64,000 bases of DNA from an uncultured archaeon (GTDB lineage: Archaea; Asgardarchaeota; Thorarchaeia; Thorarchaeales; Thorarchaeaceae): contig CAZSWP010000015.1 of assembly GCA_964610875.1 (NCBI GenBank), positions 13,758 to 77,757 on the forward strand, in the 5' to 3' direction. Positions 1-64,000 of this stretch are shown here, one piece after another. How positions within the stretch are numbered: the stretch's first letter is position 1; every line of letters begins with the position of its first letter. The notes under the pieces were generated by a model that was given only the letters and a program-made list of their open reading frames with translations, was not told the origin of the DNA and searched no databases. A program made the translations under genes and the position numbers.

Positions 1-80
1 AAGCCATAGAAAAATCAGATATACTTGAAAATAATCCCTTTTCCAAGAACTGGATATGAGACCTTTAGAACACAAAGGAA

Positions 81-422
81 CTATTCCGATTCTATTCCAA
101 ATTTCAGATAATGTCCTTTTTCCTTTTTAGTACCAAAGCTCCTGAGGCCCTCTGATTTGAGTTGCCTCTTGATGTCCCTGGCCATTGAGTTTGTGAGTTC
201 GCCACTCTTTACAAGATATTCTAAAATCTCCAAAGCTTGAGAAACCGTATCACATCTTCTAATGTAATCAACAACACTAGGAATGTAGGTCCTTGGCTCT
301 GATGGTTTGTCTGAATCTTCTGACATAACTCGGACCCCATCTATCTGGTATTCTTGCGTTTCGCTAGACTCCAGCTCCTTCGCCAATGCAGGATAGTTTT
401 TTCGGAACTCTTCGTCCTTCAT
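81..422 (-). CDS. DUF2095-family conserved archaeal protein
   Basis: Motifs F..YPALAKEL, PSVVDYIRRCDT..QALEI..Y and GLRSFG.KKE.GHY. Confidence 0.8.
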   Translation of the reverse strand: MKDEEFRKNYPALAKELESSETQEYQIDGVRVMSEDSDKPSEPRTYIPSVVDYIRRCDTVSQALEILEYLVKSGELTNSMARDIKRQLKSEGLRSFGTKKEKGHYLKFGIESE

Positions 423-509
423 AGTGTATCTCCTGTTAGGCCGTAAGGATGGTCAGGCATACGCAAGGACAATCTCTCAGACTACTCTTATAATCCATTT
501 GATGACGCC

Positions 510-2060
510 CTAGTTATTGATGAATTTCCAAGGGAGTGTAGCTTTGTTCCTGTTTTCTTGGCTTGCAATCTCAAAAAATGGGATTCCAGTGTTCTTTTCT
601 GCTCGTCTCCATCCCCCCAATCCTCCATATTTAGCTGCTTCAATTATGACACGACCTAATGTTCTGTCACCAATTGAGAGAGCGGCTTGAATTCGAGCAT
701 TTCTTGGGTCTAGAAATTCTGTCTTTACTCTTGAAACATTCTTTAGTTCATCTTCTATCTGCTTGAACTTACTTCGCATCTCACTTAGAGTCGGTTGTGG
801 CTTAGTTTCCCATCTCGTTTGTGCCTTTGGAATGAATGGATTGACATTCGCAACCACACGTAAACCTGAAATCTCAGCTATTGCCTTGGACATTTCTGCA
901 ATAGATGAAACATCATCTACAGTTTCACCAGGAAGACCTACAATGTAGTATGCCTTGATCGAAAGGTATCTGGTTTCAGCGGCAAGCTCTGCAGCTTTAA
1001 AGATGGCATCATCCGAGAGACCTTTCCCTAGGTCTCTTCTCAGCCTTGCAGAGCCAGTTTCAGGTGCAATTGTAAGAGTCCTCTGCCCTCCTCTATGCAA
1101 TGCATGTAGGAGTTCCAAAGTCACAGTGTCTGCTCTGAGAGAAGGTACTGAGAGTTCAAGTTCTTGATCCACAATCCATGTGGATAGCGAATCCAACGAA
1201 TCTAAATCACCAAGCGAAGATGCAATGAGTGAAACTTTTCTAACTGGTGTTTCTTGAAGCCCTTGTTCGATAATATCTATCAATCTTTGCAGACTTCGGA
1301 CACGTCTGGGTCTACAGACATGACCAATTAGGCAGAACTTGCAGGAATGACCACAACCCCGACTTACTTCTACGAGAAGCGACCTACCAAAGACAGAATC
1401 TAGCTTCTGTTCTTCATCTTCGAAAGGAATCACCTGTGCGGTTGGATGAAAGAGTGGGTCTACATCTTGGATTATTAGACGCTTGACATGTGTCGAAACA
1501 TCTGGTACATATACACCTTCCAATCCTGCCAAACTTAGTATACTTTCATCGCGACTTTTGGAATTCTTCACAATCTCAATTATCTCACTAATCACCAAGT
1601 CCCCTTCACCAATAACAAACACATCAACAATATCCGCGTATGGTTCAGGATTTGCGCTTACAGCTGGACCCCCTACAAGAACAATGGGATCGTTTGCCCG
1701 TCGCGACTTTGATTCAGCTGAAATGCCTGCTTGAGTAAGCATCTGAACGAGATTGATTATATCTTCCTCATAGGTCAAAGAAAAGCCAACAATATGATTA
1801 TCTTCGAGCTTTCTTGCTGTTTCTACAGAATGTACCGCAGATGGAACATCATATCGAAAATACCTCTCACAAGATGTATCTTCTCGCTGATTGAGAATTG
1901 AATAGAACAGATGACTTGCGAGACCTGTCATACCTGCCCGATAAGTCGAGGGGTAACAGTAGCCAAAAAGAACATCGACACGACTAATGTCCTTCCGAAC
2001 TGCATTATATTCTCTGAGGACCTTCCCGCGCAAGATACCCCCCTCAATCAGTTCCATCAA
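510..2060 (-). CDS. Radical SAM protein with N-terminal B12-binding-like domain (COG1032-like)
   Basis: EVSRGCGHSCKFC (CxxxCxxC); N-terminal YPSTY.AGM..L, GGP....NPEP and GEGD motifs. Confidence 0.85.
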   Translation of the reverse strand: MMELIEGGILRGKVLREYNAVRKDISRVDVLFGYCYPSTYRAGMTGLASHLFYSILNQREDTSCERYFRYDVPSAVHSVETARKLEDNHIVGFSLTYEEDIINLVQMLTQAGISAESKSRRANDPIVLVGGPAVSANPEPYADIVDVFVIGEGDLVISEIIEIVKNSKSRDESILSLAGLEGVYVPDVSTHVKRLIIQDVDPLFHPTAQVIPFEDEEQKLDSVFGRSLLVEVSRGCGHSCKFCLIGHVCRPRRVRSLQRLIDIIEQGLQETPVRKVSLIASSLGDLDSLDSLSTWIVDQELELSVPSLRADTVTLELLHALHRGGQRTLTIAPETGSARLRRDLGKGLSDDAIFKAAELAAETRYLSIKAYYIVGLPGETVDDVSSIAEMSKAIAEISGLRVVANVNPFIPKAQTRWETKPQPTLSEMRSKFKQIEDELKNVSRVKTEFLDPRNARIQAALSIGDRTLGRVIIEAAKYGGLGGWRRAEKNTGIPFFEIASQENRNKATLPWKFINN

Positions 2061-3327
2061 TCTGAATCGTTTCTTGTTGCTGTTTAGCTATCACAAGTGT
2101 GTTTGGGGCAATATCTTTGTCAACTATAACACCAACACCCGTCCTTGCACCTTTATGGAGTACCACTCCCGGTGCAAGTGATGTACCGATTCCTGTTTTT
2201 ACATCGTCCGCGATAATAGCACCTAATTTACGTCTTCCTGAGCTGACCCGTTGTCCTTTCACAGAAACTCGTACATCTGCATTATCATGACGGAGATTTG
2301 CAGTGATGGTTCCTGCCCCAAAATTTGAATGCCGCCCGATGATAGAGTCCCCCACATATGAGAGGTGTCCCACATTTGTATCTCTCATTATGATACTGTT
2401 CTTTATTTCAACAGCATTTCCAATCTTTACTTTTCTCTCCAGAGCAGTATACGCTCTGATATAGCAATTTGGCCCCACTACACACTCAGGACCAATATAT
2501 ACGGGGCCTTCGATATAGGCACCACTCTTTATCAATGCCGAAGGCTCAATAATTGTGTTTCCTTTAATCACTGCGCCTTCTTCAACTATTCCCTCTACTC
2601 TCCTCACTGCAGTACTCATAATTTGCTTATTCGCACGTAACAAGTCCCAAGGTTTTCCAATCTCAAGCCAGTATGATGAGATTTGATATGCACCAACATT
2701 ACCATTCTTGATAAGCATCATCACGGAATCGGTGAGTTCGTATTCTCCACGTTTCGACAGTTTCGTTTGTTCTATTGCATTCCATATCCTCTGACTGAAT
2801 GCATAGACTCCAGCATTGGCTAGGTTACCCATCTCCTGTTCGGGTGAGGGCTTCTCATAGAGGTCTACTGCTTTCCCATCCTCTACTTTGAAGACACCAT
2901 ATGCTGCAGGATTATCAACAGGAAAGACAGTGACCGTGGCTTTGTATTGACCCTGCTTGTGTGCCTTGATAGTACCAGCAAAGTCGTCACTAGATATCAT
3001 GATGTCTCCATTCAAGAGTAGTATTTCATCATCACCCGCAAACTCTCTTGCATGACCTGCTGCATGTGCTGTTCCCTTTCGTTCCTCTTGGAGGATGTAT
3101 GAGATTGTCATCTCTCCCCAGTCTTCAGCGTCGATGGTTTCCCGAAGGAGGTCACCATGGTAGCCATAGATGATCAAGGTCTCTTTGATGCCTGCATCTC
3201 GCAACGCCCAAAGAGTATGAAATAGCATTGGCTTTCCAGCAATTGGAAGAAGATGTTTTGGTTGATTAGCTGACAGGGGGAGCATTCTTGTAGACTGTCC
3301 CGCTGCCATTATTGCAGCCTTTTTCAT
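2044..3327 (-). CDS. glmU: Archaeal bifunctional sugar-1-phosphate nucleotidylyltransferase/acetyltransferase (GlmU-like)
   Basis: AAGQSTRM.PL..NQPK motif plus a hexapeptide beta-helix (GNAVEIKNS, HLSYVGDS, GAGTITANLRHD); start moved to ATG 3327 (MKKAAIM). Confidence 0.88.
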   Translation of the reverse strand: MKKAAIMAAGQSTRMLPLSANQPKHLLPIAGKPMLFHTLWALRDAGIKETLIIYGYHGDLLRETIDAEDWGEMTISYILQEERKGTAHAAGHAREFAGDDEILLLNGDIMISSDDFAGTIKAHKQGQYKATVTVFPVDNPAAYGVFKVEDGKAVDLYEKPSPEQEMGNLANAGVYAFSQRIWNAIEQTKLSKRGEYELTDSVMMLIKNGNVGAYQISSYWLEIGKPWDLLRANKQIMSTAVRRVEGIVEEGAVIKGNTIIEPSALIKSGAYIEGPVYIGPECVVGPNCYIRAYTALERKVKIGNAVEIKNSIIMRDTNVGHLSYVGDSIIGRHSNFGAGTITANLRHDNADVRVSVKGQRVSSGRRKLGAIIADDVKTGIGTSLAPGVVLHKGARTGVGVIVDKDIAPNTLVIAKQQQETIQIDGTD

Positions 3328-3782
3328 GACGAGACGCTGATAGAGAGTCCCCTTAATGACTTTCTCGGTAGAAGTGTTATTACCAAAATCGGAAGGCATC
3401 CGACTAGTTTTGGTGCAACTCATATTCATGGCAACACCATACGAACTATTGTTAACCATAATTGAGATGTTACGTAGATTAACTGTTTCATATCCTGCGT
3501 TATATAGTCAAGTCTTTTGTTCTAGATGCTCACGATGGAAATTTGTGAATATGAAATACGTGTTTTAGTGCTTTGGATTGACTCCTTATCCAGGTTGCCT
3601 AATTCAAACGAACGCATATATATTCAAAAGACCATTCGATTGGCGCGGTGTGGTACTGCGACATGTAAAATTTAGACGGCGATAGATTAATAAGGGTCGT
3701 TGTAACAGTAATAAGATGTGGTTAGAGGCAAATCGAAAATTAAAGCCTCTATTACAATAACATAAAGGTTGGACCAAGTAAA

Positions 3783-4028
3783 ATGATGAGTGACAAAGAA
3801 CTACAAGAAGAGCTCAAGACGATGAAGCTCACTAAAAGTCAGATGATTGTCCTCGATATTCTACGCAGCAGTGGTAAGAACGGTGTTACGCCTAAGCAAC
3901 TACTGGACAAGGTGTCCTTTGCACCAAGAACAGTACGTTACGCCTTGAGAAAACTTCTCAAAAAGCAGTTGATCAAGCGCGTGCCATGCCTGCAGGATAT
4001 GAGGCAATGGATATACGTACCAGCGTAA
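3783..4028 (+). CDS. Small winged-helix (MarR-like) transcription regulator
   Basis: PRTVRYALRKL...DMRQ.IY motif typical of archaeal wHTH proteins. Confidence 0.8.
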   Translation: MMSDKELQEELKTMKLTKSQMIVLDILRSSGKNGVTPKQLLDKVSFAPRTVRYALRKLLKKQLIKRVPCLQDMRQWIYVPA

Positions 4029-4124
4029 TAGCGACACATTTTTTCGCGGTCGCAAGAGAAACGATTAATATTGACACACCTGTGACTGGAAGCCTCAGGG
4101 CTCCTGGTTTCAGGAGGGACTTCA

Positions 4125-4850
4125 TTGTACGATTCTGAACACATATTTAGTGAGGAGAGACAATTCATGCAGGGCCCAAGAGCAATGGATACACTGAAGA
4201 TACTCACCGGTGATGAAGCAATTGATGCTGTCAAAGCTCTCAACGATGAGAATCGTCGTCAGATACTCCATGCACTGAGAGCACGTAGCATGACCACCTC
4301 TGAATTAGTTGATTTCCTATCTAGCCAAGACTCAGAAAAAGAAGTGAAGCCACAAACAGTTCGCTATCATGTCAAAGAATTAGAAAAATGTGGCTTGGTG
4401 GAACAAGATGGCTATGAACCCACAGGAAATGGCGATAGTCATATTATGCAAAAGAAATGGAAAGCAACTGCTGAGAATGTGTTCATTGCAACAGGTGATA
4501 TGGACAATCTCCCTGAGAGAGCATCCTATGACTTGGATCGAACACTAGATATTGTTGAAACCATGCGACAGCTTGGCCTCGAACTCAAAGACGATGATGA
4601 GATGAAGAGTGTTGCAGAGGACTTTGTGAAACGTGATAAGTTATACATGAAAGGCCTCGAACTGGCTAAAGAAACATTGAAAGATGTGTGTGAGTTGGAC
4701 CCAAAACTCTACGTCGTCTTCAGAAGAATTCTGAGTGTTGTGAGACTCAATGATGCTGACTACAAGGATTACTGGAAGTTGAGTCGCAGAATCACAGATA
4801 TTCTACGAGAAGCATATCGCAGAGGTCATGGTAACCCAGAGGTATACTAA
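4125..4850 (+). CDS. ArsR-family HTH regulator with C-terminal extension
   Basis: KALNDENRRQILHAL...TTSEL...QTVRYHVKELEKCGLV; true start may be later (about 4185). Confidence 0.75.
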   Translation: MYDSEHIFSEERQFMQGPRAMDTLKILTGDEAIDAVKALNDENRRQILHALRARSMTTSELVDFLSSQDSEKEVKPQTVRYHVKELEKCGLVEQDGYEPTGNGDSHIMQKKWKATAENVFIATGDMDNLPERASYDLDRTLDIVETMRQLGLELKDDDEMKSVAEDFVKRDKLYMKGLELAKETLKDVCELDPKLYVVFRRILSVVRLNDADYKDYWKLSRRITDILREAYRRGHGNPEVY

Positions 4851-7168
4851 TCCTCTTCATCCTTTTTCTTTCTTTTATGGTCTGGATATTCAACGTTCAA
4901 TAGTCTTCGAATCCTTCCTGCAATCTTAGGACCTACACCTTTGACCTTCTGAAGATCCTCTTTCTTCGCTGAGAAGATATTCTCTAGGGTACCAAATTCG
5001 GTAAGAATCGCACGAGATGTCACCGTATCAACGCCAGGAAATCCTGAGAGTATATATTCCAAAGTTTCTGCATCAGTACCTTTCACATCACCACTTCTGG
5101 TTCTCAGCGTCTTTCTCTCGTCAATCTGCTCCATCTTTGCAATCCTATATAGAACATTAGCGGTCTCTTCTGCATTCTTAGTCCATATTATTGGCACTTG
5201 AATTCTAATAGCAATAGATGCCAATGCGCCATATATTGAAGCAGGATTGACCGCTCTGAAACCTGTGATTTGCTCTCCTTCAATTATTAGAACAGGTCTT
5301 CGGTATGCTAAACGCAATGCACTCAGTTGACTGAAGAGTCTCCCATCAATCATCGATTGGATAAAATCGTTCGATTCTTTTCGCTCGATGGCCACATCCT
5401 CTGAAGCAATATAATCTCCAATCTGTAGACTCTCTCCGGATATTTGGATATCCAATCGTGCAAGTTCGCGTGCGACAGCAGTTGGAAGTTCACGTGAGTC
5501 GACTATCATTCTGATGCGTTCATCTCCTTCTTGAGATTTGAAAACTGGAACAGTTTCTATCTCTTCACCACTATCATCTGATTCAAACTCATCCAGACTC
5601 GTTTGACTCTCATCAGGTGCTCGCTCCGCATCTTTCAATGCTTTTGGCATCTTCTTCAATTTCCTCAACACACTCCAGTGATAGAATTCATCATGTGTCT
5701 TCTTTGCTACAAAAATCACCACTCGTCCAGGGGCGTGTCTTCCTGTACGACCACGACGTTGTATATATGGTACAACAGATGGCACACAATCATAGAAAAT
5801 AACGAGATTGCACTCGGGGATATCTAATCCCTCTTCTCCAACTTGTGTTGCGACCAGTACATTGAACTCATTATTTCTGAATCCATCAAGAACCTCTATC
5901 TGTTTCTTCTGAGAGAAGCCTTTGTCAGAACCTCTCGAACTTTGGCCAACAAACCGACTTATTCTTACATCGTCCAATTCTTCAAGTGTTTCCGTTACTT
6001 CTGCAGCAGTATCACGAAAACGGGTGAAGATTAGAATCCTAGAGTCCAAATCTACTGAAAGCTGTTCGCTTACAATCTCTAATAGCAAATCCGCCTTCGG
6101 ATGTTTATATCCCTTCTTGATCAGTGCTTGTAAAAGACTCTCAAACTGTTTGAATTCCGCACGGGATATGAGATCTTTAACACCCTTTGAGCTCTTCTTG
6201 TTTCTGACCTTTTCATATAACCCCTGAACATACCGGTGGGTTGGTGCAAGACCCTGTGTTCCTATGAACTCAACAAGATGTACTATTCCCAATGCTGCTG
6301 TAAGGTTTCGAATGAGATAGAATAGTTTGGAGGGTGGTTTTGTATGACTTCCAATTTCCTTTCTTACTAATTGTAGTACTCTTAGGACCTCTTTCTTACT
6401 CATACGTCTACTATTGGGCAGGGAGAATCCATAATCTAATACAGGTGAAACATAGTCATCTAATAGTGAGTATAGAATGTCTCGTAAGACCTCTATCTCA
6501 GAGGTGAGTCGTACATACCGCACATCTGACTCAACTGAAACGATGTATTTCTTCACATCCGGACTCTTCTCGGTACGCACTTCAACTCTATGGAGCCGTA
6601 GGTTTTGACAAACTGTTCTAATCTTATTTACGTCATGACCTGGTGAAGCTGTCAAGCCTAGTGATCGGATATTCTTCCCTTGTTTTTCGTATAGTTCTGC
6701 AATGAATGTGTAAGCATAGTCTCCTACACCACGGTGAGCTTCATCATAGACTACCAATGACACCTCTGAGAGGTCATAGCTGTTCTGTACCAAGTCGTTC
6801 TGAAGTGATTGTGGAGTCATGGCTGCGACTCGTATACTCTTCCATGCTTCTTTCCTCTTTTCGGGTCCATCAGTACCAGTCAAGCAAACAACTTGCTCCT
6901 TCTCCAGATCCAATACTCTCCTCAGAAAACGGGCTTGTTGGTCTGCAAGAGGTCTTGAAGGAGCAAGGAACAATACTTTGGACTCTGGGTATTTGTCAAG
7001 ACGTAATGCAGTCGCAAGTACTGCTATGACCGTTTTTCCCAGACCTGTACTTAACACAACTAAAGTATCCTCTTTACTAGAAATTTCTGCAAGATTGACC
7101 TGATACTCTCTGAAACCAATGGAGTCTTCTCGTATCAAAGGCCATTGTGAGAGTTTGTTCTCTTGCAT
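4847..7168 (-). CDS. hef: Hef (FANCM/XPF-like) SF2 helicase-ERCC4 nuclease
   Basis: STGLGKT, DEAH, TAS, QRRGRTGR; ERCC4 motifs VDSRE, GDY, ERK; C-terminal HhH2; PIP-like QTSLDEF in the linker. Confidence 0.95.
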   Translation of the reverse strand: MQENKLSQWPLIREDSIGFREYQVNLAEISSKEDTLVVLSTGLGKTVIAVLATALRLDKYPESKVLFLAPSRPLADQQARFLRRVLDLEKEQVVCLTGTDGPEKRKEAWKSIRVAAMTPQSLQNDLVQNSYDLSEVSLVVYDEAHRGVGDYAYTFIAELYEKQGKNIRSLGLTASPGHDVNKIRTVCQNLRLHRVEVRTEKSPDVKKYIVSVESDVRYVRLTSEIEVLRDILYSLLDDYVSPVLDYGFSLPNSRRMSKKEVLRVLQLVRKEIGSHTKPPSKLFYLIRNLTAALGIVHLVEFIGTQGLAPTHRYVQGLYEKVRNKKSSKGVKDLISRAEFKQFESLLQALIKKGYKHPKADLLLEIVSEQLSVDLDSRILIFTRFRDTAAEVTETLEELDDVRISRFVGQSSRGSDKGFSQKKQIEVLDGFRNNEFNVLVATQVGEEGLDIPECNLVIFYDCVPSVVPYIQRRGRTGRHAPGRVVIFVAKKTHDEFYHWSVLRKLKKMPKALKDAERAPDESQTSLDEFESDDSGEEIETVPVFKSQEGDERIRMIVDSRELPTAVARELARLDIQISGESLQIGDYIASEDVAIERKESNDFIQSMIDGRLFSQLSALRLAYRRPVLIIEGEQITGFRAVNPASIYGALASIAIRIQVPIIWTKNAEETANVLYRIAKMEQIDERKTLRTRSGDVKGTDAETLEYILSGFPGVDTVTSRAILTEFGTLENIFSAKKEDLQKVKGVGPKIAGRIRRLLNVEYPDHKRKKKDEED

Positions 7169-7316
7169 TCAGTTTTCCTCTATATTGTCTTCTTTAATCA
7201 CATAATTTTGAATGGTCCTTAAGTCTTCATCTACAACTCGGTCTTGCTATCTATTAGAGTAATACACACTGTAAAAAGCTCCTGCCACTCATGAATAGAC
7301 TAGGAGCCGACAACAT

Positions 7317-7649
7317 ATGAGCGATAAGGACTCTATGCCCACAATTGAAGCTGAACTGTATGAGCTCAGTATGCCTGGAAGAATACTTGGAAAAGAGGTA
7401 CTCGATAGTAGGGCCAAGCGTATTGGTATTGTGAGAAGTATCAGAATATCGTTGAATCCTACACGTTCTGAGCTAATTGTAAAAGGCGCTGAAGTTGAAT
7501 TTCCTGTAGATTTCAGTAAAGTTGATGCAGTCGGCACGGTAGTTCAACTCAACTCTGTAGTCAAAGACGCAGAAGAGATTGAGATTCATGATGTAATGCG
7601 CCTTCAAAAAGAGGTATTGGATGACATCCGAAGTTATCTCGGCGGATGA
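7317..7649 (+). CDS. PRC-barrel domain protein
   Basis: ILGKEVLDSRAKRIGIVRSIRI...VDFSKVDAVGTVV pattern. Confidence 0.7.
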   Translation: MSDKDSMPTIEAELYELSMPGRILGKEVLDSRAKRIGIVRSIRISLNPTRSELIVKGAEVEFPVDFSKVDAVGTVVQLNSVVKDAEEIEIHDVMRLQKEVLDDIRSYLGG

Positions 7650-7720
7650 TGATATAGATTATCTCCTTCCGAAGGTGTTAATAACTCCGGCATTGTTTTC
7701 ACATGGTCGGAGTGATTCCC

Positions 7721-8542
7721 ATGGATGTCACAGTGGAACAGCTCGCTCAAATGATTGATCACACCGTTTTGAAACCTGAAACGACACGGAGTAAGGTCAA
7801 ACAGATTTGTGACGAAGCACTCGCCTACAATTTTGGAGCAGTCTGTATCAATCCTGTTCAAGTGAAGTATGCAGCTGAACTGCTTGAGGGCTCTTCTGTA
7901 AAGGTGTGTTCGGTCGTTGGATTTCCTTTGGGTGCAAGTCTTTCTGAAACAAAAGCATTCGAAGCAAAACAGGCAGTCAAACAAGGTGCTCATGAAATAG
8001 ACATGGTCATGAACATTGGTGCTTTCCGTGATGGCAATTACGAACTGGTGCAGAGTGATATTGAAGATGTTGTGTCTGCGTCTGGTGATACACACGTAAA
8101 AGTGATTCTGGAAACAGGTTATTTGATAGATGAAGAGAAGGTGAAAGCCTGCCTAATTTGTAAGGATGCGGGAGCTGATTTTGTAAAGACTTCAACTGGC
8201 TTTGGACCGATGGGTGCCACACCGCATGATGTCCGGTTAATGCGAGAAACCGTTGGTCCGAAAATGGGTGTAAAAGCTGCTGGTGGGATACGAAACTTCA
8301 AAGATGCAATAAAAATGATTGAAGCCGGTGCTACCCGTCTTGGAGCCAGTGCAGGAGTTGCCATAATTGAGGATTACAGGTGGGCAAAATACTCTGACGC
8401 TTGGATGACCCCCGACAAGCCGTGTTGGGATTGTCCAAGTAGGCATGCTAATATTGGTAAGCAACCAAAGGATGTCTATTTGTGGTATAAACAGCGTTGC
8501 ATAACCTGTCCACATAAAGAGCACAACATATTCAATGACTAG
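7721..8542 (+). CDS. deoC: Deoxyribose-phosphate aldolase with Cys-rich C-terminal extension
   Basis: [48 protein letters not shown]; ATG 7721 follows an SD-like GGAGTGA. Confidence 0.95.
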
Positions 8543-8554
8543 GAGGAGTATGAA

Positions 8555-10345
8555 TTGGCTGAAACAAAATCCAACATAACCGACGCTTCAATATTATTCA
8601 TTTCACTTACTGATAGAAGCTATCGTACTGAACCCATTTCCAAAGACCTATTGAAACAGTTCCTTGGTGGTCGTGGGCTTGGAGTCAAGATGCTCTATGA
8701 TTCGCTTCCTCCAAAGACCGATTCTTTATCTCCTGAAAACTCATTGATTTTTGCTGTCGGGCCTGTCACATCAATGCCTGTACCGACTGCAGGGCGATTG
8801 GCTATAATCACAAAATCACCTCTAACTGGGACTGTTGTTGATTCAAATGTAGGCGGATATATTGGTAATCAAATACGCAGAGCAGGATATCTTGCCATAG
8901 TGTTTGAAGGAAAGGCAAACAAACCTGTTTACGTTTGGATAAATGATGGTGCAGTTGAGATACGTGATGCAACAAAAGTGTGGGGTACGGAGGTTTCAGA
9001 AACAACAGATATTCTCCTCAAGGAAACAAGTGATAATGCACAGGTTGCATGTATTGGTCCTTCGGGAGAAAACCTGGTGCCACTCGCAGCTATTATGACC
9101 GACAAACATCGTGCTGCTGGAAGAGGCGGAGTTGGTACGGTCATGGGTTCTAAAAATCTGAAGGCTGTAGTCGTTCAAGGTTCTGGTAAAATAGAAGCAG
9201 CAGAACCTGAGGCTCTATCGGAGGTTACTAAACGTGCAAGACATCTCATCAAGAAGAATGGAGTCACCAGTAAGTCACTACCCGTATATGGTACTGCAGT
9301 ATTGGTGAACGTCACTAACGAGCTAGGTATGTTACCCACGCACAATTTCCAAGAAGGCACCTTCAATGATGCAGAAGGTGTTTCAGGAGAAAAATTGTTA
9401 GAACGGCTATCAATTCGGACCTATAATTGCTACGCATGTCCCATTGGCTGTGGAAGAATAAGTAAGATCAAGGAGAGAGAAGTTGGTGGCCCTGAGTATG
9501 AAACCATATGGGCATTAGGCCCACAATGTGGCATTAGTGATTTGGAGTGGGTCACTGAAGCAAATGATAGATGCAATGAATTGGGAATGGATACAATATC
9601 TGTTGGAAGCACCATCGGGTGTGCAATGGAGCTTGCAGAGAAAGGGAATATGAAGGAACAATTGAAGTTTGGAAAGACGGAGGGACTTCTCAGAATAATT
9701 GAAGACATGGCACACATGCGTGGAATAGGTGCTGATTTGGCTCAAGGGTCAAAGAAATTATCAGAGAAATATGGGGCACCAGAACTTGCTATGCATGTCA
9801 AAGGATTAGAAATTCCTGCATACGACCCTCGTGGTGTCCAAGGGCATGCTTTAGGATACGCCACGTCCAATCGTGGGGGCTGTCATCTGCGTTCATATTT
9901 GATAGGACCTGAAGTATTAGGCTCTCCTGTGCTTGTTGATAGGGATAAGACAGAAGGAAAAGCGAACTTGGTCATTCTCTTTCAAAATCTGTCTGCTGCT
10001 ATGGACTCGATGGTAGTCTGCAGATTCACCAACTTTGCTTGGACTGTTGATGACTATGCTGACATTGTTTCTGCAGGGACTGGATTAGATATTAACGGTG
10101 AGGAGTTATTGAAGATTGGAGAGAGGATATGGACCCTTGAAAGACAGTTCAATAAACGTGAGGGGTTCACATCAAAAGATGATACTCTCCCATCTCGATT
10201 CTTTGAACCACTTCCTGAAGGTGGCTCACGTAGTCGGGTAGTCCATCTGGATGAAATGAAGGATGAATATTATAGGCTGAGAGAATATGATGATCATGGA
10301 CATCCTACTGATGCACTCTTGAAGAGATTAGAGCTTGGTACATAA
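8555..10345 (+). CDS. aor: Tungsten-type aldehyde:ferredoxin oxidoreductase family protein
   Basis: LGGRGLG, KSPLTG, AAGRGGVG.VMGSKNLKAV, CYACPIGC, GPEYET, GMDTIS, YDPRG, RGGCH. Confidence 0.92.
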   Translation: MAETKSNITDASILFISLTDRSYRTEPISKDLLKQFLGGRGLGVKMLYDSLPPKTDSLSPENSLIFAVGPVTSMPVPTAGRLAIITKSPLTGTVVDSNVGGYIGNQIRRAGYLAIVFEGKANKPVYVWINDGAVEIRDATKVWGTEVSETTDILLKETSDNAQVACIGPSGENLVPLAAIMTDKHRAAGRGGVGTVMGSKNLKAVVVQGSGKIEAAEPEALSEVTKRARHLIKKNGVTSKSLPVYGTAVLVNVTNELGMLPTHNFQEGTFNDAEGVSGEKLLERLSIRTYNCYACPIGCGRISKIKEREVGGPEYETIWALGPQCGISDLEWVTEANDRCNELGMDTISVGSTIGCAMELAEKGNMKEQLKFGKTEGLLRIIEDMAHMRGIGADLAQGSKKLSEKYGAPELAMHVKGLEIPAYDPRGVQGHALGYATSNRGGCHLRSYLIGPEVLGSPVLVDRDKTEGKANLVILFQNLSAAMDSMVVCRFTNFAWTVDDYADIVSAGTGLDINGEELLKIGERIWTLERQFNKREGFTSKDDTLPSRFFEPLPEGGSRSRVVHLDEMKDEYYRLREYDDHGHPTDALLKRLELGT

Positions 10346-12359
10346 CAATAAAACGATATTCAAAACATATCCGGATTTCTTTATCATAGATGGAGTCTTG
10401 GTTCAACTGGCACGAAAAAGAAGGAAAGGCAAAAGATTTCGAAGAAGCCATGCCCCCTATTTAGCAAAGATACGTTTCTATTGGTGTGACACATGTAATG
10501 TCCCTAGAATAGCTGATACCTCATGTAGTATATGTCATGCACAACCAAGAGAAGTTCAACTTTCCCCACCTGGCGATCCGTTTCCAGCTATGGATGGTCA
10601 TCTTGAAAATACTATTTTCACAATAGATGCACAATTCGGTAGAGGTGTTGGCGAAAAAATCCTTCCTCCTAACAAGACCATTGTAATGAATAAAGTATCA
10701 TCCCTTGATGCAATGTATGAGGTTATTCTTGATGGACAGATAATTGGACGATTACGCTATGACATTCCCAAAAAAAGGTACAAGTTCATTCTCTCATTGG
10801 AAGGCGGAAGGAGAATTGGCGAAATAAGCCACCAAAAATGGGTCACTTGTGATGATGGTGTACTGAAATTTTTAAAAAATGGCGCTAATCTACTAGTACC
10901 AGGAATCATTGGCTGTGACTCTGAGATAGAGGTAGGGGATGAAGTATGGGTCACTGATACAAATGGTGTTGTTATTGCCGTAGGTATTGCTAGAATGACT
11001 GGTTCAGAAATTGCTCAGAGTGAGAAAGGATTTGCAATAAAAATCAGAGAGGTTGATGACCCGAGACCTCCAAATAGTAACAACACACTGGCATCATGGG
11101 ATGTTGTAGTTACTGCCAATACACATGACTTGGATAAAATTGAGAGCGAAGCAATGGGATTTGTAAAGAAAATCAGCTTTAAGAACCCAGGAAAAATAGT
11201 AGTTGGATTTAGTGGAGGTAAAGACTCACTAGCAACATATCTTGTCGTTGAAAAGGCATTAGAGGAAACCCCAAAGCTATTCTTTGTAGATACTGGTATC
11301 GAACTTCCTGAAACGGTCGAGTATATTCGTGAATTTGCCAAGAGTCGGGGGGTCGAAATCATCGGAGAAGAAGCAGGTGAGCGATTTTGGGAATCTCTTG
11401 CTACATTCGGTCCACCTGCAAGGGACTTTCGATGGTGTTGTAAAGTATTGAAACTCGGACCCGCTGCGACATCCATCTCTGAGAAGCTAGATGGTGAAAC
11501 ACTCTCATTCATGGGTCAAAGAAAACTGGAGTCATTCAAACGTTCTATTGAGCCGCGTGTCAGTTCCAATCCTTGGGTACCTGGACAGAAATCAGCTAAT
11601 CCAATCCAAAACTGGAATGCCCTCGAAGTCTGGCTCTATATCTTCAGAGAGAAAGCTCCGTTTAATCCACTATACAACCAAGGGTATCACAGAATGGGTT
11701 GCTATCTATGTCCCTCGTCCCCCCTTGCAGAACTTGACCGACTCAAAAAAAGCCATCCTGCATTATATCAGAGGTGGCGATTAAGTCTTCTAGAATGGGC
11801 TGAAAAATTCGGTTATCCAGAAGAATGGGTTGATCATGGATTTTGGCGATGGAAGAAATTACCTCAAGGGCAATTGAAAGTCATCAACAAAATGGGACTT
11901 GATATCGCATCAGAAAGGGGATCGACCGTAGAACGGTTAGAATTGGATACTGCACAGGGAGTTGCTCCTTGCACATCTACAACTTATAGTCTGGAGGGAC
12001 AATTCAATCAAGGCCTTGATTTGAATAGGGTCTCGAAAATTACTCCAATCTTTGGGAAGTCCCGAATGTCTGAGGAGTTAGGCGCACTCAAAATAAATGC
12101 GGGTGAGAATACAATCTCTCTTTTCAGTTCTGGATCTCTGGTAATTCGTGGTGAAGATGATAAATTAATAACCATGACTGCTGAACGTATTGAGAGGGCA
12201 GTTAAACGTGCACTCTTTTGTCAAGCATGTGGGTCTTGTGTACCACAATGTGAACAAGGCGCATTATCCCTTACAGACGGAAAGATTTGTGTGGATAAAG
12301 AGAAATGTACGGGCTGTTTACAGTGTGATAATTGGCCCTGTCCAACATATCTCACCTAG
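10335..12359 (+). CDS. PAPS-reductase-family protein with N-terminal Zn ribbon, PUA domain and C-terminal 4Fe-4S ferredoxin domain
   Basis: WCDTC..C..C, PUA (GANLLVPGI...GDEV), FSGGKDS, RWCCKVLKLGP, RMGCYLCP, CQACGSC...CTGCLQC; start probably TTG 10398. Confidence 0.85.
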   Translation: MVHNNKTIFKTYPDFFIIDGVLVQLARKRRKGKRFRRSHAPYLAKIRFYWCDTCNVPRIADTSCSICHAQPREVQLSPPGDPFPAMDGHLENTIFTIDAQFGRGVGEKILPPNKTIVMNKVSSLDAMYEVILDGQIIGRLRYDIPKKRYKFILSLEGGRRIGEISHQKWVTCDDGVLKFLKNGANLLVPGIIGCDSEIEVGDEVWVTDTNGVVIAVGIARMTGSEIAQSEKGFAIKIREVDDPRPPNSNNTLASWDVVVTANTHDLDKIESEAMGFVKKISFKNPGKIVVGFSGGKDSLATYLVVEKALEETPKLFFVDTGIELPETVEYIREFAKSRGVEIIGEEAGERFWESLATFGPPARDFRWCCKVLKLGPAATSISEKLDGETLSFMGQRKLESFKRSIEPRVSSNPWVPGQKSANPIQNWNALEVWLYIFREKAPFNPLYNQGYHRMGCYLCPSSPLAELDRLKKSHPALYQRWRLSLLEWAEKFGYPEEWVDHGFWRWKKLPQGQLKVINKMGLDIASERGSTVERLELDTAQGVAPCTSTTYSLEGQFNQGLDLNRVSKITPIFGKSRMSEELGALKINAGENTISLFSSGSLVIRGEDDKLITMTAERIERAVKRALFCQACGSCVPQCEQGALSLTDGKICVDKEKCTGCLQCDNWPCPTYLT

Positions 12360-12443
12360 ATTTTTCTGACAAAAGAGTTAATTGTCACTCGCGCTCAGCA
12401 TTCACCTAAGTACCAAATCCAATATCTCTGCGAGGTCTGAAAC

Positions 12444-13787
12444 ATGCTACGCTCGATGTCGTTCAAAATCCATGAGATGCGGCGATATCTTATCCTTAGT
12501 CTAGTAGTATCAATGATTGCTATTCCAATTGCAGACTCGCTTGTCATTCAAAGAGATAGAAATCGGAATGAGATGTATGGCGAAGGTTTCTGGATATACG
12601 GGTTCCAAGTCTATGAAATGACCGACAGTGAACTTTCTGAGAAGATGGGTCCTCCCTACAATGACGGTGATCATACTCTCCCTGATTATCTTGGCAATAT
12701 CACGTACGAATATCCTGTCTTCGGACTCATATTCTTCGCCATCGCTACGTGGTTATATCCGGGAGTGGGAGGTTTTCAGCCGCTTTGGTTGAATTTCATT
12801 CTTGTACTCGTATTCAACCTGAATCTTGTATTGATTGCCATTCTTCTTCGCGATAAAATTTACAATGTACGTTGGGCAAGACTATTCTTTGCAGGATACT
12901 TCATCTATGGTCTAATAATGTCCGCAGGTGGCGGAAAACTCGAGCCTATCACTGACTGTCTACTCTTAATGGCTCTAGTACTTCGACAAGAGGAACAAAA
13001 TGGCAAAGCAATGTTCACACTCGGTCTATCAGTTCAGACTAAAATCTATCCTGTAGTGGCATTACCGATCCTCTTTCTTGCTGCCCCTACCTCAATAATC
13101 TGGTTTCTCGTTTCAACCCTTCTCACTGTCATCCCGTTTCTGTTTCTTGATGTAGGGTTTGATTCCCTATTAGAGCACTTTCTGAATACATCAAACTACA
13201 GCACTTATACAGTCAATCCTATGTATCCAGGGTTAGGTTTCTCAACAAGAGACTTATCCTCTGCAACTTCATCTTTCTACCTTTGGCCCCCTGCATTCAT
13301 TCCTTTGGTCATCTATGTGGCATTTATGCTCTACACGATACAAATATACTTACCACAATGGTCTAAAATCAAGCAAGAAAAAACGTGGCTTGAACGTTTC
13401 AGGAAGCTGATACCACTCTATGTGTACTGTATTCCAGCTATTCTTTTCCTATTCAGATGGGTCATGCCGTGGTACCTTTTCTGGTTTGGCATATTCATAT
13501 TTCTCTTTGATGACGACGAACGGTCAATAGGATATCTCAAGGAGATAACAATAGTAGGTTTTGTGTATACATTCGGTGTCATCTGTAACTGGATATATTT
13601 CTCCACAGGGCCTCTAATTGATTTCGCGGAACATTTCATTCTAGGATGGTGGACTATTCCTCGATTGGGTCTTCTTGTTGTTATAGCAGCATGCATCTTC
13701 TTTGTATGGAAGTATACCTTTGATTATATTGAGAACCGAGCTCGAGTCTTACATGAGGCTGAATCTAGAGGAGAACTCGTTATCTAG
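12444..13787 (+). CDS. Polytopic membrane GT-C glycosyltransferase (GT87/DUF2029/PIG-M-like)
   Basis: About 10 hydrophobic segments; YEYPV and TKIYPVVALP motifs. Confidence 0.6.
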   Translation: MLRSMSFKIHEMRRYLILSLVVSMIAIPIADSLVIQRDRNRNEMYGEGFWIYGFQVYEMTDSELSEKMGPPYNDGDHTLPDYLGNITYEYPVFGLIFFAIATWLYPGVGGFQPLWLNFILVLVFNLNLVLIAILLRDKIYNVRWARLFFAGYFIYGLIMSAGGGKLEPITDCLLLMALVLRQEEQNGKAMFTLGLSVQTKIYPVVALPILFLAAPTSIIWFLVSTLLTVIPFLFLDVGFDSLLEHFLNTSNYSTYTVNPMYPGLGFSTRDLSSATSSFYLWPPAFIPLVIYVAFMLYTIQIYLPQWSKIKQEKTWLERFRKLIPLYVYCIPAILFLFRWVMPWYLFWFGIFIFLFDDDERSIGYLKEITIVGFVYTFGVICNWIYFSTGPLIDFAEHFILGWWTIPRLGLLVVIAACIFFVWKYTFDYIENRARVLHEAESRGELVI

Positions 13788-14250
13788 CTCGACCATTCTC
13801 CCTGTAATAATCAATAATCCTTTTTCTTATCAAGGTTGAAGAACATAGACCATCAGCATCTCTCTTTTCCAACCTCGCAATCTCCACATCAAGACCCCTA
13901 TTAATGAGAGATTTCTGAAGCTCATTGGTGTCCTTCATTTGGTCATAGCCAAGAGCAAGAATATCTGGTTGAATATCCGCAATAATTTGAGAAGGGTCTT
14001 GTGTGTTATATCCAAGAACAGCTCTATCAACAATAGCAAGAGCTTCCACAATTCTTCTTCTTTGGGAATCTGGAAATACCGGAGGAGCTCCTCTCTCACG
14101 TTGAATTGTTTCGTCCAGTGCAATCACGACAACGAGTTCTCCATCATGCCCCGCCAGTTCACGTGCCTGTTCGAGATATGCGATATGTCCTAGATGAAGA
14201 ATGTCGAACTTGCCAGCTGCTAATACTCTCTTTTTTACCAAGTCTCCCAC
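13780..14250 (-). CDS. ribL: Archaeal FAD synthase (cytidylyltransferase family)
   Basis: GKFDILHLGH, PDILALGYDQ, CSSTLIRKRI. Confidence 0.85.
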   Translation of the reverse strand: MGDLVKKRVLAAGKFDILHLGHIAYLEQARELAGHDGELVVVIALDETIQRERGAPPVFPDSQRRRIVEALAIVDRAVLGYNTQDPSQIIADIQPDILALGYDQMKDTNELQKSLINRGLDVEIARLEKRDADGLCSSTLIRKRIIDYYRENGRAR

Positions 14251-14271
14251 ACATCCTAGGAGTCGAGAATA

Positions 14272-14532
14272 CTAATCCTCATCGACTGCCAAGAATTCAT
14301 GTCCTTCAGTGATTACTTCTATTCGTCTTTTTGTTTTAGTAATTTGACTGACATGTACCAGTCCATTTATCTCCAACTGAAGGAGCGCAGAATTCAGTTC
14401 TGCGTCACTTGGTTCTGATCCTATCTCCTTTTTTAAGGCTCTTACAAGTTCATCATCTAATATGACTCCACGTCTCTTCTGGAGAACAGTCACAATCAAA
14501 TTTCGAAGGGGCATTGCATTCCATGGTGCCAA
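14272..14532 (-). CDS. Small conserved winged-helix protein downstream of cdc48
   Basis: ELNSALLQLEINGLVHV wHTH-like pattern; same strand, 17 bp after the cdc48 stop. Confidence 0.6.
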   Translation of the reverse strand: MAPWNAMPLRNLIVTVLQKRRGVILDDELVRALKKEIGSEPSDAELNSALLQLEINGLVHVSQITKTKRRIEVITEGHEFLAVDED

Positions 14533-14549
14533 TTGAATTCACCTTGATT

Positions 14550-16754
14550 TTATCCATAGTATGTTTGTTCCGCTGTAACCATTGCGGTTTTTCGCATTTC
14601 TTGATGCATCTTCTCATACCTGTCAATTATTTCCTTACTTATAGATGGATTCATTGATTTGAGAGCTAGTTCAAAATGACGCCATCCTATTTTTTCTATG
14701 TCTACATCTTCTCGAAGTGCTCTCATCCCTGCTTCTCGACAGAGAGCTTCAATATCTCCCCCTGTGAAGTTCTCAGTTTCTTCAACAAGACGATCCAAAT
14801 CTACATCATCATCTAAGGGCATATCTTTGACATAGATTGCAAAAATCTTCCTTCTGCTATCTTTGTTTGGCGCTCCAACATATACGAATCTATCAAATCG
14901 TCCAGTTCGTTTCAATGCCGGGTCGATGAGTTCAGGTCTGTTTGTTGCGGCAACTACAATAATGTCCTTCATTGATTCAAGTCCATCCATCTCCGTTAAG
15001 AGTTGGCTTATCACTCTCTCAGTCACATGACTGTCACCAGCACTTCGTCCACGTGTTGGAGCAAGAGCGTCAATCTCATCAAAGAATATTATCGCTGGAG
15101 CGGCGGTTCGTGCTTTGCGAAAGACTTCTCGTATTGCTTTTTCACTCTCCCCAACCCATTTTGAGAGTAATTCTGGGCCCTTCACACTAATGAAGTTGGC
15201 ATCACTCTCAGTAGCTACAGCACGAGCAAGCAATGTCTTTCCACATCCAGGAGGACCAAATATTAGCACTCCTTTTGGTGGGCTTATACCTATCCTAGAG
15301 AATGAATGGGGTCTTTGTAATGGCCATTCAACAACCTCAATGAGCTCTTCTTTTTCTGCCTCAAGGCCTCCTATGTCACTCCATTTCACATCAGGGATTT
15401 CAACAAAAACCTCTCTAACAGCTGAAGGTTGGATTTCTCTCATTGCACCATGGAAGTCTTCGAAATTGACTTCGAGTTCGTCAAGAACATCTTGAGGGAT
15501 TTCTTCATCTTCAAGATTGATATGTGGCAGGTATCGTCGAAGTGCTTTCATTGCAGCTTCTCTACATAACGCTTGAAGGTCCGCACCAACAAAACCGTGA
15601 GTGATTTTAGCTATATTCTCAAGACTGACCACATTTTTTCCTTCCGTTGTAAGTGGCATACCTCGAGAATGAATATGTAGAATTTCTAATCTCCCAATCT
15701 CGTCCGGAACACCAATCTCAAGCTCACGGTCAAATCTTCCAGGACGTCTCAATGCTGGATCGAGAGCATTTATTCTGTTTGTTGCACCAATAACAATGAC
15801 CTGCCCTCGTGCTTTTAGACCATCCATTGTTGCTAGTAGTTGTGCAACTACTCGTCGTTCAACTTCTCCTTGGACATCTTCTCGTTTTGGTGCAATGGCA
15901 TCAAGTTCATCTATGAATATAATACTTGGAGCATTCTCTTCTGCATCTTCAAAGATCTTCCTTAGTTTCTGTTCAGATTCACCATAAAACTTGGACATGA
16001 TCTCGGGACCATTGATATGAATGAAGTTTGCTTCGGACTCTGTGGCAACTGCCTTTGCTAAGAGAGTCTTTCCTGTGCCTGGAGGTCCATGCAAGATAAG
16101 TCCTCTTGGTGGATCAATTCCCAAACGTTTGAATATCTCTGGGTGACGCATTGGAAGCTCGACCATCTCTCTAATTCTCTGAATTGGTTCTGATAATCCT
16201 CCAATCTCTTCGTAAGTGACTTGTGAAGTGCCTGCTGTTTCACCTGTTGGTTTCTCAGCTATCGTCAAAATGGTTGAGTGTTGAACAACAACAGTACCTG
16301 CGGGTTTTACAGAGGTCACCTTGAATGGAATTGCTCTACCAAGAATTGGTATGAAAACCGTGTCCTGCAGAGTCACAGGACAGTTCAATAATTTCCTTTT
16401 GACAAACTCTTCAAATCTTGGTTCTGGACGAATCGGAACTGAAGTTGGCGCAAGTGTAACATTCCTTGCAGGTTCTTCATTTGCTTTTGAAACAGTGACT
16501 TTCTCGCTAAGACTAATTCCTGCATTTCGGCGAATTCTACCATCCATGCGAATAATCTCTCTACCCTTGTCTCCTTGATATGCTGGCCACGCAATCGCAG
16601 CTGTCACTCGCTTTCCTTTTATTTGAATGATGTCACCTGTTCTGACACCAAGTTTCTCCATAGATACCGCATCTATTCTAACGATGAATCTACCTATGTC
16701 CCTATGCTCGGCTTCTGCCACCTTTAATACAACTTCGACCACTTGCGATCGCAT
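14550..16754 (-). CDS. cdc48: CDC48/VCP/p97 AAA+ ATPase
   Basis: N domain plus two AAA modules ([31 protein letters not shown]); C-terminal HbYX motif (YYG). Confidence 0.97.
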
Positions 16755-16988
16755 CCTCCAGACATGTATGTCTGATATTCAAGAAGTAGAGACGTTATTT
16801 CTATATGTGTTTACGTCTCCAACAGAATCTCGGAATATCATATTTTTGTAGTGTTTTAACCATTTAACTAACTACCAAGATGCTGCTTCTTTCATAAAAT
16901 CCCTTAACAGCTTTGGATATAAAACATGAGTCTGTTGCATTTTCTCGCGCCAAGACGATTTTTTCATCAAATCTCAGTAAATCAATGT

Positions 16989-17255
16989 TTACATCCTTGA
17001 AACCATCTCGACTTCTACTTGAGATATTCCCTCAATACCACCAATAGCTTTTTCGATGTCGTCAGTACCGCCCATTGATTCTTCTCTTGCAACATTTAGT
17101 CTGAGTGCTTTAAGCCCAAAAGCAACTGGAATAATTTCATTAGCTCTGACATCTGTGCCCTCCGGAATGATTTTCTTAATTTTGTCTAACAAATCCTCTA
17201 AATCAACATCTACGTCTTCAGGCATTATCTTCAGTGTAATTACTACCCTTGCCAT
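16989..17255 (-). CDS. ef1b: Elongation factor 1-beta
   Basis: KIMPEDVDVDL...PVAFGLKAL...GGTDDIE. Confidence 0.95.
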   Translation of the reverse strand: MARVVITLKIMPEDVDVDLEDLLDKIKKIIPEGTDVRANEIIPVAFGLKALRLNVAREESMGGTDDIEKAIGGIEGISQVEVEMVSRM

Positions 17256-17272
17256 TATTCTCTCTCCCATGT

Positions 17273-17458
17273 TTATGGTCCTTCAAAGCCACAGTTCGGA
17301 CATGTATATCTATTCGAGAAGCGTCTGCATGATTCACAACGCCATATCGTAAAACCACCACAATTCGGACAGTCCATTTTAACACTGTTCTCCTTTGGTG
17401 ATATGGAACCGTGACATGATGTGCATCGTATAGCTTTCATACTTGACAAATCATTCAC
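17273..17458 (-). CDS. Zn-ribbon protein (DUF1610/HVO_2753 family)
   Basis: Four CxxC motifs ending CPNCGFEGP; usual position upstream of EF-1beta. Confidence 0.9.
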   Translation of the reverse strand: MNDLSSMKAIRCTSCHGSISPKENSVKMDCPNCGGFTIWRCESCRRFSNRYTCPNCGFEGP

Positions 17459-17591
17459 CAGAGTGTATTTTTTGAGATTCGCTCTTGGCCTCCCAGCGGA
17501 GTGGAATTATAAACTTACCGAAGGGCACGTAATTATAAAACCCAATTGATATATCTTGGCAGTATTCAACACTTTATCTGGAGAGGATAGT

Positions 17592-18626
17592 TTGGGAACA
17601 AAACTAAGTGATATAATGAATGCGGAAACAATCAGTCTAAAAGATCTCTCTGGACGGGATATTGCAATAGACGCATTCAATACTCTCTATCAATTCTTGT
17701 CCACAATCCGACAACCAGATGGAACACCTCTGAAGGATAGAAAAGGGGGGTTTACAAGTCATCTATCAGGTCTGTTTTATCGAAATCTGAATTTACTTGA
17801 GATTGGAATTAACCCTGTTTTTGTTTTTGACGGAGAGCCTCCTGAATTAAAATCCGAAGAGGTTCAGCGACGCCGTGAGAAAAGAGAAAAAGCACATGAA
17901 GAATGGCAAAAAGCTAAGGAAGAAGGAAGAATTGAAGATGCTAGGAAAGCTGCACAAGCGTCCTCACGCTTGACTGATGATATGGTGACTGAAAGTAAGG
18001 AGCTACTCGAAGCGCTTGGAATTCCTGTTATTCAAGCCCCGTCTGAAGGTGAAGCTTTGGCAGCACAGATGGCTAGAGAGAAGCTTGTATGGGCCAGCGC
18101 AAGTCAGGATAACGATTCGCTTCTATATAACTGTCCAAGGATGGTGCGTAACCTCTCTATATCTGGAAGGCGCCGAATGGGCAGGTCTAAAACCTACAAG
18201 ACGATACATCCCGAGATTATTGATTTAGACATTAATCTCAGATTACTGAAAATAACACGTGAACAGCTAATTGACATTGCTATACTTGTAGGAACCGACT
18301 ATAATGACAAAATCCCTGGCGTTGGACCAAAAACTGCACTCAAACTGATAAAGAAACATGGCACATTTGAGAAAGTCATAGACGCAAAGGGTTATGAAGT
18401 TGATTTTCCGTACGAGGAAATTCGTGATATATTCTTGAATCCTCCAACGGTTGATCTCAAGAAGCCCATATGGAACGACCCTGATTATGATAGGATTATG
18501 AAGATTCTTCATGAACAACATGATTTCAGTGAGAATAGAGTGACCAGCTCACTTGAAAGACTTGAAAAGGCGCTAGAGGAGATTCGTGGTTCTACACAAC
18601 AAAGCTCATTGTCCGATTTCTTCTAA
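17592..18626 (+). CDS. fen1: Flap endonuclease 1
   Basis: IAIDAFNTLYQFL, TSHLSGLFYR, APSEGEA, GTDYN, GVGPKTA; C-terminal PIP box QSSLSDFF; start TTG 17592. Confidence 0.97.
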   Translation: MGTKLSDIMNAETISLKDLSGRDIAIDAFNTLYQFLSTIRQPDGTPLKDRKGGFTSHLSGLFYRNLNLLEIGINPVFVFDGEPPELKSEEVQRRREKREKAHEEWQKAKEEGRIEDARKAAQASSRLTDDMVTESKELLEALGIPVIQAPSEGEALAAQMAREKLVWASASQDNDSLLYNCPRMVRNLSISGRRRMGRSKTYKTIHPEIIDLDINLRLLKITREQLIDIAILVGTDYNDKIPGVGPKTALKLIKKHGTFEKVIDAKGYEVDFPYEEIRDIFLNPPTVDLKKPIWNDPDYDRIMKILHEQHDFSENRVTSSLERLEKALEEIRGSTQQSSLSDFF

Positions 18627-18694
18627 TGTATGACTAGAGTCTGGACTTCCGAGAACTCTAAAAGGGACTGCACTGAAGAGCTTTTGAAACAGGT

Positions 18695-19411
18695 GTGCCT
18701 CTTATGCGAGAAAGAATGACTGCAATCAGAGTTAATGCTGTGGATATTGTTAATGGTGATTTTGGAAATGATAATGGTCCTAGAATCATATCCCCATCAG
18801 GTGTTGAATTAAGACGAGTCATGCTCGTGGGAAATATTGTAGAGGCTCAGTACTATGAGAAGAAACCAACCGAAGGCAAAGAGAGTTTTGTCAGAATAAT
18901 TTTGGATGATGGTTCAGAAACAGTAAGAGTACAAGCATGGGGTGCTGAAGCAGACCTAATGAGCGGAGTCCGACCATCAAAACTCGCTCTTATCATCGGG
19001 AAGGTGCAACAATACAAAGATGATGTCTTTGTAAAACCTGAAACTATCAAAGAACTTGATGATGCAAATATAATGACTGTGCACAAGCTGGACCGAATGC
19101 TTACAATACTTCGAAATGGCGGAGATGTTTATGCATCGACAGAACCTGATGTTTCCTTGGATGATTATATCGAACCGTCCACGGGAGAAAAGAGCTCTGA
19201 CTCTGTAAGTTCTTCTCTACCTCGTCTTCAAAAACGAATCTATGAATTTGTTTGTGAGAATGACTCTCTTCAAGGTGTCAGTAATACGATAATTGCAGAC
19301 GCACTCGCGAATGGTGAGATGGATAAGGTAAAAATCGATATGGAGCTCATTGAATTAGTTGAGAAAGACATGATTTATGAAATTCAGACCGGTGTCTATC
19401 GCCCAACCTAG
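18695..19411 (+). CDS. RPA32/RPA2-like OB-fold protein with C-terminal winged helix
   Basis: RRVMLVGNIV...LDDGSETVRVQAW OB fold, Ser/acidic linker, wH-like tail (ELVEKDMIYEIQTGVYR). Confidence 0.75.
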   Translation: MPLMRERMTAIRVNAVDIVNGDFGNDNGPRIISPSGVELRRVMLVGNIVEAQYYEKKPTEGKESFVRIILDDGSETVRVQAWGAEADLMSGVRPSKLALIIGKVQQYKDDVFVKPETIKELDDANIMTVHKLDRMLTILRNGGDVYASTEPDVSLDDYIEPSTGEKSSDSVSSSLPRLQKRIYEFVCENDSLQGVSNTIIADALANGEMDKVKIDMELIELVEKDMIYEIQTGVYRPT

Positions 19412-19471
19412 GATTTCATTCATTATAGTGCAAACAGAAGCTTCAATAACCATCAGGAGAAGAACTGAATC

Positions 19472-19885
19472 ATGGACGATTACGAGAAACTATTGGATAG
19501 AGCAAGAAGCAGTGTACCAGAGGATGCCTTCAAGCGATCGGGTGAAAGATTTCAAGTACCAAACGTAGAACTAATTGTACAAGGAAATAGGACCATTTGG
19601 CAAAACTTTCAGGAAATAATTACAGTACTCAATCGTCCAGGCAAAGAAGTTCTCAAATATATTTCCGGACAACTAGCTACAGCAGGGAATATTGAAGGTG
19701 GAGGTGCTGTATTCCAAGGCAAATTCGCTCCTGAGATTGTTGATGATGTTCTAAGTCGTTATATTGATGCATATGTCATTTGTCCTGTATGTGGCCGTCC
19801 TGACACTCATATGCAGAAGGAATCAAACGCTTACTACCTGAGTTGTACAGCATGTGGTGCTAGCACAGCGATTCGTCCTGTTTAG
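19472..19885 (+). CDS. eif2b: Translation initiation factor 2 beta subunit
   Basis: YEKLLDRA, ERFQVP, GNRTIWQNF, CPVCGRPDT...CTACGA. Confidence 0.95.
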   Translation: MDDYEKLLDRARSSVPEDAFKRSGERFQVPNVELIVQGNRTIWQNFQEIITVLNRPGKEVLKYISGQLATAGNIEGGGAVFQGKFAPEIVDDVLSRYIDAYVICPVCGRPDTHMQKESNAYYLSCTACGASTAIRPV

Positions 19886-19899
19886 GAGGGTTCTTTGAT

Positions 19900-20199
19900 T
19901 TGGCTTCGGTATATCTACGGATTCGTGAAACCCACGATCATGTAGTGGTTGCTGTATGCGATGAACAACTACTGGGAAAGACTTTGACAGAAGGAGCAAT
20001 CATCTTCAAGGTCAGTGAAGAGTTCTATGGTGGAGACCTCGTTGACATGGACACATGTCTCAAATACCTGAAGACTGCAACCATAGCAAATATGGTTGGT
20101 AATGATACTGTAGAAGCAGCGAAAAGTGCAGGCATTGTTCATGAGAATGCAGTTCTCTATATTCAAGGGCACCCTCATGCACAGTGGATGAAACTCTGA
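19900..20199 (+). CDS. DUF424 family protein
   Basis: VVAVCDEQLLGK...FYGG...ANMVG...GHPHAQ. Confidence 0.9.
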   Translation: MASVYLRIRETHDHVVVAVCDEQLLGKTLTEGAIIFKVSEEFYGGDLVDMDTCLKYLKTATIANMVGNDTVEAAKSAGIVHENAVLYIQGHPHAQWMKL

Positions 20200-20207
20200 G
20201 TTTTTCT

Positions 20208-20606
20208 TTAGTGTTTCTGTGCTCCACCGCCACAGAGGTTTCTCTGACCCAATTGCTGACAATCTCCATTGAGATACATATGAATGACGTCCTTTGCAGT
20301 GTTTCCTATACCATACAGAACTGTAAGACCTGCCTGTTGTGAGAACATGAAAGGCCTCATTCCCATACCACTTGCAATAAGGACATCGACACCATTTTGT
20401 GAGAGGAGATTTATTGGGTCAGCACAACTACTATGACCCGTATTCCTAATCGTTTCGGTTGATGTTATTTTGCCATCTTCTACAGTACTGACAAGAAATG
20501 CATGACAGTGACCGAAGTGTGCGCTTATGGGACTATCCAGTCCATGCTCTGAATCTATTGGTACTGCAATTCTAACTCTACTCATTATGTTTTTCACCTT
20601 TGTCAA
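20208..20606 (-). CDS. NifB/NifX-family (FeMo cofactor biosynthesis-like) protein
   Basis: RIAVP...HFGHCHAF...GVDVLIASGMG. Confidence 0.85.
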   Translation of the reverse strand: MTKVKNIMSRVRIAVPIDSEHGLDSPISAHFGHCHAFLVSTVEDGKITSTETIRNTGHSSCADPINLLSQNGVDVLIASGMGMRPFMFSQQAGLTVLYGIGNTAKDVIHMYLNGDCQQLGQRNLCGGGAQKH

Positions 20607-20767
20607 TACGATATCTTTGCTTGTGAAGGTAAAGCTTAGACCTGCTGAGCTGTGTATCTATAAAAGGATTGCATAATGTCCACTGGAAGAGATTCCTTGT
20701 ATGACTATCACAACTACCTTTTTTGCCTTAGCCTTAGCCTTATCAACAATCTAAATTGAAATGATAG

Positions 20768-21889
20768 GTGCAATTAGTTAGTAAACACCCGGACGGAATT
20801 AAAATGCCTGCACCATGTTACATCTGTGGCGCTGATGCGGAGATTGAGAGTCTTTGTACAGAATGCTACAATAAAGAGCATCCCCTTGCTACAATCCAAT
20901 CCGTTGTGTCCATTACTATCTGTAAGAAATGTGGTGCAATCAAAGTTCCTGGCGGATGGAAGACAATAGATGATGAAACTCAAAGTGATTCCGCAAGAGA
21001 AACTTATGTTGGTTATATTCTTCAAAAGGAGCTAAAGGTGACTGGAAATGATGTAGAGCTCTCAATTTTGGAGTCTAATCGCCTTGACCGCGTCTTACAA
21101 CTTGAATTGATAGTCACAGGTCACTCTCATCCTGATATTTCTCCTCATACGGAAACACTACCATTAGAGGTTCGTTTTAACTATGCCACATGTGATACCT
21201 GCTCTATGATGAGTGGAGGCTATTATGAATCAACGCTTCAAATAAGAGCTCAAGATCGTTTACTCTCCGATGATGAAAAGATACAGATTATCGAGATTGC
21301 ACGAGAGAAGACATATGCAGAGTATGGTCGTGATGCAAAGGCTTTCATTTTGCAAATTGATGAGATTAAATTTGGTCTGGACCTGTTCATAGGATCTGAA
21401 TCACTATGCAAAAAAATAGCAGATGAGATTCAGGCCTTGTTTCTTGCAGAACGGCAAGAAAATTACAAGCTAATTGGTCAAGAAAAGGGTGGTAAGGACA
21501 AGTTTCGAATTACTATTGTTCTCAGGTTGCCACGATTTTCAATTGGCGACATTATCAAAGTCAAAGGCAATCTCTGCGAAGTGAGGGACCTTGGCAAAGG
21601 TGGACTCTCGTGTTTTGACCTAGAAAACAAGGGGATTTTTACAATCTCTCAAAAGAGTGCAAAATGGAAGACAGTAGAGTTTGTTATGCCACAATCCGAG
21701 AAAAGAAAGTTCATGGTTGTTTCTAATGTATATGGGCAACCTGTTCAAATAATGGACTCGATGACTTATGAAACACGAGAAATACAGGTTGATGAATCCC
21801 ATCGAGATAATTACGAGAACGGTTCAATAATAGAAGTTATAGAATTTGAAAATCGAATATATCCAATACGTATGATTCCTAGAAAATGA
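20768..21889 (+). CDS. nmd3: NMD3 large-subunit biogenesis factor
   Basis: Four CxxC motifs, GGYYESTLQIR, GLDLFIGS, C-terminal OB/KOW-like region; probable ATG 20804. Confidence 0.9.
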   Translation: MQLVSKHPDGIKMPAPCYICGADAEIESLCTECYNKEHPLATIQSVVSITICKKCGAIKVPGGWKTIDDETQSDSARETYVGYILQKELKVTGNDVELSILESNRLDRVLQLELIVTGHSHPDISPHTETLPLEVRFNYATCDTCSMMSGGYYESTLQIRAQDRLLSDDEKIQIIEIAREKTYAEYGRDAKAFILQIDEIKFGLDLFIGSESLCKKIADEIQALFLAERQENYKLIGQEKGGKDKFRITIVLRLPRFSIGDIIKVKGNLCEVRDLGKGGLSCFDLENKGIFTISQKSAKWKTVEFVMPQSEKRKFMVVSNVYGQPVQIMDSMTYETREIQVDESHRDNYENGSIIEVIEFENRIYPIRMIPRK

Positions 21890-21986
21890 CCCACTATTCC
21901 GTGGTTTCGTTACTCTTAAATGGCTAGTCTATCACCTCATGTTAGATGCTGGGTAATACTCAGTTTTTACCAATTGGAGGATTATT

Positions 21987-22307
21987 TTGTCAAGAAGAGG
22001 TAAACAAACAGGAAATACAGAAGAGCTCACAAGAGTCCGAACACCACGTAGAAACGAAGGTGAACTCTTTGGAATTATCATTCAAATGTTAGGACATGAC
22101 CGTGTAAGAGTTCGTTGTGAAGATGGTAATATCCGAATTGGTAGAATTCCTGGTAAGTTCAAGAAAAGAGTCTGGATGCGCGTAGGCGATACAGTTCTAG
22201 TTGTACCCTGGGACTTTCAGACTGATGAAAAAGCAGATGTTGTATGGCGCTACAGGAATAATGAAGTTGATTGGTTGAAAAAACGTGGCATCTTAAAGAT
22301 GTTTTAA
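21987..22307 (+). CDS. eif1a: Translation initiation factor 1A
   Basis: MLGHDRVRVRCEDG..RIGRIPGK.KKRVWMRVGD.VLV.PWDFQ. Confidence 0.97.
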   Translation: MSRRGKQTGNTEELTRVRTPRRNEGELFGIIIQMLGHDRVRVRCEDGNIRIGRIPGKFKKRVWMRVGDTVLVVPWDFQTDEKADVVWRYRNNEVDWLKKRGILKMF

Positions 22308-22373
22308 ACCTTTTATCAACAAATTGTTCTATTATCATTGGTCAATTAATTGAGACCAAGGTGAAATCCCTAG

Positions 22374-23162
22374 TTGAAACGCGTTGAAACCAAGAAAAGG
22401 GTCATCGATGACGAGATTGAACGCCGTAAGATGAAACGGCGATATGACGTTGATGAGTTTAAAGTAGTTGAAGGAGTAATTGATCCTCCAACCCTAAAAG
22501 TATTGTACAAACTACTGAATAAGGGAACTTTACGAGCTGTTCATGGAGTGATAAGCACAGGAAAGGAAGCAAATGTGTATCGTGGGGAAAACTTGGACCG
22601 AGAAGCGGTTGCTGTCAAGATTTACAGAATGTCAACTGCCGAAACAGACTTCATGCGTGAATATATTGTAGGAGATCCACGTTTCAAACGAGTCGGAAAG
22701 AAAAACAGAGTTTTAATTCCTCAATGGGCAATGAAGGAATATAGGAATCTCAAGAGATATTTTGAATCTGAGGTAAAGGTTCCTGAACCCATTGACATCG
22801 AACGAAATGTTGTAGTAATGGAGTTTATCGGCGACTTGGAATCTAATCAACCCGCACCACTTCTGAAGAATGTAGTCTTGGAGGACCCTGTGGATGTCTT
22901 TGATGAGATTATTCATATGATTGATCTCAGCTATAACGAAGCAGGTCTGGTTCATGCTGATCTTAGTGAATTCAATATACTCTGGAACGGTGGCCCTGTC
23001 TTTATTGATGTTTCACAATCGGTTTTGACAATTCATGAGAATGCTAAAAGGTACCTCTATCGAGATATTCAAAACATAGTGTCTTATTTTACTAAGCTCG
23101 GAGTCGAAAAAGTAGACCCACTTGAAATTGCGAAACACATCATATCAAAGAGTGAAGAATAA
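22374..23162 (+). CDS. rio1: RIO1 serine kinase
   Basis: ISTGKEANVY, AVKIYR, YIVGDPRF, LVHADLSEFNIL, IDVSQSV. Confidence 0.95.
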   Translation: MKRVETKKRVIDDEIERRKMKRRYDVDEFKVVEGVIDPPTLKVLYKLLNKGTLRAVHGVISTGKEANVYRGENLDREAVAVKIYRMSTAETDFMREYIVGDPRFKRVGKKNRVLIPQWAMKEYRNLKRYFESEVKVPEPIDIERNVVVMEFIGDLESNQPAPLLKNVVLEDPVDVFDEIIHMIDLSYNEAGLVHADLSEFNILWNGGPVFIDVSQSVLTIHENAKRYLYRDIQNIVSYFTKLGVEKVDPLEIAKHIISKSEE

Positions 23163-23163
23163 C

Positions 23164-23727
23164 ATGTATTTCCACGAAACCGTCAGAGTTCCAATGGAGC
23201 GTCTTGGTGTAATTGTAGGCCGAAATGGACGAGTACGAAAAAGAGTCGAAAAGCTAACAAACACCAAGCTTGACATATCTTCAGAGGGCATGGTTACAAT
23301 AACGAGCCCAGAGAGTTCTGAAGATCCAGTATTAGCATGGAAAGCACGCGATATTGTTCGTGCAATGGCTAGGGGATTCAGCCCAAAGAAAGCTCTGAAT
23401 CTCATCGACGAAGAAACACGCTTGATTGTGATTTCGTTACGTGAAATGGTGGGTAATTCGTCAAGTCAGTTGAAAAGAGTATCTGGACGAATAATTGGGG
23501 AAAATGGACGAACACGTCGGGTCATAGAACAAACTGCAGGCGTTTATATATCAATTTATGGAAAAACAGTTGCTCTTATTGGCATGGACCCTGGTCTGGA
23601 TTATGCAACCAGAGCTGTTACTATGCTTATTGATGGAGCACCACATTCTGCAGTCTACAAATATCTAGAGAAATCTCGAAGAAGGATGAACCGTCAAGAG
23701 GCAGAGCTCTGGGAAGACTCTCTATAG
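23164..23727 (+). CDS. KH-domain rRNA-processing protein (Dim2/Pno1/Krr1)
   Basis: Two KH GxxG loops, AMARGFSP, GRIIGENG, GAPHSAVY; synteny with RIO1; ATG 23164. Confidence 0.92.
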   Translation: MYFHETVRVPMERLGVIVGRNGRVRKRVEKLTNTKLDISSEGMVTITSPESSEDPVLAWKARDIVRAMARGFSPKKALNLIDEETRLIVISLREMVGNSSSQLKRVSGRIIGENGRTRRVIEQTAGVYISIYGKTVALIGMDPGLDYATRAVTMLIDGAPHSAVYKYLEKSRRRMNRQEAELWEDSL

Positions 23728-23750
23728 CTCAATGTAATACGCGCTCTGAA

Positions 23751-25304
23751 ATGAGCTTATTGCTAACTAGTCTTGAATGTCTTATGACCAGTTATTCGAC
23801 GCGATATGAAATATACGATAGTATCTCCCCTGCAGAGTTTTTTTACAGAAATAAGCAGATGGCAGGCTTCAGTAATCCCTCACAAGCACTCTATACAACA
23901 GTCAGAGAACTTGTAGAGAACAGTCTTGATGCCTGCGAGGCTGCAGCTGTTTTCCCTGAACTTCAGATTAGCATTATCAGAAAAACATCTGATGAAATCA
24001 AAGTTCGTGTGGGTGATAATGGTTCAGGAGTTCCAGACGAACAAGTAGCATCTGCTTTTGGTCGAGTCCTCTATGGCAGCAAGTTCGAATCACGACAACG
24101 GAGAGGTACTTTCGGTCTTGGTGTCACAATGGCTGTTCTATACGGTCAGATAACAACAAATCAGGCTGTTTCGATTCATACTAGGACTAAAAACACACTA
24201 GGCCAAAAATATACGCTCTTTATAGATATTGAAGCAAACAGACCTATTCTCGATTCAAAAATACAACTGAAACGAAGAGAAACTGGAACTACAGTTTCCT
24301 TGTCGATGGTAGGTGACTTAGCCAGGTCAAAAGATCGGATTATTGATTATTTACGGCTAACGACAGTTTCAAGTCCTCATGCAATGATAAAGCTAAACAT
24401 AGATGATGGGGAACCCTTTATTTTTGGGTGCTACTCCTCCGCACTCCCAAGCATTCCCCTTAGTACAAAACCGCATCCTCGTTCTGCTGATACTGAAACC
24501 ATCAGAAGATTGGTAGATGAGAACCCTGGTCTAAAATTGAGAGATTTCCTCATGCAATCATTTCAACAAGTAGGTAGAAAGGGGGCATCCCAATTTCTTC
24601 GATTCTATGGATTCGAACCAAGCAAAGTTGTTTCCCATTTGAGTCGGAAACAACTAACCCGGATATCTAATGCACTCCAACAATATGACAAATTTGGCCG
24701 TCCTGATGCCACATGTCTGAGTCCTATTGGAAAGAAGAACATCCAACAGTCGATAAAATCCCTGTATAACACTGATGTGGTGTACTATTCTTCCAGAGTA
24801 CCAGCTGAATGGAGTGGTTGGCCATTTATAATTGAAGGCGCACTAGTTATAGACAAGAGTTTACCTGCACAGGATTTTCCAACATTATACCGTTTTGCGA
24901 ATCGTGTTCCCCTTCTATACGATACAAATGATGATATTCTTTATCGTGCTTTGAAGAAAATATCCTGGAGCCGATATGGATTGGATTCTGATCATCCTAC
25001 TGCAATATTTGTTCATTTTTGCTCAACAAGAGTACCCTACAATGGTGCAGGGAAACAATCTATGGCATCGATGCCAGAGATTGAAACTGAAGCATCTCTC
25101 CTATTCAAAGAATTAGGCCGCAAGATGAAACGTGCCATTTCTAAACATCGGAATCTACAACGTGACAGAAGTCGCATGCTTCGCTTTGAGAAGAGCTTTA
25201 AACTGGTGGCTAAATACAGCTATCAACTTGCAGAAATTAGGAAACGGCCTGATACTGGTGATATGATTACAAGTCTATTTAGGGATGATCAAGATGACAA
25301 CTAA
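23751..25304 (+). CDS. top6B: DNA topoisomerase VI subunit B
   Basis: SPAEFFYRN, ELVENSLDA, DNGSG, YGSKF..RQ.RG.FGLG, KPHP, ANRVPLLY, STRVPY..AGKQS. Confidence 0.93.
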   Translation: MSLLLTSLECLMTSYSTRYEIYDSISPAEFFYRNKQMAGFSNPSQALYTTVRELVENSLDACEAAAVFPELQISIIRKTSDEIKVRVGDNGSGVPDEQVASAFGRVLYGSKFESRQRRGTFGLGVTMAVLYGQITTNQAVSIHTRTKNTLGQKYTLFIDIEANRPILDSKIQLKRRETGTTVSLSMVGDLARSKDRIIDYLRLTTVSSPHAMIKLNIDDGEPFIFGCYSSALPSIPLSTKPHPRSADTETIRRLVDENPGLKLRDFLMQSFQQVGRKGASQFLRFYGFEPSKVVSHLSRKQLTRISNALQQYDKFGRPDATCLSPIGKKNIQQSIKSLYNTDVVYYSSRVPAEWSGWPFIIEGALVIDKSLPAQDFPTLYRFANRVPLLYDTNDDILYRALKKISWSRYGLDSDHPTAIFVHFCSTRVPYNGAGKQSMASMPEIETEASLLFKELGRKMKRAISKHRNLQRDRSRMLRFEKSFKLVAKYSYQLAEIRKRPDTGDMITSLFRDDQDDN

Positions 25305-26352
25305 CCAAGATGCAATTAGCAGGTTACAAGCCTTTGGAGTGGAAGTGGCTTCCAAGATTCAATCTGGTGAGTTTCCTGCAGTTGAAATTCCGGATAGGAA
25401 TACAAGTAACATTGTTTATGATACAAAATTAGAGCAGTATGTATTAGGGCCAAAAAAGAGTAGAAGGGAATCGGCAAATATCAGGCATGTTCATAGTTTT
25501 GCTCAGCTTACATGGGTTGCTGCATTTGCTAAAGACTTGCTTATTTCTGGGAGAACAAGTTCTCTAAGGGACCTATACTATTCAAGTGAAGCATATGGTC
25601 TCAAATTCAAAGACCAACCTGAATCCAACCGAGTGGTTTCAGATTTGGAATGCTTACTAGATATGTCCAGAGAAGACTTTGGTATTTTTCCTGAAGAACA
25701 CTCTTCAATTTATGGAGAAGTCATAATGGAATATACGGTATCAGGATACGAGGGACGTAAAGTTGACCTCACAGTGAGTCCTGATGGTCTTCCCATCGGT
25801 CGTGCTCTAATGACAGCAAAACCTGTGTCAACAAATGCCAAAATCATCCTAGCTGTTGAGTCTGGAGGCATGTTCTCACGCTTGATTGAAACTGAATCTT
25901 GGAAGGATATGAGCGCAGTACTGGTACATCTAGGTGGTCAGGCGCCTAGATCAACAAGACGCTTGCTGAAGTGCTTACATACAGAACTGAATTTGCCTGT
26001 CTATGTATTTACTGATGGCGATCCATGGGGTATGCACATTGCACGAGTTATTATGTCTGGAAGTGCAAATGCTGCTCATGTTAAGGGTCTGTCCATACCG
26101 ACTGCTAGGTGGATTGGAGTTACTGCCGCGGATATAAAGAAACACAATCTTCCAACAGAAGATATGAGTGACTATGATCTAAGAAGATTGGATGAGCTAA
26201 CTAATGATATTCGATACTCATCAGAATTCTGGCAAAATCAGATACATAAATTCAAACAACTAAGAAAGAAAGCCGAACAGCAAGCTTTCAGTAGACATGG
26301 CATTGATTATGTGGTTGATTCATACTTGACCGATAAACTCTCTGCATTTTAG
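25285..26352 (+). CDS. top6A: DNA topoisomerase VI subunit A
   Basis: SLRDLYY (catalytic Tyr), TOPRIM AVES/DGDPWG, KAEQQA. Confidence 0.95.
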   Translation: MIKMTTNQDAISRLQAFGVEVASKIQSGEFPAVEIPDRNTSNIVYDTKLEQYVLGPKKSRRESANIRHVHSFAQLTWVAAFAKDLLISGRTSSLRDLYYSSEAYGLKFKDQPESNRVVSDLECLLDMSREDFGIFPEEHSSIYGEVIMEYTVSGYEGRKVDLTVSPDGLPIGRALMTAKPVSTNAKIILAVESGGMFSRLIETESWKDMSAVLVHLGGQAPRSTRRLLKCLHTELNLPVYVFTDGDPWGMHIARVIMSGSANAAHVKGLSIPTARWIGVTAADIKKHNLPTEDMSDYDLRRLDELTNDIRYSSEFWQNQIHKFKQLRKKAEQQAFSRHGIDYVVDSYLTDKLSAF

Positions 26353-26372
26353 TGCTTATAGGTTGTTAATTA

Positions 26373-27410
26373 TCATATCAGACCTGAGTTAAATGGATAT
26401 GCGAACAGAAGCAGAAACAAACCCCCATACGCTATTAACGCCTGAAGAATCAGTAGAAGCATGACATTCTTCTTTTCAGTAATATTATCTGATAGCCATG
26501 GGAATAACCAATACATTGTGAATGGTCCTTCCACCTCCATAGTCCCATCATCTCTGGGCTTTGCGAATTTGACCCACTCTTTGCCTTTCCTTTTCACATA
26601 AACTCTGTATACCAAATACATTAGAAAATTGATACCAAAAGTGAAGTAAAGCACTATTGCCAGTCTGTCAAAGTTACCAAGAACAAGTGCTACTGCCATA
26701 GCTGCTCCAATTGGCAGTCTTCCTACATCTCCTGGCAAAACCTTTGCGGGATATCTGTTGAATATATAGAATGCCACAGTTGCCCCAAGCAGTGCTGCAG
26801 CAACGGTTGAAGCATCAATCTGGCTGGAGGAAATCTCTGCTCCTGTCATGACCGGTATCAGAATCACATAGATCACTAGAGATGAGGCATTTATAGCAGC
26901 AAGACCTGTTTCTAAACCATTCATTCCACCATACATGTTAGTAGAGTCAATAATGAACGTCATTATGAGTGGGACAATCACCAGTGGATATAGTATCCCT
27001 AAATCCAAGGTACCAATTATTGGAATGGACATTGTTGTTGTACCAACATTCAATGCCATCATTGGAATTGAGGCAATGAGTGGCAATACTACCTTGGTTC
27101 TATTGCTAAAGTCTAAGGTGTCGTCCAATAATCCAATCATCCCCGCCATGAGTATTGAAACCAAAGCCGCAAGCAATCCTGGATTGATAATTAATTCCAA
27201 ACCAAAAGTCCGTATTCCTATGCATACGAGAAGACTGGATACTATTGCAAATAGCAGGATGTATCCTGCACCCTTCGGGACTTCAGGTCTATCTGGTTTA
27301 TGAACATCAGTACCAGTTATCCCCTTTTCCCTGAGGGCCCTTATGGTACCAGGCATTAGTAGAATTACCAATACAAATGAGAAAATCAATGCAATAGCAA
27401 CTGTTATCAT
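26373..27410 (-). CDS. UDP-GlcNAc:dolichol-phosphate GlcNAc-1-P transferase (AglH/ALG7-like, MraY/GT4 family)
   Basis: G.DVHK..RPEVP, GLLDD, STNMYGGMNGLE, FNRYPAKVLPGDVG. Confidence 0.85.
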   Translation of the reverse strand: MITVAIALIFSFVLVILLMPGTIRALREKGITGTDVHKPDRPEVPKGAGYILLFAIVSSLLVCIGIRTFGLELIINPGLLAALVSILMAGMIGLLDDTLDFSNRTKVVLPLIASIPMMALNVGTTTMSIPIIGTLDLGILYPLVIVPLIMTFIIDSTNMYGGMNGLETGLAAINASSLVIYVILIPVMTGAEISSSQIDASTVAAALLGATVAFYIFNRYPAKVLPGDVGRLPIGAAMAVALVLGNFDRLAIVLYFTFGINFLMYLVYRVYVKRKGKEWVKFAKPRDDGTMEVEGPFTMYWLFPWLSDNITEKKNVMLLLILQALIAYGGLFLLLFAYPFNSGLI

Positions 27411-27604
27411 TTCTATGACGCCTCTAGTTAGAGTTCTTTGACATCAAACCCGTTTTACACTTTTCGGGAATTGTTTGTTAAAGGTTACAGTACATTATCT
27501 ATTCTAACGGAAACTCTTTTAACGTCCCTGAAGCTGGACCGCATCGTTCATGGGTCTGAGGCAATAGAATAACTCAGATTTATACCATCACATGGTGATT
27601 TGTA

Positions 27605-30565
27605 TTGAGCCTGCTGCATAGAAGAATCGCAACAATCGTGTTACTGGCACTCTTTGTAACAAGTGGTGTCATGACAGCTTTTCCAGTAGTGGACTCTGGG
27701 GATTCCATACTTGCCACTAATGATATGAAACAAAACAGTATACCATCCCAGTCAGTACTGAACGCATCTATCCCATATGTAGATGAGCATTATGGATATG
27801 CTGATGGAATAATTGATCCCACAGAGTATGCCTACACGTATACTGATCTGGTATCTGGAATTACAGTATACCTTGAACATAATTCTTCTATTCTCTTTGT
27901 AGGCCTCTCTGCAAGGACTTCAGGCTGGATTGGAATCGGTTGGAAGAACTACACAGATGACTTCACCACTGAAGGTCTGAATGGTAGTGATTTAATATAT
28001 GGCTATGCCCCTGGAACCCCTCATTCTCCAGTTATTAGAGTGACAGGAGATGAACCAATCACCGTTCATTACATTCTCAAACTTAGAAATGGAACTGTTC
28101 TTGAAGAAGGTGATGTTCCAAATGATGAATCAACTACCCCCTTCAAAGAAGAAACGCTCTTATTACCGGATTATATTGATAACATTCTCGGAATGCGAAT
28201 TGGTGAAATACGTAACTTCATAATTCCTGCTGAGATTGCATATAATCAATCCACCCATCCATTGTATGGTGAAGATCTGGAATATATCGTAAAAGTGACG
28301 CGAATTGCCGAGTCTTTCCAGAATCCCGCAGACGCTAGTGAGATCATATACAGTGAAGAATACGGGATTAGCACTTATCAACACCAAACCGATGACAATC
28401 AAAGTCAGGTTTTAGCATCTGGTGGTTCAGATGATGGCACAAATACTCAACTTGAATATTTCATACAGATGAATTCCACAGACATCCAAGACGTTCCACT
28501 TCTGAATGATAGTGAAATTAGTTATCCCCTTATGCTGCTATATAGTGATAGTGAGGATATAACGCAAATACCCACACAACACAATGATTGGGCAAATCCA
28601 CTTGGAGTCATATTCATTCCAAATGCAGCTCCTGAGATCACATTCGAGACCCCGATTCAAGATGGCACATATGACTGGATTTTGAAAATATCTGCAAATG
28701 TTACTGACAATTCATGGATTCGAAGGGCGTTCTATAAAGTTGATGATGAAAACTGGACGGAGATCTTCTATAAATTCAAAACTGACCTCTGGGAAACACA
28801 AATTGACCTCTCCAGTTATGTCACTGGATTACACACTGTGTGGCTTAATGCAACAGATCCTTCTAATGTGACAAGTATTAACAGTGTGAATATATCCGTC
28901 GACCGACCTTACCAACCCCTTCTTGGAATGAGGCTTGATGTTGTTCGAACAGTATATACTAAACTCTATCATCTGACAGAGATTGTTGATACTTTTACCA
29001 TAGAAAACAACGGATCTGTAGTGATTAATTCAATTGACATATATCTTCCAGAGAACTGGTATAATTACCAAATGTCAATCTCCGCCGAGGGTGAAGATGA
29101 AACTGTTCTAAAGATACTGGATTTGGGTTTGGAAAATGGGATGAGGAATTGGAAAATATTCCTTGCTGAAGGCGTCAATTTTGGCGAGTCTTATACACTA
29201 ACCATCGTAACATTCTACCACTCTCTCCATACACTTACTGACTATGATAATGAAATCTATGAGGTTTGTTACCTTCGATACCCTGTGGTTCCATATGTCT
29301 TACGCCGTGCTCAGTTAGGTGTTGAATTCAGAAGTGGTGATAGTCTAAATGGCGAAAGTCCTGAAGGTCTTGAAACCAACATTGCACCAATGGAGGTTGA
29401 GGAGGTAACAATGTCTATCAAGTCATTTACGCCTGTAATAGTAGCTGATCGTCACACTGAAGTAAAAATTGACCCATGGGGTTGGTTAAACTACCACGAA
29501 ACAATCACGCTTCGAAACATAGGTCCTACAAGAGAGCTCACGTTATCCTTCAATATACCTGAAGGTTCTACTACCATCAAGATATATGATAAGGTAGGAA
29601 TTCTTGCGAAATCTCAACCTGGTGGTACATGGTACACAAATGAAACGGTTACTCTGCAAATCGACCTTAGAAGCGATCGTTTTGGGCAGGATGCTCTCTT
29701 ACCCAATTATCAATACACATTCAACATCGATTATACCATGGAACTCTCAACTTATCAAACTCCTGTAATCTCTGGCACAAAACTGAATCTACCAATGGCA
29801 ACACTTGGGGAAGTCCTGATAGAGAAGCACATTGTTGATGCCATATTATCATATTCTGTAGCAACAGTTGAAGCTAGTGATGGTTATCGACTGTTATATG
29901 GTGTATTTGACAACACTCTTCGTTATACATACCATAATACCACCAACCAGAATCCTCCCGATATCTACATTGTTTACCAAACCTCTTTGTTGTCCAGTTC
30001 CCGTCCATTAGCTTTTAGCCTAATTTTTGGTCTAATTGCTATCATCTATGTCGGATATAGAGCGTTCAACCCCCCTGTTGATAAGAGTCTAATCAGTAGA
30101 AAGGATGACGAAGATGAGGTTGGTCGCGTGAGTGGAGCTCCCCCTGACCTTCTCAGCACTTTCGCTAGTTTATATTCTAGAAAAACTGCACTTAATTTGG
30201 ACATGGAAAAACTTGAAGCTTCCAGACGTCGTGGTAAAGTGAGTAAGAAAGAGTATATGATTCGTGAGCGTGATTTGAAATCACAGATTGATGAAGTGGA
30301 ATCGGAATTGCCAGAGATGAAAGAGAAGCTGATATCTTATGGTCCTAAATACCGTGACATGATTGCACAACTCGAGCTCCAAAATGAGCGCATTGAAGGT
30401 GCTAAGGCTGGACTTAGACAACTGCTACTCCGCAAGAAGAAACAGAAAATCAGTCGTGTAGCCTTTGAAAAGTCACGTCAAGACTATCTCAAGACAATCA
30501 AGAAAGCAACAAGTGCAACGGATAGAATGCTTCTTTCCATCCAAGAAGAAGCAGGAGACATATAA
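27605..30565 (+). CDS. Multidomain ribophorin-I (OST1)-like membrane protein: signal peptide, DOMON with inserted FKBP domain, Ig-like, ribophorin I, TM, helical cytosolic tail
   Basis: GWIGIGW..NGSDLIYGY (DOMON); VHYILKLRNG...GMRIGEIRNFIIPAEIAY...GEDLEYIVKV (FKBP); VVRTV...TFTIENNG and RHTEVKIDPWGWLNYHETITLRNIG (ribophorin I); RPLAFSLIFGLIAIIY (TM). Confidence 0.75.
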   Translation: MSLLHRRIATIVLLALFVTSGVMTAFPVVDSGDSILATNDMKQNSIPSQSVLNASIPYVDEHYGYADGIIDPTEYAYTYTDLVSGITVYLEHNSSILFVGLSARTSGWIGIGWKNYTDDFTTEGLNGSDLIYGYAPGTPHSPVIRVTGDEPITVHYILKLRNGTVLEEGDVPNDESTTPFKEETLLLPDYIDNILGMRIGEIRNFIIPAEIAYNQSTHPLYGEDLEYIVKVTRIAESFQNPADASEIIYSEEYGISTYQHQTDDNQSQVLASGGSDDGTNTQLEYFIQMNSTDIQDVPLLNDSEISYPLMLLYSDSEDITQIPTQHNDWANPLGVIFIPNAAPEITFETPIQDGTYDWILKISANVTDNSWIRRAFYKVDDENWTEIFYKFKTDLWETQIDLSSYVTGLHTVWLNATDPSNVTSINSVNISVDRPYQPLLGMRLDVVRTVYTKLYHLTEIVDTFTIENNGSVVINSIDIYLPENWYNYQMSISAEGEDETVLKILDLGLENGMRNWKIFLAEGVNFGESYTLTIVTFYHSLHTLTDYDNEIYEVCYLRYPVVPYVLRRAQLGVEFRSGDSLNGESPEGLETNIAPMEVEEVTMSIKSFTPVIVADRHTEVKIDPWGWLNYHETITLRNIGPTRELTLSFNIPEGSTTIKIYDKVGILAKSQPGGTWYTNETVTLQIDLRSDRFGQDALLPNYQYTFNIDYTMELSTYQTPVISGTKLNLPMATLGEVLIEKHIVDAILSYSVATVEASDGYRLLYGVFDNTLRYTYHNTTNQNPPDIYIVYQTSLLSSSRPLAFSLIFGLIAIIYVGYRAFNPPVDKSLISRKDDEDEVGRVSGAPPDLLSTFASLYSRKTALNLDMEKLEASRRRGKVSKKEYMIRERDLKSQIDEVESELPEMKEKLISYGPKYRDMIAQLELQNERIEGAKAGLRQLLLRKKKQKISRVAFEKSRQDYLKTIKKATSATDRMLLSIQEEAGDI

Positions 30566-30650
30566 TTCTCCTGTTTCCACTTTCTTTACCATATCAGGAA
30601 GTCTTATCAAACTATAAGAAGTAGGTTTCAGCCCTCAAGGGGATTACTTC

Positions 30651-31493
30651 ATGAATGATCAAGATATTAAACGAGATGAAATAAGTGCAAAAGAATTTCT
30701 GAAAACTAGCACAAAAGCATTAGAGATGTATCAATACCTCAGTGGCTCTCCCCGTGTACAATCATATCTCAGAACAGCAAATCGAATGGCGGTATCTAGG
30801 TTAGGTTATACTGACCATGGTCCTGTTCATGCAGAAGTCGCAACTTGGTATGCTCTAAAAGCATTTGATATCCTTGATGAAACATTCATGCCAAATGTAG
30901 TGGCAGAAGGTATTGGTGACACAGATGATGCCAGATTAGTAGTACTCTCATCTACATATCTCCACGACATTGGCATGGTTATTCACAGAACAGAACATAA
31001 TCAAGGTGCTATACAGCTTGCAGCACCAATTTTAGAAAAGAAACTGAACCAACTCTATGATAATCCTGGGACAGCAACTGACATTCTATCAGCTATCTTT
31101 CATGGCATATTTGCTCATGATGATGACACACAATGTCTGACCTTCGAGGCAGGTATAACGAAAATCGGGGATGGTTGTGATATGACAAAAGGAAGAACGG
31201 TAGTACCTTTCCAGCAAGGAAAAGTTGACATCCATAGTGTGAGTGCTATGGCCATACGAAATGTGCATCTCGAAAAAGGTGAGAACATTCCCTTAGAGAT
31301 AACAGTCGCAATGGATAATCCAGCTGGTGTTTTTCAAGTTGAAGCCGTTCTTATGAAGAAACTATCTACAAGTGGTTTAGAGGACCACGTAAAAGTTAAG
31401 GTGCAAGTCAATGGCGAGCGTCTCTTACTGTCCCAGGTAAAACGCTTGCATCGTGACAAATTGGAAGCAGTAGTAGCTGAGTCCAGAGAATAG
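30651..31493 (+). CDS. HD-superfamily phosphohydrolase (COG3294-like)
   Basis: RLGYTDHGPVH, YLHDIGM, GDGCDMTKGR, DIHSVSA. Confidence 0.88.
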   Translation: MNDQDIKRDEISAKEFLKTSTKALEMYQYLSGSPRVQSYLRTANRMAVSRLGYTDHGPVHAEVATWYALKAFDILDETFMPNVVAEGIGDTDDARLVVLSSTYLHDIGMVIHRTEHNQGAIQLAAPILEKKLNQLYDNPGTATDILSAIFHGIFAHDDDTQCLTFEAGITKIGDGCDMTKGRTVVPFQQGKVDIHSVSAMAIRNVHLEKGENIPLEITVAMDNPAGVFQVEAVLMKKLSTSGLEDHVKVKVQVNGERLLLSQVKRLHRDKLEAVVAESRE

Positions 31494-31515
31494 TACTATT
31501 GATTAATATAAGAAA

Positions 31516-31654
31516 TGGTAGCCCCGCCAGGACTCGAACCTGGGTCGCAAGGAAACTCCACCGAGGAGAACTTGAATCTCAACGATTCCAAAACCTCGCA
31601 TGATGGACCGTTTCGCACAAGCTCGTACTGCTACTTGTTCTACACTACGGGGCT
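31516..31654 (-). tRNA. tRNA-Gln(UUG) with two introns (29 nt at about 15/16; 34 nt at 37/38)
   Basis: Removing 31611-31639 and 31554-31587 gives a 76-nt cloverleaf AGCCCCG...CGAGG TT TTG GT CCTTG...GTTCGAGTC...CGGGGCT ACCA. Confidence 0.88.
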
Positions 31655-31794
31655 AGTTTTACGAACGCATTTTCCATCCCATTCTTTTCTCGCTTAAAGG
31701 TATCGTTTGTATACGTCTCATATCAAAGATTTTGAATAATGATTTCAAATCTCGCTATAATGGAGTGGTCAGCTAGATTTGACAGACTGAATTG

Positions 31795-32055
31795 TTAACT
31801 CAGTCTCAAGTTGTGAAGGACCACTTTGGTCAGTAACTCGCGTCGCTATTCCTTATATCTCCTTGAACTCGAACTCCCCGTGAATCGTACTCTCATCACA
31901 CTGAACATGATTTCCACAAGACTTTGTCTTTCGTACTCATGAGTACATTTTCCACTTCTCTGGGTTTCTTAGATACTCTGTTAGCAATCGTTTGAATGCT
32001 GCGTAGCTCCTTGGCTTCACTTTCATCCTCTGACTAGGCTTCATAGCCGCAGACA
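31795..32055 (-). pseudogene. Degraded IS5-family transposase C-terminal fragment
   Basis: Two frames give KPRSYAAFKRLLTEYLRNPEKWK / EYERQSLVEIMFSVMRVRF...RRELLTKVVLHN, with a frameshift near 31940 and an in-frame TAG at 31846-31848. Confidence 0.7.
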
Positions 32056-32352
32056 GAAAGAAATTCATCGAATCAATCGATAACGAAACAATAGAATCCT
32101 ACAAAAAGCTAAAGACTGAGATAGAAAAATTGTTACACGAATGGATGGGAAGAGGGGCAAAGTTCATGACAATTCGGATGACTCCGGTCAGATGCATGCT
32201 GGTGACAGTAGTCATGAGAAAGGCAGAACACAGGAGTTTCTTGCAGTTCACTCACATTGTAAGAAATAGGTTTTTAATGCCTCTCTGTTGGATGAGCTGA
32301 CTCTTACAGCTTTTAGGGGCAAGGCAAGTAGGAATCAATTCCTTTTTGAGCT

Positions 32353-32667
32353 TTAGAGCATGATACCAAAAGGTTTGCCTTGCTCTAAAACCTCTTTTGG
32401 TATTCGTTCTTGCCAGCGTTCTAGGAATTTTGTTTCCTCAGTACGTTGTTTTCCAGTGACTCTATGTTCATCAGGAAGCATACATGCGATGCCATCTATT
32501 ACTGGGTACCAACGACCACATTTTGGACAGGTTATAAGCGCTGCATCAATCTCCTCAATCTCTTCGTCATCTAACTCAATTTTGTGTGACTCGTAAACAT
32601 CAAGATTGAGTTCACTTCTGCATTCTTTATCAGGACAAGCAAGAATGTCCATTAGCCAACGTTTCAA
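32353..32667 (-). CDS. trm112: Trm112-family methyltransferase activator
   Basis: LMDILACP...LITCPKCGRWYPVIDGIACMLPDE. Confidence 0.9.
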   Translation of the reverse strand: MKRWLMDILACPDKECRSELNLDVYESHKIELDDEEIEEIDAALITCPKCGRWYPVIDGIACMLPDEHRVTGKQRTEETKFLERWQERIPKEVLEQGKPFGIML

Positions 32668-32808
32668 GATGCTATCACCTTTGTGATAGCGATTTTGTTA
32701 TGTGACTTAAAAACCATTTTGGAGAACTCAATGTGACGAATGAAAAAGGCTAATTGGAGGTCATATCTGGTTGTCGCTCATACGATACTCGGGTTGGAGT
32801 AAAAGAAG

Positions 32809-34206
32809 ATGAAATGGAAACATCCTTGGATTCCGATGACAGATGCAATACAAAAAGACATGTTGAAAACAATCGGAAAGAAGGAATTTGAAGACCTTTT
32901 TTGTAACATTCCTGAAAAATTCATACTCAAAAAAGAATTAGACCTACCTGACTCACACTCAGAAATTGAAGTTATGAGAAGGATTCAGGAGCTTGCTTCT
33001 ACGAACAAACCTGCTGATAATGGGAGAGTCTTCATGGGCGCTGGCGTTGGACTTCATTACGTTCCATCCGCAGTGACAGAACTGGCAACACGATCTGAAT
33101 TTGTCACATCGTATACTAGCTATCAAGCTGAAATTAGCCAAGGTATGCTTCAAACATTGTTTGAATACCAGAGTTTACTAGCTGAATTGCTCGATATTGA
33201 TTTAGTCAATAGTAGCATGTATGATATGGCTACTGCTCTTGCTGAAGCCGTACGAATGGCCGTCCGTGTAAAAAAACGTAATCGCTTTCTCGTTCCTGGC
33301 ACACTCAATCCTGAACATATGAATGTTACACAGACCTACACTGAACCTGCAGACATCGTAGTTGAACAAGTAGACTATGATAAGAAAACTGGATTGTTGT
33401 CCCTTTCAGACCTTGATAATCGAATTAGTGATGATGTTGCAGGAGTCTATATAGAAAATCCGAGTTATTTGGGATTCATTGAGAGTCAAGTTGATGAGAT
33501 TGAGAAGATTGTACATGAAAATGGCGCACTCTTCGTAGTCGGTGTGGACATTCTCTCTTTGGGACTTCTACGAGCTCCAGGGAATTATGGTGCTGATATT
33601 GTCATATCTGAAGGACAACCCTTGGGTGTTCCAATGACCTACGGTGGCCCTCTTCTAGGAATCTTTGGGTGTCGTGATGAGAGAAAGCTGATCTATCAAA
33701 TGCCCGGTCGTCTTGTAGGACTGACTCGTACCGAGGAGGAACCATATGAACCTGGATATGTATTGACTATTAGTGCACGAGAGCAGCATATTCGTCGTGA
33801 AAAGGCAACAAGTAACATTTGTTCCAACCAAGCATTGATGGCTGTAACAGCTGCAATCTATGTATCCCTCCTTGGAAAATCAGGCTTCTCAGAATTAGGT
33901 GAAACAATTGCTTACAAATCGAATTACATGGCCAAGAAGCTGAATGAGATTCCTGGAGTCATAGCCCCATCTATTGGTGGGACCATCTGGAAAGAGTTTG
34001 TTGTGAGTTTTGAAGACATGAAAGTTTCAGAGGTGCATGATGCCTTATTGAAGCATAGTCTTCATGGTGGCAAGATGATAAAGAAAGAATTCCCTGATTT
34101 GGGAGAATCAATGTTAGTTTCTGTTACAGAATTACACGAAAAAGAAGTGATAGACGAATTTGTGGAAATAGTGAGAATGGCAGTATCTAAAGGAGGGAAA
34201 AAGTGA
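32809..34206 (+). CDS. gcvPA: Glycine dehydrogenase (decarboxylating) subunit 1
   Basis: TSYTSYQAEISQGMLQTLFEYQ, REQHIRREKATSNICSNQAL. Confidence 0.97.
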   Translation: MKWKHPWIPMTDAIQKDMLKTIGKKEFEDLFCNIPEKFILKKELDLPDSHSEIEVMRRIQELASTNKPADNGRVFMGAGVGLHYVPSAVTELATRSEFVTSYTSYQAEISQGMLQTLFEYQSLLAELLDIDLVNSSMYDMATALAEAVRMAVRVKKRNRFLVPGTLNPEHMNVTQTYTEPADIVVEQVDYDKKTGLLSLSDLDNRISDDVAGVYIENPSYLGFIESQVDEIEKIVHENGALFVVGVDILSLGLLRAPGNYGADIVISEGQPLGVPMTYGGPLLGIFGCRDERKLIYQMPGRLVGLTRTEEEPYEPGYVLTISAREQHIRREKATSNICSNQALMAVTAAIYVSLLGKSGFSELGETIAYKSNYMAKKLNEIPGVIAPSIGGTIWKEFVVSFEDMKVSEVHDALLKHSLHGGKMIKKEFPDLGESMLVSVTELHEKEVIDEFVEIVRMAVSKGGKK

Positions 34207-35756
34207 TGGTCAGAATGACAAAGAGGTATAGACAAGCTAAGTGGGATGAGCCACTTATCTTTGAGTTGTCAGAACCTGGATTTATTGGACACTCGTTTCC
34301 AAAAGTTGAGGATGAAATATTGGAACACTTGGGTGATGTTAAGGCACTAGTGCCAAAGGAAATGATCCGCAAAGAAATTCCAGAACTCCCCGAAGTGACC
34401 GAACCCTCCATAATCCGCCACTATACAAGATTATCTCAGATGAATTTCTCTGTGAGTACAGGTACCTATCCATTAGGCAGTTGTACAATGAAATACAATC
34501 CCACTCAGAACAACTGGGCGGCTAGCCTGCCTGGTTTTGCATGGTTACATCCCTATCAAGATGAGTTTCAAGTACAAGGTGCAATGGAACTCATTTGGGA
34601 ACTAGAACAGTGGCTAGCTGAAATAACTGGTCTAAAAGAGGTGACCTTACAACCAGCAGCGGGTGCACAAGGGGAATTCACTGGAGTTCTCGTAATTCGT
34701 GAATATCACAAATGTGTAACAGAAGAATGTGAGCAGCGTAATGAAATGCTGATTCCTGATGCGGCACATGGAACTAATCCGGCTTCTGCAGCTATGGCTG
34801 GCTACAAGGTAGTTGTTCTACCCAGTAATAGTGAAGGGCTAGTAGATATCGATGCTGTAAAAGAAGCAGCTGGTCCAAATACTGCTGGTCTGATGTTGAC
34901 AAATCCAAACACTATTGGTGTCTTCGAGAAAGAGATTGAAGAGGTAGCAGGGACCGTTCATGATGCTGGGGGTCTTCTATATTATGATGGTGCGAACTTC
35001 AATGCAATTGCAGGTATTGTTCGTCCTGGGGATATGGGTTTTGACGTTGTCCATCTAAATCTACACAAGTCTTTTTCAACACCACATGGAGGTGGTGGAC
35101 CCGGGGCGGGACCTGTGGGTGTCACTGAGGAATTATCTCAATTCTTACCAGTACCTCGAGTACGAAAAACTGACGATGGTTCTTTCTTCTTTGATTACGA
35201 TTTGCCAAGATCCATTGGAAAAGTGAAATCTTTCTATGGTAATTTTGGCGTACTGGTTAGGGCTTATGCTTACATCTATGCACTAGGTCGACAGGGACTC
35301 AAGAGAGCATCGGAAGTCGCTGTACTAAATGCAAACTACATTGCATATCATATTAGCAGAATCAAGGGTTTCAGTCTTCCTTACTCAAAAGATGCACCAA
35401 GAATGCATGAATGCGTCATTTCAGCTGGAACACTGAAGGATGAAACAGGCGTTACTGCAATGAATGTTGCCAAAAGATTACTTGATTTTGGCATTCATGC
35501 TCCTACAGTATACTTCCCGATGATTGTTGATGAAGCTTTGATGATTGAACCAACGGAATCAGAGTCGCGTCAGAACCTTGATACAATGATACAAGTCTAC
35601 CAACAGATATCCGATGAAGCATATTCAAAACCGGAATTGGTCATGCAGGCTCCTCATTCTACCTCCCGGTCATTATTGGATGAGTACCGTGCTGGACATC
35701 CAAAAACCATGGCTCTCTCATGGAGGATGAAACAGGAACAAAGAATTGACGAGTGA
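34203..35756 (+). CDS. gcvPB: Glycine dehydrogenase (decarboxylating) subunit 2
   Basis: YPLGSCTMKYNP, AHGTNPASA, HLNLHKSFSTPHGGGGPG (PLP Lys). Confidence 0.97.
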   Translation: MMVRMTKRYRQAKWDEPLIFELSEPGFIGHSFPKVEDEILEHLGDVKALVPKEMIRKEIPELPEVTEPSIIRHYTRLSQMNFSVSTGTYPLGSCTMKYNPTQNNWAASLPGFAWLHPYQDEFQVQGAMELIWELEQWLAEITGLKEVTLQPAAGAQGEFTGVLVIREYHKCVTEECEQRNEMLIPDAAHGTNPASAAMAGYKVVVLPSNSEGLVDIDAVKEAAGPNTAGLMLTNPNTIGVFEKEIEEVAGTVHDAGGLLYYDGANFNAIAGIVRPGDMGFDVVHLNLHKSFSTPHGGGGPGAGPVGVTEELSQFLPVPRVRKTDDGSFFFDYDLPRSIGKVKSFYGNFGVLVRAYAYIYALGRQGLKRASEVAVLNANYIAYHISRIKGFSLPYSKDAPRMHECVISAGTLKDETGVTAMNVAKRLLDFGIHAPTVYFPMIVDEALMIEPTESESRQNLDTMIQVYQQISDEAYSKPELVMQAPHSTSRSLLDEYRAGHPKTMALSWRMKQEQRIDE

Positions 35757-36175
35757 CCAACAACCTCAAAGCAGAAGAAGGGATAATGGTATTGTTGAAA
35801 CCAATGAAGATAGTAAGCACTATCAATGGTCATGAGTTAGTATTGGAAGCTACTTTTCTAGGCAAAGACATATCCGTTCTAATCTATGGCGGCGATGAAC
35901 ATCATATAGGAGGCATTGCACTAGCTTATCCTACAAGAAGTCATTATCGAGATGCAACCACTATAAGTGTCAGTACGATTACCGCTCCCGGACATAAAGA
36001 CTATGTTGTGGCTAACTCAGCAGCAGAGAAAATCAGTAAATCGTTAAACACTACTGTAACGGTATCTGTAGGAATTCATGTTGATAATGCCTCCAAGGAG
36101 ATGATTCAACAAATACTTGATAGTGTCGAGTCAATGACGGATGAGTTCCTATCGTCCTATCAAAAGGCTGAATAG
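35753..36175 (+). CDS. LpdD/PAC4-like small chaperone-fold protein
   Basis: G.D..V.IYGG..HIG..ALA...PGHKD...A...V.VSVGIH.D pattern. Confidence 0.6.
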   Translation: MTNNLKAEEGIMVLLKPMKIVSTINGHELVLEATFLGKDISVLIYGGDEHHIGGIALAYPTRSHYRDATTISVSTITAPGHKDYVVANSAAEKISKSLNTTVTVSVGIHVDNASKEMIQQILDSVESMTDEFLSSYQKAE

Positions 36176-36203
36176 CTATAAACTAATCAATCACCAAAGT
36201 ACC

Positions 36204-36485
36204 ATGAGAGTCACGTTCAAGTCATTTGGTCTCTTGAGGAGAATAATTGGAAAACGCGTCATTGAAATCCATGTGGCTGATGACGCCACAATTAGCGATG
36301 TGCTCGATTATATCGTAGACGAGTGGGGAGAAGAAGCAAGCAATCTAATAATGGACAATGGAAAAATTAGTGGAAATCTAATAATTCTCCTAAATATGAA
36401 AGATATCGATACCTTGGAAGGAGAGCGAACGTTAGTAAAGGAAAATGATCAAGTTGCAGTTCTTCCTCATGTCCAAGGAGGATAG
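36204..36485 (+). CDS. Ubiquitin-like SAMP/MoaD/ThiS sulfur-carrier protein
   Basis: Beta-grasp pattern MRVTFKSFG.LR...D.VAVLPHVQGG with C-terminal GG; ATG 36204. Confidence 0.9.
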   Translation: MRVTFKSFGLLRRIIGKRVIEIHVADDATISDVLDYIVDEWGEEASNLIMDNGKISGNLIILLNMKDIDTLEGERTLVKENDQVAVLPHVQGG

Positions 36486-37784
36486 GTGAAACCTACCTTG
36501 GGAATTGAATTCTACATTGAAACTTACGGATGTGCTTTGAACACATCGGACTCTGACATAATAAGTAGTAGATTGTCCAGACTGGGACACTCTAGAACCG
36601 ATACTATTGATGATGCTGATGTTCTAATAATCAATACATGTGGAGTAAAAGAACCTACTGAAGACAAAATTATTGCTAGACTGGAACATCTATCGTCCGT
36701 TAATTCACCTGTAATTGTTGGTGGGTGTCTTCCAAGAATCTCACTTGACCGGATAATAAATGCAATACCAAATTATGCGGCTATAGTTGGCCCTCAATCA
36801 ATTACCACACTTGTTTCTATTCTTGAACGTGTAATTTCTGGAGAACAAGGAATCATCCATCTAGACACCGATGTGGATTCCAAATTGAAATACTTTGAAG
36901 GCCCTCCTGCAAGCACCATTGTTACTGTTCCTATCGCTGAAGGCTGTCTAGGTAATTGTACCTATTGTGCTGTGAAATTCGCTAGAAATACCCTTAGAAG
37001 TTATGAAATTAATGAGATAGTTTCAGTTGTCAAGAGATGTGTTCATCTGGGTTACAAGGAAATTCGGTTGACTGCTCAAGACACAGGTGCTTTCGGAAGA
37101 GATACCAGTACTAATCTTGTAGAGCTATTGACTTCCGTCGAAGCTATTCCTGGAGAACACAGAATCCGACTAGGTATGTTTAACCCCAATTTAGTAACCG
37201 ACTCCATTCATAAGATGCTGCAAATAATGAAGTCAAAAAAATTCTACGAATTTTATCACATTCCGTTACAATCCGGAAATGATCAAATTCTACATGAGAT
37301 GAACCGCCAGTACTCAGTTCAAGAGTGGAAAGATACCGTAGTAGCTATAAGAGATAGTTTTTCTAATGCCACGATTGCAACCGATATTATAGTCGGTTAT
37401 CCTGGAGAAACTGATGTACAGTTTCTTGACACTATAGAGTTAATTCAGGACGTAAAACCTACAGTTGTCAATATTTCAAAATATGGTGACCGCCCTAATA
37501 CTAAGGCTTCCATGTCTGATGAAAAGGTTGATACCTTTGTAAAGAAAGAACGAAGCCGAAGCTTAACAAAATTGGTAAATCGCTTGCTTTTAGAGGCAAA
37601 CAGTGCCATGCTTGGTTGGACAGGGCGCGTTTTGATTACCGAACCAGCTTCTCGTGGTGGATCATTGGCAAGAACACAACAGTATCGACCAGTAATTATT
37701 GAAAAATCCTATAATCCTGGCACTTGGATTGATGTAGAGATTACCAAAGCTAGTAAATCCTACATTCTAGGCATTGAAATCTAA
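36486..37784 (+). CDS. mtaB: tRNA t6A37 methylthiotransferase (archaeal e-MtaB/CDKAL1 type)
   Basis: ETYGCALN.SDS, NTCGVK, GGCL, EGCLGNCTYC, C-terminal TRAM domain. Confidence 0.92.
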   Translation: MKPTLGIEFYIETYGCALNTSDSDIISSRLSRLGHSRTDTIDDADVLIINTCGVKEPTEDKIIARLEHLSSVNSPVIVGGCLPRISLDRIINAIPNYAAIVGPQSITTLVSILERVISGEQGIIHLDTDVDSKLKYFEGPPASTIVTVPIAEGCLGNCTYCAVKFARNTLRSYEINEIVSVVKRCVHLGYKEIRLTAQDTGAFGRDTSTNLVELLTSVEAIPGEHRIRLGMFNPNLVTDSIHKMLQIMKSKKFYEFYHIPLQSGNDQILHEMNRQYSVQEWKDTVVAIRDSFSNATIATDIIVGYPGETDVQFLDTIELIQDVKPTVVNISKYGDRPNTKASMSDEKVDTFVKKERSRSLTKLVNRLLLEANSAMLGWTGRVLITEPASRGGSLARTQQYRPVIIEKSYNPGTWIDVEITKASKSYILGIEI

Positions 37785-37785
37785 A

Positions 37786-38775
37786 TCAGATTGTTATATC
37801 TACAATACTTGCATCTGTTGCACTTTTTCTTGCTGCTTCAACAATCTCGAGTGCTCTTACGCCATCTTTTAATCCAACAACTGGCTCTTTCCCTTTCTCT
37901 ATTGCCTCTAAGAAATCTTCGTGTACTTCTCTTATTGGCTCACCATACACTTTGATAGTAGCACCACGTTCAGGTAATCTGATGATTCTATCACTTGCCG
38001 ATGGCTCTTGGTCTAAGTCTTTCACTCGAATAATCTGAGCAAACAGATCGAGATGGAGTGATCCTTTGGTTCCTGACACATCCATGTATCTCTCCCTACC
38101 TGCATAATGTCTTGAAAGATGGAATACGTGTTCAGCACTGGTTTTGAATTTAACAAGCACTACTGCACTATTGAAGATACCTCCCTCTGAAATACACTGG
38201 GCATATAGCTTTGCTGGACCTTTGCTTACTCTGGTCATGATGTCAAAATCATGAACACCTAAATCTTCAAACACATCTCCAAGAGATGGGATTCGTGATG
38301 GTTGAACAAATCCTCTTCTATCATGAATTATTGTTCTTGGTATGCCAATGGCCCCATCATGAATCAAATCAATGGCTCTATTCACAATAGGATTGTAAAT
38401 CTCTGTATGAGAAACTAATGCTATCTTCCCACTCTTTCTAATTATTTCAGCAACTCTTTGAGCGTCTTTCAATGTACTAGCAAGTGGTTTTTCTATGAGT
38501 ATTGCTTTGATTGTGTCATAATTTTTTGCAATATCCTCCGCGATAGAAGCATGTGATATTGTTGGTGTGGATATTACTACTGCATCAAGTTTTTCAGTTC
38601 TTATCATTTCATCATAATTATCATAAGCTTCTACGCCATGAACACCCGCAATCTGTTTTGCGCGTTCAAAATCAGTGTCTGCAACCGCAGCTAATGTACG
38701 AATGCTTCTTAGAACGCGTGCATGAATACGTCCCATATTTCCTGTACCTATTATTCCAATGCGCGGTGCAGTCAT
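37786..38775 (-). CDS. Gfo/Idh/MocA-family NAD(P)-dependent oxidoreductase
   Basis: GIIGTGNMGRIH, IEKPLA, DLGVHDFD. Confidence 0.9.
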   Translation of the reverse strand: MTAPRIGIIGTGNMGRIHARVLRSIRTLAAVADTDFERAKQIAGVHGVEAYDNYDEMIRTEKLDAVVISTPTISHASIAEDIAKNYDTIKAILIEKPLASTLKDAQRVAEIIRKSGKIALVSHTEIYNPIVNRAIDLIHDGAIGIPRTIIHDRRGFVQPSRIPSLGDVFEDLGVHDFDIMTRVSKGPAKLYAQCISEGGIFNSAVVLVKFKTSAEHVFHLSRHYAGRERYMDVSGTKGSLHLDLFAQIIRVKDLDQEPSASDRIIRLPERGATIKVYGEPIREVHEDFLEAIEKGKEPVVGLKDGVRALEIVEAARKSATDASIVDITI

Positions 38776-38972
38776 AACCAGTTACCTCTTCATCCGCACT
38801 CGTTTAGTACCATCCTAAATAGATTGTGTTACTTGAGCAATTATTGCCAATGAGTTTCAACAATCCTTTTTGCCATTTTTTGACACTCTTCCCGCAAAAT
38901 ATAGAGGATTCTATCATTACGACCTTATATGAATGAGAGCATACTCATTATTGAAACCTCAAGAGATGGATT

Positions 38973-39084
38973 GGGCGTGTGTCGCCCTCCAACCGAGCAA
39001 CCTTGTTTGGCACGAATTTGCCACACATCCTCCCGTGGGGTTCGCCCATACTGCCTGCCTCCCTCCTATTGGGCGGGCCCCCTC
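38973..39084. other. GC-rich intergenic structured element (three hairpins), candidate ncRNA
   Basis: Stems GGGCG/CGCCC, TGGCA/TGCCA and GGGG..CGCCCA/TGGGCG..CCCC in AT-rich flanks. Confidence 0.45.
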
Positions 39085-39167
39085 AATTAAGTCAGCTTTT
39101 TTGCCAATGATCTATGAGGTAAAGTCTATATCTTTTCACGTAGAAACTTACTCAAGGGGAGAAACTG

Positions 39168-39407
39168 ATGTTATTGGTATTTTTCATTGGTGCTGTGACA
39201 TTTGCTGTAATTCTCATCTATATAGGTCCGAGGTTGTCAAAGAATCGTGGCTACTCTCCTTCTGGAATCGATCGAGAAGTCGACTCAATTGACTACTCTT
39301 CAATTAGGCCTAAGGATGACCGTGGTACAAAAGATGGAAGGTATGAGTCACAAGTCAGAAGAATGAGTAGACTCTCTAGGGAAAATGATAATGAGCTAGC
39401 TCCATAA
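39168..39407 (+). CDS. Small single-pass membrane protein
   Basis: Hydrophobic N-terminus, charged tail, SD-like GGGGAG. Confidence 0.55.
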   Translation: MLLVFFIGAVTFAVILIYIGPRLSKNRGYSPSGIDREVDSIDYSSIRPKDDRGTKDGRYESQVRRMSRLSRENDNELAP

Positions 39408-39435
39408 CCAACTGATGAATTAAGTATGTTTTTGA

Positions 39436-39741
39436 TTGGTGATTCTTTTGGTCGCAAAAGACATCCTGCAAAAAGTCAGTTATTATTTTGGAAGTGAGAA
39501 TCTTCAAATTATCAAATCCAAAATAGAGGAGTTTACAGGTGAGTTTGGACGTGTTTATCGTGATAAGCCAAGTAATAGAATAATTCGATGTATCATTCAT
39601 TTGGCTTCAGGAGATGTCAACAAGATGGAACAGCTGTTTCAGGTTGCATTGAAAGATTGGCGTGACGTGATTTTGTGGGCTGAATATGATGAACACGGTA
39701 ACAGAGTGTTTTATGGTCATCAACGGTTCACATTCAAATGA
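39436..39741 (+). CDS. Hypothetical protein
   Basis: Protein-like C-terminal motif RIIRCIIHLASGD...DWRDVILWAEY. Confidence 0.6.
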   Translation: MVILLVAKDILQKVSYYFGSENLQIIKSKIEEFTGEFGRVYRDKPSNRIIRCIIHLASGDVNKMEQLFQVALKDWRDVILWAEYDEHGNRVFYGHQRFTFK

Positions 39742-39754
39742 ATGAAAGATTAAT

Positions 39755-40183
39755 CTAATCAGATAAAAGAAGGGCACGAAATCTAATCCAATAGTACAAG
39801 TCCAGTACGAATAGGAAAGCTCCTTGGATTATCACACCAATACCATTGCCTGCGACAAATGGATTCTGCCAAAAGAAGACTAGCAGCAGAATCCCAATTA
39901 TTTGATAAACAATGTCCAAACCTGTATTAATGCGGAGAATATTAGCTAGTTTTTCAATTGGCTGCTCGTTATTTTTTCGTAGTGTGAATACTGCAATTAC
40001 TAAATCAATAACTCCCCACAACATTGCCTGTAATCCAATACCTTGAATCAAGGGGATTGAGGTAAAATATAACATAATCCCAACGACCGAACTAGAAATA
40101 CTCCAGAGTAGTAATCTCTTTCCAAGCCCTTGTGCCAACTTTGTTTTTGTTTCCACAATACTCACCTGCCATTCACCCCGCAA
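39755..40183 (-). CDS. Four-TM hypothetical membrane protein
   Basis: LLWS..S, Q..LWG.ID..IA, N.GLD..Y and G.GVIIQGAFL..LD pattern. Confidence 0.7.
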   Translation of the reverse strand: MRGEWQVSIVETKTKLAQGLGKRLLLWSISSSVVGIMLYFTSIPLIQGIGLQAMLWGVIDLVIAVFTLRKNNEQPIEKLANILRINTGLDIVYQIIGILLLVFFWQNPFVAGNGIGVIIQGAFLFVLDLYYWIRFRALLLSD

Positions 40184-40242
40184 AACAATATCGAAAATTG
40201 CTCATAAAACAGATGATATGTCTTTTTTTTGTGATAATTGAT

Positions 40243-40794
40243 TTAATCCAGTGGAATATACTCCTCAAATATTTGTGGCAATCTGATCTTCAGGAATTGA
40301 AGGGCATGCAGGAACCTAGCTGCTTTTTCAGCTGTGTATTGCTCAATTCTCTGGTACTGTTTTTGCATATACCACTCAGGTACCTCAGTGTTTGGCAGGT
40401 CTTTATGAACCAACCAATCCAGAGTTGCTCCTTTGAACGTTCCTTTGTTCATCATGATTAGAATGCTCTTGATATCGACACGGGGTAGCCGGTAGTGAAG
40501 CCACTCGTCGCTAAGATCATACTTCAACACTTTTCTCATTCGTGATTGTAAGAAAAATAGTTCAAACCGTAGATTATATCCTACTGGCACAAAGTCCCAT
40601 ACATCATCTGGATTGAGTACATCAAGGAATTCTTTGAGAATCTCTCTCTCTGATGATTCCCACTCCTTTAGCATAGTGAGTGATCCCATTGGTTTACCAG
40701 TTTTTGAGTTCAATCTTCGATATTGTATTGTGATGATTTTGTCTTTGTTAGGATCAAATCCAAATGTTTCAAAATCTAGATAGAAGTCTGTCAT
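40243..40794 (-). CDS. RNase H-fold DnaQ/PolB-like 3'-5' exonuclease family protein
   Basis: YLDFETFG.DP..DKIITIQY, E.EIL..F, VGYNL.FEL. Confidence 0.75.
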   Translation of the reverse strand: MTDFYLDFETFGFDPNKDKIITIQYRRLNSKTGKPMGSLTMLKEWESSEREILKEFLDVLNPDDVWDFVPVGYNLRFELFFLQSRMRKVLKYDLSDEWLHYRLPRVDIKSILIMMNKGTFKGATLDWLVHKDLPNTEVPEWYMQKQYQRIEQYTAEKAARFLHALQFLKIRLPQIFEEYIPLD

Positions 40795-40857
40795 CTCTCT
40801 CCCTAGTAGAAAGCGTATGACGAAATCCATGATTAGTTCTTTGGTGATGAATAGAAA

Positions 40858-40945
40858 TGGTGCGGAGGGCGAGATTTGAACTCGCGAATCACTACTGAAC
40901 TAGGCCCTCAACCTAGCGCCTTTGGCCAGGCTTGGCAACCTCCGC
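40858..40945 (-). tRNA. tRNA-Leu(GAG)
   Basis: GCGGAGG acceptor stem, CTAGG TT GAG GG CCTAG anticodon arm, long variable arm, GTTCAAATC, encoded CCA. Confidence 0.97.
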
Positions 40946-41009
40946 ATATGGGGGCAAAATGAGTGCCTTGATGTTACGCCATCCCGAGTCGCTTTTTACC
41001 TTTTCGGGA

Positions 41010-42128
41010 GTGACATAATATGCGTTTGCTGGACAAGAGCATTTGCTGGACAAGAGGCATTTTCAGAGCCTGAAACTCGCGTCTTCAGGGATTTTTCACT
41101 CGAACATAGTTTCGCTATGGCATATTCCTTACACACTGGTATCAATGCAACAATTGTTGTGACTGGGTTCGATGGAAATTGGAATGAAGGACAGTTATAA
41201 TCTCAGATGTGGAGTGACTATGAGGATATCCTTCCTCCAAACTTCACCTATTACCTTGATTATCCAAATCTTGTGGACAACATAAGAAGACCTGCAATAC
41301 TGTCTGGTGGTTGGGACGAATGGTTGTATCACGAGCGTGACTGCATCGCACCAATCACTTTCGAGATTTTCACCAATGCGACTGCTGAAGCTCCTGACTT
41401 CTATTTTGATTATGAGGAGAATTCAACTCATTTAATCAAACAATGGAATGGCATCTATGAATACTTCAGTCCAACAGTGGAGTATATTGACAATCTTTGG
41501 CTAGAACTAATACTATCCTTTGAGTATCTTCTTGATCAGACTCCCCGTCTGAGTGTAGGTCCTCAAGCTACTGCGTTTGAAGAATCACAAGTCACAGCTG
41601 TGCTTTCCACAACGGATAGGAGTCCTCGAATTGAAACAATAGATGGTATTGAAATTAGACTGACTGATGGAACAAATCTCGATGTTGTGGATAAACTGCT
41701 TGCAAGCGCTTCTCGTCAAGACACGGTTACTCTCGATTTATCATCAACAAGTGATGAGGTATCAGTTGAAGTTGATAATAACTTTACAGGATACTCTAGA
41801 TTCATTATCACCTTCGAAGAAGAGCCATTGGTTGATCCCGTCTTAGTCGTAACCGTTCATTGTAACTTGTACAAACTTGGACACCAGAGTGATGTACCTC
41901 CATAAACGGTAATGGATCGTACTCTGTGAGGTTATTCTATGTGTCTGGTCAACCTCACAATACTATGATTATCTTTTGCTATACAAAGACCTACAGATGT
42001 ACATTCTTTATTCAATCATTCACTAAAGAAATGTCCAACTTTGACCAGATCTCTTGTAACTGTTGGCAACCCTTTCAATAGCAGTGATTGCAATTGTGGT
42101 AGTCTGTATAATCAGAAAACAACAATAA
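41010..42128 (+). pseudogene. Decayed secreted/surface protein gene with C-terminal membrane anchor
   Basis: ORFs 40922-41200 and 41207-41905 are in frame, separated by one TAA; shifted frames continue to LATLSIAVIAIVVVCIIRKQQ*; 5' end missing. Confidence 0.55.
41025..41056 (+). repeat. 15-bp direct repeat TTTGCTGGACAAGAG, two copies
   Basis: Copies at 41025-41039 and 41042-41056. Confidence 0.85.
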
Positions 42129-42141
42129 TTGATTAATGAAC

Positions 42142-42179
42142 TCTGCAGTAGAGATACTACTGCAGACTCACATTTTTTT
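42142..42179 (+). terminator. Hairpin plus T-tract terminator
   Basis: 10-bp stem TCTGCAGTAG-agata-CTACTGCAGA followed by TTTTTTT. Confidence 0.6.
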
Positions 42180-42253
42180 GGTAGTGATTCTAAGAATTAG
42201 CTGGAGAATCAGAGGGGATTTGCCCCGTGATTCTATTTAATTTTATAGATGCT

Positions 42254-42343
42254 CTATCTGGTAGCAGCCGCAAACCACTCAAAAGGAGGACGCTGCTGTT
42301 CTTTTTTCTTATCCTTTTTCGAACTGTTTTCTTTATTTGACAT
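42254..42343 (-). CDS. Putative 29-aa small protein MSNKENSSKKDKKKEQQRPPFEWFAAATR
   Basis: Strong SD GAGGTGA 5 nt before the ATG; downstream hairpin at 42205-42234. Confidence 0.5.
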   Translation of the reverse strand: MSNKENSSKKDKKKEQQRPPFEWFAAATR

Positions 42344-42428
42344 ATAATTCACCTCTTACCACAATAACTCTGTGTATTTTCATTGATAATGTTGATGCTA
42401 TCTGCACAAGTATTGGAGCGAGTAAAAG

Positions 42429-42504
42429 TGGAGCCCCGGGCGGGATTTGAACCCGCGACTTTCTGCTTACGAGGCAGACGCTATAGCCCCTAAGCCACCG
42501 AGGC
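42429..42504 (-). tRNA. tRNA-Thr(CGU)
   Basis: GCCTCGG acceptor stem, TCTGC CT CGT AA GCAGA anticodon arm, GTTCAAATC, encoded CCA. Confidence 0.97.
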
Positions 42505-42619
42505 ATGATTTCGCATCTCCCTTTGATTTTCTAATAAAGATATACCTGAACCGCATCATGAAGTCAGTGACAAAGACTTATCTCAATGATGATAAGTCTA
42601 TCAATCTCGAGGCTGGAAG

Positions 42620-43621
42620 ATGAAGACCGGTGAGCTAGGTGAACGCGCCTTTCTAAAAAAAATCGCTCATTATGTCGGTCGATTGCCAGGGGCTAAGTTA
42701 CTCTTTGATGAAGACGCATCAGATATTCCTCTCAGTGATGGTAATCATCTCATAGTCAATGTAGATACCTTTGTTCAGGGTACTGATTGGTTACCCGGTA
42801 TGACTGCAGCTCAAGCTGGTAGAAAGACCGCGGTCATGACATTGAGTGATATTATTGCAAAAGGTGCATCTCCTAGTGTATCAATGATGTCTCTATCGGT
42901 TCCGAAGAATTTTGATTCCCAAGAAGCTTCAGAGATTATTCGGGGCTTCTCTCAATATTGCTTGAAGAACGGAGTTCGTTATCTTGGCGGAGACCTCGGT
43001 TCTACATGTGAGGTTGTTATCACTGGAATTGGATTTGGAGTCATTGACCCAAATAAAATAGTAACACGTTCGGGGGCGAGAAACGGAGACATCATTGCTA
43101 TAACTAACAAATTTGGCCTCACCTCAACTGCTTTTGAAATTCTTCTCAATGATAGAGAGGCAAAAGACTCTCTCAAAAAACGTGCACTGCAAGCCGCGTA
43201 CAAACCTGAGATCCATTTCGATTTCATTTCCAATCTGGTTGAAGAGGGGGCTATCACAGCTTCTATGGACAGTAGTGATGGTCTTGGTATCACCCTTCAT
43301 ACCATGGCGAATCTTAGCAAAGTTGGATTTGTTATTGAAGACATACCTGCATCTCCAGATGTGATTTTCTTTTCACGAAACAACTATCTTGATGAAAAGA
43401 AGATGGTCTTTGGTGGTGGCGAGGAATTTATTCTTGTAATAACCATTCCTGAGGATAAATTTGATGTGGCCACAGAGGTTGCAAGAGAGAGTAAAATACC
43501 ACTCTGGTCAATAGGATATGTAACAGAAGGTGAAGGTGTTATGCTCGAAACCTCTGAGGGGTATCTCAAGCTTCCACCGTATGGCTATGACAGTTTCTTG
43601 GAGTGGGATGATTCTGGATAG
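42620..43621 (+). CDS. thiL: Thiamine-monophosphate kinase
   Basis: LGE..F, EDA, SDIIAKGA.P, GGD, RSGARNGD, MDSSDGL, GGEEF. Confidence 0.9.
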   Translation: MKTGELGERAFLKKIAHYVGRLPGAKLLFDEDASDIPLSDGNHLIVNVDTFVQGTDWLPGMTAAQAGRKTAVMTLSDIIAKGASPSVSMMSLSVPKNFDSQEASEIIRGFSQYCLKNGVRYLGGDLGSTCEVVITGIGFGVIDPNKIVTRSGARNGDIIAITNKFGLTSTAFEILLNDREAKDSLKKRALQAAYKPEIHFDFISNLVEEGAITASMDSSDGLGITLHTMANLSKVGFVIEDIPASPDVIFFSRNNYLDEKKMVFGGGEEFILVITIPEDKFDVATEVARESKIPLWSIGYVTEGEGVMLETSEGYLKLPPYGYDSFLEWDDSG

Positions 43622-45329
43622 AATAGTTATTGTTGATGGATATGTAGATGAACCAACCTGTTTGGGTGTCCCTCCCTATGTCAGTATATATCCTCGTTAT
43701 ATTGCAGGTGCAATATGGACTCAATCTCCCTCTACAGAAATCACCTATCAGACTATTGATCAAATACGACTATCCAGAGGGAATCATGTACCCCTCTGGC
43801 AAAGTGTTGACCTGATTATCTTGATTGCAGGAATGATAGTTCCTGGCAAATATCTTGGTGGAACCCCTATCTCAGTAAAAGAGGCTAAGCGATTCTTTTC
43901 AGACCCTCGTCTATCTGATACCACAAAAGTACTAGCTGGACCTTGGGCGAGCTTTGGTTGTGCCACGGAGGGTGGACAGATTGCATTAGGTTCAGAGGTA
44001 CTATCTCCTCCTTTTCACTACATCATCACGGGAGATGCCGATCTTATTCTCTCAGAGATGCTAGAAAAACAAACACCAATGGATCATTTGGATCTAACTA
44101 AAAAATGGGAATCCTTTGAGAAGCTGGAGGAGTTCATAATCAAAGGATCAGGAATTGTGAAACTTCATCCTAGTTATAGTCGCCGACATTTGATATGCGA
44201 GATTGAAACTTATCGTGGTTGCCCACGGTATCTCACTGGTGGGTGTTCATTCTGTGTAGAACCATTACATGGAGTGCCTCGACAACGAACACCTGAATCT
44301 ATTGCTCGTGAAGTTGGTGCTCTTAAATCTCATGGAATCCGGGCTTTTCGACTAGGGCGACAAGCTGACCTTTTTGTTTTAGGTTCCAAAGAGATTGGCG
44401 AAGAAGAATTTCCTAAACCTGAACCAACAATCATTAAGAAACTGTTCTCATCGATTAGACACATAGCTCCTGGTATTGATGTTCTTCATATTGACAATGT
44501 AAATCCAGGGACATTGTTTCATCATCCTGAAGAGTCCCGTGACGTTGCTAAGATTATCATGAAGTATCATACTACTGGTGATGTTGCTGCTTTTGGTGTG
44601 GAGTCTTTTGACCCAGAAGTCGTTAAACGAAATAATCTCAAAGCTGATGCCGAGGAGATACTAGCTGCGGTGCGACTTCTCAATGAAGTGGGTGCTATCC
44701 GTGATAAGGATGGCATGCCACATTTACTCCCAGGATTGAACCTCCTCTATGGGCTCCCTGGAGAAAGCAAGAAGACACTGGATATCAATATGCATTATCT
44801 TCAATTGATACTTAACGAGGGACTCCTGTTACGTAGAATCAACATCAGACAAGTCATTGGATTCAAAGAAACAAGAGTGGTGGAATCGAAGTCTAAGAAG
44901 ATCAAAAGGAACATGTTTTTCAGACATAAAGAAGCGATACGCAATACAATTGATGTTGAGATGATGAAGCGTGTTGTACCAGCAGGCACTGTAATCCGAC
45001 AGGCTTTTCTAGAGGGTTCAGATGGGGGTCGCTATCTGCTACGTCCCTTGGGAACATATCCACTTCTGTGTTATATGCCATCAGGAAAATCAATCAATGA
45101 AATTATGAACGTGATGGTAGTGAGTCATGGACCTCGCTCAATCAGCGTACTTCCATATCCGTTCAATCCCAAAGATGCGTCGATTGCACAATGGAAGAGT
45201 ATTCCCGGTCTCGGGGCAAAACGAGCTGCGCGACTAATGAGCGAACCCCTCTCATCTTTAGAAGATATTCAGAACGTGTTAGATACATCCCTTCCTGATT
45301 GGTTAGTAAAAGCTATAGAGATAGAATAA
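43608..45329 (+). CDS. Radical SAM protein with C-terminal HhH (COG1031-like)
   Basis: DGYVDEPTCLGVPPY, ETYRGCPRYLTGGCSFC (Cx7Cx2C), HIDNVNP, IPGLGAKRA; ATG 43608. Confidence 0.88.
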   Translation: MILDRIVIVDGYVDEPTCLGVPPYVSIYPRYIAGAIWTQSPSTEITYQTIDQIRLSRGNHVPLWQSVDLIILIAGMIVPGKYLGGTPISVKEAKRFFSDPRLSDTTKVLAGPWASFGCATEGGQIALGSEVLSPPFHYIITGDADLILSEMLEKQTPMDHLDLTKKWESFEKLEEFIIKGSGIVKLHPSYSRRHLICEIETYRGCPRYLTGGCSFCVEPLHGVPRQRTPESIAREVGALKSHGIRAFRLGRQADLFVLGSKEIGEEEFPKPEPTIIKKLFSSIRHIAPGIDVLHIDNVNPGTLFHHPEESRDVAKIIMKYHTTGDVAAFGVESFDPEVVKRNNLKADAEEILAAVRLLNEVGAIRDKDGMPHLLPGLNLLYGLPGESKKTLDINMHYLQLILNEGLLLRRINIRQVIGFKETRVVESKSKKIKRNMFFRHKEAIRNTIDVEMMKRVVPAGTVIRQAFLEGSDGGRYLLRPLGTYPLLCYMPSGKSINEIMNVMVVSHGPRSISVLPYPFNPKDASIAQWKSIPGLGAKRAARLMSEPLSSLEDIQNVLDTSLPDWLVKAIEIE

Positions 45330-45437
45330 TGGTGGGCCCGGCGTGATTCGAACACGCGGTCTCTAACTTAGAAGGCTAGCGCCCTATTTGTCCTAAAGAG
45401 AAGAATTCTCTCCACGTCCAGACTAGGCAACGGGCCC
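45330..45437 (-). tRNA. tRNA-Arg(UCU) with 30-nt D-loop intron (about 19/20)
   Basis: Removing 45388-45417 gives GGGCCCG TT GCCT AGTCTGGAT AGGGC G CTAGC CT TCT AA GTTAG...GTTCGAATC...ACCA. Confidence 0.92.
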
Positions 45438-45511
45438 ATCAGTGTATTCTTGCTCGATATTTTGTAGACATAAAGGTTTCCGCATAGTAGTTCTAGATGA
45501 AGAGAAGAAGT

Positions 45512-45571
45512 GCTCGGGGAGCCAGTCCTTCCCCGAGCTGGATGCAAGTGTGTGTGAGACCCACGCATCCA
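45512..45571. other. Tandem GC-rich hairpins (terminator/stabilizer or ncRNA)
   Basis: GCTCGGGGA/TCCCCGAGC (9 bp) and TGGATGC/GCATCCA (7 bp). Confidence 0.5.
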
Positions 45572-45598
45572 TTTGAATGTGTATCCCAAGGCCCTGTT

Positions 45599-45859
45599 CT
45601 AAGACGCTATGAATGAAGGTGGATAAAGGACAAAATACTGCACGACAATTGATAGGATTATTCCGCTAGCTACTAACCCTTTCCCTCGTTTAGTATTAAC
45701 ATCAGTGAACCAGAGTATAGCCCCTACAAGAACAATGATTACCCCTGAAACAGTCCCAATGAAAATCAAGAAATCCCAGATCTCTATGAAATAGGCAGAA
45801 ATCAGTGTAACGAAGTCTGAAAGCGGGCTTAGAACATTGAGCGGCACTGTAATCCACAC
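45599..45859 (-). CDS. Small two-helix membrane protein, VirB2/TrbC/CedA1 pilin-like
   Basis: Hydrophobic helix, basic loop (NTKRGKG), hydrophobic helix; 86 aa. Confidence 0.45.
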   Translation of the reverse strand: MWITVPLNVLSPLSDFVTLISAYFIEIWDFLIFIGTVSGVIIVLVGAILWFTDVNTKRGKGLVASGIILSIVVQYFVLYPPSFIAS

Positions 45860-45922
45860 CTACTCTTTCTCTCTTATTGTACAATTTAAACACATCAAAG
45901 ATGAATTGAACAGGTGCCAGTA

Positions 45923-46705
45923 CTATCTGCCCTGCAGTCCCTCGCAGAATGAAAGTACATTCTTTCCAAGGTCTTCAAAATTGTATCCGCCTTCAAGAAT
46001 TCCAAACCTACGTCCGTCACATTTTGCTTGAGCAAATTCGAGCATCATATTACCAATCTCATTGAATCCTTTTGTGGAAACATTTCCTCCCCAGTCGTGG
46101 ATGTATTGATCAAAGCCTGCTGATGCACCAATGATATCCACATCGGGACTCCTGTCCAGTGCGCTCTTCACATCCTCGAGATAATCCTCATCGTTTCCTC
46201 CCTGAGGATTGTAGATAGTAAAGTGCTTATCATCGCCAAGAATATTTAGGGTTCCATCACCAACATGTAGGTCAAAGTCTAGTACGAATGCAGATTGAAT
46301 AATCCCTCTTGCCCGAAGATTAAGTAATGCTAATGCCATATTAGAGAAATAACAGAATCCCCAATAGCTATCTCTTGATGCGTGATGTCCAGGAGGACGT
46401 AATAATCCAAAAGCAGGATCACCACTACATGCTATCTCTGCAGTCTGTATTGCTCCTCCTGCAGCTAATAATGCCAACTCATACAAAAGTGGTCGCCCAT
46501 ACGACTCACTCTCCTTTTTGACCCGTTCATATACTCTCCTAGTGTGTGCCCGAAGGATATCCTCTTCCGAGGCAGGCGTAGGTTTAATGAACTCATAGTC
46601 GCTATGTTTTTCTAGGATTGCAACAGCTGAGTCTATTCTACTAGGTGCTCCTGCAGGAGTGCGATCATAGCTTTCCATCATTTTCGGATGATATACAATT
46701 TTCAC
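45923..46705 (-). CDS. Histone deacetylase (HDAC/AcuC) family protein
   Basis: RPPGHHA, GFCYFSN, LDFDLHVGDGT, SAGFD, LEGGY. Confidence 0.95.
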   Translation of the reverse strand: MKIVYHPKMMESYDRTPAGAPSRIDSAVAILEKHSDYEFIKPTPASEEDILRAHTRRVYERVKKESESYGRPLLYELALLAAGGAIQTAEIACSGDPAFGLLRPPGHHASRDSYWGFCYFSNMALALLNLRARGIIQSAFVLDFDLHVGDGTLNILGDDKHFTIYNPQGGNDEDYLEDVKSALDRSPDVDIIGASAGFDQYIHDWGGNVSTKGFNEIGNMMLEFAQAKCDGRRFGILEGGYNFEDLGKNVLSFCEGLQGR

Positions 46706-46801
46706 AATATATCCATTATACGAACTAGGATATGATTCTGTGGGTTTTTAATAGAGTATTCTCTCAGCTCTCATGAAATAAAGAATAAAAAGTAATGTCT
46801 A

Positions 46802-46833
46802 CGGGTTGATGGGATAAGTTCCCATCAAACCCG
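46802..46833 (-). terminator. Strong hairpin after the L11-L1-P0-P1 operon
   Basis: CGGGTT-GATGGGA-taagt-TCCCATC-AAACCCG, followed by T-rich tracts on the minus strand. Confidence 0.6.
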
Positions 46834-46862
46834 CATATTCTTCAGATTGTAGACTTGAAGAT

Positions 46863-47168
46863 TTAACCAAAGAGACTACCGAGTCCTTCTGTTGCCTCTT
46901 CTTCCTCTTCCTCTTCTTCTTCTTCCTTCTTTTCCTCTGCTGCTTCAGCCCCTGCTGCTCCACTTGCTGCGGGAGCGGCGGCGACTGGCATTGCAGCAGC
47001 GCTTGTTAGGGCCTCATCAATATCTACACCATCAAGAGCAGCGAGTAGAGCTTTAATTCTACCTTTCTCGGCTTTTACACCTGCTGCGGTGAGTACTGCT
47101 TCCATGTTCTTATCACTTAGGTCCTGACCTGCTTTGTGGAGCAGAAGTGCTGCGTATACGTATTCCAT
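46863..47168 (-). CDS. rpl12p: Ribosomal stalk protein P1 (L12p)
   Basis: [11 protein letters not shown]...Ala-rich hinge, acidic tail, GLGSLFG. Confidence 0.98.
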
Positions 47169-47188
47169 TATGTTTACCTCACTATTAC

Positions 47189-48220
47189 TTATCCGAACAG
47201 GCCTCCCATGCCTGCTACTGATTCTTCTTCCTCTTCGTCCTCGTCTTCTTCCTCTTCAGCAGAGGTTGTATCTGCTGTTGTAGTTTCAGCGGCTGCGGCA
47301 GCAGATGCTGCAGCTTTGACTTGTCCAAGAACTTCGGAGGGGATTGCTTCAGGGTCTTTCTCAGAGATGACTGCCGCTAGTGCGAACGCCTCTGAATTTG
47401 CTTTAGCCAAAAACTCGTTGAGCATCTCTGGGACAAAGAATCCTACATTTATTGCTAGACTCTTGGCTTCCATATTGGCTTTGGCGATGATTAGCGGAAT
47501 CGTGTCTGCTGTTGGATAGCTAGCATTTACTGAGAGATTGATAGCATATTGATGACCTGCAATGACTGATTGGAATAGAGCATCTAGGTCAACTTCAAAG
47601 CTATCCTGAGTCATAACGGCGCCATCTGTATAAGCCGCAATCAGCTTGAGTTGAAGTTCCATTGGTTCAATTCCCAGACGTCCAAGCATTTGTGCCATGG
47701 CATTGGAAATCACTTCTCCTGCTTCTACAGCAACGGTGTCTTCTGTGACGTGAATAACGCCACCCTTGACCCGTGATGGTATCTTCAACGCTGCAAGTTC
47801 GCTGATGAAAGGACCTGGTGCCACGCCTGTATTCATGGCTGGCACAATGATTTCCTTCGGAGAGACTTGCCCTCCTTTGGCAGGAGCTGCAGCTTTATTC
47901 TCACTGAGAAACTTGCTTAATACAAAGGGGTCTTGATTGCTAAATACGAATGCAATTGGGCCTCTCACATGTTCATTGAGTTTCTCTATCCCCTTCAGAC
48001 CAGATTTTTCAATTGCTCTGGTCATCAGAGTGTTTCTAGCCATTTTAATGGTAGCAGATCCTCTGAGGCTATCTCTGATACCTTGGAGTTGTTTTGCACC
48101 AACTCCCTCTACATTGACAAGGCCAATCATCTTACTCGACTTGATGGTCTCAGCAAGATCATTGACCGTGTCAATCTTCCATTGAGGGATTTCGCGTTCA
48201 TACACACTCAATATTTTCAC
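47189..48220 (-). CDS. rplP0: Ribosomal protein uL10/P0
   Basis: IPQWK, Q.IR..LRG, MARNTL, PAKGG, GPF; tail GMGGLFG. Confidence 0.97.
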
Positions 48221-48222
48221 CT

Positions 48223-48879
48223 CTAGAGGGATATTGTTACAGATGGTCCCATGGTGGTCTTCACCATGACACTTCCTACTCTTTCATAGAGTTCTTTGTT
48301 ATTAACAAAGTTCAGAATTGCAACAATATTCTCCGCAATCTCCTTGTCACTCATTTTGACGTGACCCACTTTAACGTGGAAGGTTGGGGTATTTCGCATT
48401 CTAATCCTCACTGTTCGCTGATATTGTTCAACAGCTCCAGAAAGGTCAGCCTGCGGTGGAAAAGGTCTTGGCATCTTACCACGGGGTCCAAGTGCTTGTC
48501 CAAGATATCTACCGACAAGAGGCATAGAGTCTGTAGATGCAATAAAGAAATCATACGTCTTTGCTAATGATTTCGTACTCTTCTTCTCTTCAGCTATCTT
48601 GGCGATGTCGTCTTTGGACACAACCTGCTCAACGCCAGCCGCTCTTGCACTCTCAGCAAATTCTCCATCACCGAAAGCACATACTTTTGCTGGTGGATAG
48701 AGATAGTTTGGAAGAACCACTTCTTGGTTCAGACGATTCTCAGGCTTTGACAAATCAAGCTCTTTTCTTCTAAAGTTCACAGCAATATCAAAACTCTGTT
48801 CGAAATTGATACCTCGTTCGGTACCCTTGGTTCGAGCTTCTGCGACTGCTGCTTCAATAGCATCCATGTCATACGACAT
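48223..48879 (-). CDS. rpl1: Ribosomal protein uL1
   Basis: NFEQSFD, LGPRGKMP, VKTTMGPS. Confidence 0.97.
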   Translation of the reverse strand: MSYDMDAIEAAVAEARTKGTERGINFEQSFDIAVNFRRKELDLSKPENRLNQEVVLPNYLYPPAKVCAFGDGEFAESARAAGVEQVVSKDDIAKIAEEKKSTKSLAKTYDFFIASTDSMPLVGRYLGQALGPRGKMPRPFPPQADLSGAVEQYQRTVRIRMRNTPTFHVKVGHVKMSDKEIAENIVAILNFVNNKELYERVGSVMVKTTMGPSVTISL

Positions 48880-48880
48880 T

Positions 48881-49396
48881 TTAATCGTCCTCCCTCAGAG
48901 GCTCATCCAGTTGAGCGTCCCAAACTCCCTGGCGGACTTCCTCTTGGAACTCCTTTGGAGTCTTCCCTTCAATAGTGACACCTAGAGAAATACAAGTGCC
49001 TGATACAATCATTACAGCAGTCTTCATTTCCAGAGCTGTGAGATCCTTTGCCTTTGCTTTGGCAACATTCTTCAGCTGGCCAATCGTAAGATTGCCGATT
49101 ATGTTCTCATTTGGAGTACCAGAACCCTTTGGCGCATCAATCTCTTTGAGTATGAGTGCGCTTGTTGGTGGAATACCAACAACTATCTCGAATTGCTTGG
49201 TGGCTGGGTCAACAATGATGTCAACTGGGACTTTCAACCCAACAAATGACTGAGTAGCTTCGTTGATGGCAGTGACAACCTGAAAGATGTTCACTCCTGT
49301 TGGACCAAGTGCTGGACCAATTGGAGGACCACCGGATGCCTTTCCGCCTTCCACTAGTGCAGATACAGTAATCTTTTCTTCACTCAATTTATTCAC
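48881..49396 (-). CDS. rpl11: Ribosomal protein uL11
   Basis: GGKASGGPPIGPALGP.GVN, PPTSAL, GTCISLG. Confidence 0.97.
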   Translation of the reverse strand: MNKLSEEKITVSALVEGGKASGGPPIGPALGPTGVNIFQVVTAINEATQSFVGLKVPVDIIVDPATKQFEIVVGIPPTSALILKEIDAPKGSGTPNENIIGNLTIGQLKNVAKAKAKDLTALEMKTAVMIVSGTCISLGVTIEGKTPKEFQEEVRQGVWDAQLDEPLREDD

Positions 49397-49404
49397 GGCT
49401 CCTG

Positions 49405-49543
49405 ATGCAGTAACAAAAACCCATCATTTGATGGATTGGACTTGTCGACCATACGGAGAGAAATAGTCCAACATCCAATATGGTCTACTGCATACAATAT
49501 CATTCCGTTTTCACCCCTGACATAGATGTCAATGCTCTATGTC
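49405..49543 (-). promoter_or_regulatory. Structured 5' leader of the rpl11 operon (candidate)
   Basis: Complementary pairs ATGCAGTA/TACTGCAT, TTGGACT/AGTCCAA, GACCATA/TATGGTC and GACATAGA/TCTATGTC directly before the SD. Confidence 0.45.
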
Positions 49544-49628
49544 CATTTAAGGAGATGATACGATGCCCTCAAAGTTATGTTAAAAGCATTACGGACTGGT
49601 AGAATATGAAATGAAGCCTTTAAATTAT

Positions 49629-50315
49629 TCAATCATGTGTCCAGAATGAGTCTTCGTCATCAAAGGCGTCAGAGTCAAATATCTCGTCCTCTTCTTCGCC
49701 CTCTTCTTCTTGGACACCTTCCTCCGGTCGTGCTTTCTCTACAATCTTTGCAAAGTCTGCGTGAGTTCTCAGAGGTATTGTATGAGGGCTATCAAGTAAT
49801 TCTACAATGAGTTCTTCTTTCGCAGTATCGACTCTGGTGACTTTGGCTCTCTCACCTTTGAATGGACCAGATGTCAATTCTACAACATCACCTACATTGA
49901 TACCCTCTGCTGCAGGTTTTGGTACAAGCCATTTGTCAATCTCATCAAAGGTAACCTTTCCACCCACTCGTCCTCTAACATGAGGAACTCCTGAGATTGC
50001 AATCTCTACATCTCGGAACTCCAGAGTTTCTAAGAACACATACCCTCTGAGTGTTTCAGGTACTAGGATGGCTTTTACTCTACCAAGAAGCTGGTTTTGA
50101 GATACAAGTTTCGGTTTGCGGTCGTCTTTTTTCTTCTTCTTTTTACAGGTCTTCATGTGCTTTATTACAATCGCTTCTGATGAGAACTCGCTTGTACAAA
50201 ATGGACATTCCCAGACATCTTCCTGACCGATTACAGCTGTAGTGATCAGGTCTGTGACGCCTTTCTCTTGTCCAATTGTAGTTCTCACAGCATAGATACT
50301 TGTTTTCGATTGCAC
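49629..50315 (-). CDS. spt5: Transcription elongation factor Spt5/NusG with inserted zinc finger
   Basis: IYAVRTTIGQE, LRGYVFLE, KOW GDVVELTSGPFKGERAKV; canonical secE-spt5-rpl11 order. Confidence 0.95.
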   Translation of the reverse strand: MQSKTSIYAVRTTIGQEKGVTDLITTAVIGQEDVWECPFCTSEFSSEAIVIKHMKTCKKKKKKDDRKPKLVSQNQLLGRVKAILVPETLRGYVFLETLEFRDVEIAISGVPHVRGRVGGKVTFDEIDKWLVPKPAAEGINVGDVVELTSGPFKGERAKVTRVDTAKEELIVELLDSPHTIPLRTHADFAKIVEKARPEEGVQEEEGEEEDEIFDSDAFDDEDSFWTHD

Positions 50316-50342
50316 AATAAAGACCTCCAGAATCTAAGTTCT

Positions 50343-50528
50343 TTAAGACTGAACTCCCCAATTAGAGGTGAGCAGGGTCATAAGCACTTGGATGATGAAG
50401 CTCAGCATTCCTACTGCTACCATTGCTAGCAGACTAACTCTTGTACTCAGCCAGAGTTCCTTCCTTGATGGTTTTGTAGCTAGCTTGAGGATTCTTCTAC
50501 TGTCGTTGATGAATTCTCCGACACCCAT
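50343..50528 (-). CDS. secE: Protein translocase subunit SecE/Sec61-gamma
   Basis: RILKLATKPSRKEL plus one TM helix; synteny. Confidence 0.93.
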   Translation of the reverse strand: MGVGEFINDSRRILKLATKPSRKELWLSTRVSLLAMVAVGMLSFIIQVLMTLLTSNWGVQS

Positions 50529-50626
50529 TATTTGTCACCATTCCTGTTTCCAACTGCATTACCAGTGATTGTGACCGAATCCCCTCAGTGAGAGTCTGCT
50601 TAAAACCCTTGCTGAGTGTTCATTGA

Positions 50627-51772
50627 TTAACTCAGTCTTGTAATTCCCAAATCCGATTTCATATCTTCGACCAGAGGTGTGACCGGTTGTGAACCTGCAT
50701 CAAAGACATAAGGTGAGGTCACACCCGATGCAATGATTGTGACACGCAGCTTGTTCTCTAATTCTGGCACAATTAAAGCTCCGTATATTACTTCTGCATC
50801 TGGATTCACCTGTTCAGTCACAAGTTCAACTACTCGCTTTGCCTCTTGGAGCTGAAGGTCTGTGCTACCACTCACGTTTACTAGAATATTTCTGGCATTC
50901 TCAATCGAAACGTCAATCAGAGGATTCCTGAGTGCGTTATAAACAGCCTCTTCTGCACGGTCTTCACCTTGTCCTTCGCCTAATGCTATTATTGATACTC
51001 CGCCATTCCTCATTGTAGTACGGACATCTGCAAAATCGAGATTTACTAGTCCTGGTTTTGATATCAATTCAGCTATTCCCTTCACGGCACGAACAAGTAC
51101 TTCATCTGCGACCATGAAAGCTTCCGGAAGAGAGAGATCGGGTGCTATTTCCAGAAGTTTTTCGTTTGGTATTGCAATAAGCGTGTCCACATGCTCCATC
51201 AGAGCAGTAAGTCCGCGGTGAGCATTCCTTTTTCTAGTAGACCCTTCAACTTCAAAGGGTAGACAGACAATAGCTACGGTCAATGCTCCATTTTCACGAG
51301 CTGCTTTTGCTATATGTGGAGCTGCTCCAGTTCCAGTACCTCCTCCCATGCCCGCGGTGATAAATACCAAGTCCCCGTTCACAACCTCTTTGATAACTTC
51401 ATAGGTTTCTAGAGCGGCAGTTTCACCCAAATCGGGATCATTACCAGCTCCCAGTCCTCCGCATGCTTCTTTTCCAAGGAGTAGTTTGTGATGTGAGTTA
51501 CAGAAATACAGGTCTTGTGCATCAGTGTTTGCCGCAAGGGTTTCTGCACCTTCAACACCTACTTCCATGAGTCGTGTTACTGCATTATTACCAGCACCTC
51601 CAACACCGACAACCAGTATTCTTGCACTGACTGTTTCAAGAAGATCTGCAAGTTCTTCATCGGTGGTCTTACTTGTCCCAGTTCGTTTTGACTCAATAAT
51701 GCGTCCGTTTGCGTCCCGTCTTGTTGTGGATCCATTAAGGACCTCTTCGAGCAGTGGATGTATTTTTGGCAC
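50627..51772 (-). CDS. ftsZ: Cell division protein FtsZ (FtsZ1 type)
   Basis: GVGGAGNNA, NTDAQDL, GMGGGTGTG, NLDFADV. Confidence 0.98.
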   Translation of the reverse strand: MPKIHPLLEEVLNGSTTRRDANGRIIESKRTGTSKTTDEELADLLETVSARILVVGVGGAGNNAVTRLMEVGVEGAETLAANTDAQDLYFCNSHHKLLLGKEACGGLGAGNDPDLGETAALETYEVIKEVVNGDLVFITAGMGGGTGTGAAPHIAKAARENGALTVAIVCLPFEVEGSTRKRNAHRGLTALMEHVDTLIAIPNEKLLEIAPDLSLPEAFMVADEVLVRAVKGIAELISKPGLVNLDFADVRTTMRNGGVSIIALGEGQGEDRAEEAVYNALRNPLIDVSIENARNILVNVSGSTDLQLQEAKRVVELVTEQVNPDAEVIYGALIVPELENKLRVTIIASGVTSPYVFDAGSQPVTPLVEDMKSDLGITRLS

Positions 51773-51851
51773 CCTCTCTAGTACATTTACATCCTCATGA
51801 GTGTATTATACTAACAAAAACTGCAATACTACCCAGGTAATACTAACAATG

Positions 51852-52808
51852 CTACCTGCGTCTTCGCCTTTTGGCAAAAGTGCTTTGCAACTGGGCCATT
51901 GAAATATCATGTTCTCGTAACAATTTTGACACATCATCAAGTGTGGGCTGTCCTTTCTGAGCCCCCTTCTTTGTGATGGTGAGTGCAGCGGTTGCATTTG
52001 CAAACGTCAAAGCCTGTTCAATATTTTCTACTCTTGTCCATGCAACAACAAAAGCTGCAGCAAAAGAATCACCTGCGCCAAGGGTATCCATTACAGACAC
52101 CTCAAATTTCTGAGATGTGCAATATTCAAATCCATCTGTAGCAATTGCCCCCTTGTCTCCCATCTTAACAACAAGTATGCCTGGAAAGCTTTTTGCAAAC
52201 GCGCGTAACTCTTCTTCAACTGCATTTATGCCAAGGTACTCTCTTAATTCGAACTCGTTCAAGAACAGTAAGTCAACACTTCTAAGAATCTTAGAGAAGT
52301 CCACAGTATCAGCTGCTCTTCCAGGGTCAAAAGAAAGAATCATACCATTCTGTGTTGCAAACTCTATAGCTCTCCGAGTCATCATTGGAAATCCGCCTGC
52401 GATGTGTAACGTTCTGGTCCGGCTCAAATAGCTCTCATCCAGAACATGTTTCTCAAGAAATCTGTTCGCTCCTTGTTCAGTAAAGACTGCAGTGTTATTT
52501 TGTGGGTCTCTTGCTATGAAGAATATTCCAGTAGGTTGATTTTCTAGAACTAGGATGCCCTTGGTTTCTATGCCTATCTTCGAGAGGTTTTTGAGAGCCA
52601 TTTGACCATAAGGGTCGTCGCCTACGCAACTGATAAGGCCAGTCTTGACACCTAGTCGGGCTGATTGTGTTGCAAAGTTGGCAGCAGAACCACCATAAGC
52701 TAAATGTGAGCCCTTGCTTATGACATGGTCACTTGAAACTGGCAGTTTCTCAACCTGCATTACAATATCAATATTGATACGGCCTATGGCAACGACCTCT
52801 AAGGACAA
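51852..52808 (-). CDS. PfkB/ribokinase-family carbohydrate kinase
   Basis: GGSAAN.A...ARLG, VGDD.YG, DTLGAGDSF. Confidence 0.92.
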   Translation of the reverse strand: MSLEVVAIGRINIDIVMQVEKLPVSSDHVISKGSHLAYGGSAANFATQSARLGVKTGLISCVGDDPYGQMALKNLSKIGIETKGILVLENQPTGIFFIARDPQNNTAVFTEQGANRFLEKHVLDESYLSRTRTLHIAGGFPMMTRRAIEFATQNGMILSFDPGRAADTVDFSKILRSVDLLFLNEFELREYLGINAVEEELRAFAKSFPGILVVKMGDKGAIATDGFEYCTSQKFEVSVMDTLGAGDSFAAAFVVAWTRVENIEQALTFANATAALTITKKGAQKGQPTLDDVSKLLREHDISMAQLQSTFAKRRRRR

Positions 52809-52819
52809 AGGATGTCACC

Positions 52820-53755
52820 TTACACTAGAAGCGCTATGATGCCTTTCTGAGCATGAAGTCGATTCTCAGCTTGGTCAAACACAACACTGTATCGTTTATC
52901 ATCCATAATATCCGATGTTAATTCCTCATCCCTATGAGCAGGAAGACAATGCATTACTATGACATCTTCTTTTGCAGCCTCAACTAACGCTCGGTTAACT
53001 TGGAATGGCATCAAAGCATCTTCCTTGTCTTTTGAGCGCTCTTGACCCATACTGAAGAATGTGTCAGTATAAATCACATCTGCACCTTTGACTGCTTCTT
53101 TTGGCTCATGTACTACTTCAAGTGTTGTCTTGTACCTCTTACTGAGTTCATCTGCTTTTCTCATGATGGTATCAGAAGGTGTGTAACCCTTTGGAGATCC
53201 AATTGTCACATCCATGCCCATGATGGTACAACCCTGCATTATGGAGTTACTGACATTGTTAGAGTCACCAACATATGTTATCTTTCGACCTGCAAGATTT
53301 CCTTTGTGCTCTTCTATTGTAAGCATGTCAGCCATGATTTGACATGGATGCAGAAGGTCCGAAAGACCATTAATCACAGGAACTGTTGCATGTTTAGCAA
53401 GTTCTGTGATTTCATCATGTCCGAACACACGCGCCATAATCACATCACAGTACCTACTCAATACTGCTGCAGTATCTCCAATCGTTTCTCCTCTACCAAG
53501 CTGAGTGCCACTTGGTTGTAAGAAGAGTGCATGACCACCTAACTGTGTCATTCCCACTTCAAAAGAAACTCGTGTACGAGTGGATGATTTCATGAAAATC
53601 ATAGCCAATGACTTGTCTTTCAAAAGCTCATGAGATTCTCCGCGCTTCTGTTTTCTTTTCAAGTCATGAGCTGTATCCAAAAACTTCCTGAGCTCATGTC
53701 GCTCAAAATCTGATAGGTCAATGAAATTTCTGCCTTTAAGACTCAAGCCTGCCAC
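52820..53755 (-). CDS. argF: Ornithine carbamoyltransferase
   Basis: SSTRTRVSF, HPCQ, SMG, HCLPA, QAENRLH. Confidence 0.96.
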   Translation of the reverse strand: MAGLSLKGRNFIDLSDFERHELRKFLDTAHDLKRKQKRGESHELLKDKSLAMIFMKSSTRTRVSFEVGMTQLGGHALFLQPSGTQLGRGETIGDTAAVLSRYCDVIMARVFGHDEITELAKHATVPVINGLSDLLHPCQIMADMLTIEEHKGNLAGRKITYVGDSNNVSNSIMQGCTIMGMDVTIGSPKGYTPSDTIMRKADELSKRYKTTLEVVHEPKEAVKGADVIYTDTFFSMGQERSKDKEDALMPFQVNRALVEAAKEDVIVMHCLPAHRDEELTSDIMDDKRYSVVFDQAENRLHAQKGIIALLV

Positions 53756-53823
53756 CTCTGGACTTGGTTCAACTATGTTGCCAAAACCAAGTAACTCTGT
53801 AATAAGAGTGACGTTGAGGATAA

Positions 53824-54732
53824 TTATTCAACAAGTAATCTGTCTGCGAACCATTGGGGTTCGAACTTTTGAAGGTCATCATATGTTTGGCCTACACCAA
53901 TGTATACCACCGGTTTTCCAGTCACGTAAGCTATAGACAGGGCTGCACCACCTGATGGGTCCGCATCAACCTTGGTCAGGATTGCACCATCAATTCCAAT
54001 TGCATCATTGAATTCTCTTGCCTGTGATAGAGCATCGTTGCCTGCCAATGCATCGCCAACGAAGATTTTCAAATCGGGATCTGCTATTCTTGCTATTTTC
54101 TTCATCTCATTGATGAGATTCTTATTACTCTGCATTCTTCCTGCGGTATCTATGAGGACGACGTCAATATGTTTTGCTGATGCATGAGATACAGCATCGT
54201 ATGCTACAGCAGCAGCATCTGCACCATAACTTTGCTTTATGACGCGAATGTCCAAACGATCTGCATGTTTCTGGAGCTGCTCAATGCTCCCTGCTCTAAA
54301 TGTGTCTCCTGCAGCGATGACAATGGAGTACCCTCTGTTCTTCAACATATGTGCTATTTTGGCAAGAGTTGTGGTCTTTCCTGTCCCATTAACGCCAACA
54401 AACATGATCACGGTTGGGTTCCCATCCGCCTTATTTCCTTCAATCACTTCTAAAAGATTCAATGGGGCTTCTGGAGTGAGCACTTCCAGCACTGATTCAT
54501 AGAGTGCTTCTTTGAACAACCGACTTGTCTTTTCGAGACGTCCTGTTTTAGTCCCAAGTAGCTTTTCTTTAGTCAGGTTGCAAATATGTTCTGCAACATC
54601 AACCGCAACATCGTTCTGAATGAGGACAAGCTGCAAGTCCCATACTGCATCTGCCATTGATTTCTCATTCAATTCTTTCGTTGTTACCTTTATCACTGCC
54701 GAGTCAATCGCACTCTTCAGCTTCTCAAACAA
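53824..54732 (-). CDS. ftsY: SRP receptor FtsY
   Basis: GVNGTGKTTT, DTFRAG, DTAGR, TKVD, GVGQ.Y.DL; start TTG 54732 after GGAGGAG. Confidence 0.96.
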   Translation of the reverse strand: MFEKLKSAIDSAVIKVTTKELNEKSMADAVWDLQLVLIQNDVAVDVAEHICNLTKEKLLGTKTGRLEKTSRLFKEALYESVLEVLTPEAPLNLLEVIEGNKADGNPTVIMFVGVNGTGKTTTLAKIAHMLKNRGYSIVIAAGDTFRAGSIEQLQKHADRLDIRVIKQSYGADAAAVAYDAVSHASAKHIDVVLIDTAGRMQSNKNLINEMKKIARIADPDLKIFVGDALAGNDALSQAREFNDAIGIDGAILTKVDADPSGGAALSIAYVTGKPVVYIGVGQTYDDLQKFEPQWFADRLLVE

Positions 54733-54736
54733 CGAA

Positions 54737-55201
54737 CTACTCCTCCGAAGAAGATTCCTGCTCTGTTGCTGGTTGTTGTGATTGCATATCTGCAGCAATC
54801 TGTTGTAGAGTGGCATTGATTATCTGTGCACGATTGATGGAGTTCTCATAATCGTTTTGTAAATCCTCCAATCGAGATTCTAAAGTTTCAACAGTTTTTG
54901 TCAACTGGTCTTTTGCTACCTTTTGTGACTGCTCGATTCTAATTCCACTACCAATACCGCGAGTCACTTTTTCCGGGCGTACAAGCGTTGCTTCAAGGAA
55001 TATTGCCCCGCCCACATTAAGAAGGACTTCTTCTCCCGCTTTCTTGCCCTCCAGTTCTTCCAACACGCTGAGTCCTGAACGATAGCTGTTTAGTGATACT
55101 TGGACAAGTTCGATGTTCTGCTGAAGTGCTTTGATTCTGGACTCAAGCATCTGTTGTTCCAAATACAACTGCTGGAATTTAGCTTGAGGGTCTTGGCTCA
55201 T
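54737..55201 (-). CDS. pfdA: Prefoldin alpha subunit
   Basis: Coiled coil - beta hairpins (LLNVGGAIF, GIGSG) - coiled coil; synteny. Confidence 0.92.
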   Translation of the reverse strand: MSQDPQAKFQQLYLEQQMLESRIKALQQNIELVQVSLNSYRSGLSVLEELEGKKAGEEVLLNVGGAIFLEATLVRPEKVTRGIGSGIRIEQSQKVAKDQLTKTVETLESRLEDLQNDYENSINRAQIINATLQQIAADMQSQQPATEQESSSEE

Positions 55202-55443
55202 TACAGTTCCAACTCCACACCTAAAAGCCTACGTAGGTCAAGATCTGTAATTTCTTCAGGCTGAATCTCAATAATCTCTGAGAATTTGATATGTCTTCTC
55301 TTCACTTTCTGACGACTGCCTATCTCGGAATAGACCTTCTCTTTTACGTGCTCCTCCTTATCTGAGAGCATCTCCTTTGTGAAGGGAATTATCTTCTTCT
55401 TTTTCTTGTATTCTCCACTGACACGCCATATCTTCTGGCTCAT
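55201..55443 (-). CDS. rplX: Ribosomal protein eL20 (LX/L18Ae)
   Basis: FTKE...EKVYSEIGS..KVKRR.I; ATG 55443 after AGGTGA. Confidence 0.92.
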   Translation of the reverse strand: MSQKIWRVSGEYKKKKKIIPFTKEMLSDKEEHVKEKVYSEIGSRQKVKRRHIKFSEIIEIQPEEITDLDLRRLLGVELEL

Positions 55444-55463
55444 TTTTCTCACCTATTTGTTTA

Positions 55464-56129
55464 CTAGACGAATCCTAGTACTTGTGAAATGTGGGCCAAC
55501 TCGACACCTGTAGTGTCCGACCCTGCAATCATACCATCAATGTTTGCTAGTACACCAAGACTGGTGTATGGGCTTCCTCTATTGACGGTTCCCACTTCTA
55601 TGTGTACTTTTAACATCTCTGATAGCCTATCAATCTCTTCTGGGGTTGCCATCGGATGAACCACTGCACCCCTATTTGTAACAACTGTATTCGCTCCTAC
55701 TATGGGGAGTTTTGCTACAGTTCCTGGGACAACCTCCACATCAAGGATGTCCTGTATCTTTTCCCGTGCTTTAGCATCAAACTCTGGATGACAGATTGCA
55801 CCATTATTATTCGCAATAATGATATTTCCAAGAGCTGTCATCTTACTATCAATCCAGTCCACTGGAACCTCTGCACTCTTCTTGAGGGTCTTAAACTCAT
55901 CATCTGTTGTTGTGTAGGGAATCAGTATACCGTTAGAATTGGCTGCAGCTACAATACCCACTGCGTCAATTGATGCTATAGTACTCTGGATGAGAGGCAG
56001 ATTGAATGTTCTCTCAATCACATCAAGGTCTTTCTCTGACAAATTTGGACTGACAAAGACGAAGCGGTCAGTCACCACCCCAAAGGCCCCGACATTAGCA
56101 TCGCCCTCGAAGTCTGTTCGGGCGATCAT
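55464..56129 (-). CDS. eif6: Translation initiation factor 6
   Basis: NVGAF, ALGNIIIANN.GA, GTVNRGSP, TTGVEL. Confidence 0.96.
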   Translation of the reverse strand: MIARTDFEGDANVGAFGVVTDRFVFVSPNLSEKDLDVIERTFNLPLIQSTIASIDAVGIVAAANSNGILIPYTTTDDEFKTLKKSAEVPVDWIDSKMTALGNIIIANNNGAICHPEFDAKAREKIQDILDVEVVPGTVAKLPIVGANTVVTNRGAVVHPMATPEEIDRLSEMLKVHIEVGTVNRGSPYTSLGVLANIDGMIAGSDTTGVELAHISQVLGFV

Positions 56130-56135
56130 GATTGG

Positions 56136-56546
56136 TTAACCCTCCGCCAAGTATACGCGCACGAGGTTCTCATCGTTCTTGGTAGCACGAATCCTAATTC
56201 TGCGTGGAGGGCTCTGCATACCTCTCGCCCATAACGCTTCATTGACCTCAGGTTCAATGAGCAGTTCTTCAGGTTTCATGTGCCTCCAGACGAATGTCTT
56301 GAGAATCCGCACTGCTTTGTTTGCCCTACGCATTCGGCTTCCTGTCCAGTATGCCTTGCGTAGTGGTACAGTGTATATGCGCTCGTCAATAATCTCTTCT
56401 TCAGGAATAGCTTCGGCGGCAATATCTTCTGGCACCTCTTCATCTAACTCTTCCATGGTCTCCTCTATGTCTTCGATTCCTTCTACTTCCTCTAGCTCCT
56501 CGTCGTCGGAGACCTCAGTTTCGACTGGTTCATCGCTGGGATTCAT
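56136..56546 (-). CDS. rpl31e: Ribosomal protein eL31 with acidic N-terminal extension
   Basis: ERIYTVPLR...RA.KAVR...NEALWARG..SPPRRIR. Confidence 0.95.
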   Translation of the reverse strand: MNPSDEPVETEVSDDEELEEVEGIEDIEETMEELDEEVPEDIAAEAIPEEEIIDERIYTVPLRKAYWTGSRMRRANKAVRILKTFVWRHMKPEELLIEPEVNEALWARGMQSPPRRIRIRATKNDENLVRVYLAEG

Positions 56547-56560
56547 TGTATATCAACCTC

Positions 56561-56716
56561 TTACGGCTTAAGTTTGGTCTGACGCCAATTTCGCTGCGAT
56601 GGTGTTCTGCGTACCTTTCCTTTTGTCTTAATGACTACCCAAGTAGGCACGCTTGAGTTGCTCTTCATGGCTTTTACCATTCTGAGTTTCTTTCCAAGTG
56701 GCTTGTTTCTTGCCAT
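56561..56716 (-). CDS. rpl39e: Ribosomal protein eL39 (missing from the ORF track)
   Basis: [51 protein letters not shown], 51 aa, canonical position before L31e. Confidence 0.95.
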
Positions 56717-56738
56717 ACGTCTTCACCTTTTGCAGCTG

Positions 56739-57080
56739 TTATCTGAACGAAATCTTCCGTTCGCGTTCCCTACCCTGAAGCTGCTGTAGTAGGGACTTCA
56801 GTTGCTCATCTGTTATTCGGCCTTTGAGCCTGCCTGAACCTGCAAGTTGGATGAGCTGCATTTCAATCTGTTCCGCCAACTGAGGTTTTACCATTTTGAT
56901 ATTTGTGAGGCGTGATCGTGCTTCAGGAGTTAGAATCTGCCGTAGGATTGCTTCCTTTTGGGCCTCTATCTCTGCTTGTTGCTCTTCTGAGGCATGTTCT
57001 CTAGCAGCCTGTTCTCGCATGGCTGCCATCTTCCGCTCACGGATAGCATCAAGCTCGTCATCATTCACTCTCATCACCAT
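56739..57080 (-). CDS. PDCD5-family DNA-binding protein
   Basis: DDELDAIR...ILTPEARSRL..IKMVKP.LA..IE.QLIQL. Confidence 0.95.
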   Translation of the reverse strand: MVMRVNDDELDAIRERKMAAMREQAAREHASEEQQAEIEAQKEAILRQILTPEARSRLTNIKMVKPQLAEQIEMQLIQLAGSGRLKGRITDEQLKSLLQQLQGRERERKISFR

Positions 57081-57094
57081 CTACATGGTTGAGC

Positions 57095-57550
57095 TTAGGA
57101 GTATCTCTCAAGCTCTGGTACTGCCTTGCTGAGTTCCTTCTTCAATGCTGCGGACAGTTTGTCCATGTATGATCTTCCAATGCCCGTCATCTCTCTACCC
57201 TTGTTTCCGACTTTTTTGATGAATCCAGCACGCTCAAGCTGCTGTAGTGCAGTTCTCACGATTGCGCCGCTTCCTTTTTGGAATCTATTGGGTTTCACGC
57301 CGCGCCTCTGGCGTCCTCCGTACAGGATACGGAGCTTCTCTGTTCCGATTGGTCCCTTTAGATAGAGCTTCCTGAGAATACTGGCACATCGAGTGTACCA
57401 CCAATCAGGATTGTCTGGAGCTCTCTCCTTGTGGACTCCTGTCTTCACGAAGGCGGCCCATTCAGGAGGTTGAATCTCCTTTCGTTTACTCAAGTCCTGT
57501 GCAAGGCGCTGAATCAGGACATTTGGTGGGATATCATAGACTGTGGGCAT
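57095..57550 (-). CDS. rps19e: Ribosomal protein eS19
   Basis: PEWAAFVKTGVHKERAP...WWYTRCASILRK. Confidence 0.98.
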   Translation of the reverse strand: MPTVYDIPPNVLIQRLAQDLSKRKEIQPPEWAAFVKTGVHKERAPDNPDWWYTRCASILRKLYLKGPIGTEKLRILYGGRQRRGVKPNRFQKGSGAIVRTALQQLERAGFIKKVGNKGREMTGIGRSYMDKLSAALKKELSKAVPELERYS

Positions 57551-57681
57551 TTATCTTTCACCATACTGTTTGATGGAAGGGAATCGTACTGCAACTAGCC
57601 GATTGCCTACCTCAGAAGGCTGGCACCACCGGCAAGAGTGTCCATAAAAGATTATCGTTAGAACAAGCTGCCAGTATGCTC

Positions 57682-57960
57682 CTATCTTCGTAACCTATAG
57701 ATTACCGCTGTGTTTCCTCTAATGCCTGCTAAGGTTGCTCCAGCTCGTGTACAGAGTTCCTCGAACATGTCTTGTTTTGTGTCTTTGTCTACACCCGTAC
57801 TTCTCAGTAGACGGACTTTCATGTACTTGTGTTTCTTCAATAGACGCTTTGTTTCTGCTATTGTTTCATCCGTCAGACCGTTTTTTCCTACCTGAAGTAA
57901 AACTGGGTCTTGCCATACAATCCCAATTCGCTCCTTGTCAGGTTTTTTTATTCCGGGCAT
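57682..57960 (-). CDS. YhbY/CRM RNA-binding protein
   Basis: QVGKNGLT...KVRLL...IRGNTAVIYR. Confidence 0.9.
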   Translation of the reverse strand: MPGIKKPDKERIGIVWQDPVLLQVGKNGLTDETIAETKRLLKKHKYMKVRLLRSTGVDKDTKQDMFEELCTRAGATLAGIRGNTAVIYRLRR

Positions 57961-57993
57961 AGGTAATCATTACTCCCACAAGACGATTGTTAA

Positions 57994-58317
57994 TCAAGCT
58001 TGTCTTGTGGCATAGAATCTGCGTTTGGTGCCACACTCATTACAAGTAAGGGTCAGGTGGGTACTACGGTTTCCTCGCATACGAAAACTGCAGTTATACC
58101 CCGGCACAAGCACAGCTCCACATCCTCTGCAAATTCGTCGTGAAACCTCTTTCGGAAGTTTGATCCGTGCTTTTTGTGCAATCTTCTTGGCACTCTTCAT
58201 CCAGGCTTTTGCACGGTCTGGTCTATCCACTGCTGCTTGCTTCGCTAACTCCCATAGTCTTTTGACACGCGCTCTTGCTAAATCCTGAATTCTTCGCTTT
58301 CTACTTCGATGTTTCAC
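57994..58317 (-). CDS. rnp4: RNase P protein component 4 (Rpp21)
   Basis: A..R...L, ICRGC...LVPG, TCNECG..RRF. Confidence 0.93.
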   Translation of the reverse strand: MKHRSRKRRIQDLARARVKRLWELAKQAAVDRPDRAKAWMKSAKKIAQKARIKLPKEVSRRICRGCGAVLVPGYNCSFRMRGNRSTHLTLTCNECGTKRRFYATRQA

Positions 58318-58378
58318 AATCTTTACTCATAGTCGCACTGCTTAAAACATTCTTATTCATCAATCAAGTGATGCAAAG

Positions 58379-59086
58379 ATGCTCCATCTGATATTGCTTG
58401 ATTGCGCACTCGAACTAGTACCCTCTGAGATTTCATCTTTGAAGGAGATTCAAAAGCACGCAAGTCGGAAGCGTAAGAAACCCACTGAGATTCTGCTCGA
58501 TCAGGCATATCATGGTAGAGCTATTACCAAACTTGACGATGGTGAACGGAGAGGGCGGCCTGACATAGTCTTTCACTCCCTCTTGAGTGTTCTTGAAACA
58601 CCACTCTGTAAATCAGGCCTTTTGACAGTACATCTTCATTTATTGGATGGCAGAATCATCGAGATAAATCCGGAAGTCCGGTTGCCTAGGAACTATGACC
58701 GATTTGTTGGACTCTTTGAGCAACTACTTGTTGCTGGAAAAGTTCCTCCTGATGGAGTTCCCTTACTGCAGGTAAAGAATCAATCCCTCGAACAGATAAT
58801 GAAGAAACTATCTGAAGGGAATGAAAAAGCTCAAAGAATTCTAATGGTCGAATCTGGTACCATGACGAACATCGAACAGCTCGTTTCTTTCCTACCAGAA
58901 ACTACAACGATACCAGTCATTGTTGGCATTGGGGCATTTCCTCATGGTGACTTCTCTGAAGAGATTCCATCATTCTTCTCCACTCATATGAAACTTGGTA
59001 CAGATGTCTTGATGGCTTGGCATGTGTGCTCAGAAATTCTATGGGCATATTCCTATCGGAGTCAAGTAAGGAACTTTTCCATCTGA
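58379..59086 (+). CDS. nep1: rRNA pseudouridine N1-methyltransferase Nep1/Emg1
   Basis: LELVP, LLDQAYH, RGRPDIV, RLPRNYDRFVGL.EQL, IGAFPHGDF. Confidence 0.95.
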   Translation: MLHLILLDCALELVPSEISSLKEIQKHASRKRKKPTEILLDQAYHGRAITKLDDGERRGRPDIVFHSLLSVLETPLCKSGLLTVHLHLLDGRIIEINPEVRLPRNYDRFVGLFEQLLVAGKVPPDGVPLLQVKNQSLEQIMKKLSEGNEKAQRILMVESGTMTNIEQLVSFLPETTTIPVIVGIGAFPHGDFSEEIPSFFSTHMKLGTDVLMAWHVCSEILWAYSYRSQVRNFSI

Positions 59087-59152
59087 TTTGAAGATATCAT
59101 TTTACTTTAGCAATATGCTTAAATCGCGATAGCAGGGTGACTGCTTCACGAA

Positions 59153-59227
59153 GCGGCCATTGTCTAGGGGTTATGATTCAAGCCTTCCAAGCTTGTGACC
59201 CGGGTTCGATTCCCGGTGGCCGCACCA
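59153..59227 (+). tRNA. tRNA-Gly(UCC)
   Basis: GCGGCCA acceptor stem, CAAGC CT TCC AA GCTTG anticodon arm, GTTCGATTC, encoded CCA; TATA-like CTTAAAT about 30 nt upstream. Confidence 0.97.
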
Positions 59228-59441
59228 TCTTCTTTGTTCTTAGGTTATTTCCTTTCTAAAAAGAAAACTATCAGGATCAGATTAGACAAAAAGAAGATAG
59301 TACATTTAGGCGTGATATTCACTGACCAAATCCAACAAAAGATGTCTATTAGCATAATGCTTTTGTTCGATTCATTCTATTTCAAACAAAAATTCACGCA
59401 GCATTGAGAGCAGTTAGTATTGAAATAACTGAGGCCTATAC

Positions 59442-61457
59442 ATGGATTCACTAAAACATAATGGAATACTGATACTTGAAACACCTGAGTTTCCTGACAT
59501 GAGAATCAAAGCGAGAGGAGAAGAAATTCTACTTACTCCTTTGCAAGCTGAAATGGCCGTTACTTGGGTGAAGAAGCTTGGTACTCCATATGTTGAAGAT
59601 CCCGTTTTCGCTGAGAATTTTATGACTGATTTTAGCAAAGCCCTTGGTGTCAATGCACCGCTCAAAGTTGAGGAAATCGATTTTAGTGAAGTAATATCCT
59701 ATGTTGAGGCTGAACGCTCTCGAAAGGAGAATATGACCAAAGAAGAGAAGAAGACTGCAAGAGAATTACGTAAAGCAGAACGAGAACGCCTCAAAGAGAT
59801 ATACGGATATGTAACAGTTGATGGTGAGAGGATGGAACTTGGTCAGTACCAGACTGAACCCTCAGGTATCTTCATGGGACGTGGGAAGCACCCTCTTAGA
59901 GGTAGATGGAAGAAAGGTGCAGATTATAGTGACATAACTCTGAACCATGAACTTGATTCAGAACCACCATCAGGTGATTGGGGCGAGATTGTATGGGCGC
60001 CTGATTGTATGTGGATTGCCAAATGGACCGATGAGCTAACAGGAAAAACGAAGTACATCTGGTTACATGACAGTACTCCCATCAAGCAAGAACGGGAAGC
60101 AGCCAAGTTCAATAAAGCAATGAAAGTCGAGAAGCACATTGATGAGATCAGAGAGCACATCATGTCAGGCTTAAAATCCGATGATCCTAAACGGCGAGAA
60201 ATAGCTGCTGCATGCTACTTGATTGACAATCTCAGTCTCCGTGTTGGTGATGAGAAAGATAAAGACGAAGCCGATACAGTTGGCGCCACAACGCTCCGAA
60301 TAGAACATCTAACATTCAAACAGAACTCAGTTGTGTTTGATTTTCTTGGAAAGGACAGTGTTCCATGGCATAAAGAACTTGAAATACCTCCGGACGTATA
60401 CAAGGTCTTCAAAGAATTATATGACAATGCAAAGGAACGGGTTGAATCCTTCAAGACTCGAAAAGGAAAGAAGACAAAGGGCGACCCCAAGAAGATTGCT
60501 CAGATATTTCCAAAAGTCCGGAGTACACATGTGAATAAGTTTCTGAGTGAAATTTATCCCGAGCTCAGTGCTAAGATGTTCAGGACCTATCATGCATCTG
60601 TTGTGATGCGTGACGAACTGAAGAAATCGAAGGCAAAGAAGACTGATCCTGATTTCATCAAGAAAGAGGCACTTAAGCGTGCAAATCTTGAAGTCGCACG
60701 GATAATGAATCATACTAAGCAAGCTCCTAAGGGTTGGTCTAAGAGTGAGAAACGTTACCAAGAGAGGTTAAAGAAAGCATCTAAGAGAATCGACAAATCT
60801 AAGAAATACTTGGAAGAACGGAAAAAGAAGCTGCGCGCTCGTAAGAAGAAAGAGAGGGCTACATTAAAGAAACGACAAGAAACCGTCAAAAAACAGAAGG
60901 AGACTGTGGAGCGCTATTGGGAATATATCAAATCATGGCGTGAAAAACGTGATAGTGCAAAGATAACTTGGGATAACGCGAGAGAGAGGAAGAGTAAGAT
61001 TCGTGCAAGCAGAAGAAAGGCATCAAAAACTAAGAAAGAACGACTTGAAGAAGCTCAAGAAAGCATTGACAGGGCACGAGAACGTCTAGAAAAAGCAGAA
61101 GCGAGTCTGAAGAAAGCACGTGATAGATATGAACGGGCGAAGGCATCACTTGAAAAGAAACAAGCCTCGTTAGCCTCATTCAAAAAGAAGTCTGCAGATA
61201 GAATTGCCAGAGCTGAGAAGTCTGTGGAGAGGGGAAAGGAACGAGTCGAGAAAGCCGAGCTTGCAAAGGACAAGATAGAGATCGACTATGCACTTGCGAA
61301 GGCATCACGTACCTGGAATCTTGGCACATCAATGAAATCCTACATCTATCCAAAGATTGTGTACAAATGGTGTCAGAAGGTCGACTATGATTGGCGTAAA
61401 GCCTACACAAAGGCATTACAGAGAAAGTTTGAGTGGATTGAAGAAAATCAAGAATAA
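59442..61457 (+). CDS. Eukaryote-type (large) DNA topoisomerase IB
   Basis: L.HNG, EP.G.FMGRG.HP.RG, LRVGDEK, FDFLGKDSV, AKMFRTY.AS, MNH, LGTS..SY. Confidence 0.95.
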   Translation: MDSLKHNGILILETPEFPDMRIKARGEEILLTPLQAEMAVTWVKKLGTPYVEDPVFAENFMTDFSKALGVNAPLKVEEIDFSEVISYVEAERSRKENMTKEEKKTARELRKAERERLKEIYGYVTVDGERMELGQYQTEPSGIFMGRGKHPLRGRWKKGADYSDITLNHELDSEPPSGDWGEIVWAPDCMWIAKWTDELTGKTKYIWLHDSTPIKQEREAAKFNKAMKVEKHIDEIREHIMSGLKSDDPKRREIAAACYLIDNLSLRVGDEKDKDEADTVGATTLRIEHLTFKQNSVVFDFLGKDSVPWHKELEIPPDVYKVFKELYDNAKERVESFKTRKGKKTKGDPKKIAQIFPKVRSTHVNKFLSEIYPELSAKMFRTYHASVVMRDELKKSKAKKTDPDFIKKEALKRANLEVARIMNHTKQAPKGWSKSEKRYQERLKKASKRIDKSKKYLEERKKKLRARKKKERATLKKRQETVKKQKETVERYWEYIKSWREKRDSAKITWDNARERKSKIRASRRKASKTKKERLEEAQESIDRARERLEKAEASLKKARDRYERAKASLEKKQASLASFKKKSADRIARAEKSVERGKERVEKAELAKDKIEIDYALAKASRTWNLGTSMKSYIYPKIVYKWCQKVDYDWRKAYTKALQRKFEWIEENQE

Positions 61458-61468
61458 AGCCTTGTATT

Positions 61469-61882
61469 TCATTCTCCTAATAGCTCCTTGTGGATGCGTT
61501 TCTCTATTATATCTCTAATCTCTCTGAACTTTTCCATAATCTCATAATCCGTTCCCTGAAATGCTGCAGGATCTTCAAGAGACCAGTGAAGCATCTGTTT
61601 TGCTCCTGGGAAAAATGGGCACTCTTGCTTTGCATTATCGCATACTGTAATGACGAGGTCGAATGGTTGTCCTTTGAACTGATCTATCTTCTTTGGTTCT
61701 AAGCCCTCTGTGCTCATTCTCTTCTCTTCAAGTGCTCTAATAGCAAATGGATTTACTCTCGACGCGATATGTGTACCTGCACTATACACCTCAAATTCAT
61801 CGCCTCCCAACTCTTTGAGCAATACTTCTGACATCTGACTTCGAGCTGAGTTACCAGTACATAGGAATAGCACACGTTTCAT
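61469..61882 (-). CDS. arsC: Thioredoxin-type arsenate reductase (LMW-PTPase fold)
   Basis: CTGNSARSQM, TVCD.A..ECP.FPG, HWSLEDP; ATG 61882. Confidence 0.9.
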   Translation of the reverse strand: MKRVLFLCTGNSARSQMSEVLLKELGGDEFEVYSAGTHIASRVNPFAIRALEEKRMSTEGLEPKKIDQFKGQPFDLVITVCDNAKQECPFFPGAKQMLHWSLEDPAAFQGTDYEIMEKFREIRDIIEKRIHKELLGE

Positions 61883-62005
61883 ACGATTTTCATCCTTTTC
61901 GTATATTTCAATGATTTGCATAAGATGCATAGTCAGAAATCAACTGTGGAGTTACCATTCAGTTATTGCTTTTACTTGAAAGGAATTGCTTTTGAGGAGC
62001 TATAA

Positions 62006-62933
62006 ATGGAGAGTGACTGGACTACCTTGACAGCATCATGGAAATACAAAGGTCGCATTTTCGATGCACACACACATAGGTGAGATAGAGAGTCTGGACA
62101 GAATGATTTCAATCGAAGAGGAATTTGGAATCACATCACAGATTGCAATCGTACATTCAGAAAAAGGACCTCATGCGATTCGAGAAATGTATTCAGATAG
62201 GTTTGTATTTGCTAAATATCTCCCTGTCAGTGAAATCTCACAGTTCCATACTGATTCTCTTGTAGAAGCAATTCTCAAGATGAAAGAAGAGGGCTTTACT
62301 CTAGCTAAAATGTGGTTTGGCCCGCGATGGCGGGATTATGTTGAAGATGCAGATGATACGTTTCAAATAGATGACCTTCGTCTGGAACCGGTCTTTGAAA
62401 CACTAGAACAGGAAGGGATTCCGTTACTGATCCATGTAGCTGATCCAGATACCTATTTCAAACTACATTACAAAGACACGGAAAAATATGGGACAAAGGA
62501 TGAGAATTTGGCACAGCTTGAAACTGTATTAGAGCGCTATCCAAAACTTCTCTTTCAGATTCCGCACTTCGGTGCACAACCTGAAATTCATAGACTCCCT
62601 CATCTTGCAACTTGGCTGGACAGATTTTCCAACATCTATATTGACACTGCATCATCAAGATGGATGGCACGAGAACTGAGTAAAGATGTTGAGAAAGCTC
62701 GGGAATTTCTCTTGAAGTATTCTGATAGAATACTCTTTGGCACGGATTGCTCATCAAATGGGATTGATAGTAACTATTTTGCAGGAAGATATACTACTCA
62801 ACGTCTCCTCTGGGAAACCGATGTACGGGATGTTTCACTCCCCATCCCTGACCCCGACACAAAAGATACTTGTGGGACATTCATCAATGGACTAGATCTA
62901 CCGTTCATTGTAAATTGTACAAACTTTCTATGA
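62006..62933 (+). pseudogene. Amidohydrolase-2 family gene, frameshifted at a (CA)5 tract and with an aberrant 3' end
   Basis: ATG 62006 frame reads ...IFDAHTH R*, the shifted frame reads HTHIGE...; motifs IHVADP, PHFG, DTAS, RILFGTD; ends GLDLP next to the IS110. Confidence 0.7.
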
Positions 62934-62948
62934 GTGAAAGTCGAAGGT

Positions 62949-64000
62949 TTACGAGGTCAGAACGCTCTGTTCCTCCTTCAAGACCCTTCTGACCAATACC
63001 ATGAACTCCTCTGCTCCATAGACCTTACTCAGTCCTTTCAGTCGTTTCACCTCGCTCTCATATTTCTTCTTCTTTCTCTCCATCAACTCTTTCCCGTACA
63101 CATCCTTGAAAGACTCTCCCTCCTTCAACATCTTCCATATGATCACCATCACCCTCCGTGCCAGGGCTATTGTTGCCACATGGTACCCCTTCTTCTCCCG
63201 CACCCGTCGGTGGAACTCTTTCAGGCCCTCTGGCCCATACTGCGCACACACCTGGGACACCATGAACATCGTTGTGCGCAGGTGGCTGTTGCTCATCTTG
63301 CCAGTCCGCCCCGTCATACTCACACTCCCGGACTGGTGCACTCTCGGTGCCAACCCAGTGTATGATGACAGCCGTTCAGCACTCGCAAATCGCTCCATCG
63401 TCCCAATCTCTGCCTTGATCACTGCCGCACTGGAGATCCCCACTCCTGGGATTGTTATCAGCAGCCGGACATCCCGGTCATCGTCCTGCTCCAGCTCCTC
63501 CACCACTCGCACGATTGCAGCATCATATCGCTCCAAGCGCCTCTTCAACTCCTCGATGTTCATCATCAACTCGGTGATGATCATCCGCTGACTCTCACTC
63601 ACCCGCTCGAAGGCAGCACGTTGGTCGTCACTGAGCCCTCCGTAGTCGCCTCTCAGGGCACGAAGGAGTGTGGTACGATTCCGCTTTCCAAACACGTCTT
63701 TGAGGGCCAGCTGGACCAGGACTGTGTCAAGGAACCTGTGACACCGGTTCTTCAGCTGCGTGACGTCTTTCTGGATACGGGCGCGCATCCGGATGAGGTC
63801 TCGCAGGTCTTTGATGTGTCCGGTGGGAACATAGGAGGGATTGATGAATCCGGCTCTGAGGAGCACCGCCAGCCAGACGCAGTCCTTCAGGTCGGTCTTG
63901 TGTAGTGACACGCTCTTGACCTGATAGGCATTGGCAAGGACCACGCTGACCCCTTCCTTTTCAAGAAAGCTGTAGGCTGCACACCAGTAGATCCCGGTGG
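62949..64000 (-). mobile_element. IS110-family element, DEDD recombinase/transposase (5' part outside the window)
   Basis: TG.YW, KTD..D, TIPGVG..SAAVIKAEIG...RF.SA..LSSYTGLAP..HQSG, A..ALARR; frame stays open to 64000; GC clearly above host. Confidence 0.93.

Follow-up and report, generated by a model that had tools for sequence, protein, structure and literature searches.

In the 64,000-nucleotide stretch of DNA analysed here (the window), which comes from an uncultured Thorarchaeota-type Asgard archaeon, one long reading frame joins a ribophorin I (OST1) homologue to an N-terminal extracellular extension of about 410 residues, referred to below as the head. The frame was recovered on the forward strand with the limits given in a preliminary description of the locus and encodes 986 amino acids (Table 1). 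Its TTG start is supported by the orthologues, because they share the same n-region (M-S/G-L-L-x-x-R-I/L-A-T), and the signal peptide claimed at this end is seen as a basic n-region and a hydrophobic core that are also conserved among them. The computed topology is type I, with the domains arranged in the order signal peptide, DOMON with a nested FKBP, Ig-like domain, two β-sandwiches, transmembrane helix and 4-helix bundle. More than 120 full-length homologues of the protein were found, with identities of 48-58%. Pfam and NCBIfam searches with the whole protein returned only FKBP_C and a weak Big_7 match, and neither Ribophorin_I, DOMON nor any NCBIfam family.

The fusion gene stands head-to-head with a gene of the Glycos_transf_4 family, and this pairing is found in about 52 of the 60 genomes of the order, the remaining cases being contig breaks. 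The divergent region shared by the two genes contains a TTTATA hexamer that may act as a promoter element, as judged from the sequence. The gene downstream (30651-31493) was considered as a partner of the system and rejected: its product is cytosolic, has no Pfam match and carries His/Asp motifs, and a hairpin and T-tract lie between the two genes. The genome contains STT3 and an OST3/6-like gene on another contig than OST1, STT3 being split over two contig ends.

Table 1. Features of the locus, with positions counted in the window.
Feature	Position	Strand	Basis or remark
Head-to-head neighbour, Glycos_transf_4, candidate AglH/Alg7-type dolichyl-P GlcNAc-1-P transferase	26373..27410	-	Pfam E 3.5e-28
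Divergent intergenic region of 194 bp shared with the AglH-like gene	27411..27604	.	TTTATA at 27579-27584, 21 nt before TTG
Whole gene, DOMON::FKBP-Ig-ribophorin I (OST1) fusion	27605..30565	+	986 aa, TTG start
Signal peptide region, aa 1-~30	27605..27694	+	Read from sequence, conserved in orthologues; basic n-region HRR, hydrophobic core next
DOMON N-terminal half, aa ~51-140; motifs ADGIIDPTEY, GWIGIGW, GLNGSDLIYGY	27755..28024	+	Fold Z 13.8-16.0; matches Pfam-positive DOMON proteins (41-44% identity)
FKBP domain, aa 141-238, nested in DOMON loop, without IF (insert-in-flap) domain	28025..28318	+	Pfam FKBP_C, profile matches to FKBP structures, fold matches
DOMON C-terminal half, aa 239-339	28319..28621	+	VIA alignments to model residue ~312-314; BLASTP alignment with the C halves of P0204 and P0262
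Ig-like / E-set (Big_7-like) domain, aa 340-435	28622..28909	+	Fold Z 11-13.4; Big_7 in 34/40 orthologues
Ribophorin I luminal (here extracellular) part, two β-sandwich domains, aa 436-794, including DPWGW and RFG motifs	28910..29986	+	Foldseek, VIA
Single transmembrane helix, aa ~795-823	29987..30073	+	AF2 helix at model 362-388, aligned to RPN1/Ost1 TM region
Cytosolic 4-helix bundle, aa ~847-983, homologue of the OST1 ribosome-binding C-terminal domain	30143..30553	+	8WHN match
Hairpin then T-rich tract over the stop codon, possible transcription end	30548..30577	+	Consensus match only

The identity of the C-terminal part as ribophorin I, proposed in the preliminary description, was established by structure. 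In a Foldseek search with a model of this part, the best eight matches were all RPN1 or Ost1 (E values from 1.9e-30 to 5e-19, the next match lying at 1e-8). Comparisons by VIA with human RPN1 and yeast Ost1 gave Z scores of 27.6-31.6 over 367-374 aligned residues, the alignment to 8b6l_O (RPN1) covering 4..546. Residues 434-829 matched strongly; the ribophorin I fold had been expected over residues 440-800. The last 553 residues (aa 434-986) thus reproduce the full mature eukaryotic protein (human RPN1, 8B6L and 6S7O; yeast Ost1, 6EZN; E 1.9e-30, Z ~31), with its two sandwiches, transmembrane helix and 4-helix tail. The helix had been claimed, and the AF2 model has it at aa ~795-821; the tail, first described as charged and helical, can now be refined to the cytosolic 4-helix bundle of OST1, since it matches 8WHN both by sequence (E 1.8e-6 with a single sequence, 1.8e-9 with a profile) and by structure (Z 17.4, rmsd 2.1, 141/142 residues aligned). 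The archaeal protein differs from RPN1/Ost1 in its sequence (13-16% identity), in its location in the cell membrane rather than the ER and in its ~410 extra N-terminal residues (DOMON::FKBP and Ig), which are found in no solved RPN1/Ost1. The Pfam Ribophorin_I family (PF04597) did not match the window's protein but did match 9 of 40 orthologues of about 50% identity (best E 1.4e-10); a genome-wide search with it gave no match, even to the fusion gene, so that the lack of a match to this HMM carries no information in this case. When the PDB was searched with a profile of the C-terminal part, sequence led only to 8WHN and to no eukaryotic RPN1; structure was needed for the link to the eukaryotic protein.

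The FKBP domain gave clear matches in sequence as well as in fold. Its claimed extent (nt 28034-28309) corresponds exactly to residues 144-235, and the fold matches span residues 141-238. Pfam FKBP_C (PF00254) was detected over residues 150-230 with 24.6 bits for a cut-off of 21.1, and in all 40 orthologues searched (best E 6.3e-12). The closest FKBP structures are those of SlyD and archaeal FKBP17-26 (3cgm, VIA Z 12.3, rmsd 1.9, 33% identity; 3prb; 4dt4); other matches were FKBP13 2pbc (Z 11.5), 4nnr (Z 11.1; target TM 0.73 for 4nnr_A in Foldseek) and FKBP11 9ygy_A (Z 10.5). Domain nesting involves the FKBP in SlyD as in the fusion protein, but with inverted topology: the FKBP of the fusion protein lacks an IF insert and is itself lodged within a host domain, and it is extracytoplasmic whereas SlyD is cytosolic. 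The SlyD-type IF chaperone domain of the 80s loop is absent, only 13 residues lying between Y213 and Y227, and the structural alignments of the segment are to SlyD delta-IF (4odp) and, within 3cgm, to the FKBP portion only.

The FKBP had been described as splitting a DOMON domain, and both halves do align to DOMON proteins by fold and by sequence. The VIA alignment covers residues 21..314 of the model with the FKBP skipped, and the best matches were EBDH gamma 2ivf_C (Z 16.0, 168 residues aligned), Nxr gamma 7b04_C (15.1) and human DBH DOMON 4zel_B (13.8), with the cytochrome domains of CDH/PDH (~12.5; 1d7c 12.4) and CBM9 1i82 (12.4) further down. An Atlas cluster with 100% Pfam DOMON annotation superposed with an rmsd of 1.8 over 163 residues. 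Two DOMON membrane proteins that are uninterrupted and recognised by Pfam (P0204 and P0262) aligned by BLASTP to the N-terminal half (41-44% identity, E 5e-12 and 9e-10) and to the C-terminal half (34-35%, E 3e-6 and 1e-5); the spacing between the halves is about 25 residues in these proteins, compared to about 140 in the fusion protein. A head-module profile also found them (E 2e-32 for P0204 and 2.5e-24 for P0262; hhalign probability 95.9), while the Pfam DOMON HMM (PF03351) gave weak matches in 9 of 40 orthologues (best 4.3e-4). The domain thus has the sandwich fold of the DOMON superfamily (EBDH gamma, CDH cytochrome domain, DBH DOMON, CBM9) but is interrupted by an FKBP of about 100 residues, lacks the haem-type Met and carries conserved N-glycosylation sequons. 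All 17 sequons of the protein are extracellular, 14 of them within the head, and most are kept in more than 75% of orthologues; the head is probably itself a glycoprotein.

The Ig-like repeat placed at about residues 340-433 corresponds to the Big_7-like domain of Table 1; the best Big_7 match among orthologues reached 2.4e-9, and the window's own protein matched weakly (E 0.14). The AF2 model of the three N-terminal domains had a pLDDT of 87.9 and a pTM of 0.82, which suggests that their arrangement is fixed. Foldseek results with this model were swamped by tandem-Ig proteins, and the exhaustive VIA search separated the domains.

Of the 59 genomes sampled from the family, 58 contain the fused frame, which also occurs in a sister family, whereas the other sampled Asgard families have ordinary OST1 frames of ~580-630 residues without the head. 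Among sampled Asgard genomes the head is confined to the window's order, and the full nested module, looked for in 1.84 billion representative proteins, was found in this lineage only. A standalone head module occurred in only 2 of 61 sampled genomes, its main home being OST1. The tree of head modules is poorly resolved, with the sister-family sequence on a very long branch and a support of 57/97 for the separation of fused and short forms; tentatively, the standalone copies are derived and sporadic. In the source genome, which is 95% complete, an A2-profile search identified the fusion gene as the only ribophorin homologue, a second, unfused ribophorin having been sought and not found. A non-exhaustive literature search on ribophorin/OST1 with FKBP in Asgard archaea and on DOMON with FKBP in archaea returned no description of this architecture, nor of the nesting of an FKBP inside a DOMON. 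The observations of the preliminary description were confirmed in nearly every detail, and the covalent tethering of an extracytoplasmic FKBP and a DOMON to an OST1 subunit stands.

The OST1 of Ca. Prometheoarchaeum syntrophicum MK-D1 (607 aa; 8WHN; PMC11417166) belongs to the same orthologous family, with 24% identity in the cytosolic domain. It is likewise encoded by a single-copy gene within the same translocon gene set (OST1, OST3/6, STT3) but has no DOMON::FKBP-Ig head. Its cytosolic domain and the human counterpart bind ribosomes, as determined for MK-D1 by ribosome pull-down (PMC11417166). On the extracytoplasmic side, the nearest analogue is mammalian FKBP11, found in 2025 to dock on the ribosome-Sec61-OST-A translocon (PDB 9N9J/9YGY; PMC12804085). 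Both systems place an FKBP on the lumenal or extracytoplasmic side by the OST and a ribosome-binding element on the cytosolic side. FKBP11, however, is a protein of its own: it spans the membrane once, binds the ribosome through its own basic helix, is recruited dynamically and serves as an adaptor for CCDC134, while the archaeal FKBP is nested in a DOMON and covalently belongs to OST1. The resemblance probably arose by convergence. The earlier statement that ER FKBPs are separate proteins was correct, and FKBP11 brings the analogy closer. A second parallel comes from malectin, which is reported to interact with ribophorin I in animal and plant ER quality control (PMC9144812 and references therein). 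In that complex, a β-sandwich resembling a carbohydrate-binding module is attached to ribophorin I and watches new glycoproteins, but malectin is a separate protein of another fold family that binds Glc2-N-glycans, whereas sugar binding by the DOMON is putative here. By analogy, the fusion would be a covalent archaeal counterpart of FKBP11 on Sec61-OST-A and of malectin on RPN1.

We propose that the fusion protein is the single ribophorin I/OST1 orthologue of this archaeon and that it would hold an FKBP foldase or holdase, and possibly a glycan-binding DOMON, at the translocon-OST; we regard these two statements, taken jointly, as fairly probable. The tail would dock the protein on a translating ribosome at the Sec61/AglB(STT3)/OST3-6 translocon of the cytoplasmic membrane, so that the extension could keep an FKBP-type prolyl isomerase or holdase near the place where unfolded chains emerge and receive their N-glycans. 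The non-heme DOMON, held at the same place, may bind glycan or another ligand, and the head would assist the folding of chains outside the cell, where ATP is absent. We infer separately that the FKBP could be active as a prolyl isomerase, that the DOMON may bind sugar and that the protein would form a complex with AglB/STT3.

The FKBP might instead be a non-catalytic binding or scaffold domain and the head an adaptor or spacer, docking for example a partner protein, the S-layer or a glycan. We consider this rather unlikely. The HMMER alignment to FKBP13 bears out the substitutions first described (F36L, D37E and W59Y, Y26 and Y82 being retained). In 120 orthologues, by FKBP12 numbering, Y26 (Y156) and Y82 (Y213) are always retained, the W59 position (Y190) is Tyr in 119, the F99 position (Y227) Tyr in 114 and the I56 position Leu in 119. 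The D37 position is Gln in 92 and Glu in 26, the F36 position is aliphatic (I/L/V) and the F46 position is Thr. The changes at D37, F46 and W59 favour a non-catalytic domain and, given this divergent pocket, catalysis may be weak or absent. In mammals, FKBP11 at the translocon is an adaptor with a buried pocket, and it has been argued that nascent chains are not its substrates (PMC12804085). The pTM of 0.82 also suggests that the FKBP is packed rigidly on the DOMON. However, W59 and F36 are missing from SlyD-type FKBPs as well, and these are active nonetheless. Furthermore, L187 is almost invariant and each of the four aromatics (Y156, Y190, Y213 and Y227) is retained in 114-120 of the 120 orthologues at an overall identity of about 50%, which indicates a functional pocket; this fits binding as well as catalysis.

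A different view is that the ribophorin-like part acts at the Sec translocon or the ribosome independently of AglB, the protein being a translocon-tethered surface chaperone without a direct role in N-glycosylation. The location of STT3 and the OST3/6-like gene on a different contig would be compatible with it, as would the fact that the sole experimental datum on an Asgard OST1 is ribosome binding (PMC11417166). We nevertheless judge it improbable, as the fold is that of an OST subunit in all solved eukaryotic complexes and the gene is conservatively paired with that of the first enzyme of LLO synthesis.

That the DOMON is a haem-b domain of cytochrome type, used by the head for extracellular electron transfer or redox chemistry, appears very improbable. 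Its best fold matches (EBDH gamma, Nxr gamma, CDH cytochrome) are haem-binding, and H62 and H92 are near-invariant. Haem-type DOMON members use as axial ligand the Met of a G-x-M-x-x-S/D strand. The claim that this Met is replaced by Leu agrees with the alignment to DOMON relatives: the position is L125 in the window's protein and Leu in 107, Ile in 12, Val in 1 and Met in none of 120 orthologues, and the conserved N126 sequon adjoins it. In addition, H62 is Tyr in 12 and H92 Gln in 7 orthologues, and CBM9 and the DBH DOMON match the fold about equally well.

Finally, an artefact of assembly or gene calling, by which a ribophorin gene and an FKBP surface protein would have been joined, is conceivable in a 124-contig metagenome-type assembly with 5.8% contamination. 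The preliminary description had named a chimeric assembly as a possibility, but it is refuted by conservation across genomes, the frame being continuous in the 58 family genomes, in the sister family and in more than 120 database proteins. Unitigs from two metagenome runs also bridge all junctions, with 100% identity across the FKBP insertion as well as where the module joins the ribophorin part. These two DNA runs, the only ones returned by a search of sequencing runs for the stretch, which gave no RNA run, belong to one microbial-mat study and probably to the source sample, so that they are not independent support.

Ribophorin I counts among the 'eukaryotic signature' parts of the translocon that Asgard archaea possess, and what it does is still poorly understood, in eukaryotes as well. 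The hard-wiring of two domains onto OST1 can be seen as a natural experiment, which points to OST1 handling unfolded substrates by the glycosylation site and to a likely folding helper built into the site of glycosylation and secretion in this lineage, in apparent convergence with the two recent eukaryotic findings of FKBP11 on the OST-A translocon and malectin on RPN1. A more far-reaching version of the tethered-foldase proposal makes the head a quality-control station in the oligosaccharyltransferase, the DOMON reading the glycan or its absence and the FKBP isomerising or holding AglB-modified chains. We think this unlikely; if true, Thorarchaeia would have evolved, independently of eukaryotes, lectin-plus-foldase surveillance in one polypeptide, of which the ER equivalent is assembled from malectin, FKBP11 and RPN1, and control of protein folding coupled to glycans would thereby have its first evidence from a prokaryote. 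The module of ~400 residues is soluble and well predicted, and it lends itself to expression and assay even from uncultured organisms. In databases, such proteins currently carry no labels other than 'FKBP-type peptidyl-prolyl cis-trans isomerase', 'Ig-like domain-containing' or 'hypothetical'; annotation thus misses their ribophorin identity.

The 986-aa protein encoded by the OST1 gene from a TTG start ends in a complete ribophorin I of 553 aa. Its structure was predicted from an alignment of 40 orthologues (pLDDT 87.5). The eight best PDB matches in Foldseek were human RPN1 and yeast Ost1, with E-values from 1.9e-30 (8b6l_O), via 6s7o_E and 6ezn_A, to 5e-19; the ninth-ranked match reached 1e-8. 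VIA-align placed 367-514 residues on RPN1/Ost1 with Z scores of 27.6-31.6, followed by unrelated sandwiches at 12.9, in agreement with the ribophorin I identity proposed in the preliminary description. Pfam Ribophorin_I gave no match to the protein itself and matched 9 of the 40 orthologues (best 1.4e-10). The transmembrane helix and charged helical tail noticed earlier were recovered in the model, where a helix at aa ~795-821 leads through a disordered linker to four long helices. This tail matched 8WHN, the cytosolic domain of Lokiarchaeon MK-D1 OST1, which pulls down ribosomes (PMC11417166), with E-values of 1.8e-6 (single sequence) and 1.8e-9 (profile), and superposed on it over 141 of 142 residues (Z 17.4, rmsd 2.1). 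In orthologues with full N-termini, a hydrophobic core comes after a shared n-region, M-S/G-L-L-x-x-R-I/L-A-T, in support of both the TTG start and the signal peptide claimed previously. The TTTATA box is a putative promoter element, and a hairpin with a T-tract that overlaps the stop codon a putative terminator.

Positions of features (window coordinates unless a contig is named)
Feature	Position	Strand	Remark
AglH/Alg7-type gene	26373-27410	-	Glycos_transf_4
OST1/AglH-type intergenic region	27411-27604		between divergent genes
TTTATA box	27579-27584		5' of OST1 gene
OST1	27605-30565	+	ribophorin I with head
P0272 gene	30651-31493	+	280-aa cytosolic protein
Information-processing genes	20768-26352	+	upstream
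P0122, standalone head paralogue	G000:C23:20533-22317 (locus L005 1339-3126)		595-aa type I surface protein
STT3/AglB, split (loci L001, L002)	G000:C32:44722-45216; G000:C89:5679-6476		two contig ends
OST3/6-like gene (L028)	G000:C32:40311-40631		

An exhaustive structural search with a model built from an orthologue alignment (pLDDT 87.9, pTM 0.82) resolved the N-terminal ~410 aa into a three-domain head. A DOMON-superfamily sandwich aligned over model residues 21 to 314, with 114-211 skipped; it matched ethylbenzene dehydrogenase gamma (Z 16.0), nitrite oxidoreductase gamma (Z 15.1), the DOMON of human dopamine beta-hydroxylase (Z 13.8), cytochrome domains of cellobiose/pyranose dehydrogenases (Z ~12.5) and CBM9 (Z 12.4). 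An FKBP domain without insert-in-flap domain occupies aa 141-238 and resembles SlyD (Z 12.3, 33% identity), FKBP13 (Z 11.5) and FKBP11 from the mammalian translocon (Z 10.5), while aa 340-435 form an Ig-like/E-set domain (Z 11-13.4). FKBP_C exceeded the Pfam cut-off in the window's protein and was matched in all 40 orthologues, Big_7 in 34 and DOMON, weakly, in 9. A profile search with the head retrieved two Pfam-positive DOMON membrane proteins, P0204 and P0262, which are candidates for the pre-insertion form of the host DOMON. Both halves of the interrupted DOMON aligned by BLASTP to their uninterrupted DOMONs (41-44% identity for the N half, 34-35% for the C half), with ~25 residues between the halves versus ~140 in the window's OST1; these alignments place the FKBP insertion directly after the GSDLIYGY strand. 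The Ig-like repeat and the DOMON split by a complete FKBP, both read earlier from the sequence, were found again by structure and homology. P0204 and P0262 are membrane-anchored, with tandem uninterrupted DOMONs; these come nearest in sequence to the host DOMON (40% identity, N half) and retain a Met at a position that is Leu in OST1.

Two runs from a single microbial-mat study, probably the source sample, yielded unitigs that covered window positions 27300-30700 at 100% identity and spanned both edges of the FKBP (27874-28405) as well as the junction between head and ribophorin (28397-29457). Conservation of the fused frame across genomes argues independently against a chimera, and an assembly artefact is excluded. 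Among 251 genomes of the phylum, a ribophorin profile matched 58 of the 59 from the window's family, each time in a fused frame of ~985-1000 aa. One genome of a sister family in the same order carried a 1034-aa frame including the head; every other family had ribophorin frames of ~580-630 aa without it. No head module was found anywhere in the closest genome with a headless ribophorin (G029), and the window's genome, at 95% completeness, showed no second ribophorin. Full-length homologues of 930-1010 aa and 48-58% identity number more than 120; mainly from Thorarchaeota MAGs, they were labelled solely as FKBP-type PPIase, Ig-like or hypothetical. A survey of 1.84 billion representative proteins turned up the whole head in just ~8 clusters, comprising fused OST1 forms and a few short proteins of ~570-595 aa. 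In the latter, the head is followed by a further Ig/PKD-like domain, then a Thr-rich stalk and finally a TM anchor at the C-terminus. The paralogue P0122, encoded in the window's genome, has this same layout, with a DOMON::FKBP-Ig head ~39% identical to that of OST1; such standalone copies were present in 2 of 61 sampled family genomes, and the tree of the head module was too weak to order fused and standalone events. The observation of a ribophorin I whose FKBP-in-DOMON head is specific to this lineage is confirmed, and we found no description of this architecture in the searchable literature.

The topology, domain identities, nesting, lineage-wide conservation and glycosylation-gene context of the OST1 fusion are established by these data, and the earlier interpretation, an FKBP and a DOMON carried by an OST subunit, is supported at the architectural level. 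All 17 N-x-S/T sequons fall in the predicted extracellular part and none in the tail; 14 lie in the head, and the majority are conserved in >75% of orthologues. We propose that the fusion would be located with Sec61 and AglB, its tail docked on ribosomes, and that the head would serve as a holdase or prolyl isomerase for chains as they emerge. Functionally, its closest counterparts are non-covalent: FKBP11 docks on the ribosome-Sec61-OST-A translocon (PMC12804085), and ribophorin I interacts with malectin in ER quality control (PMC9144812). FKBP11 acts mainly as an adaptor, with its pocket buried (PMC12804085), and the main rival reading is likewise that the head FKBP serves as a binding scaffold, not an enzyme. 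We mapped its pocket through FKBP13 in 120 orthologues. The equivalents of Y26 (Y156) and Y82 (Y213) were invariant, and W59, F99 and I56 were replaced by Y190 (119/120), Y227 (114/120) and L187 (119/120). F36 became I/L/V, F46 Thr, and D37 Gln (92/120) or Glu (26/120). The pocket is thus strongly constrained and, as the divergent site described beforehand had indicated, non-canonical. Besides the proposed isomerase or holdase activity of the head, the DOMON might add binding of a glycan or other ligand. A haem or redox role is unlikely for this domain, which matches cytochrome domains in fold; the residue that aligns with the Met of its relatives, reported earlier as Leu, is Leu/Ile/Val in 120/120 orthologues, two His residues are nearly but not fully invariant, and most invariant residues are acidic or aromatic.

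OST1 stands head-to-head with the AglH/Alg7-type gene, 194 bp apart. Comparing coordinates across 60 genomes of the order, sister family included, showed this pairing in ~52; the remaining genomes had contig breaks, and no counter-example was seen. Of four unfused Asgard ribophorins compared, that of G240, which represents one Asgard family, was paired with an AglH-type gene and the other three were not. The pairing suggests that the first and last steps of N-glycosylation are co-regulated and, because it is order-wide and also found in G240, this co-regulation may be older than the head fusion. In the window's genome, the N-terminal STT3 fragment is preceded, at a distance of ~4 kb, by the OST3/6-like gene; these two genes may form a cluster, with OST1 elsewhere beside AglH. 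Of the family's genomes, G236 alone (a single contig, 86% complete) yielded neither a fused OST1 nor the AglH-like neighbour in the searches, and the whole locus may be missing from it. In the window, the run upstream encodes NMD3, RIO1 kinase, a KH-domain (Pno1/Krr1-like) protein and topoisomerase VI subunits B and A, whose ends overlap. Downstream, a hairpin with a T-tract separates OST1 from the gene for P0272, which has no Pfam match and whose conserved His/Asp motifs (HGPVHA, HDIG, AHDD) recall HD-type phosphohydrolases.
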